From Antechinus flavipes (lineage: Eukaryota), in assembly GCF_016432865.1 (NCBI RefSeq), contig NC_067400.1, forward strand, positions 580,816,001 through 580,880,000: 64,000 nucleotides of DNA, given 5' to 3'. Shown here in pieces: positions 1 through 64,000 of this stretch. Made by a program: the position numbers and the translations under genes. Every line of letters begins with the position of its first letter. The first letter of the stretch is position 1. The notes under the pieces are model-generated. The model made no database searches. It was not told where the DNA came from and was given only the letters and a program-made list of their open reading frames with translations.

Positions 1-743
1 CTCATGCTTCGGTTCCCTACTTATATTCAGGTTGGTCTTGTTCTCATAGAGGTGAGGGAGGAGGTTCCAGGGCTAGCTAGACCATCCTCCTTTTATGAAG
101 GAAAAAATTAGGGCCCTATAAAGTTATGGAACTTGTCCAAAATCAGAATTAAAGACAGCTACTCCCAGAATGAACAGCTGATGTCCAGAGTTCTTCCCAG
201 CTTACCATATTGCCTTCCCACATTCTCTTTTCTACTGAGAAAAACAGGAACTGCCAACTCTCGACTCCTCTGTCTTTTCAAGTGTAGATAAAATGTTAAA
301 AAGAACAGGTGGCAACTGTGGGGAGAAAGGAAGAGCTGGTGAACACTCAGTTCTATCCCCTGTTAGTTTAATAGAAGTAAGCTGAGGGACATACTCCAAG
401 CAAATCAGTTTAACAGTAACACACACACACGGATATTAACAAAGCTTATCAGGCCATCTCGGAAGGCCAGCTACTTCAGTGACTGGGGGAGACAACTTTA
501 TTGACATGCAGAAAAGAAGACCTAGACACAGAAATTGTTGGTGGCCTCTTCTTTTATTTACATTTAATTTACTAAGCATTTATTAAGTACCTTTTGTGTG
601 CCAGGCCCTGGAGATATAAACCAAAAATAGCTCCCTCCTTCAAAAAGTTTACATTTCACCAAGGCAATATGTACACAGATGGGTAAATATGTCAGAATCA
701 GAACAGGAAGACAGGATTGACAGTGTGATTTCGATTTCCACAG

Positions 744-3700
744 GTACGTGGTCCTGACCAGCAAACATCATGAAGGCTATACACTCTGGCCCAGCAGTAC
801 ATCTTGGAATTGGAATTCTATGGATATAGGGCCCCACCGAGATCTAGTGGGTGAATTGGGAGCTTTCCTCCAACAGAAGTAAGTGTGGTTGATCTTTATT
901 ACCCTTGGACTCCCCTTTGCTGGTATTTAACCACTTGCAGATCTCCTCAGCTTGGCCCCTCCCCTTGGCTTTCCCACATAACTGTGGAATAGTCTCCTTA
1001 TCACTGAGCATTTATTGAAGGCTTCTCAGATCCTACTTTTGAGGACATGTTTGGAGGCATGGTTCTCAATAGTTCTGAAAAAGATTTGGCCATTGCGTAG
1101 ACTGGCAGCTAGGTGATACAGTGAGATACAGTGAATAGTCTGGAGACAAGTCTGAAGTCATCTCTGACCTCAGACACTCCCTAGCTGTGTGACCCAGAGC
1201 AAATTACTCATCCCTCTTTTTTTTTTTTTTTTAATAACTTTTTATTGATAGAACCCATGCCAGAGTAATTTTTTACAGCATTATCCCTTGCACTCACTTC
1301 TGTTCCTATTTTTCCCCTCCCTCCCCCTACCCCCTCCCCCAGATGGCAAGCAGTCCTTTACATGTTGAATAGGTTACAGTATATCCTAGATACAATATAT
1401 GTGTGCAGAACCGAACAGTTCTCTTGTTGCACAGGGAGAATTGGATTCAAAAGGTATAAATAACCCGGGAAGAAAAACAAAATGCAAGCAGTTTATATTC
1501 ATTTCCCAGTGTTCTTTTTTTGGGTGTAGCTGCTTCTGCCCATCTTTGATCAATTGAAACTGAATTAGCTCTCTTTATCGAAGAGATCCACTTCCATCAG
1601 AATACATCCTCAAACAGTATCATTGTTGGGGTATATAATGATCTCCTGGTTCTGCTCATTTCACTTAGTATCAGTTCATGTAAGTCTCGCCAGTCCTCTC
1701 TGTATTCATCCTGCTGGTCATTACTTACAGAACAATAATATTCCATAACGTTCATATGCCACAATTTACTCAACCATTCTCCAATTGATGGGCATCCATT
1801 CATTTTCCAGCTTCTAGCCACTACAAACAGGGCTGCCACAAACATTTTGGCACATATAGGTCCCTTTCCCTTCTTTAGTATCTCTTTGGGGTAACTTATC
1901 CCTCTTTACCTCAGGTTCCTCAGCTGTAGAATGAGCTGGAGAAGGAAATGGCAACCCACTCCAGATCTTTGCCAAGAAAACCATAAATGGGGTCACAAAA
2001 AGTCAGACATTTCTGAAATGACTGAACACTAATAATGCTCACTTGACGTCAGCAGTGTGAAATGGTGGCCAATACAGTTAATGCAGTCTTAAGTGGAATC
2101 GGTTGCCTTCTACAAGATGGGTGACCTCTCCTCAAAGGTCTTTCATCAAAATCCAACTGACCACTTGTTAGCTGTGTAATAGTAGAGTTTCTTGTCCTGA
2201 ATGGCTTGGATTAAAAAATTGCTCAAGTATTCAGTCCTTTGATTCTGCTCAGGCTATCTCCCATCATTAGCCCATCCATTCATGTATTCCTCTCCAAGTT
2301 TTGCCATAATATACCACCCCATTCCTAATACTTCTCATCTTTCTCTTTCTCCTGAACTAAAGAAAAATTAGAATTTGAGTTGGTGGTGGGAACAGGACTT
2401 CCTCCTTCTGAGTTTGAGTAACTGTTCCTAGCAGCATTAGCAACACCCAACTTAAGATCTGGATCTAACATAACACACTGTGGTTTCAGGACCCCTTTAT
2501 ACTCATGACCCCCTCCCCCCCCCCCAAAAAAAAGAGTTTTTGTTTATGTGGATTATTTTGTCTTGTTCGTGAGTTTTATCTAACAGTAGTTATTAAAATA
2601 AAAATTTAAATATCTTGTTGTTATTATGAAAATAGTTTTGCTCTCATGGGACCATATCACCTTACTCCACCTCCAAAAGAGAGGCACTTAGACTTCCTTC
2701 CCCTCTCCTTTGGGGATGGAGTGGGGTGATATGGTCTTATTATTATTTTAATAACTACTGTTATTCCAGTATCTTTGCTAAGAAAACTTCACATTATTGA
2801 ACACAACAAAATTTAAACTTAATGGAGGGCAAGGACCATAAACTCTAGGTCCTTTCAAGATGGATACCCCTCTTAACTGCTGAAAATCATTTGTGAATGA
2901 ACTTTCTTAAAGTATAGAAAGCACTAGAATGAGAGCCTTAGCTGGAAAGGAAAGAAAGACTAGGAATGCAGATGTTTTACAGATTGGAAAAAATATGTGA
3001 CTTGGTAAACTTGCTGTTCAAACTTACTTCCAGAGCACAGGGCTTTTATACTGAGGGGGCAAATATTGCTACTAATGGTATTCTCTAATGATATTTTGAT
3101 ACCTCTATTTCTTTGGTGACATCTTAAAACTCTTGAAATTAATTCTATAAGTATTTGTTACTGATGAATTGAATTCCTGCAGTGAAACTCATTATAGCAA
3201 ATATTTGGGCACTGAAAAAAAAATTGAAATTTATTTTCTATTCTAATCCCCAATTTGTGAGTTCCACACTATGTGATATTAGATCTTTCTATTTTTATTT
3301 TTAAAATAGCCATTTTTAAAAAATTAATCATGAGATAATTTTTGTTTTCTATTTTATCTTTTTAGGAATATCCATTATGGATTGTACCACTCACTCCTGG
3401 AATGGTTTAATCCCTTATATATACTTGACAAGGAAAATAACTTCACAACTCAGAATTTTGTCCAAACCAAGATCCTGCCGGAAATGGTTGATCTTGTGAA
3501 CAGGTAAGAACCTCTCTGACCTTCAGTTTTTATTCTCTCTAAAATTGGATTGATACATTTATATTACATTTCCCATCTTGTGGGACTTTATAACTTGATA
3601 GGGCTAAAGAAATGTGGAGTGCAAACAGTTGTTGGGTTTTTTGGTTGTTTTTTGTTTTTGTTGTTGTTGTTGCTTCAAAAATATATTCTTAGGAAACAGT

Positions 3701-6700
3701 CCACTGAGCTCCAAGAATAACCTTATTAAGAGATAAAGTCAAGGTCCTCCTATACTTTCAAGAGAGCAATAGATTATAAACTATAAAGTGAAGGGCTAGA
3801 GTAAGCCAGCTAACACTATTCTGGAAATGGGTTCAGGAAGTAGCATTCTGTAATTTCAAAGCATGCACGTGCACGCGCACACACACACATACACACTCCT
3901 ATTTTGACAACTATATAATTCCATTGGTGTATTGATCTGTCAGGGAAGAGCTTGTTTCCCAAGACAGATCACATCTTCTTAGAGAGTGTCAGGATCCTCA
4001 GAGTTGAAGCAGCTGAATAAGTCCACATAGCCAGTTTGGTCCAGGGTCAGGACTTGAACCCAGATCTTCCTGACTCCAAGGGAACTCTCTGATCACTGCT
4101 CCATACTGCTATTCTGCAAGGGCCATTTTTAACATCTATGGTTTTAACACTGTGAGGCAAGGAGAATAGTTTAGTCCCAGTGTTTTAGATGAGAGAAGTA
4201 AGGTTCAAATAGTAAAATTTCTGTGTTTTTCCCCTCATGTTAATGGGATCTGAGCTCCCAAGAATAGGGAAGTAATAATCCTGCTGTGTGGTCCTCTCCA
4301 GAACCATTGGGAAGATCCTCTTCAGTTCTGGACAACTTGGCTTTAAAAAAAAAAGGGACAAGGATAAGCCAAGAGGAAGATAGCTAGGATAATGTGCATC
4401 CCTGTTTTATTAAAAGCAGAGAAGGAATAGAATTTGTTTGCTTTACTTAGTAGAATATATTCTTAAATTGCAAAATTTCTTGCCTGAGGTTACATGATTT
4501 TCCATAAGAGCTTCCATAAGAACTGGACCTGGGTGTTTTGCCTGCTATTCCAATGCTAGGTCCCCTAGACCCCACTGTTCCTCCAGATTGTAAAGTCTCC
4601 TCCAGCATATCCTTCCATGTGTCTTTCAGGTATCAACCTGATCTGATCTGGTCTGATGGAGATTGGGAAGCCCCTGACACTTACTGGAATTCCACAGAGT
4701 TCCTCGCCTGGCTGTACAATGACAGCCCTGTGAAGGTCAGTGACTGGTTAATGACTGGTTGTGACAGCAGAAGGTTGAGTGAGCTAGGGACTGGAACCAA
4801 TCCTATCCTTCCTTCTCCTCCATGACTGGTCAAGAGAGAAAAAAATTCTGGAGGGGAACTAAGGAAACTTGGAGGAAGGCAGGATGTAGCATGCTACTAT
4901 AGGATGTTTTGTGGGACTGGAGGAAGTGTAAGAAATTCAAGTTCCTATACATTCACACAACTTGGCAATGTTGAAAAGAATTGTTCCGTAACATGGAGTC
5001 TCAAGTGACACACAGAATAGCCCTTGATTACTGGTTGTGCCAAGAACTAATAATATAAATTTCATTAAAGCCGGTGATGTAGTGCCTACTATATGCATAC
5101 TCTATTGATAAGATAGTCTAATAAGAAAATAAATTACATGCAGACAATTATAATATAAGATGGTATATGTGATCATGCATGGAATGGGTTCCAACAGGTT
5201 TAGAAGAAAGCTAGGAAGGACAGCTAACACACTGGATGACCAGATCCAAAAGGAGCTTGATAAAACTAAAGCACTGGACTAAATCTAACAAGATGAAATG
5301 AATACGGATGAATATCAAGTCTTCACTTGGGTACAAAATGTTGTCTTCACCAGTGTAAGATGGGGAAGGGATTGCGGAAGGGGATGAACAAACAACAGTT
5401 GTTCAGAAAAGGACCTACAGATCTCTTTGTTATTCTGTGTTTTTTCCCTCAATAGAATTTTATTTTTCCAAATACATGTAAACATAGTTTTCAATATTCA
5501 TTTTTGTTAGATTTTTTTTGTTCCATAATTTTTCCCCATGTCCCTTATCTCCCCCTCCCCAATAAAGCAAGCAATCTGATACAGGTTATACATATTTCCA
5601 GATTTGTCGTGTTATACAAGAAAAATCAGACCAAAAGGGGAAAAAAACCACAAGAAAGAAAAAGCAAACAAACCAAAAAAAAAAAAAAAAAAAAAGGTGA
5701 AAATTCTATGCTTTATTCCACATTCAATCTCCATAGTTCTCTCTCTGGAGGCAAAAGGCATTTTTCATCTCAAATCTTTTGGAACTGTCTTGGATCACTG
5801 CATTGCCGAGGACTAAGTCTATAATAATTGAGCATCATATAATATTATTTTTGCTGTGTATGATGTTCTCCTGGTTTTGCTCACTTCACTCAGCATTGGT
5901 TCATATAAGGGGACCTGCAGATTTCAGGAGACCCTCAGTTTCACACGAGTCAGCAATGTGATTTGAGAGCAAAAAAAAAAGAATGTTAATGGGATCTTGG
6001 GCTGCCAAGCCTAATGTTAATGGGATCTGAGCTCCCAAGAATAGGGAAGTAATAATCCTGCTGTGTGGTCCTCTCCAGAACCATTGGGAAGATCCTCTTC
6101 AGTTCTGGACAACTTGGCTTAAAAAAAAAAGGGACAAGGATAAGCCAAGAGGAAGATAGCTAGGATAATGGGGCTGTGCATCCCTGTTTTATTAAAAGCA
6201 GAGAAGGAATAGAATTTGTTTGCTTTACTTAGCAGAATATATTCTTAAATTGCAAAATCAATTAAGAACAACCAGTAAATTTGCTTTTGCAATTCTATAG
6301 CCTTAGGAATCCATGGGGCTTCATCCATAGTGAATCAATCCTTCTATTCTTCATTATTTAGGATCAAATTGTGGTTAATGATCGATGGGGCATAAACACT
6401 GGGTGTAAACACGGAGGCTACATTAACTGTAAGGACAAATACAGGCCAACGACTATTCCAAAACGCAAGTGGGAGATGTGTACCACCCTTGATAAAAAAT
6501 CCTGGGGGTATCGGCGAGACATGGACAGCAGTGACGTTATGACTGATTCAGAAATCATCCTGGTAAGATCTACTTTAGTTTTGGTCTCCTAAACCAGGGT
6601 GGAGAGAGGGATAACGCAGCTACAGGATCTGTTCCATAGGTTTTCTTTCTCATCTGTACACTTAGAAGACTGGACTAGCTCATCTCTGAGGTGTCTGACA

Positions 6701-9700
6701 TTCTCTGTTGAAAGAGTATTCAACCTAGCTCTGAAATTGCAAGTTCTAAGAACTCTTCTTGTTCTGAAATTCTTTGTTCCAACTCTGAAATTTTGTGTTC
6801 CTACTCAGAAATTTGGGGTTCTAAGAGTCTTCTTTCCCAGCTCTAATACCATCTTCTCCATGGAGCCTTTCCTGATCCCTGTGCCCTCCTGTCCAAATCC
6901 TGTTGTTTATCTTTATATTCATTCCTATTTATTAATGAATTCATTACATAATGAATTCATATAATTCATTCATACTTATTAATGAATAAGTATATTCATT
7001 ACTTACTGTTATTTAATAGGTGAAAACACTTGATTATTTCTTTCTTTCTTCATTCCAGGAACTAATTTTTGTTGTAAGCTTTGGAGGCAACTATCTGCTC
7101 AATGTTGGGCCAACAAAAGATGGGATTATTCCTCCCATCTTCCAAGAAAGGCTTCTTTCTTTGGGGAGCTGGCTGAGCATCAATGGGGAGGGGATCTATG
7201 CTTCTAAGCCATGGAGGGTACAAATGGAGAATACCACCATTCCCATGTGGTAAGTTGCCTTCCTCTGCATTTGGAGGTCTCTAGATTTTCTTGTCCCATC
7301 CCACATGAAGATCTCTGTTGTATCTAAATGTGGCTTACTGTATACCACATGTCCAGCAGAGCCCATCTGTGTTCCTTTCTATGCTGAGCCTAGCAATCTG
7401 CAGATGTCTCTGATTTCTCTTAGGTTAAACCCTTCTGTCTGGAGATTCAGCAAATTAATGATCTTTGGCTCTGCTCGGAAACCCTTAGTCGCCTTTGTAC
7501 TGTGGACAGTTTTGGCCATCCAGTGAAATCTGTGGACCCCTTCCAAAAACAGTGCAGAAAATGTATAACAATGCACATTTTGATATGCATTTTATTAAAT
7601 GCATAACAAGATACCAGGAATTACATAGGAATCCAATTATGTTATAATAGGCATACCTTTTATTCCTGTGAGTTTCCATATCCCTTGCAATCATTTCACA
7701 GAGGTACCTGGATCCCAGGTTCAGAGCTCCTGCTCTAACATACGCCTTGATCAAATTTGTCCTAGGTGAGTGACAACCCCAGCCAGCGACTATAATCCTA
7801 GACATATGTCAGAAGCAGGGGGATGTGGAGGAAGAGTACGCCAGGCTGAAAGTCAAGAGGTCTGGGGATTTGAGGTCAGCTTTGCCCTAACTCTACAAAA
7901 ACTGTATAAAGAGGAGGGAGAGGAGGAGGAATGAGGATGAAGGCAAGTGACTTAAACAGTCTCCAAGGCTCCATTAGTCTCCAGTCTAAAAGTCCCAGGA
8001 CCTTCATCACTTCCAGTCACATTAGGCTTTTGGAGAGCATCTTTGGCTCAAGGGGAAATTGTGAACCAAGAGCTATTCTTGGCCTTCTCTAAATTGTCAT
8101 TGGATGAGATGAGGTGCCCTTGGTCAGGGACTCTGCTTTCAGCTGCTCTTTTCCCATGAGGAGACAAGTGCTCAAAGCAATTCATGGAGAAGAACATGGG
8201 AGTAAAGTTGGAAAGATGACAATGATTTCTGACACTTACACCATGCTTTAATCCCTTGCCCTTCTATAGGATGGATGGATAATAAAAAGAATCATCTCCA
8301 TTTTCAGAATGAAGAAACTGAGACTCAAAGGGGCTTGAATCCCTATCTGACCCCATATCTTTCCCTCTTCCAACTCACACCCATTTATTGTTTTTAATCT
8401 ACAAAAAAATCTTTTGTCCAAATAGATCTTATGCCATGCTTCTACAGGCTTCCCCCTCTACCTCCCCACCTCCCCCCCAGATGATTGGGTTATTTGGTGA
8501 AATAGTGCTCTCATTCATTGCTGTGGAACAGGATGAAATGCTGGCTCTGGAATCACAACACTCCCTAGGTTGAGATCCCACCTGGAACTTATGATCCAGG
8601 CAGCCTTTGGCAAATCCCAACTCCCTGCTTCCTTTTCCTCTGTCAAATGCCTCTGAAGCCCTTTGCAGCTCTCTCTCTAGGATCACAGGGTGTTCTGTCA
8701 AGTGACAGCAAATCCTTGCAGAGTGTCCACCTTATTTTTACCTGCTGAAGTGGCCAGGTAAATTGCTTGAGAAGGAAGGGCCATGTTTAAAAAGGAAAGT
8801 GGAAGAAGAATGTTACCAGCTCCTAAATTCAAAAGGATTTCCCAGGTTCTAAGAATGAGACAGGAACTCTGAGTCCAAGTCATGGACTCAGCCATGGACT
8901 TTTGAGAGGCCATTCTGTGCTTTGTGGATGTTTTGTTGAAAGGTAAAGGCTTCTGTTTGGCTGTCTTCTGCAGGTTCACCCTAAAGCAATCCGTCGTGTA
9001 CGTCTTCTACAGTGATTGGCCACAGGAAGGAATGCTCCTGCTAACCTCTCCTGTCCCAACAAATGTCACAAGAGTAAGTAGGGTAACCGGTGTCGTAAAA
9101 AGAGCTCTCTGGCCTTAGCACCATTTGTAACACTGGAAAGTCCTGTGGAACAAAGCTGTCAGATTCATGGGGCTGCCTGCAGTGAATAAAAAGACAGTAA
9201 AACAAAGATAATCTATATCTGTGGCTTTCTAAATCAATATGCAGCCCCCAGAGATCAGTTTGAGTCTGACACCACTGCTCTAGAGCCCCTTCCCTGGAAT
9301 TTTCTCCTATTTCCTAGGATTTTCTCCTATTTCCCATTATGGTTCTTAGTTTACTGGGATGGAAAGAACTCTTCCCCCTAGGAGGCTCCTACATGGTGTA
9401 ATAGGTGGAGAATCAGACTTATGAGTCAGAAAGATCTGTGTGTGAATCTTGCCTGCGCACTTCATGACTGTGTAAGCTTGGGCAAGTCACTAACCCTCTG
9501 TCAGCCTCAGTTTCCTCTTGTGAAATATAGAATAATACAACATTTTCTCAAAATTGTTCTGAGGATCAAGCAAGATAACATCACTTGTAGCTATTATCTT
9601 TTTAGTTAGTACATTCTTGTGTGCAGATGATTTTAATTCTTGAATCAGCCATGAATTTCCCATGCAGCCTGCAGGCAGATGACTACCCCTTTCAGAGGCT

Positions 9701-9968
9701 CACTCTCCTTACCTGTCTGAGAAGGAGAACAGACCAGATCATGTCAAATATCCCTTGCTGCTGTTTCAGAGCCTTAGAGCCGGTCACATATAAAGTCATG
9801 GCTTGTCTTCTTTCCCTTTATTTCTAGGTGAGTATGCTGGGTGTCCCAGGGTTTCTGAAGTGGTCTCAAGCCTCGGTGGATCAAGGCCTCTTGGTTTACC
9901 TGCCCCAGCTGTCTCCAGATATTCTAAAGATGAAAGTTTGGACCCTCAAACTAGAGGAAGTCAAGTGA
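744..9968 (+). CDS. FUCA1: Lysosomal alpha-L-fucosidase (GH29), exons 2-8; 5'-partial because exon 1 is upstream of the window
   Basis: Coding exons 744-878 ([28 protein letters not shown]), 3366-3503 ([15 protein letters not shown]), 4630-4735 ([12 protein letters not shown], catalytic nucleophile Asp), 6362-6562 (VNDRWG..NCKDKY..KWEMC), 7059-7249 ([14 protein letters not shown]), 8974-9073, 9828-9968 (..WTLKLEEVK*). All introns GT-AG with consistent phases. Sizes 135/138/106/201/191/100/141 match human FUCA1 as recalled. Adjacent to HMGCL as in human. Confidence 0.96.
1220..1893 (-). mobile_element. 5'-truncated L1 inserted into a CORE/MAR1-type SINE
   Basis: Poly-T, L1 3'UTR and the ORF2 C-terminus ([26 protein letters not shown]). 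TSD ACTCATCCCTCTTT (1206-1219) / ACTTATCCCTCTTT (1894-1907). SINE halves lie on both sides. Confidence 0.9.
1908..2030 (+). mobile_element. 3' half of a MAR1-like SINE with RTE/BovB-like tail
   Basis: GGAGAAGGAAATGGCAACCCACTCCAG..TTTGCCAAGAAAACC tail motif, also seen near 11700 and 48435. Confidence 0.7.
4237..4476 (+). repeat. Duplicated 240-bp segment (copy in FUCA1 intron 3)
   Basis: Identical to 6014-6258 except for one substitution, a 1-bp indel and a 6-bp indel. Confidence 0.95.
5421..5908 (-). mobile_element. L1 3' fragment interrupting a CR1/L3 remnant
   Basis: Typical marsupial L1 3'UTR (aaagcaagcaatctgatacagg..gaaaaatcagacc). Boundaries approximate. Confidence 0.75.
6014..6258 (+). 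repeat. Duplicated 245-bp segment (copy in FUCA1 intron 4, within a CR1/L3 remnant)
   Basis: Matches 4237-4476. Continuous with CR1/L3-like sequence from about 5200 (gagtcagcaatgtgat..gggatcttgggctgc). Confidence 0.95.
7470..7735. mobile_element. Old hAT-Charlie/MER5-like DNA transposon remnant
   Basis: Resembles the MER5A/Charlie1 internal pattern (tggacccc..taaatgcataa..ggaattac..ccaatt). Ends degraded. Confidence 0.45.
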
Positions 9969-10042
9969 GCCATTGTGTCCACGCCACACCAGTGCCCAAG
10001 ACTATACTATTTTGAGTTTTGCTTCTAAGATCTGATCATTGC

Positions 10043-10048
10043 AATAAA
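10043..10048 (+). terminator. Proximal polyadenylation signal of FUCA1
   Basis: AATAAA 75 nt after the stop codon. Confidence 0.55.
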
Positions 10049-10923
10049 TTAATTACACTCTTCCTTTGCCCAAGGTGGCATTTTCTGATCCATCTTAATC
10101 AAAGGACAATGTTCCCAATAGGTACCTCTCATTTATAAGCCTTAACTTCCCTTCATGAAAGAAAGGCCTTCCCCATCCTTACACACGTGGTTACCACCAA
10201 ATTATTTAGGGGAGCTTTTCCTCAGCCCCTCCCCTTCTCTGTGTTCTAGTTAAAGAAACTTCTTCAAGGGGAAGCAGGAGTCTGCAGAAGTGGGTATCCC
10301 AGTAAAACGTAGCACTGAATGAGCGGGGTTTTATCTAGGGGGCCATGTTGGACACTCTAGGAGTTTGTGAATTGAGCAGCACCTCTCACCAAGAAGGGGA
10401 CGGCATCTGTTCTGTCCCAGCTTTACTTCTTAGACTTACAGCAACCCCCAATGATGGCAGCATTAGAGAGCTCCAGGTGTAATTCTAAACAATGGATGGA
10501 AATGGAGCTGGTCGGCAGCTCCATCCCGAGATATGCAGCTGTGTCAGAAGAGTGGCCCTGTGGGTGCTGGGAACTGTCCCTCTCTGTAGAGCCAGTGCTA
10601 TGTCAAAGACCAAATCTGCCCACGTAGAGGACTAGAGCAGGATAGTCTCTGGTTCTTGCTTCTCCAGCCTGACAGACCCATGGAACAAACCTAGAGGGAT
10701 CCTTGCTGCCTTGAGGTAGGGAGGACAATGGGAAAGGACACTTGGTGACACCCATAGGATGGATGGTTTGCTTTTGTTTGCATTCTAATCTGAAATGTCA
10801 TAAATGGAACCGTGTCACTTGTGGTTAAATTCCATTTCAAAATGTGCAATTAAAGAACAAATGATACAATTTTAGGTTTCTATCCTGTGCCTCTTTGTAT
10901 GTGAATGTTTTGACAACTGAAAA

Positions 10924-10929
10924 AATAAA
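10924..10929 (+). terminator. Candidate distal polyadenylation signal of FUCA1
   Basis: AATAAA in an AT-rich, UTR-like stretch, followed by GT-rich sequence (gatgttgtgctgttcgttctgt). Confidence 0.45.
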
Positions 10930-13155
10930 CTTTTTAATTTATAAAGGATGTTGTGCTGTTCGTTCTGTCCAGCAGGCCCCTATCTGCCTTTTCAGAAATG
11001 AGTCTGTACAAGAGATCTTCAGCATGTCTCCCAAACTCAATAGTAAAGTTAGAATCCTGATGTTGACGGTGAAAAATGACCCATTAGGAGGCAGGAGCAT
11101 TGACTCCAAGTGCTACTTCTGCCACTTAACTCATGTGAGAACCATGGGCAAGGCAGGTGACTGCTCTGAGCCTCACTTTCTGCCTCCTTAAGGTGGGAAT
11201 AATGGCTGGAGTGCCTCTATTGTTTTGTTCTGTTTTTTAAATGAAAGAAACTACTAAGTGATCTTATAGTGGAGCTCCAGACAAAACGGGGACCAGATCT
11301 TCCTCTGATGCTGACTCCATGGTGTCACACAAGGCCCTTGAGCCTCTCTCTTTTCTGTAAAACATTCTTGTAGCGTTTTGAATGAAATAAATGAAAGGGG
11401 TTGGCCCACGGTACACTCATTCTTAGATGTTGGAATAGTTCTCATGCTTGGCATTTCTTGGGACAATGTAGGTGTTCTTGTGTCCCATGGGATCAGTCAC
11501 TGTCTCAAATCTTAGGGCTTATGGCCACCCTGTGGGGCACAAAACCAAGTTTTATCTGCTTTCATGTTTCTATTTATATATGAGGCAGTTAGATGATTCA
11601 ATGAATGGAATACTGGCAAGAAGGCTCGAGTTAAAATCTGACCTGAATCACTTACAAGCTGTGTGATCCTGGACAAGTCACTTACCCTGTTCGATACTCT
11701 ACTGGAGAAAGAAATGGCAATTTACTCCAGTATCCCTACCGAGAAAACCCCATGGACATCATTGCTGTGCTACATATAGTCAACAGGGTCATAAAGAGTT
11801 GGACACAACTAACCTACTAAACAGTTCTGTTTGTATAGACAGTGAAAGAAATACCATTGAGTTTTGGTAACAGATCTTCCATGTGTTTCAGTGGTATTCA
11901 TTTTTTTAAAAAATTTTAGTGATACTAATTTAATTACTATATAAAATATAGACATAACATTAAATCATTACTGCTCTCATAAGCACTAATTTTTTTTTTT
12001 AATTTTAGGGTTTTACCTATATTAGATTGATTGCTGTCTAGGGGAAAAGGAAGAATGGAAGGGAGGGAGAAAATTTTGGAACACAGAGTTTTGCAAAGTG
12101 AATGCTGAAAACTATCTTCACATGTATTTGGAAAAATAAAAGGCTATTTTTTTTAATTAAGACTTTAGATTAAAACAAGTGACATTTAGATAGTGTATAT
12201 ATATTATGTGTATGTGTGTATACAAGTATTTATAGTATATACTATTTATATTATTTATAAGTATTTATAAGTATTAACTTTATAAGTATTAACTCATTTG
12301 ATCTTGATAAGAATCCTAGGAAGTAGGTGCTATTAATTTTATTCCCATTTTACAGATGAGTAAACTGAGGAAGTGACTTGGCTAGGGTCATACAACTAAA
12401 GAGTGCTTAGTACAGTACCTGGTACATTGTAGCTGCTTAATGTGTGTTTATTGAATTAAGGTCAAATTTGAACTCAGAGCCGTCCTACCTCCAACTCCAG
12501 AACCCTGTATGTTGCACCACCTAACTGCTCTTTGAATCGGACAGACTATTTAAATTGTGGTATCATAATTGACATATGCCAGAGCAAAGATGGTAATTTG
12601 ATTGCTGGTTTGTGAAATTATAAAATGGGAGTTTGTGGATCTGGTTCTTTGGGTATTCACTGGGAAAGCCCCACCGTGACAGCGGGAAATAAGGCTATAA
12701 TCACACTTTCCTAAAGCACAGAAGGTATCAGGATAAATGGTACAGAAACCAGCATGGGGGCAGATGGCTCAGAGATGGAAGCTAGGATGGTGAAGGAAGG
12801 CAGTAGCATGGGGAAAGCATGGTCAGACAGGAGAAGCAGAGAGCATCACTCATAGAACCTTGGATTAGAACTGGAAGCACTGGACATCATAGAGCCCGCA
12901 AAGAAGGAGGATTTGGGGGGAAGGCATGAATTTTAGGTCTTATTTTTACAAGATTTTTTGGGAAAACACTAATTCTTACTATCTACCTTTCAAATCATTT
13001 CAGAGTTGGTAGTAAAAACCTTAAAGTTAACTTGTCCACATTATCTCAAATTTATCAGCACCTTTTGATGTCCTGCAACTATCTGGAACTTGCCTGTGAT
13101 TTACGTATCACCGGACCAAAAACTTTGACTGCTTTATCTAGATAATGTCCCTTCA

Positions 13156-13623
13156 CTAACTGATGATGCTAAGTGAAATGAGCAGAACCAGGAGATCATT
13201 ATATACCTCAACAACGATACTGTATGAGGATGTATTCTGATGGAAGTGGATTTCTTCTGCAAAATGATCTAACTCAGTTTCAATTGATCAAGGATGGACA
13301 GAAGCAGCTACACCCAAAGAAAGAACACTGGGAAATGAATATAAACTGCTTGCATTTTTGTTTTTCTTCCCGGGTTATTTCTACCTTCTGAATCCAATTC
13401 TCCCTGTGCAACAAGAGAACTGTTCGGTTCTGCACACATATATTGTATCTAGGATATACTGTAACTTATTCAACATGTATAGGACTGCTTGCCATCTGGG
13501 GGAGGGGGCTGAGGGAGGGAGGGGGAAAATCAGAACAGAAATGAGTGCAAGGGATAATGTTGTAAAAAATTACCCAGGCATGGGTTCTGTCAATAAAAAG
13601 TTATTTAAATTTAAAAAAAAAAA
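13156..13623 (+). mobile_element. 5'-truncated L1
   Basis: ORF2 tail (ctgatgatgctaagtgaaatgagcagaacc), 3'UTR and poly-A. 17-bp TSD TAGATAATGTCCCTTCA (13139-13155) / TAGATAACGTCCCTTCA (13624-13640), differing only by a CpG transition. Confidence 0.93.
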
Positions 13624-13714
13624 TAGATAACGTCCCTTCATTCCATACAGATTACCAGGATGGATTTTTGATATAATATATGATACAATTTGTAAATTAT
13701 GTTCCTTTGACTTT

Positions 13715-13718
<4 letters not shown>

Positions 13719-13750
<32 letters not shown>
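13719..13750. repeat. (TG)16 microsatellite
   Basis: Direct reading of the sequence. Confidence 0.97.
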
Positions 13751-13753
<3 letters not shown>

Positions 13754-13933
13754 TAGAGATAAGGTGAAGAACTTCCAGCAGCTGCGTGTAGTAGAGATAA
13801 AGTGAAGAACTTCCAAGAATGTTTAAATTCCTCTTCTATATTTTAGTTTCTCTAGATCTCTGTGATCTGCATAAGTATGTTGAGTAGTAGCCAATATGTA
13901 CTTAGATTTTAGATATATGTATTTAACCTAGAA

Positions 13934-14301
13934 TGATGACATTTATCGCTGTTCAAGTTATCAATGTTTAGACAACTAGTTGCCTGATGTATGGTTCCTC
14001 CCGGAATTAGGGAATCTGCTGTTTTGGGCACGAATAACATCCAATTAAAGCGGGGGGTGGGGAGGGGCACCTATCTCTTAATGTTCTCCAACTCATGATG
14101 TAATCCTTTGTAACTAAAACCTATAAAAACCATATATCTTATCCCTTTCTTTAGCCCTTCTATCGTGAGCTCTCTCTCTTTCCCTCCTCGCAGTGGAATT
14201 GCTCATTCTCATGAGAATTAATTAAATAAACAACTTTTCTGCTTTTTACTTCAAGAGGTCTCTGAGTAGTCATTTTTGGACAGGATTTTCTATCCCTCAC
14301 A
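13934..14301 (+). mobile_element. Solo ERV LTR (5' boundary uncertain, may extend to about 13670)
   Basis: TATAAAA at 14122-14128, AATAAA at 14225-14230, ends ..CCCTCACA. No clean TSD found. Confidence 0.6.
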
Positions 14302-15634
14302 TTATGGACAGTTTATATATGACTTCCACTGTCCTCTTTGCAATCTTACTGCCATTGATCCTTTATACTGGCTACTTATAAACTTGCTATACTGGGGGAT
14401 CAGAACAAGGCACGATTTTAACACAATTGAAGCAGAACATCCCAGGAAGGACCAAAAATTGGCTTATCTAACATTCAATTCTAGTCTTTCCCATGACTTT
14501 CTCATCCAGCGAAATGTGAGATTTCATTAGCTACCTTGTTTTTCCAGAGAGTTGAAATATATAATACTTGAATAACTTTTAAATGCTATGCTTTATTTTT
14601 ATACATGTCAAATATCTTAGTTTTAAATATGATCTATTGTAAAGACAGATAATGTCCAGATCTTAAAATATAGAGAAGCCAACCTACGTAGTAAATATAG
14701 TATTTTGGAAAATAAGGTCTGAGAGTTTAATTGCTCCATTCATTATGAGTTCATTATACTCTTTTATAGTAGTATTATAAATACTTTAATAACTCTTCAT
14801 GAATCAGAATAGTTTACAACTGAATACAGTTATCAGTATTTTTAGAAAGCAGAACCTTTGTTATTGTTTAGCCTTCACTTCTCAAAGAAGACCTTTCAGG
14901 AAGGTGATGTCTTGACCTTCAAGTGAATTGGATTTAAGTGACAAAGTCATCAGTTTCACTCTTTCCACCAAAGTCATTAGAGTCCAGTGGCAAGACATGG
15001 GTCAAGATGACAGGGGATAGCACCAGCTGCAGTGAGAGACTCTGGCCTTTTTAAGCTAAGGTCTTTCCACGGTCTTGATTTGTCTGAAGCAATGCCTTCT
15101 TTATGAAGGCAAAGATGGCTTAGTTTGCCTTCATAAAGAATTAGTCTGATATATTGATTTAGTTGCCCTCTAGGAGATAGGTTAGGAGGGAGGAAGGGAG
15201 AAAAAAATTTGGAACACAAGATTTTGCAAGGATGAATATTGACAACTACCTAGGAATGTGTTTTGAAAATAAAAAACTTTTTTAAAAGAATTAGTCTCAT
15301 AATTTCTTAATAATTAAACCACATATTAAGCAGTCAAGAAAAATATTTTACAACTACCTCAATGCTGAAACCTTTTAAAGAAATTCAAAGCTTTTTTCAG
15401 GTCAAGTAATGATTACAACAGAACTTTAAGGTTTACAAAGTACTTTACAAATATTAACTCATTTGATCCTGAAATGAGGCTAAGAAGTAGATGCTATTAT
15501 TATCCCCATTGACCCAATTGAAATTAAGGTAAACGGAGGCAATTAATAAAATAACAGCAAAATTTCCAGCTACAAAGATATGTCTTCTGCTGATTAGTTA
15601 GCAATGCCACAGTCAGAATTTAGATTATATTATT

Positions 15635-16397
15635 TGAACCTCCCTGTCTGAAACCCCCTGAACCACATCCAACATGTATGATTCCAATTAGAAGATGATT
15701 CTAGGAGATATCACAGGACAATCTATTTCCCTTACCTTAGTATAGATGGACAATGGAGATGTTGAGGTACTACCCCGCACAGAGACACCAAAATGAAGAC
15801 ATTGCCCACCAAAATGATAGGTCTGGGGTGAGGCCCCCAAATCATATTGTGGTTATGGGCTGATGTTACAGGTCATTTCAAAAGAATTTGTAGGCTTATA
15901 GATCCCCCAAATCAAGGAGCAAAAATTTTATTACCTTGCTAAGAGCCGACTAAACCTATAAGAAGTTAGCAAGGAAAGGGGTTTTAACAATTAGCAAAGG
16001 AAAAGACAAATTCCCATTGGAACTTACAATTAACCAGAAGGAAAATGCCATTAAGGGGAAGGCCCCATAAGGTGGGATTACTCCATTGATGGGTGGGCTA
16101 AAGCTAAAAGGGATTTAGCAAGCCCCCCAAAGTTAGTTTTTATAAGGAGTAAAACACCAGGAGGCAGGAGTACCTCATGGTGGGCTAACCCTAAAAAGGA
16201 GTTAGCCAAAATCTATTCACTCACAGCTAAGAGATGGATGGACTATCACTTTCCCCTCCAAGTTAGCAGCTAGGAGGAGTGATCTAATTTGCTGACATTA
16301 AGTTTTCTGTTCTTGCCTTGGGGCCATTGCGTTTATTTAATGTGAATATTTAGCTTGGAAAAGATCAGTCTATGATCAGTCCTGCATTCTTGTCACA
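15635..16397 (-). mobile_element. Solo ERV LTR
   Basis: TG..CA termini with candidate 4-bp TSD TATT (15631-15634 / 16398-16401). Minus-strand AATAAA and TATA-like motifs (ttttatta, ttttataa on +). Confidence 0.6.
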
Positions 16398-16783
16398 TAT
16401 TGCCTTTATTACTCTCTCATCCTGCTTGTCTCTTCACCTTCCAATGACACAGACTATTAAATGCCAATAGTATGCATCAGTAAAGTTAATTATTGTGTTT
16501 AGGTAAATGGAAAATGTGATGAGGTCATGACATGAATAAGTCTTCAAAAGTAAATGACCAAAAAAAAAAAAAAATGAAGTGACCATTACTGTTTCTGACT
16601 CCATTGCTCTCCGGGATTCCCTGCCATGTCTAGTAGTATGTGCCTATTTTTGCAATAGCCATCCAGGAATGTAAGTTTGTCCTCTTTTGGAACATTAATG
16701 ATGAGGCTTTCCAGGTCCCCATAAAACTTTTCCTTGACCTTGTCAGTGTTAGTCATGGTAGAACTGGATAGATAGTATGGATT

Positions 16784-16940
16784 TTTTTTTTCTTATTTTT
16801 TTTTTTGCTGAGATAATTGGGGTTAAGTGACTTGCCCAGGGTCACACAGCTAGAAAGTGTTAAGTGTCTGAGGTCAAATTTGAACTCGGGTCCTCCCTGA
16901 CTTCAGGGCTAGTGCTCTATCCACTACACCACTTCGCTGC
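16784..16940 (-). mobile_element. WSINE1-like tRNA-derived CORE-SINE
   Basis: Poly-T followed by gctgagataattggggttaagtgacttgcccagggtcacacagctag..tttgaactc..ctctatccact. Confidence 0.9.
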
Positions 16941-17404
16941 TTATTTTTAAAGATGGTTTTACCAGAGTGTATCTGTTGGGCATGCTACAGCTTTTTGGAG
17001 CCACAGAACGTATCCCAGGTAAACATCAAAGGTGGATGAAGAACACCAAAGGTGCAAGTCTTTCTTGAACACCCTCTTGACAGAGGAATTAAGTGATTTC
17101 AGAAATTTATGGAAAATGTCAGAAATTTTAGAATGGCCAGACACAGAGAGAAAGAAGTCCTAAGTGAGTCCAATATGTGTATGTGTGTGTGTGTGTTCAT
17201 TCTGTCCTCTGCATTTGCCAAAAACAAGATTGTCTTCATTATTCTAAATCCAAGCATTGTCCCTCTTGAGAAAGACATGTCCAAATTGGTGGTTGCTTCT
17301 TGCCCTCAGGTCTTCAAGATTACCACTTTGAAATAAAAGAGGAACTTGGAATAAGGAAAATTGCACAACAGCTACACAATTTAAGGTGAATCTTGTTTTA
17401 TTTT

Positions 17405-17444
17405 GTTATTGAAGCTTTTTTTTTTTTTTAAAACATATGCCTGG
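17405..17444 (-). mobile_element. 3' tip of an old L1, split from its remainder (19057-19243) by the RHOV retrocopy
   Basis: ttgaagcttt..aaaacatatgcctgg joins seamlessly to ataatttttcagccttggtccttgcaaaacc at 19057. The joined sequence matches the reverse complement of the L1 end at 19449-19525. Confidence 0.75.
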
Positions 17445-17445
17445 G

Positions 17446-17618
17446 AACATATCTAACATATATAGGACTGCTTGCCATCTAGGGGAGGGGGTGGAGGGAG
17501 GGAGGGGAAAAATCGGAACAGAAACGAGTGCAAGGGATAATGTTGTAAAAAAATTACCCTGGCATGGGTTCTGTCAATATAAAGTCATTATTAAATAAAA
17601 TAAAATAAAATATTAAAA
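17446..17618 (+). mobile_element. 173-bp 5'-truncated young L1
   Basis: L1 3' end with (TAAAA)n tail. Perfect 16-bp TSD AAAACATATGCCTGGG (17430-17445 / 17619-17634). Confidence 0.95.
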
Positions 17619-17633
17619 AAAACATATGCCTGG

Positions 17634-19038
17634 GGAGGCTATCCAGGAGCAGAGCCTGACTGAAAGGAGACAGTTCAAGGCTGGAGGACTCAGGCCCGAT
17701 CCAGAGCCGGAGTCCCTGCTATACCAGGCCATTTTCCCCACCTGGGCCATCTCCAGTGGATCTTCCCTACACCTCGCCATTGGACCGGATAGCTGTGGAG
17801 CGGCCTCCGGTCCAGGCCCATCCCATGGCGGGGCAGAGCGCCCCTGGAGCTGGCATTAAGTGCGTATTGGTGGTGACGGGGTGGTGGGCGAGAGCAGCCT
17901 CATCATCAGCTATAGCTGCAGTGGGTCCCCAGCCTGCCACCGACCCGCTGCGCTGGTCAGCTCCCCGGGAGGTCTTGGCGGATGGGGCCCCTGTCCGGAT
18001 TGAGCTCTGGGACACAGCTGGACAGGAGGACTTTGATCCTCTGATCGCTCTGTTACCCAGACACAGGCCTTCCTGGCCTGCTTCAGTGTCGCAGCCTGGT
18101 TCCTTCCAAAACACCACAGAGAAATGGCTGCCTGAGATTCAAACCCACCCCCAGGCCCGGTTTGCTGGTGGGCACGCAGGCTGACTGGCGGGATGATGTT
18201 AATAAGTACTGATCCAGTTGGACCCGGGGCTGGGGAAACCCCGGTGCCTCATCCCCAGGCTGAGGGCCCGGGGACACCTGGAGGCTCCGCTCTGACTGAA
18301 AAGAACTGAAGGAGGCGCTTGCTGCAGCTGTCCTGGAGCACAGGGCCAGGCTGGGGAAGAAGCTCCCCGCCACCGAGGCCTTCTCTCCGGATGCAGACGG
18401 AGAAATTCTTGTGTCGTTGGAGCCCCTGCAGTGGGAGGGGAGCAGGAGGCTAGAGGCGCCGGAGCCGCGGGCCCACGGACATCCTGGGGCCGCGGGCACA
18501 AGCAGAGCCTGGGTTACCTCCGAGTGCCTGCTGATGTAGGAACAGAGAGCCGCTGCCCAAGACCATGACACTGGATTTAAGCGAGGGAGAGCTGGGCAGT
18601 CACCAGCCTCCCCTTTCCTCCATAGCTCTCCGGTCCAAGGCGAGACGCAGGGAAGATCCCCGGGAGATCCCCAGGTGGGGAAAGGGACCTTTAAAACCGA
18701 AATCTCTCCCAGATCCGTTTGTCTGAGGTCCCACCGTTCGGTGATTAAGCAGAGGTAGAACAGGTAAGAACCGAGACCTAATTAAAGAGTCTGGGAGGAG
18801 GCCCTCGGGGTGTCCGGCCCAAACAGACACAAGTGCTGTTTCCGTTCACACCACGGGGCCCAAACGCTGACCGACTGGGCCTGGGACCTAGGAGGGAAGG
18901 CACCTGGAGGCCGCCCCGGAGGGACAGCTTAGCCTCGAAAAAGCGGCGTATTCCTTCAGGTGACTGAGGGTTGGGGCAATGTAGAAGGGACTCTGTGGAG
19001 CCATGGCCACTAATAAACGTCTCACATGTCAAACAAGC
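17634..19038 (+). pseudogene. RHOV (pseudogene): Processed (retro)pseudogene of the Rho-family GTPase RHOV (Chp), including 5' and 3' UTR-like flanks
   Basis: Translated pieces GIKCVLV, DGAPVRIELWDTAGQEDFD, FQNTTEKWLPEI, ADxRDDVN, VLEHRARLGKKL and KFLC match RHOV. No intron at the AGQ|ED junction. Many frameshifting deletions, and the P-loop reads GES instead of GKS. AATAAA at 19012-19017 is followed by a decayed A-rich tail. Flanked by target-site copies (see findings). Confidence 0.9.
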
Positions 19039-19056
19039 AAACACGCGCGCGCCTGG

Positions 19057-19243
19057 ATAATTTTTCAGCCTTGGTCCTTGCAAAACCTTGTGTTCCAAGT
19101 TCCCCCTCCTCCCCCCCACCCCTTCCCCTAGATGGAGAGCAGCCCAATATACGTTAAACATAGTAGAAATATTTGTTCAATCCAACATATGCCTACATAT
19201 TTCTACAGTTCTCTCTCTGCCCAAGAAAAATCAGATCAACTTG
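19057..19243 (-). mobile_element. Old L1 3'UTR fragment (remainder of the element split by the retrocopy)
   Basis: ccttgcaaaaccttgtgttccaa..cccctagatgg..aagaaaaatcagatcaa. Confidence 0.8.
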
Positions 19244-19535
19244 CGATGACGGGAGCCGCCCACGCCCAGAGAGGACTGCGGAACTGAGCGATTCACAACC
19301 CGGCACTCTCACTCCTTCTGGTGGTGTTCGCATTTTGTTTTGATTCTCATTTTTTAACCAGCTTGATCTGATTTTTCTTTTTTTAACAGGTTTTTAACAT
19401 GTGTAACATGTGTTGGATTGCTTGCCATCTGGGGAGGAGGGGGGGGATTGGAACACAAGGTTTTGCAAGGGTCAATGTTGAAAAGTTATCCATGCATATG
19501 TTTTGGAAATTAAAAGCTTCAATTTAAAAAATTTT
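19244..19535 (+). mobile_element. L1 3'UTR fragment immediately upstream of the HMGCL promoter
   Basis: ttgatctgatttttct..ttgcttgccatctgggg..gaacacaaggttttgcaagggtcaatgttgaaaagttatccatgcatatgtttt. Confidence 0.8.
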
Positions 19536-19758
19536 TAAAAGAGCAGGTCGGTGCGGTCAGAAAACCGCTCTCCTATCGTCCGGGAATTGTGTGCCCCAAA
19601 GGACCACGAGGGGGAGCCGGCGGACAAGAACGGGTCGGGCAGTGCAGCGCCCCCGTCTGGGCGGGCGCTTCCAGGAGCTGGCCACGCCCCCGCGGTGAGC
19701 GCAACTCCTCCACGTGACCCAGCACGCACACGGCGCCTGCGTACTTCGGACACCTAGA

Positions 19759-32457
<12,699 letters not shown>

Positions 32458-33094
32458 CATCCCCTCTTCTCCCGTCTTCCCCAGCAGACTGGGCTAGCCA
32501 GACCCCGGCAGCAGCCAAGAGCTATCCCTCACTCATATTAAGGGACACACTAATAATAGCCCCAAAATGGAAGTGCCCCAGCTAGGGGAGCCATAGAAAA
32601 GGAATTGGGAAGGGACCTCTTTAGGAAATCAACTCAGTACACACGCCTGGAAGAACTTCCCCGAAGTAAGCTGAATGAATTGGGGCAGAGGAAGAATCTC
32701 CAAATTCTCCCCATGAAGAAGCTTTGGATCTAGAAGTTTTCCTGGTTCATTTTCCATCATCTTTGATGCTGAGAAGATGGACATCCTGAAGGTTGCTAAG
32801 AGAAGCCTTGGAACTCCTTCCTCATATCCTGCTAATCTTGAGTTTTTTCTTGGCCCCCTCTCCCAAGAGCTCAGCCTCTCCACCCAAACCTTTGGTCACT
32901 AACACCCCCATCTGTTACTGGGCCTATACTGGGTATAGGGCTTTGGTCCTGCTGAAAATTAAATCCTTCTTAAGATTTCCTGAAATGCTGCTGCCTGGTG
33001 CCATCCTGCCAATTCAGGACTGTGATCCTAGAAACTCAAGTGCCATTCTCTATGTGGAAATGATTTCTAAATGTATATCTCTATAATCAGTGTG

Positions 33095-33100
33095 AATAAA
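33095..33100 (+). terminator. Polyadenylation signal of HMGCL
   Basis: First AATAAA downstream of the stop at 32457. Confidence 0.6.
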
Positions 33101-33659
33101 AGATAGAATGACAAGCCTCAAGAACTCTACATGCTGTCTTGGGGGGAGCCAAGGGAGTAGAGATTGCTTTGCTTCTCAGCTTGGACATACAGTTTGAGGG
33201 GTGGGGGAAGTTGAGATTCTTGAAGGGGAGCAAGGATTCCAACATGAAGAGGGATTGAGCTGTAAGCTACTCTTCCCAATCATCCCCACCCCCGTAGGAA
33301 ATGGATTCAGCCTTTCAGACCACAGGAGCTTTGGAGTTTATGTTTATGGAGAAAAGGTAATGATGAAGATCTGTGGATGCTGGATGTGGAGTGGAACTGG
33401 AAATAATTCCAGATGCCATCTACTACACTTCTACAGGTGGGGAAAGTGAGGCCCAGGGAGGTGATTTTGCCCAAAGTCATAAAGGTAGTGTCAACAAATT
33501 CAGAGTTTACTGGATCATAGATTTAGGGCTGGCAGGGACCTTAGGACACTTATTTTACCAGTAAAACTGAGGCAAAGGCTCAAGTGGCTTCTTCGGGGTC
33601 ACACAGCATTTGATTTCATGTCCTCTTGACTTTAAGTCCAGTGCTCTATCCATTCTACC

Positions 33660-34620
33660 AAACTTATTAATTTCCTACTATGTACTCCTATGCTGTGCTA
33701 AGCACTGGAGATCCAAAGGCAAAAAAGTGCTACTGTCTCAGACTTCAAAGTATCTACCTTGGAGAGAGAACATGCATGTGTAAATATATTCAGGATGTAA
33801 TCAAATACAGTCTAGCCCTGACAGCTGTAAGGTCTGGGGAAATCTTCAAATGTAGATGGAAGCCCTTTATTTGAGGCTTGAAGGTATCTAGGAAGTCTGG
33901 AGTAAAAATGAACAAAGTATGCATGGTAGCTGTGGGGGGCAACTTGGGAAAAGTCAAGGAAACCAGGAACAGAGTGGAAAGAGGAGTCAGATGGTGAGGG
34001 GTGGAGTTTATTATAGATATTGGAAGGAACGGGAGGCCATTGGACTTTAGTGAGGAGAGATGACAGGGTCATAACTATGCTTTAGGAGAATCATTTTGGG
34101 GAGTGTGGGCTAGAGGCAGACCACATGGAGGCTTTTGCCATAGTCTCAACATGGCCTTCATTAAGGTGTTAATGGGATGAGTGGAGAATAGGAGAAACAC
34201 TGGAGGAATAGGGAGGTGGAACTAAATTTGACGTCTAATTGGCTATAAGGGGTGAGTGAGGGTTGGGGTTGAGGATGACACCATGTTGATGAGCCTGAGT
34301 GCCCAACACAGAAGCATGAATTTGGGTGAGAGGACAGTAAGAGTTCTGTTTTGGACACATGGAGGTCGAGAGGGCTGCCAGACTCCATCAGAATGTCCAC
34401 TAGGCATCTGATGAAGCAAGACAAGTTCTGGAGAGGACCTAGAAAGAGATGTATCTGTAGACCTGAGAGTCCTCTCCATAGAGATGATAACTAACCTCAT
34501 GGAACTGATGAGGTCACCAAGTGAGAGGGGTGAGAGAGAATCTATCGTAAAGAGAAGACTGAGTTGAAACGGGTGGGAGGAGAAAGAGGAGAGAGTAGTC
34601 ACTAATACCCAGGGAGAGGA
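33660..34620 (-). mobile_element. L2 remnant
   Basis: Typical L2 purine-rich strand (gggaggccattggac..gagatgtatctgtagacctgagagtc..actgatgaggtcacc). Boundaries approximate. Confidence 0.6.
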
Positions 34621-34625
34621 TATAA

Positions 34626-35615
34626 TGTAATATTCTTTTCTTTAAATTATAATGTTCTCCAAGATCAGATTTCTTGGGGGACTTCTGGAGGCAGCTTTAG
34701 TTTCAGTTCAGAGTAATAATCACCTCAAGTGCAGCCAGGAGTAAAAAGTTCAATCCTTTATTGTCTCCTTCAAAATAGCCCAGTTATATTTCCTTGGTTC
34801 CGAGAACTCTTGTTGCTAGTCCTTTGCCTCTGCCAGCTTCAGCTTCCAGCTTGTGTGAGTCAGAAACCATTAATAAAACAATTGGATAGATCTCTAGAAG
34901 CAAAGCAAAGTTTATTTACGTTCTGGAGAACGTGTGTCTCAACCATAGAGCAGACAATCGAAGTGAGGAGGCACCGTAGGGGGTAGGGTCAGCGCTTTTA
35001 TCCCTAACACAAATTCCCCCTCCCACCACTGACCCTCATCCTTATTGGCTGAGGATCTTACATTCTAAACGCGGGAACTATCCAAGAAATTGAACTTGGC
35101 CAACAAGTACATAGTTGCCCATATTTGGCTGAAATAGGGAGGATAACAAGAAGGAGACTTAAGCCCTTAGGGGGCTAACGGAGGGGATAGCAGAAAGAGA
35201 CTTTAAGTATGTCCTTAAAATAGCAGGGAGGAGACACTTTAAGTATGCCCTAGACTTAATATTGAAAGTCCTTTAGGCTTACTCAAACTTTGAAATAGAT
35301 GAAGCCTTACTCGAATTTCACAGCTGTCTTGAAAGATCTCATTTTATCTCGTTCAAGCTCTTTCTGAATCCTTTGTTCTGCCCAACTGAATCCTGGCTTC
35401 TCCCCAAAGTCTCTAGTTGGCTTGTGGGAGTTTCTTATGTATGATCTCTTAAAAGTGTGAACTCAAAGGTTGACTCCTCCTCTGAGAGTGGGATTGTGGG
35501 AGCTGTAACTTGTGAATCTCCTGGACTTGTGAATCTCCCGACTGAATCCTGACTTGTAAATCTCCCAAAGTGCCTATCAATTCCAGTGACTTAGCACCTT
35601 GTAAGAATCCTAACA
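34626..35615 (-). mobile_element. Solo ERV LTR (outer element), interrupted by a second LTR
   Basis: TG at 34626 and CA at 35614-35615. Minus-strand AATAAA near 34757. Flanks ATAA/ATAC (imperfect 4-bp TSD). Confidence 0.65.
34852..35355 (-). mobile_element. Solo ERV1-type LTR nested inside another LTR
   Basis: TG..CA, 504 bp, perfect 4-bp TSD AGCT (34848-34851 / 35356-35359). Confidence 0.85.
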
Positions 35616-36454
35616 ATACTCGGCAATAAATGTTAAAATACTGCTGAAAGATGAGAATAAGTAAGGTCATTGGGTCTAGCAATTGAGAGTAGAGCAGTTC
35701 TCCCACTCAAAACCAGCCTTGCAGCTCGGCCCACTGCCGTTGTGAGGATGATCACCAGAGGCAGTGCGGATGGTCAGGAAGGGTAGCTTCAAAATCCAGC
35801 CTGGATGCTTCCTGGGTGACTCTGAGCAAGTCACTAAATCTAGCTGAGCTTCCCTCTCAAGTGGAGCCAATGGGAGCCCATTCCCACAAGGTGATTATGG
35901 GACTGAAATCAGCTAATGAATGTCAAAAGTCCTCTGCAAATCTTAGACACTCTTCTTTCCCTAATTCCACTGAGCTTTGAGATGTGGAAAATCAAGCAAT
36001 ATTCTTGGTACGGTGATAATGAATTTGGAGTCAGAAGATCCTAATTCAAATAACACTTCTAAATCACCTTGGAGAAGGGTTTTAAATTTAAAATGGAGAT
36101 GTCAATGTCAATCTAGGATCAGTGCTTCAGAGAGGACCCAACCACTTTTTCATTTTTTAAAATCAAAAAGTATTAATGGTGAGGTCTAGATATGGAGTAC
36201 CTAAATGAAATTAGGGTTTAATTGAGGTCTAGTGGCAGGTTTGGGGTACAGGAAGTCAAATAGAACTCCCCTGCAACCCCTTTGGATTCGGCCCAAGGAT
36301 ACGTACGGAGTTAAATGAAGTCTAGTAGTGGGCAAGAGTCCCCAATAAAGGAGTTTATTGATCCGAAAAGCTAGACGATAAAAGAGGTTTATTATGAGGT
36401 TTGGAAGTAAGGTTAAAGCATACTTAAGGAAATAGGTGAAGGTAGAGATAAGAG

Positions 36455-36953
36455 TGGTGAGGACAATGCACCCTCGCCCAGAAGAGCATCTGCATTCCCT
36501 GGGAAAGACTCTGTTCCCACACATTATGCACTTTTTGGATGCAAAACCTACATTCCCTGGGAAAGACTCTGTTCCCACACATTATGCACCTTTTGGATGC
36601 AAAACCTACATTCCCTGGGAAAGACTGTTCCCATTCATTATGCACCTTTTGGATGCAAAACCTACATTCCCTGGGAAAGACTCCTTTCCCACACCCTATC
36701 TCAAGTATGTTCCTTTCAGATGTAAAACCCAAATTGTTTTGTTTCTGTATAAGAGTAAGCCCTGAGAAAATGTCTTTTGGCAATTCTTTGACTTTGCCCA
36801 CTAAGAGAACATCTTGGTATCTCTCTCTTTAATAAAAGCCTTTTCTTATCACAGCCTTTTGTGTAGTGTTTCTCGCTGTGAACCCGCCCTAACTTAGTGT
36901 TCTGGAGAACTAGGAGACCAACCCATTTTCCTGCCACGATCCATACCTCATCA
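36455..36953 (+). mobile_element. Solo ERV1-type LTR nested in the opposite orientation inside another LTR
   Basis: TGGTGAGG..CCTCATCA termini, 499 bp, perfect TSD AGAG (36451-36454 / 36954-36957). TATAAG near 36748 and AATAAA at 36831-36836. Confidence 0.88.
36493..36692 (+). repeat. 58-bp tandem repeat, about 3.5 copies, in LTR U3
   Basis: Units start at 36493, 36551, 36609 and 36665 (cattccctgggaaagactctgttcccacacattatgcac[ct]ttttggatgcaaaaccta). Confidence 0.95.
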
Positions 36954-38724
36954 AGAGGACACTAGAAACAGGATTCTAGCAAACAGAGGGTCCTTGGGGT
37001 GCAGCATGTTTCGCCCCTCTATAAAGAGAGGGTTTCAGCTTAACTTTTTTATAATGAGAGATTTAGCTAAAGGGGCCTGTGGGTGGAGTCCCAAGTTGAC
37101 TCAGATCCAGGAAGGGCTGGGACAGGCCCAGATCTTCTATTGGAATTCAGAGGGACCAGAATTTGTGAATCAAAAGGTCCTGGATTGACAAAGAAAGGAA
37201 TAAATCAATTCTTAAAGGGGAGCTACCCGCATCATTAGTATGTGCAAAACTCTGGTCAGTTAATAGATACTGGGCCTCCTAAATGCTAGCTACTATGCAG
37301 TGCCCTGAAGGTGAAAAGAGGCAAAAGAGTCTGCACTCAGAGAGCTCACCCTCTCATGGGGAAGATAACAGGCAAAGAACCTTGTACAAATACGTTAACT
37401 GTAAGAAACATAAGAGAGAAGGTACTAAAGGGAGTTTCTGGTGGTCAGATGTTTTAAAAAAAAAACAAAATATTTTACCAAGAACTCCACTGAGCCACTG
37501 ATGAATGCAGCAAAAATTTATTTTACTTCCTTGCAAGAATGGGTGCCTAGGTTAGTAGATACACTTTTGAAATCACAAAGGCATCCAAGGCAATCCCAAT
37601 AAACTTTGGATAGAAAATGCCATCTGCATCCAAAAGAACTATGGAGATTGAATGTAAATCAACACATGCTTTGTTGACTTCTTTTTTCTGGGTTGTTTTT
37701 TTCCTCTCCCAGCATGATTCATAAGGCAATGTGTATTAAAAAATAAAAAATAAAAAACATCTAAGAATTTTATTTCCTGTCTTGAAGTGCAAGTTCTTCA
37801 ACCCTGATTCCCCATTAATTGGATGTTACAGAAGAATGTGAATCTCCACCCTTTATTACATAGCCAGTCCCTGTCCCCAAGGAACTTATGTTTTTATGGA
37901 AGCAAATTCCAGAGACCTCCGGTTCAAATCTCCCTCCTTGATTATTATTTGATGTCCTTGTGGGTTCCAATTTTCTAATTTGTCTCATTTCTCCAATTTT
38001 CATAACTGGAAACCAAATACTCATTTATTTCTTACATAGGGAAGCCAGGATTCAAAGCATTCCACAAATGAGTGAAAATGTCCAGAGCCAAGAGATGAGT
38101 GTTTTCCTGGAACACCCAGGAGGCAGGTGTTAAGGGATCAGAGTAAGAACTGGAAAAGCAGGGACCGACCAGGTTATGAAGGGCTTTGAACACCTTCAGA
38201 AGAGGTACTTGATTTGGGAGATGATAGGAAGGATGATAGGAAGACAGAGAGGTTTGTGGATTAGAAGGGGAAAGGGTTAGATCTGCATTCTAGAGAGATC
38301 TCTTACTTCAGGGAATGGTCTAGGGTGGGACAGGTGTGAGTGCAGACCCACCTGCAGCTATTGCATGAGGAGATGAGGGGCTGTTGGCAGTGTCAGAGAA
38401 GAGAGGAGCAAGGGGGAATTCAAGAAGTATTACAAAAGTAAAATTGACAGGCCTTGGCAACAGATTGGATATGGGAGGGGATGAGCGATAATGAGAAGGA
38501 TGCCCAATAGGATATGAGCCTGAGGGACAGAGACAGGGAAGATAGCAGGCCCTTGACAATATGGTAGTTTGGAAAGGAGGAGGGCTTGGGGGAGGGCAGA
38601 GAGGACTGGGCGTGTTGAGTTTAAGATTTCAACAAGACATTCAGTTCAAGATGTCCAGTAGGCACTTAGAGAATGGAAGACAAAATGAGCAGAGAAATTG
38701 GAGCAAGATAAGTAGATTTGAGAT

Positions 38725-39326
38725 TGAAGAGGGGACCCCAAACTCTAAAAATCCTCAAAAGAGAAAATCTCCTTCAACCCTGCCTCAGTGAGAGACCGCC
38801 CCAGGGAATCAAATGTAGATCTTCCATTTGATTTAACTCAAACTGTACCCAGCCCCATCCAGGACAACCCCTGCTCCACTAAGACACTCAATTTAAGAGT
38901 CAATCTAAAACCCTCTCTTTGCAGAGGTTCCAAACATGCCAGCTCTTGCCATGCTTGGGATGTCAAGGACCTCTGTCTGGAATACTCTTTCTAGTGCCAT
39001 CCTCTCTTTACCCTCACCTATTTCCCTAACCAGACTTTATGCCTCTCTGTCAGGATTTCTAACCTTATGTCCAATCCCCATAATAAACCTCTTTTATGAA
39101 TCTAGGTTTTTGTATCTGTAAATTCTTTTACAGAGAACCTCCACACCGCCAGAAGGGAGTCCCCAAAACAACCTACCCTTGCGCTGAATACCAAGGAGTT
39201 GCAGGGGAGCCAAATCTCTCCATTTGGCTCCCTGAGCCCCAAACCTGCCACTAGACCTTATCATTTAACTCCCTGACCACCAGAAACCCTAATTTCATTT
39301 TGGTTCCCTAAATCTAGACCTTATCA
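38725..39326 (+). mobile_element. Solo ERV1-type LTR inserted in an L2 remnant
   Basis: TG..CA, 602 bp, perfect TSD AGAT (38721-38724 / 39327-39330), AATAAA at 39082-39087. L2-like sequence continues on both sides. Confidence 0.85.
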
Positions 39327-40466
39327 AGATGATCACCAAACCATGGGAGCTGGTGAGATCACTAAATGAAATAACATGGCCAGAGAAGAGAAGAGAGCCC
39401 AGGGACACCATAATTAGCAGGTGTGACCTGGAGTCAGCCAAGGACACAGAAAGGGCAGTCCCAAGTGGGAGGACAAGCAGGAGACACAAACGGAAAAGGA
39501 AGACAATCTTTGTTCTCAAAAAGTCATAGGAAGTGTCAGCTGGAAGTCTAGTGGAAAGGCCCAGTGGTTCTGGGGGGCAGATGAGAGTCCACGTTCCTTA
39601 GGGTCACTTTTATATCTATCTATGGTGTTGTGACATGAACCATGTGACAATGCCAGGAACCTTGGTGGTGAGACTGCAAGTCAGGGAGGACAGAAATATA
39701 CCTGTCCTCAAGGAGCTTCCTTCAATCTGTCCCTGGAGGTTGGGGAGTCCACAGATGGCTCAGTGGCAGTAGATGCAAGGCCTATTAGTAAGACTGAGGA
39801 CTTCCTCAGGAAATGAATGCTGAGTCAGTTTGTCATTTAGTAACCTTGGAAAGTAGCAATAACAAGTCACAGTTCCACCAGAGAGGTGACAGACTAGGGG
39901 TGTGGATTAAGACTCATCTGTGTGCTCACTGTACCTAACAACTATACTTATTTGTTACACTAGAGGCCTTTCATTTTGGGAAGAAACTAGAGAATTCTGG
40001 AGGGGAGAAATTAGCAATTAACACCCCCCCCCCCCAACGAAAAAGCATTAATGAAAAAAACTTTTAAACACACAGAATAAAAGGACATTTAGAGCAGGCC
40101 ATAGACAAGCAGCACACTTTTTAGGATCCAGGCTAAAAAACCCCAAAAGCTTGAGGGAGTGCAATTTCACATGAAATCCTTTTTATGTACTTTGTATGTG
40201 TATAAGTCTTAGTTAAGGAGAAACCTATGGACGAATGTCTGCCTTCATCCTGCCATGATCTGGCCAGACAACTTCCAGGGCTCTCACCCTTCAGCTAGGA
40301 GATCATTTCTGGCTGGCCAGGTTCCTGGAATTCTCAGCTTTACTTCCCTCAGAGGGCCAGGTGGTGCAGTGGAGAGAGCATGGGGCCCAAGGTTCCAGTC
40401 CAGCCTCAGACAATAGCTGTATGTCCCTCGACAAGTTGCTTAACTTCTGTCTGCTTCAGTTTCTCA

Positions 40467-40896
40467 TGTAATGCTGGAGAAACTGAGCAAGACAGAGATT
40501 AGAGAACAATTTAATTTATTAAGTGGAGAGATTTTCTGGGACCAAATGATCCATGTTTGGATTCTCAAAGAATCCAGCCCTGAGTATCGGGATAGCAAGA
40601 TTTTTTATAGGATAACAAGAACAATGACATAATGGGGGAGGTAGCTGGATGGGGATAACTTAATGGGGGGAGGCACCTAGGATGACACAATGGAGGGAGG
40701 TACTGGAGAGGTTACTGATATGATATTCTAATGATGTCTAAAATGGAAAAACTTTTACCCTGTCAAACATTAAGAAGGAATGATTATAGCCTAAAGATGT
40801 AAAACCTTTATCTTTTCAAACATTTTAAGAGGGAAAGGTTATAACCTGAGGCAGATAGGACAATTGGGAAACTGGGTCAAGACATGTGGCACAACA
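40467..40896 (-). mobile_element. Solo ERV1-type LTR inserted in a MIR/CORE SINE
   Basis: TG..CA, 430 bp, perfect TSD CTCA (40463-40466 / 40897-40900). SINE halves lie on both sides. Confidence 0.85.
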
Positions 40897-42205
40897 CTCA
40901 TACGGTTAAAAAGGGATCACAACAGCACCTATTTCCAGTGTTACATGTAGAGCATCAAAGGAAATATTTGTACAAGTATATATAGCACAATGGCCAGGAC
41001 TTAAGTGCTTCAGAAACGCTTACTCCTCTTCTCCCTCGAGTAGCTCCTGAACCTAGACTCCTTAGAGCATTTCCTCCCATTTGGTAAGCTCCTGGAGCAC
41101 AAGGACTGTCTTTTTCTTATTTACATCCCCAGCATCTGGCTCAGTGCCGGGCCCCTAAGTGCTTCACAAACGCTTTTTGAATCCAGTTTTCCTTTCCCTC
41201 TTCTTTTATGAGCTTTTTGTGGGAAGGGCTCAGTCTTAGAGACAGCCAAGTCCTCGTTTGCTCCCGGAGCTAGGTAAACAGCCACATGGGGCTCTGCCGC
41301 AGACTGAGACGTTTTGGGGGGCGTGGCCAGGGAGGTGGAGACAGATTTTTGGCCAGTGGCAGAATTTGTTTTCTTTGATTATGCAAATTGATACAAGGAT
41401 TTTTTTTTTGTTTATGGAGGGTGAGGGGAAAAGGAAAGAAAATAGATTTTTGTTCATTGAAAAAATTGTATTAACGTGTACAGACTCTTACTTCTTGAGG
41501 CAATTTCTAAAGCCATAGAGAGTTTTTGCCCCCTGCGTTGCTCCCACTTCCGAATCACAGTTTTGGAGACCTCCCCCTCCAGTGCTGGAACCTTAGCTTG
41601 CCCAGGCCCGGCTACCCAGACTCTTTTACCTTTCCCCACGCATGACCAGCTGTTCTCTGTCCCCTTATTCTGCTCACTAGGACAGAAGCAGACATGTCTT
41701 CTCCGGGACATCTCCACTCACGGGGCCTTTTCCCATACCCATCTTATCTTTCCCTGCTTTGCCCACTGGTCCCGTTACTCTCCCTTCTCCGCGTAATCCC
41801 TCGCTTTACTCGGCTGGGGTGTCCGTCTCCTTTGAGGCGAGGGTCCCCCAAGTAAAAGCCCAAATAAAGGCTTGTGCTCGATTTGGAGATGGTTTGACCA
41901 GAAAGCTTTCGGAGAGGGCTCCGTGATCGCTTCCCCGGCCCCGACGTTTCGATCCTGCGCACAAAAGGTCCCGCATGTAGGAAGCGCCCAGAAACATGTC
42001 AAGCACGCAGGAGCCAAGGAAGGTCCGCGGGCGATGCGAGCTCTCCACCTGCTCTGGGAACGTGCCCCAGGTCCTTCGCTAAGGACGCCATCCGCCTGCC
42101 TCCGGGTATTCTCCCCTCCTTCCCAACCTGGGAGGGGGTCACAGGGCTGAGGTGGGGAGCGGCGGGCCCCGGCCACCTGGGATCGGCTTTCCAGGTGGCG
42201 CCCTC

Positions 42206-42320
42206 TTTTTTCTGCTGAGACAATTGAGATTAAGTGACTTGCCTAGGGTCACACAGCTAGGAAGTGTTAAGTGTTAGAGGTCAAATTTGTGCGCTATTCA
42301 CTGCGCCCCCTAGCGGCTCC
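42206..42320 (-). mobile_element. Internally deleted WSINE1-like SINE in the GALE CpG island
   Basis: Aligns to 16784-16940 but lacks about 30 bp spanning the B box. Confidence 0.8.
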
Positions 42321-44164
42321 TACGCTCCGTCCTCTAAGGGACACCCGCCCCGACTCCCACCCCGCCCCCAGCTCCCGAGGCAGCGAGCTCTAAGTCAGGC
42401 TTGGCTTTGGGAGTCAAAGGCAACTGCGTCAGCCTTCCCGCCGGACAGGAGCCACCTGCTCAGGCTCACGTCAACGAACTTTTGCCACCCCTTCGCTTAG
42501 CAGCTCAGTGGTATGGCCTGGTCCATTCATTTCCTCCATACACCCCACCCAAAAGGACGCGATTCTTCCTTCCCCGCTTGCTGCTGTACAATGGTACAGT
42601 CTGCTCTCTCCTCGCCAGCCCCTCTTCGGAAGCGCATCACGCAGGCGCCTTAGAGCCGTCTGGTTCCTTTTTGACCTCCTTCCGTCTCCATAGTCCGAGC
42701 CTCGGTGACACGTTTCCATGGGGCCTTAGGTAGCGTGTGCCGAAGGGGGCGTGGAAGGGGGCGTGACCGAGATCTTTAAAGGGGACGCGCGTAGAGTGGC
42801 CCTGGATCTCAGCCGACCTGGCGCTGGACCCCGCTCTCCCAATCTGTGAGCCAAGAAGGCAAGCCCCCTGCTGAGCAGGTACGGGGACTGCGGGCGGGGT
42901 TAGAGGGGCCCGGGCTCGCCGAGCGGAGCGGATGGAAGGGAGGAGTAGCCCAGCCCCGGAGGTGGATCTCAACTAGAGGATGGGTGGGAGTCCGGAGAGT
43001 GAGAGACAAGGCGAGGGTGACGATCGATACTCATCATCACCCAGTCGGGAAGGAGACTCCTCGTAAAGGGGCGCTTCGCAAATGTTGCTCCGGGATTATC
43101 CCCACAGCAGCCCTGCGAAGTAGTCGGTGCTATTATTCCCATTTTGCAGTTGATGAAACTGAGGCAAACTGGTCAAATGACTTGGCTAAGGTCAGCCGGT
43201 TAGCTCCAGCCATTGGCGTTCAGGTCTATCCGGGCTGCACCATCCACCGCCTCTGAACAGTGAGGATGGGCTGAGCGCTCTCGGTGGGAAAGAGGGAGCT
43301 AAGACTGGGAGGGAGGGAGTCCTCGAGGAGGGGCAGCCTGCGGGGAGCGGAGCTCCACGGCTGGGCCGGGGCCCCGCATCCTCGGACCCGGGCGGGGACG
43401 GATAGCTGCCCCTTCCCTAATCTCTCGTCCCACCCCGGGAAAGAAGAGCCGACGCCACAGGTGGGGGCGGGGGCCGGATCCCGGGGTGTTTGTGCTTGGC
43501 GGGGCACTGTGTTGGGCCAAAGTCCCTGAGGGTAGAGGCCAGCTGTGTGAGGAGGGGGAGAGGGAGGCATGGGGGCCAGTGGGGAGAGGGCCCAGAGTTG
43601 GCCGGAGCCCCGTGCACACGCTCCTTTTCCCTCGCTTGGGCCTCACACCCCTTCATTCATTGGGAAGCCCCGCCAGACGCGAGCCGGACCGGGCTGACTC
43701 CCCCGGCCCGGGGAGGGGTCTCTCCGGCCAATAGCAGCTCCGCCCTCCTTCGGCTCCTCCCCAGGCTGGCCCTGGTTCTGTTCCGAGAGACCCTTTGCCC
43801 TTCTTTGGGTCCTGGGCACGTTGGGAGCCTCTGTCCCCTCCCCCCCATCCCTGCCCCTTCGGGGCAGTTGAAGACGCCCCTTAGTGCGGGGCAGGGAGTG
43901 GGGGAGGGGCCCCTGGGCAAAAGGGGCGGGGCGCGGAGTTCCGCGAAACCTGAATGCATTCCTCCTTCCTCTTCCCTTGGCGGGGAGGAACCTCCCTACC
44001 TGCCCGCTTGGCAGGGGCCGAGCCACGTCCGCAGCCCGAGCCCGCTCTGGGAGGGACAGCTGGGAGGGAGGGGGGGCCCGGAGGTCTCCCAGGAACAGCT
44101 CGGGGGGAGGGGAGGTGACCCCGCGCAGCACGGGGGCTGGAGGCTCTGCACCTTGTTCCAGACG

Positions 44165-46447
<2,283 letters not shown>

Positions 46448-46829
46448 CGGGCCACTGAGGGTCGTGGGAAACGATGGACCGCCCCCACCTGAGCTTTCAC
46501 CTGGCCTTATTACATCTCTGGCCTCCTGAGGACCAAGGGAAGGAGGGAGGGGCACCAAATGCCCACCTCAGAGCCCACCTAGCTCCTCCCTGGAGGCCAC
46601 GCCTGCCAGGGAGGGCACGGGAGCCAGGGAGGGCTCACCTTCCTACCTCACCCCCACCCAGGGGACCTCCTTCCTCCAGGGAGCTGAAAGTGCCCATCTC
46701 CTGCCCACCAGGACCAGGCCCATCCAAGAGGAGCCCTCATGGTCCCCAAAGCATGGGGGAGAGGGAGGTGGGTGGGTACAGACCCAGCCCCCTCCCCAAA
46801 TCATTTCAAGTCTTGTAATCGGGTCGGCA

Positions 46830-46835
46830 AATAAA
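46830..46835 (+). terminator. Polyadenylation signal of GALE
   Basis: AATAAA followed by the T/GT-rich element gtttcttacactttgtctct. Confidence 0.75.
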
Positions 46836-46975
46836 AGTTTCTTACACTTTGTCTCTGGGCCTTGGTACCGGGGAGAAGGCCAGGAAGCCGGACAGGAAGC
46901 CGGACCACTCTATGGTTCTGAATTCCCCCTTCTCCTCCCCCCCACAAAACTCAGAGCAAGAAGCCAGGTGGAAGG

Positions 46976-46981
46976 TTTATT
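46976..46981 (-). terminator. Polyadenylation signal of LYPLA2
   Basis: TTTATT on + (AATAAA on -), about 0.9 kb downstream of the LYPLA2 stop. Confidence 0.7.
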
Positions 46982-47888
46982 TTTCTTTAATCTGGATGAC
47001 TTGGAGACACATAACAAGAAACGAAAAACGCCCAAAACCACATGGAGGAGGAGGAAGATGAGCCCCTTTTGGGCCCAGAACCTGAGCCCCAGCCCCCTCC
47101 CAACAGGCCAAGAAGGGCCACCCAACGGGATGTCTGAGCAGAGGTCCATGGGCCCCAGGCCTGCGGGCTGGAGCAGATACCATCAGGGGATGTGGGGGGG
47201 AAGAAACCCCTGCCCAGGCGCACCTGCCCTCTCCCCACCCCCACCCCCAAGACCTGGGCCCCAGCCCCTCCCCAGCAGGGAGGGGCACAGCAGCAAGAGG
47301 GGCCTGACCCAGAGGAGGCGCATTGTCAGCAGAAAAAATAAGAGACATTCATGATGAGGGCCAGGGGACAGGAGTGCGGCAGAAAACACATGATTATCTG
47401 ATTGAGGAAGGGGGGACCCAGCTCTCCCTGCAGCAGGAGGATGGGGGGAGTGGGTGTATGAGTGGGGGCGCCCGCAGGCCCCCCCTGCCCAAACACTGAG
47501 GTCACCTGGGGGGAAGATCAGGAGAGGGGTACACCCAGAAGCTGGACCCGTGAGGTACATACAGGTCCTGAGTGGGTCAGCGGCTGGGCCCCCATGCACC
47601 CCTAGCAATACTGTGGCCCTGGGGGACTGGAGATCTGGAGGACAGACTATGGCAGCTGAGATCCCGAGCCTCCCAGGAGAGGGGAGGCTGCACCTTTGAT
47701 CCCCCACCTCTCAGGACAGTGATGAGACAGGGAAAGAGGGATGGGAACAGGAGCTAGGAAAGCAATGATCTCCAAGGGGGAGGGACCCAGTCCTGGGGTG
47801 GGGGAGGGGGCTGCCATGGCTTCCACTTCATGTTCAGAGATCAGATCCTGCTGTGGGCCCCCCCAGCCCCACCTGGGGGAGGATCCTG

Positions 47889-51169
<3,281 letters not shown>

Positions 51170-51583
51170 TTAGGTTCTCTGCACTGCCGGTGGCAGGGTC
51201 CGTGTCTTTCTCCCCCCATGGGTTCTGCTGCCGGATTTTAGGTTAGGTAAAGGTGGAGGGCCCGAATCCTGGGCATTGTGGTCTGGACTCCTGCCTCTGC
51301 CCCTCTCTGTGTCCTTGCCCCATGCTTTCTCTGGGGCCTGGGACCTCTGACATCGTCTGGCTACTGTGAGGGAGCCAGGGGGCATGGCACAGGAGAGGAG
51401 AGATGGCACTTTCTCCCAAAGCCAGGGCAACAGGGCCTCTCCCCTCTGACACAGGCCGAGCTGGGTGGCCCTCCTGGGCAGGGTCAGTCCGGGCACAGGG
51501 GTGGCCACAACAGGAGCCAGGGCTTGGGCTTGGGGACCAGGAGGCCCTGGATCCCTGACCTTTTAGGCCCAAACTGCCCAGAG

Positions 51584-51771
51584 CAGGGGCCCTCAAACTT
51601 TTAAACTAGGGGCCAGTTCACTGCCCCTCAGACTGTGGGAGGCCAGACTATAGTAAAAACAAAGACTTTGTTCTGTGGGCCTTTAAATAAAGAAACTTCC
51701 TAGCCCTGGGGGAGGGGGATAATCGTCCTCAGCTGCTGCATCTGGCCCGGGCAGTAGTTTGAGGACCCCTG
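51584..51771 (-). mobile_element. Non-autonomous hAT element (OC1/OposCharlie1-like MITE), 188 bp
   Basis: 16-bp TIRs CAGGGGCCCTCAAACT / AGTTTGAGGACCCCTG (15/16 match). Perfect 8-bp TSD GCCCAGAG (51576-51583 / 51772-51779). Confidence 0.92.
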
Positions 51772-52484
51772 GCCCAGAGCCTGCCCTTTTTCTCCCTCCC
51801 ATCCCTGTCCTCACAGACCACTTTCTCTTCCTCCTTGCTCTGGCCCACCCAGACAAGAGGAAGGCCAGGAAGAGAAGTTCCTGGGGACGCTTCCCGTTCT
51901 GCCCCTGCCCAGCGGCCACTGGCCTGGTGGACATTCAGTTGGGCTACCCCCCAGACACCCACCCTGGGTCTTGTTTGGCATGTCACCCCCATGACCACCC
52001 CATGCTCCACGGCGTCTCCTGGGCTTCCCTTACATGGTCATGTGGCCTGATCCATAGCCCCTTCTCTGCCATCTCCCCCGCAGGCACTTCCCTCCCTTGC
52101 CCACTGCCTTCTCCATTCTGGCACACTCCATAGAGAGATGCTTGGAAGTTTGCACAGTAGGATGTCCTCTCCCCCAAACTCCAAACAGCCATCCCCATTC
52201 CTACAAAGACCATCCCCCCAAAGGGGCTCTTCTCAAGGAACACGCTGAGATATCCCACCCGCCTCCTTCCACTAGGACCCCTGCAAAGACACTTCCCATC
52301 CAGGCCTCTCAAGGCCCTCCAGTGAGACCTCCCACCCCTGGCTCTCCCTCCTTATTTAGACCTCCCCAAAAGGGCTCCTTTCTCTAGAACTCTCCACAAT
52401 GGAAATCCCATTCAGAGCTTTCGGTGACTGTCTCCATTTCTGCACTTCCCATTTAGGGCTTCCTCCTCCTCCCTTTCCCACCCC

Positions 52485-53240
52485 CCACAATGGGCCATCT
52501 CCCCCAGGGCACCCCTCAGCTCCCCATCCCTAAGATGGGAATTGTCGCTTCTGTTCTCCCATTTCTATACAATGGGACATCCACCTCATGGAATCCCTAC
52601 TGCTTTCCCCTAGTGGGGGATCCCACCCGGGACAGCTCTGCAACTTCCCATTCCTAAAATGGGATTTCTCACTGCTGTCCTCCCACTTCTTCCCAATGGG
52701 ACATCCACCTCATGGAATCCCTACTCCACACCCCAATGGGGCATCCCACCCATGGCAGCCTTCCTGGTCTCTCCTTCCTACAATGGGACATCCCACTCCC
52801 AACCTCTTTCCTATTCCCCCATCCCACAATGGGACAGCCCAACTAATACATTTCCTGCTCTCCCCATCCCCCAATGGGAAATCCCAGCCAGGATATCCTC
52901 CTGCTCCCCCCACCCCCAATGGGACATCCCACCTAGGGCATCCCTCGGCTCTCCCTGCCCCACAATGGGGCATCCCAGACAAGGCATCCCTCCTCCCTCC
53001 ATCCCCCAGTGGGACATCCCAGCCAGGGCATCTCTTCAGCTCCCCCCACCCTACACTGGACATCCCACCTCGGGCATCCCTCCTCTCATAATGGGACATT
53101 CCACCCAGGCATCCCTCCATCCCATGGCACATCTCACCTCCGGCATCCCACCTGCTCCCCGACTCCACAGTGGGACATCCCACCCAGCGCATCCTTCCTG
53201 CCCCCTCCCCTCCGGCAGCCTCACAATGAGACGTTCCATG
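52485..53240. repeat. Degenerate C-rich minisatellite (core CCCAATGGGACATCCCAC, about 40-50 bp spacing) in LYPLA2 intron 1
   Basis: At least 15 recognisable core variants, e.g. at 52570, 52693, 52731, 52781, 52826, 52871, 52915, 52961, 53005, 53088 and 53166. Confidence 0.9.
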
Positions 53241-54260
53241 TCTGGCCCCGGGGTCCCGCACAATGGCGCACCGCGCGCCCGCACTCTCTCGTAGGTGCCT
53301 CGGGAGCCCCCACTAGGGGACCTCCCGCCTCGTTCGTTCCTCCTGTTGGCTGGCCTCCGTCCCTTACCTCTGGGCCGGATCCCTCGAAATGGTCTCGCCC
53401 GCCCCCCAGCCCCTACGCACCCCTCCAATCTCCCGGACAATGGTACCTCCGCCGCGCCCAGCTCCCGGGGGTTCCAATCCGTCCTGAGCGACTCACCTCT
53501 TTCTCTGGCTCGGATACTCACAGAGCTCCCCACCCCCCCATCCCAGCCCCTCCCCCTCCCGCTGCCCCCGCCGGAACTTCCGCTTGGGGCGAGAGAACCC
53601 AGCCACGCGCTACCGGAAGTGGCGTGCGCCGCGCGGGATGGAACCCGGAAACTGGACTGGGGGATGCAGCCGAGGTCCGCTTCTGCAGATGTGAGGTCAC
53701 GGAGATGGGCAGCAGAGCCCCTCTTTTCGGAAGGACCTGTCCTGGCTGAGCGGCCCAGATCCAGGACGATCGCAGTGAGGAGGGCGAGCTGTGACCCCCG
53801 CAGGCGCTCACTCCGAACTTGGAAAGCCGACGTCGCCCGGCGGTTCGCGCCTCTGCCTGGGACCCTCCGGGCTGTCCTATTCACGCTCTCACCTGGCTCC
53901 CGGTAGCCGACTTGGCCCAGAGGCGGCCCGAGTGGACAGTTGAGGCTGCTTGGCCTGTAAGACCCAGGCCGGTATCTCCGGGCTGCACTTTATAAAAACC
54001 TCGAAGGCCCCTCGTTTTAAAGTGCTTATAATTCTCCACCAGCCAGCCGGCCCCCTATTAAGAGCCACGCCGGAGAAGAGAAGTTCCTAGAGGGTTCAGC
54101 TCTTGGCTGCCATAAAGGTCCCTGAGGAAAACCGGGGTCCGGAAACAGCACCTTGGCACAAGGACCCAGCCGAGGAGCAGACAGTGACTCACTCTTCCCC
54201 ACCGCCCCAAAGGCATCCTCCCACCTGAATCGCGTCGAAGCTTTCCTTTGAACTACCGGA
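53190..54260 (-). promoter_or_regulatory. LYPLA2 CpG-island promoter and non-coding exon 1 (about 53497-53590)
   Basis: ETS/GABPA motifs ACCGGAAGT (53612-53620) and CCGGAACTTCCG (53571-53582). Candidate minus-strand donors GTGAGT at 53496 and 53521. Acceptor of exon 2 at 51108-51109. Confidence 0.7.
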
Positions 54261-55708
54261 GCTGTGCCTTTGATCTAAAGCCTCAGGTGGCATTGATCCC
54301 TCAGGCCAGAAGGCAGGTTCTTTTGGGCTCGAGTGCTTAATGGGTGCCTAGGAACCCCAGTACTAAGTCTGAGCGACCCCTGGTGATGGAGGTGAAAGAG
54401 AAAAGGGAACGATAAAGAGAAGTGGACGGTCTCTGGGTAAAGCCCCAGTCGTCCCCCTAGGCCAGGGATAGGTCCCCAAGGGACTTGGAAATCTCCTTCC
54501 CCGAAATAGCCCCTGATAACCATGTTAGCTCTGGGAAGCTAATAATGCAATTCTTCCCATGCTCATATATTATATAGTGATCCTGTAGTAATTATAAACC
54601 ACACCATCCTGAAGTCAGCAAGTTTGGCAACTTGAGGTTACCTTAGGATAATATCTAGTAGTGTGATAAAGTAGGGTTTTTTTTTCTGTGTTTCAGGATC
54701 TCAAATTGAATACTTATCCTTCCTTCATAGGGTTAATCACCATGGAATGTCTTGTTTCTCATCTCCAACTTACTTTACGGTACTGATAAAAATACTGTGG
54801 TTGGAGATTGGGATGATTATACCTCAAGCAAGTATCCAATTTACTCTGGATGTCAGTTTACTTATAAGCCACATTCAATCCCTGAAACTGGCCTTTTTTA
54901 AGCATTTGTTTACTTTTCCTCATTTCTGGTACTGATGTTTACAATAGGACCATATTTAATTCCCCCCAAGTCTTAAATGCTCATTTCTGTGTGACAGCTG
55001 TTTGCTCTTCAAGAAATATAGAACTAGGTTAACAGCAACCTCCAAAATTATCTGCACAGGTGCATAGTGTTAAAGAATAGCTTAAGTTATTTCCCTTAAA
55101 TCTGTGATCTTACCATCCTCTTTAAGTTTGATACAGACTGGAAAAGGACAATTCAGCACATGCAGATTTTTATTTCCATGTGAGTAGGCATGATTTCAAG
55201 AAATGAAGAAAAACTTTCAAGCTCAATACCTGAAGATGAACCAAGGAACTAAATTTACTGTCATCTCTCATGAGCTGAGAGTAGAACTTCCAAAAAGATT
55301 CTTGGGTCACAGTCAGCATTTTGTATAGTGAGAAGATTCAGTCTTCAAGTAATGACTGGCTCTGCCATTGTGCAAGTCAGCTTAACTGAACTTCAGCCCC
55401 CTCATCTTCTTTGCACAAAGCAGCATTCTCTGCAGTTTGCAAAGAATCTGCTTTTGAATTTTGGATTGTGTGATCTTGGGCAAGGCATTTTAACTCTGAG
55501 CTGCAGTATACCCAGATATAAAATGAGACAGTTGGACTAGGTTATTTCTAAGGTAATATACAAATTTTGATTCCTGTGTGTTCAATTTCTCTTTTCAAAA
55601 GGCTTTTTTGAGGAAAATGTTTTGTGAACTGCAAAATATTCTGAGAGGGAATTACTATTAATATGAATGGTGAAAAACACACACAACAAACGTTATATCT
55701 GATGTGGA

Positions 55709-55714
55709 TTTATT
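55709..55714 (-). terminator. Polyadenylation signal of PITHD1
   Basis: TTTATT on + (AATAAA on -), about 0.8 kb downstream of the PITHD1 stop. Confidence 0.65.
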
Positions 55715-56503
55715 AGGAAGCTTCTTAGTCACAAGGAATAGAACACTGTGCACAGAAGAGCTCAAAGATTTCTGGTTTCTAAGAAGCATTAAGCATCATG
55801 CCATAAACAACGCTTTTCCTAAGTCTCAATGTCACCACCAAAATGGCCATACCAATGTGAACAATTTCAGCTACACCATCCCTCAGGTTGGTTACCAAAG
55901 GCAGGAAGAAAGGGTGCAAAGCTATAAATGTGATCAAGAGACTAGCTCTACAGTCACAATCTCAGAATACTTCAAGAGGGGGTAGCAGCTACCTGGTAGA
56001 CCTGAGTGGCTTAACCACAACAAACACAAAATACTTCACACAAACAGGAGGGAGGGAGCAAGCAGGGAAAAGTATTTCAAGATGGGAGATCTTAGCGGCA
56101 AATGTCATGAACAAAAATCTCAAGATCTTGGAATGCTACAGGCCACCTAGCAGTGGTAATTACTGATTTTTAAAAAGGTCACACGAAAGTCCTGCCACAA
56201 AGGGATAAAAACACTTAAGAGTTCACAGGCACATCCAAACTGGGAAACAAGGGCTATCCATGACTGCCAGATTTCCAATGGGCTCAAGACCCAATTTCTA
56301 CAGTGCCCAAAATGCCAAACTGTCCTCAACAATCCAGTGGCCCTCACCAATGGTTTGATATTCTCAGTTTTCAGGTCCCCAACAACAAAGCTTTGGGGGA
56401 AACTGCAATAGCCATATCTCTCAAACCCCATCTTTTTCCTTCCAAAATGGTTGTCTGACATCATTGCTGACAAAAAAGCTTCTGTGGTAGCCCCAGCTTG
56501 CCT

Positions 56504-59500
56504 TTAAGAAATGAAGTGCGTCTGTGGGGTGACCTGTTGGACCTTGTGATCTGCTGGATTAGCTGATGCTTCATAATTGCAGATAGTCACCTCATGTCGA
56601 CGCATCTTAAGAAAAAGCAAGAAAAGTTGAATTAGCCAACTGGCCATTAAAATACTGCTCTACATATTACACACTAGTAGTTTTCTTCAGTCCTTTTTTT
56701 TGGAATACAATGCTTATAATCACCCAGTATCCATCACCCTCAGTTACTTTTCAACCTGCAAAGTAGCATTACTTTTACAAGTTAAATACTAGGTTTTTTC
56801 ACCCCATTACAACTTGACCTAACTTTTGAAGCAGTGGTATGTAGTGGTTGAAGCACTGGCCTTGGAAACCTGTGTTCAGTTCTATCACATACCCTTTGGA
56901 CCTTTCTCTGGGTCTCAATGGAATAGATTTTCTCCATGACGTAAGTCATTTTACATTCTAACCTGTGTTATAAGGCTCTTTTCAGCTACAATAATCCATA
57001 GCAGATAGTACACCCCCATAACAACTAAAATTAAGCATGGCATATCAAACTGCTAAGATAATTTTTCCATGAAGAACCCATGAAGAAAAGAGGGTAACAT
57101 GGGAGAATGCATTTTACTTATTTGTCTTCCTTTTATTAGATTCCTCCCACTGTAATAAGAATGTTACTTCATTTGTTTTATATTTCTTACCTCAGTCCAC
57201 TCTCCTCTCAGTCCAATATAAAACACCTTTGTGGTGTCAGCGCCGAAGTTTTTTGAAATATGAATAGAGAGATGACACACATTTGAAAAACGAGAAATTC
57301 TGTTAAGAATGGAAGCAAGAAGGAAAAATAGACTGTTAGAATATGATGATAGCTAACCCCCCACTCATCAATCTCATTTCAGAAACATCCAATTTTTGTT
57401 TAAAATCACAAACTAGCCAGATGTCAGAAAAACCATCCTGGGATTTTTATGTTTCTGCTTATCTCCTATATACCAACACATCAATGTTCCTAAGTTCTTG
57501 AGACAAGGAAGAGGAAAGACCATTTTAAAAACAACATTTACAACATTAAGGAGTAGCTGGTGACACTGGGCCTGAAAACAGTTAGTCCTGAGTTCAAATG
57601 AAGTCTCAAGACATTTCCTACCTGTGTGACTTTGGGCAAGTCACAACCATAAAGTATCAGTTTCCTTATCTGTAAAATGGATATCATAAATTACACTTAT
57701 CTCCCAGGGTTATTATGAAAATCAAATGAGATAACTACAAATCAATTAGCAGTGCTCAGCAAAAAAGTGCTATAATAAAACAAGGCAATTCTAAAACAAG
57801 CTTAGCTTGGGCCCTCGGGTATAAGAAATTTGGGATGCAAAAAGTCCCTTTACACCTCAGCTCTGTTCCTTCTGGGTGGTCCATCTGCTTCTCTGGGCTT
57901 CTGAAGGGTCTGACCTAACCTGGATAACTCTAAGGTCTCTTTTAGCTCCAAATTCTATTATTTTTTTCTTTTCCCAAATCCTATGATTCTACAAGGAAGG
58001 AAAAGAGGAGCCTATGCTACCAGCCTTTTCCCTCACAAAACCATCTTTTCTTACAATTTCCCACAATGGCATTGTTCATGCAAGAGTTAACAAGTCTGGC
58101 TTCTCACATCAGAAGTGGGTAAAAATCGATCCAAGCAATAGCTTATGTAACTTCCTCCATATTTTTTAATCATTGCCTACATTAAGAAAGAAGACTAGCC
58201 AAAAACAAATTATCAGTTGCCAATAACAAATCAACATGTCTTTTGTCCCTCAAGAGATGATGCTTTTAAAAAGAAAAGGGACTTAGGGCTTACTTTGTAG
58301 CATATTCTAATTCTCCAGTGAGGTCTCGATTTAGACTAAAAGTCTGATCAGGTTCTCGGTCTGTATCATCAAAAGACATTTGTGGAATGTTTTTGAACCT
58401 AAAGAGAGACAAGAGATTCACATGACATGTTGTACAAGATTTACCAATCTTTCTGAAGCCTATCCCACTGAATCCTCAATTTTCCTCAAAAAGACACTTT
58501 CAGGAATATTAGCATTTTATTTTTTGTTTTTATAAACAAAAAAGGGAAGAAAAATGTACTTTAATGATACTATAAAGAAACCGTTTTTGTTATGTCACCA
58601 ATTTCCCAAATTATCTTAATATTAACATAAGCAAGGAACAAAGGGAAAGAAATCACAAAAGGAAATTTAATTATAGTTTCAAGAACAACATATGGGAAAA
58701 AAATCACTTTTTTATTTACTATTTGCTGAAAGATTTTAAAAATCCAACTAACCGGATGTACCTCAAGCTATAACCTTATAAATGTAAAATGTGACCAAGA
58801 AGGAAAAGATTCTTTTTTTAAACTTAAAAGACCTGAAGTTGCCAATATGATATGTGGTGTATTTTACTTGGGATGATCATAAGGGATCGTGGAAAAACAG
58901 TGGATACCAAATTCAGAGACTGTCAATACTGTGAGTTCACTTGTAAGGAAAGTGGCACAAACCCATGTAAAGAAGTTTTACAGATAAGCTTAAGGAATTC
59001 AAAATTCAAATAATGCGTGGCTCCAAAGAAACCAGCTCAGCATATCAATCCAGCTTACAATTATGATAAAGAGGATTCAAGATTCTGCCCTGAAGAAGTG
59101 TTATCAGCCAAAACACTATTATAAGCATGCATGCCAAATGTTCAGAGAATTTACACCAAGAATAAATGTCAATAACTTTACCATAAGATCTTAAGGATGT
59201 AGCCATGAGAAATGATCATTTTAATGTAGTTTTTAACTCACTTTATAGCATGAAAAATTCTATCAACAAACTGCAATCTAGCACCTTTAGCATAGTTCAC
59301 AAAACTTGAACACATTTCAGCAAATAGTGCTAGGACATTTTAAAACAGAAACAAACACTTATCAGGTTTGTTGTACAATTCTTAAGATTTGTCCCACCCA
59401 TTTTCCAACTAAACAAATATCCTGATTATCTATCTCAAATGGACCACACACTCTTAAAGCAATAGGGATAGTTAAATGGCAAATTCAAACTTCTAAGACA

Positions 59501-60455
59501 ATGGTTTTCTCCACTCCCACCTCCCATTTTTCAATAGTACTTCAAAATTCCTTAGTGCAGTTTTTCCACCAGATCAATTCTGTCCCTGATTTTAACGTTT
59601 TATTCTTTATGCCATAAAGATGATCGCCTTATCACAAAATAGTATAAATAGTCACACCTCTATTTACACTTATGTCTTTTAAAACTTATATTGTGCTACA
59701 ATTGCAAAAACATTTCCTGCCTAATTGTTCCTAAAATTCAACATTTCATATGGCTTCAGCACCTCTGCAAAAATATCAAGTCTTTCCAAGCCTTCTCACC
59801 TAGGGCTGTTTATTTGTTAGTGTTTTTCCATGCAATCTCCTTTTAGAACCAATGCAATGGATGCAATACAATGGAGGCCTCTCTCTGGTTCTCTTTTTTC
59901 ATGGGTACCATAGCAGAACTTGACCTGTTATTTCCTTACTTACTAAAAATGGCCCACCAAAAACTCTAAGACATGAAATATGTCATGTATTTAGCAATTA
60001 TTTGTTTTTGTTGGCAAAGACAAAAAGTGAATCCAGATTAAGAAAAGAATAATATCTAGTAGTATTATATAAATGGAGGAATTTATCGAAAATATCAATA
60101 TTTCCAGATGACCTAGGGAGACTAGCCAGGTAGGAGGTGTTTCAAGAAAATATAAGTGATAAACCAAGAAGTCATTATTTAAATTAAATTAGTTCAAGTT
60201 GTGTGTCTCCAGGGAGCAAAATTAAGACTACTGGGTAAAATATATAGGTTTAAGCTGAATTCTTTATAAAGAAGCCACTTACTAACAATAAGCAAGCATT
60301 ATAATAATGAAAAGGACAGCTAAGATAATGAAATCTCTTTCACTAGCTATTACAAAGACGACCACTTATTGGAAGTATTGGGGGGGGGAGGGGACTTTTG
60401 CCTGAAGCACAGAGTTTGCCCATGAAGATCATTGGGATCACTTCTAAGGAAACAT

Positions 60456-60494
<39 letters not shown>

Positions 60495-62889
60495 ACTAAA
60501 GGAGCTCTGTTATCTGAGGAAGGTAATTCAGACCAATAACAAAAAGTCTACTACCCAGCAGAATCACCATGCATAAGAATACCCGAAAGGTAATTAACTG
60601 CCTCTGCAAAGTGCTATGTGCTATTTAACACTAGAGAATATTATATGTGGGACTTTGTGGTAAACTATTACCAGGATCAAAATCTTTGACCACTAAAGAG
60701 AGATACACATAACTAGACATTTTTGGGTCTTTGGTCTTTGCTACTTACAGTCTCATCTCTGATGGATGCGAGTCATCTTCACCTCCCATAATGATGATTC
60801 CTTTCAGTTTAACATTACCTGTAAACCTGCCCAAACACAGAAGACAAGCTGGGAGTCAGAAAGCTGGAGGGTCATGTTAGGCCAGCTTCTTACTGTCTAT
60901 ATGACCTTGGTTATCACTTCCCTTCTCTGGGCCTCCATATCCTCCTTTGTAAAATGAGAGCCTTGGACTTGATGGTCTCTAAAGGTTCCTTCCAACTCTT
61001 AATGGCTGATGATTCTAAGGATATTCATTTGAACTTTATCTTCTTTATTGGGAATGAATACCTCACTCACAGTAGAGTGCCACAGAAAGAACACAGGAAG
61101 ACTTCGGTGGGTTTTTTTTTTTTTTTTGTTTTGGGTCTAAATTCTCCCAAACTTTAAAATGGGGAAAAATATTTCTGTTACCTTACCTCACAGTAGTTTG
61201 TGAGGACTGAAGGAAGATGTAACATGTTAAAAAGTATGAATTACCATCTCCAAGGAAAGCGATTATCCTCCCCACCCCTTTCCAAAATAGATGTTATGCT
61301 GAGCAAAGAAGCCACCAGGCAAGCTGACCAGACTTAGTGCTTACTAAAACAAGGAAGCCTAAGGTACCTATTAGAAGGGTACTCACGGAATATTAAACAG
61401 CAACTCTTCATCAGCATCACTTTCTACAAACTGGGAAAAAACAACAACCCACAGATCATTAACACCTCTGGGTGTTCACTTCTCTTCTGAAAGTCAAGTT
61501 TAATGCAGTTACTTGCTTGCACATGCTCTCCTGTGTGTATCTGTGTCCCAGCCACAACATGCAGTTTGCTTTTGCTTGCCTCAATTTGGAGAAGCATGGC
61601 CTAGGACTTCACTAGTACTGAATCTAAGGGGTTCCAGATTAATTCTAGAGCTCCATTCTGGCTTTCCAATTCTGTTGGGTTTGATAATTCAGCTGTTAGG
61701 AAAGCCAGAAATGATAATGAACTATAAAAGGTAAAAAGGATGCTGCATTGGGAACCATACCAGGCACATGAGGTAGAGCTGAAAAAGCAGCAGTGCAGGA
61801 GTCCAGATATTGTTATATTATCACTAGCCAAGGAACCTGGGGCAAACCATTTCTCCTATATGATTTTTCGTTTTCCCACTTGTAAAATGGGGATAAACCT
61901 CCAGGGATAAACACTTCCTTTCTGAGGATGTTATATAGTGCTATATATATGAAAGCAAGATAATATAATGGAGAGAAACGAACTTTGCATCACAAGTCCA
62001 AGTCATGAGAAATGTGTTGGCATTTTACAATTAAAAATGAATTTGGGCCACGGGTATCCCGTTTGATCCTCATTTTGCTTTTCTATAAAATAGAAAAGAT
62101 CAACCTTTAACTGTCCACCTAAGAGGGCTGCAGTGAGGGATTACTTGAGGGATCTCCAGAAAAAACATTTTCTGTAAATCCAGTAAGAATTGTCGAAATG
62201 ATCATGATGGGTTTGGAAGGAGCCCTAGACCTAGGGGGGGGGGAGGGGGTCATTCTCTCGAAGGGAGGGGCTAGATAAGAGCTCTCCTAAGCTCCGTTTC
62301 TGACCTGACATTCCCACAAATCACCAGTATTTCTGTCCCCAGGGCCCGGTCCCTCTCCCAGAACATAACACGAGGACCAGTGATCAACCGTTGATCCCAT
62401 GGGGTGGGGGATGGACTAGCTCACAGATTCCTTTGCAGGTCAGAAATATCCACGGGGAGCACTGAGCCCTCGCTCCCAGAGCCTGGAGCTTAGGCGTTAT
62501 AAAGTAGGGCTGGCGGGATCCTGGAAAGTGCGCTTCTCCGCGACCTCCCAAAAGACCCCCGAGACATCCTACCCGCCCCGCCCTCCGGACCCCCTCGGCC
62601 CCGCCCGCACTCGAGACTCCGCCCCCAGCACAGCCCAGAAATCTCTAGAGGGGTTGGGGGCGGCCGCAGGCCCAGTCTCGGGCCCCACCTTGGTGCGGTC
62701 GGCCCGCTCCTCCCACGGCTTGAAGACGCCGCGGCCGCTGCCCTCGCGGCTCTCGTTGAGGCACTGCAGGCGCTCCAGGTCGATGCGCAGATAGAGCCCG
62801 TAGGCCAAACCACGCTGCTCCGGCGGCTCCTCGTGCTCTGCGGCGCAGCGGCAGCCGCCGCCCCCGCCGTGACTGTGCCCGTGCGACAT
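56504..62889 (-). CDS. PITHD1: PITH domain-containing protein 1, 212 aa
   Basis: Minus-strand coding exons 62889-62689 (MSHGHSHGGGGGCRC..), 61430-61387 (FVESDADEELLFNIP), 60826-60749, 58398-58294, 57299-57191, 56605-56504 (MRRHEVTICNYEASANPADHKVQQVTPQTHFIS*). Total 639 nt, all GT-AG. Confidence 0.98.
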
Positions 62890-63950
62890 GACACCCGGCC
62901 AGGCCCCACTGCAGCCCCTGCCCGGCGTCTACTTCGGCCCTGCTACACACCCACACCGCCGCACAGTGAAGCCGCCGCGCCGCGCGCACCTGTCGTAAAG
63001 CACGCCCCGGCCACGCCCCTAATCGGCCCCTTCAGTGCGCGCATGCGTGGCAGGCCTCTCTTGGCCGCTTTGTGCCAAGCCACGCCCCTCCGTCGACAGT
63101 GCGCCGTTCCCCTTCCCTCTCTTTCCAATGGCGCTTGCTCAGAATCCCCTCCGGACCTGGAATCCGGAGGCTCTGCAATTGCTGGAGTTTGAAAATTTCT
63201 CAGGACTCCGCCCTTCAGGAGAAAGGCGCATGCGCAGCCGCCTTAACTCCTCCCCTTGGCAGTAACTCCCTAGGAGCAGTTTCAGACTAGATAGAGATTT
63301 TGCGCCATCTTCTGGTTTGCTGAGGATTTCCCCGTCAGCAGCCTCGTGAGGGCGCCCATCTGACTGTCAGATAAACTGAGGTCCGGGAGCTGGAGGAGCA
63401 AGCCTCATGAAAGCCGATGGCCGAATTACCTCCGACGTTTGTGGGGTGCTCTCGGGGCCGGGGAGCCCCCTGCACCGCTCCCCATCACCCTGGGAAAGCA
63501 AGGACTCTCATGCCCATTTCACATAGGAGGAAATTGAGGCTCTTTGGCAGGAATCTCCGGACTAATCCAAGAGCGCAGCCCCAACTCTCCCCTGCTCCGG
63601 GCTGCTGCTCAGCCCTGCCCGCGCTCTGGCGCGAAGCCCAGCCAGGAGACACCGCCCCGCCAAGTCTCCGAAGCCCCGGCCTAAGGAGCAGGAAGCTCGC
63701 GCTTTCCCCGGAGGGCGCCGATGCCTCTCCCCACCCCCAGCACTTAGTAAGTGCTTCCTGGGGGCAGTCGTCCCGCTCTGGTGCCGGAGGGGGAAGCGAG
63801 GCCGCACAGCCCCGCTTCCCGAGGTCAGCTCCCTCTCCGAGGTCAGCTCTTTCGAAGGTCTCAGCCCTCTTGGAGACGGGGACAAACCCGACACTTAAGG
63901 CGTGACTTCTTAGGGACCGTGGCCCAGGGAGCCTTAGCCTTTTTCCAGAC
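62480..63950 (-). promoter_or_regulatory. PITHD1 CpG-island promoter
   Basis: NRF1 motifs GCGCATGCGT (63039-63048) and GCGCATGCGC (63226-63235), repeated GCCACGCCCC boxes, and YY1 motif CGCCATCTT (63303-63311). Confidence 0.8.
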
Positions 63951-64000
63951 ACTTCCTAGCCAGTCCCAGCGCCTCAGTTTCCTTCTCTGTAAAATCAGCA

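What the first reader, a model, noticed from the sequence alone, without database searches (positions are those of the whole stretch)
52485..53240. Minisatellite-built array of nine NF-kB consensus sites in LYPLA2 (APT2) intron 1
Seen in sequence: exact GGGRNWYYCC decamers at 52615 (GGGGGATCCC), 52738 and 52967 (GGGGCATCCC), 52785, 52921, 53011 and 53172 (GGGACATCCC), 52876 (GGGAAATCCC) and 53093 (GGGACATTCC), plus several one-mismatch copies (52574, 52661, 52698, 52831). That is nine in about 570 bp, spaced mostly 44-90 bp and starting about 300 bp downstream of exon 1. Under uniform base composition the decamer is expected once per 16 kb per strand. The copies are not independent, since they arose by tandem expansion. 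The spacers have diverged heavily while the palindromic core is retained, which is what selection on the core would produce. Established: homotypic kB clusters give graded, strong induction, and APT2 depalmitoylates signalling proteins, including STAT3 in the reported ZDHHC7-APT2 cycle. Inference: this is a repeat-derived, possibly lineage-specific and length-polymorphic inflammatory enhancer that wires depalmitoylation to NF-kB. Other GGGA/TCCC binders (RBPJ, Ikaros, HIVEP or other zinc fingers) or G-quadruplex formation on the G-rich strand are alternatives.
Basis: partly seen in the sequence, partly recalled or inferred. Interest (0 to 1): 0.72.

Follow-up and report, generated by a model that had tools for sequence, protein, structure and literature searches.

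The report
Old marsupial minisatellite in LYPLA2 intron
The nine NF-kB-like sites are real, but they are copies of one roughly 45-base repeat unit in the first intron of the marsupial LYPLA2 gene. That repeat mutates faster than the DNA beside it, so it looks like an old ordinary minisatellite rather than a proven inflammatory switch.

Summary
Observation confirmed. Nine exact GGGRNWYYCC decamers lie on the + strand at the stated coordinates. They sit inside a degenerate 45-bp-period tandem array (about 52398-53275), 220-1100 nt into the inferred intron 1 of LYPLA2 (minus strand). The window is Antechinus flavipes.

The array is also present at the same place in Sminthopsis, Sarcophilus and Dromiciops (6-9 consensus hits each). 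It is absent from dugong and manatee. It is therefore old and marsupial-specific as far as sampled.

The evidence leans against selection for NF-kB sites:
- The block that recurs in all four marsupial species is 22 nt (CCCACAATGGGACATCCCACCC), not the decamer.
- Only 3 of 9 sites fit the consensus in every sequence.
- On the Antechinus branch, decamers and spacers change at the same rate (0.055 per site), 2.2 times faster than the unique intron (0.025).
- Within decamers only the G and C positions are kept.
- A neutral-decay simulation predicts 5-7 surviving sites, against 6-9 seen.

Sirenians lack the array but keep the same strong G skew on the sense strand of intron 1.

Best reading: a neutral or nearly neutral birth-and-death minisatellite in a GC-skewed promoter-proximal intron. 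NF-kB binding is untested and not excluded. The scan noted a similar case before on other DNA of this genome: a DHDH intron minisatellite with CTCF-like motifs.

The parts
52398..53275 (.). Degenerate minisatellite of about 20 units of 33-56 bp (modal 45 bp). Unit on the + strand: CACAATGGGACATCCCACC + (A/G)GGGCATCCCTC + a C-rich tail. The best-preserved part is 52485-53240.
   Evidence: TRF periods 45/90/124/136. Fuzzy core search. Unit alignment. Same array at the same place in L004, L001/L005 and L006.
52615..53181 (+). Span holding the nine exact GGGRNWYYCC decamers (52615, 52738, 52785, 52876, 52921, 52967, 53011, 53093, 53172). Only 52785, 52921 and 52967 fit the consensus in all five marsupial sequences.
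52100..52397 (.). C-skewed flank with decayed unit-like remnants (for example AGTGAGACCTCCCA at 52321). Probably older, eroded units; this is inference.
   Evidence: GC skew -0.41 to -0.46. Fuzzy hit. 81-88% identity between dasyurids.
53225..53455 (.). Promoter-proximal, CpG-rich unit-like elements: CACAATGAGACGTTCC at 53225, CACAATGGCGCACC at 53258 and GACAATGGTACCTCC at about 53437. The GGTACCTCC part is conserved as far as sirenians. This may be the seed from which the array grew; that is inference.
51108..53496 (-). Inferred intron 1 of LYPLA2 (2389 nt; an alternative donor would place its start at 53521). The sense strand is G-rich over the first 1.4 kb or so (skew +0.3 to +0.5).
   Evidence: Acceptor TATCCAG|G at 51108/51107, and donors GAG|GTGAGT and CT|GTGAGT. 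The 26-nt donor marker is identical in all five marsupial loci. Skew profile. No RNA evidence.
53497..53650 (-). Inferred non-coding exon 1 and core promoter of LYPLA2, with two ETS-type sites (GGAACTTCCGC at 53573, CCGGAAGT at 53613). The TSS is not mapped.
   Evidence: 79-80% identity to dugong and manatee over 53551-53650. Alignment A1 has invariant CGGAAGTTCCGGCGGGGGC and ACTTCCGG. Positions.
51002..51107 (-). LYPLA2 exon 2, with the start codon at 51079 ([26 protein letters not shown]).
   Evidence: translation; splice sites. The annotated CDS end in L003, 16915, maps to window 51079.

Best explanation
The feature is an old, degenerate minisatellite specific to marsupials (Australidelphia at least). 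It lies in the promoter-proximal, GC-skewed part of LYPLA2 intron 1.

A unit of about 45 bp was amplified before dasyurids and Dromiciops split. Its centre is the near-palindrome TGGGACATCCCA. Since then units have been duplicated, deleted and mutated (birth and death by slippage or unequal exchange). In the Sarcophilus lineage there is also a strong AT-to-GC substitution bias. The decamer GGGACATCCC happens to satisfy the loose kB consensus, so every reasonably preserved unit scores as an 'NF-kB site'.

Shown here: the array, its age, its turnover, its elevated substitution rate, and the lack of decamer-specific constraint. Inferred: it has no sequence-specific regulatory function. It persists because it is tolerated in an intron whose general property, G-richness of the sense strand downstream of the TSS, does not depend on the repeat.
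For: - Tandem structure, with the excess of kB hits confined to the array.
- Array at the same place in Sminthopsis, Sarcophilus and Dromiciops, with shared flanking and internal units. Recent local re-duplications are also present: a 37-bp unit x3.1 at 88% in Dromiciops, and a 124-bp higher-order repeat in Antechinus.
- Site turnover: 9/6/6-9/8 hits per species but only 3 shared by all.
- The array evolves faster than the unique intron: 78-84% against 92-94% identity between dasyurids. Branch rates are 0.055 and 0.110 against 0.025.
- On the Antechinus branch the decamer rate equals the spacer rate, even though the units were chosen in that species, which should favour the decamers.
- Only G/C positions of the decamer are retained.
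- The recurrent block shared by four species is 22 nt, longer than any NF-kB footprint.
- Neutral decay predicts 5-7 surviving matches against 6-9 seen.
- Dugong and manatee lack the array yet keep the same sense-strand G skew and G-run density.
- Long positive GC skew downstream of CpG-island TSSs is a general feature of housekeeping promoters (PMC3787257).
Against:
- Between Sminthopsis and Sarcophilus, decamers are more conserved than the rest of the unit (0.86 against 0.75, p=0.002). Their G/C positions are kept better than G/C positions of spacers (p=4e-5).
- Persistence of 6-9 copies in every marsupial sampled, across an order-level divergence, is somewhat above the simulation if only 20 ancestral units are assumed: P(9 or more)=0.04 at d=0.21.
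- Alignment within repeats is uncertain, and only four species were available.
- No binding, chromatin or expression data were available.
Confidence: 0.55

Rival explanations
1. One reading: the array is an NF-kB-responsive homotypic enhancer that couples LYPLA2/APT2 transcription to inflammatory signalling.
For: - Nine exact and ten one-mismatch consensus matches, and 51-fold enrichment over the rest of the window.
- 6-9 matches retained in each of four marsupial species.
- The GGG and CCC triplets are the best-kept positions.
- A precedent exists: the HRAS1 minisatellite binds rel/NF-kB proteins (Trepicchio and Krontiris 1992, as cited in PMC2065792).
Against: - The conserved block is 22 nt, and the flanking ACAAT is as recurrent as the decamer.
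- The central A/T positions that the consensus constrains (R, W, Y) evolve as fast as spacers.
- On the Antechinus branch the decamer rate equals the spacer rate and exceeds the neutral intron rate.
- Only 3 of 9 sites are shared by all sequences.
- The second repeated motif, GGGCATCCC, is retained about as often (GG[CG]ATC[CT]C, 9 copies) but has the wrong spacing for kB.
- Both half-sites are GGG-type. From established NF-kB structural knowledge this favours p50/p52 homodimers, which lack activation domains, over RelA-driven induction (inference).
- Eutherian orthologs lack the array.
Confidence: 0.1
2. The array is a landing pad for another sequence-specific factor with a long footprint, such as a multi-zinc-finger protein, that recognises roughly CACAATGGGACATCCCAC. 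This would be analogous to the ZNF410 motif clusters at CHD4.
For: - The only k-mers recurring at least 3 times in intron 1 of all four species tile a 22-nt block.
- All copies are co-oriented.
- Homotypic co-oriented clusters serving one dedicated factor are known (bioRxiv 10.1101/2024.02.24.581901).
Against: - There is no excess conservation relative to neutral intron.
- The flanks of the block are no better kept than the spacers between species (0.68-0.88).
- The ZNF410 motif itself is absent (0-2 weak matches per species).
- No candidate factor was identified.
Confidence: 0.12
3. What matters is the composition rather than the motif. The G-rich sense strand (G triplets, GC skew) promotes R-loops or G-quadruplexes, or binds hnRNP H/F-type G-run factors on the pre-mRNA. 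The minisatellite is just the marsupial way of supplying G runs.
For: - Sense-strand skew of +0.3 to +0.55 and 13-23 G3+ runs per 300 bp over the first 1.2-1.5 kb of intron 1, in marsupials and also in array-less sirenians.
- G/C positions of the core are selectively retained.
- 3-7 canonical G4 motifs on the sense strand against 0-1 on the antisense strand.
- GC skew downstream of CpG-island TSSs is linked to R-loops and the unmethylated state (PMC3787257).
Against: - The array is CpG-poor in Antechinus (1-5 CpG per 300 bp), so it lies outside the protected island.
- Such skew can also arise from transcription-associated mutation bias without any selection (established knowledge, not tested here).
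- Each unit also carries C triplets that oppose the skew.
- No structural or R-loop data were available.
Confidence: 0.18

Closest known systems
HRAS1 minisatellite (28-bp VNTR 3' of human HRAS) that binds rel/NF-kB proteins
   Same: A GC-rich minisatellite whose repeat unit carries a kB-like sequence, so the array presents many potential NF-kB sites next to a gene (PMC2065792 citing Trepicchio and Krontiris 1992).
   Different: Binding and reporter effects were shown experimentally for HRAS1, and nothing is shown here. HRAS1 has a different unit and lies 3' of the gene rather than in intron 1. The original paper was not held in the library.
Intronic VNTRs with predicted TF sites (for example the 46-bp IL1A intron repeat, hTERT VNTR 2-2)
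   Same: Intronic minisatellites of similar unit size whose units contain consensus transcription-factor sites (PMC2065792).
   Different: Those are human polymorphic loci with association or reporter data. Here polymorphism is only suggested by the differences between two Sarcophilus assemblies.
GC-skewed Class I CpG-island promoters (R-loop zone extending into the first intron)
   Same: A sharp positive GC skew co-oriented with transcription, starting at the TSS and extending more than 700 bp into intron 1 of a broadly expressed gene (PMC3787257).
   Different: The array part is CpG-poor in Antechinus. R-loop formation and methylation state are untested. The skew is carried by a tandem repeat in marsupials and by unique sequence in sirenians.
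ZNF410 homotypic motif clusters at CHD4
   Same: Many co-oriented copies of one long motif concentrated at a single gene's regulatory region.
   Different: The ZNF410 motif is not present. The CHD4 clusters are reported as highly conserved, whereas this array evolves faster than the flanking intron. No factor is known here.
Dasyurid DHDH intron 3 minisatellite with CTCF-like motifs
   Same: Same genome and same kind of object: an intronic minisatellite that multiplies one TF-like motif about ten times. It was judged to evolve like an ordinary minisatellite.
   Different: That case has a different unit (62 bp), motif and gene, and was described as young. The LYPLA2 array is old (shared with Dromiciops). 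I did not re-test that note.

Membership tests
Minisatellite / VNTR | Head-to-tail tandem units of about 10-100 bp | tested here: met
   TRF period 45 (5.9 copies, 72% matches) with higher-order periods 90/124/136. About 20 units aligned.
Minisatellite / VNTR | Copy-number variation between individuals | tested here: inconclusive
   Intron 1 is 2212 nt in one Sarcophilus assembly and 2363 nt in the other, and the MAFFT alignment shows the shorter assembly lacking stretches inside the array. The two assemblies also differ by 7-197 gap openings per aligned segment elsewhere.
Minisatellite / VNTR | Unit gain and loss between species | tested here: met
   Window 53051-53252 (about 200 bp) corresponds to 66 bp in Sarcophilus assembly 1. 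There are species-specific duplications in Dromiciops and many unit-sized gaps in the alignment.
Functional NF-kB (kB) enhancer | Match to the kB consensus GGGRNWYYCC | tested here: met
   Nine exact matches and ten one-mismatch matches.
Functional NF-kB (kB) enhancer | Purifying selection on the sites relative to flanking or neutral sequence | tested here: not met
   Antechinus branch: decamers 0.055, spacers 0.055, unique intron 0.025 substitutions per site. A/T positions of decamers are 67-83% identical between dasyurids against 89-95% in unique intron. Only 3 of 9 sites are shared by all sequences.
Functional NF-kB (kB) enhancer | High predicted affinity by PWM or PBM (RELA, NFKB1, REL) | not tested
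Functional NF-kB (kB) enhancer | Occupancy by Rel proteins and stimulus-inducible activity | not testable with these tools
   Needs ChIP or CUT&RUN, a reporter assay, and stimulated-cell RNA-seq in a marsupial.
GC-skew (R-loop-prone) CpG-island promoter, long-skew class | Positive GC skew co-oriented with transcription from the TSS for more than 700 bp | tested here: met
   Sense-strand skew of +0.30 to +0.50 over the first 1.5 kb or so of intron 1. The same holds in four marsupials and two sirenians. Class definition from PMC3787257.
GC-skew (R-loop-prone) CpG-island promoter, long-skew class | CpG-dense, unmethylated state co-extensive with the skew; R-loop formation | tested here: inconclusive
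   CpG count is 27 in the first 300 nt of the intron but only 5, 1 and 2 in the next three 300-nt bins, which hold the array. Methylation and R-loops are not testable here.
ZNF410-type homotypic cluster | Multiple copies of the ZNF410 motif with intact AA at positions 10-11 | tested here: not met
   0-2 matches at up to 2 mismatches per species, and none at up to 1. The motif letters were recalled from memory and agree with the numbering.

The most novel reading that the evidence does not exclude
The array is a marsupial-specific regulatory innovation, shared at order level between Dasyuromorphia and Microbiotheria. It is a homotypic cluster kept in 6-9 working copies by selection at the level of the whole array, with individual sites turning over. 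It serves as a landing pad for p50/p52-type NF-kB dimers or for a dedicated long-footprint zinc-finger protein, and so gives LYPLA2/APT2 a mode of control that eutherians lack.
Probability: 0.12. Interest if true: 0.6.

Novelty: new member of a known kind. Interest (0 to 1): 0.3.

Why it matters
If the neutral reading holds, this is a worked example of a common trap. Any tandem repeat whose unit happens to satisfy a loose consensus looks like a dense 'array of binding sites', and retention of the motif can be mistaken for selection. Here the orthologous arrays allowed a direct test.

Some points still have modest interest:
- The minisatellite has stayed at one orthologous intronic position across an order-level marsupial divergence.
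- It is a local substitution hot spot, with a striking AT-to-GC bias in the Tasmanian devil lineage.
- It sits in an intron whose strand skew is conserved even in mammals that lack the repeat.

If the regulatory reading were true, it would be a lineage-specific rewiring of a depalmitoylase gene to NF-kB or to a dedicated factor.

Tried and rejected
After that I sent no DNA letters of that stretch to public-collection, paper or findings searches. Orthologs were fetched through proteins encoded outside it: PITHD1 exon 1 at 62689-62889 and the GALE exons within 43421-44707. The stretch was still analysed with local tools: TRF, alignments, folding, Rfam cmscan and scripts.
2. The PITHD1 route. The 50%-identity representatives were eutherian-like aberrant models and gave no marsupial locus. 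I dropped it.
3. DNA could not be fetched for Vombatus, Monodelphis, Macrotis, Trichosurus, Gracilinanus or Notamacropus because the files were too large. The origin of the array relative to didelphids and diprotodonts is therefore unknown. Human and mouse were not examined.
4. ZNF410 motif: rejected.
Each has at most 6 copies in the array and is enriched at most 13-fold, well below the kB pattern. None is established.
6. Rfam: no family in 46000-58000.
7. RNA folding of the sense strand gives z = -4.7 on only 20 shuffles. I attribute this to the palindromic units and do not take it as evidence of a structured RNA.
8. The original HRAS1/NF-kB paper was not held.
10. No fetched contig was taken to be human.

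Full report
**Observation.** The four named one-mismatch copies are also real, and six more exist. The whole window has 24 matches against 23.2 expected, so the excess lies entirely in this stretch. Dinucleotide shuffles of 52485-53240 give 1.3 +/- 1.5 matches against 10 observed. The sites are not independent. Tandem Repeats Finder reports a degenerate array with period 45 and higher-order periods 90, 124 and 136, at 68-81% matches. The 14-mer AATGGGACATCCCA (up to 3 mismatches) occurs 17 times between 52489 and 53225 and essentially nowhere else in 64 kb.

**Anatomy.** About 20 units of 33-56 bp can be laid out between 52398 and 53275. Read on the + strand, the consensus is CACAATGGGACATCCCACC, then (A/G)GGGCATCCCTC, then a C-rich tail. 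The second motif is a one-base-shorter echo of the first. It recurs about as often (GG[CG]ATC[CT]C, 9 copies), but its GGG-to-CCC spacing does not fit kB. The + strand is strongly C-rich (GC skew -0.4 to -0.5 from 52000 to 53500).

**Gene context.**
- LYPLA2 is on the minus strand. The start codon is at 51079 ([11 protein letters not shown]...), and the FLHGLGD and HGELDP exons lie further down.
- GALE starts at about 44165 on the + strand, so the two genes converge.
- PITHD1 exon 1 is at 62689-62889 on the minus strand.
- An acceptor (TATCCAG|G) precedes the ATG exon at 51108/51107.
- Two good donors (GAG|GTGAGT at 53496, CT|GTGAGT at 53521) lie just downstream of a CpG-rich segment with two ETS-type sites.
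- The 26-nt donor segment is identical in all five marsupial loci. The ETS promoter aligns at 79-80% with dugong and manatee.

This is inference from conservation and splice motifs.

**Related sequences.** I fetched orthologous loci through GALE proteins.
- L003 (Antechinus flavipes) is 100% identical to the window over 50900-54400, which identifies the source species.
- Sminthopsis crassicaudata, two Sarcophilus harrisii assemblies and Dromiciops gliroides (order Microbiotheria) all carry the array at the same position in intron 1. They have 6, 6 and 9, and 8 consensus matches respectively.
- Dugong and manatee have a 1.56-kb intron 1 with no tandem repeat, no copy of the core at up to 2 mismatches, and no + strand kB match.
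- The array is thus old and marsupial-specific as far as I could sample. DNA for didelphids, peramelids and diprotodonts could not be fetched.

**Is the decamer under selection?** Five results bear on this.
1. An anchor-free k-mer comparison shows that the only words recurring at least 3 times in intron 1 of all four species tile the 22-nt block CCCACAATGGGACATCCCACCC. This is longer than an NF-kB footprint.
2. In a five-sequence alignment, only the sites at 52785, 52921 and 52967 fit the consensus everywhere. The other sites are gained and lost.
3. Between dasyurids the unique part of intron 1 is 92-94% identical, the array 78-84%, and the decamer columns 86-89%.
4. I then restricted the analysis to ungapped blocks and used Sminthopsis as outgroup.
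   - Antechinus branch: 7/128 changes in decamers, 22/398 in the rest of the array, and 14/569 in unique intron. Decamers and spacers therefore evolve equally fast, 2.2 times faster than the neighbouring intron. This holds even though the units were defined in Antechinus, which should bias decamers towards looking conserved.
   - Sarcophilus branch: the array rate is 0.110 per site with 40 W-to-S changes against 3 S-to-W. Decamers are at 0.062 and spacers at 0.126.
5. Inside decamers the G and C positions are 92-96% conserved, but the A/T positions only 67-83%, like spacers. The GGG and CCC triplets persist while three of the four central bases of the kB pattern drift.

A simple neutral-decay simulation supports the same picture. 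At the Antechinus-Dromiciops neutral distance (about 0.21 per lineage, from 68% identity in unique intron), 24% of GGGACATCCC copies still fit the consensus. That gives 5-7 survivors from 20-30 ancestral units, against 6-9 observed. Recent local re-duplications add fresh copies.

**What is conserved beyond marsupials.** The sense strand of the first 1.2-1.5 kb of intron 1 has GC skew of +0.3 to +0.55 and 13-23 G3+ runs per 300 nt in marsupials. The values are the same in dugong and manatee, which lack the array. Long positive skew downstream of CpG-island start sites is a described property of housekeeping promoters and is linked to R-loop formation (PMC3787257). In Antechinus the array itself is CpG-poor. 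The skew could equally be a mutational by-product of germline transcription (established knowledge, not tested here).

**Most likely explanation.** This is a birth-and-death minisatellite that arose in an ancestor of Australidelphia in a GC-skewed, promoter-proximal intron. It is tolerated there and mutates quickly. Its near-palindromic centre happens to satisfy the kB consensus. I put this at 0.55. The rivals are:
- a compositional role of the G-rich strand (0.18);
- a long-footprint factor that recognises the 22-mer (0.12);

NF-kB cannot be excluded. Both half-sites are GGG-type, which from established structural knowledge points to p50/p52 homodimers rather than RelA-driven induction (inference).

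**Comparison with the known, and novelty.** The object belongs with intronic or gene-flanking minisatellites whose units carry TF-like motifs, such as HRAS1, IL1A and hTERT. The scan noted a similar DHDH/CTCF-like case in this same genome. It is a new member of that kind. It is unusual mainly for its age and for the devil-lineage AT-to-GC burst.

**Limits.** The analysis rests on four marsupial species, repeat alignment is uncertain, and there were no reads, chromatin or binding data. Human and mouse introns were not examined.

Noticed in passing
window:52390-53270 versus L005 (Sarcophilus), L004: On the Sarcophilus branch the array has 58 substitutions in 526 ungapped sites, with 40 AT-to-GC against 3 GC-to-AT. 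The adjacent unique intron has 14 in 569 with no bias. This looks like GC-biased gene conversion at a promoter-proximal recombination hot spot, or expansion of the CpG island.
   Followed up: partly
L001 versus L005 (two Sarcophilus harrisii assemblies): The two assemblies differ by 7-197 gap openings per aligned segment (93.8-99.4% identity) over 22 kb, and by 151 bp in LYPLA2 intron 1. One of them probably carries many indel errors, so VNTR polymorphism cannot be read from this pair.
   Followed up: partly
window:53551-53650 (minus strand); alignment A1: The LYPLA2 core promoter, with two ETS-type sites (ACTTCCGG and CGGAAGTTCCGGCGGGGGC), is invariant across four marsupials and two sirenians. 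A further GGAGGTACC element inside intron 1 (window about 53442-53450) is also invariant.
   Followed up: partly
protein P0011: A 288-aa database protein joins PITHD1 N-terminal exons to LYPLA2 C-terminal exons. It is a read-through or fusion gene model of the two tandem neighbours in some eutherian.
   Followed up: no
window:43421-44707 (+): A 429-codon stop-free frame runs through the GALE 5' region. It includes the first coding exon, an in-frame stop-free intron of about 37 codons, and the next exon. This is a GC-rich composition effect, not a longer protein.
   Followed up: partly
L006:18578-18879 (Dromiciops, LYPLA2 intron 1): A 300-bp TC-rich (TCTCTGTC-type) microsatellite-like array lies in the distal part of intron 1. 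It is specific to Dromiciops among the loci fetched.
   Followed up: no
window:52937-53746 (+): A 270-codon stop-free frame crosses the array and promoter. It arises because the 45-bp period is a multiple of three and the strand is C-rich. There is no evidence that it codes for anything.
   Followed up: no
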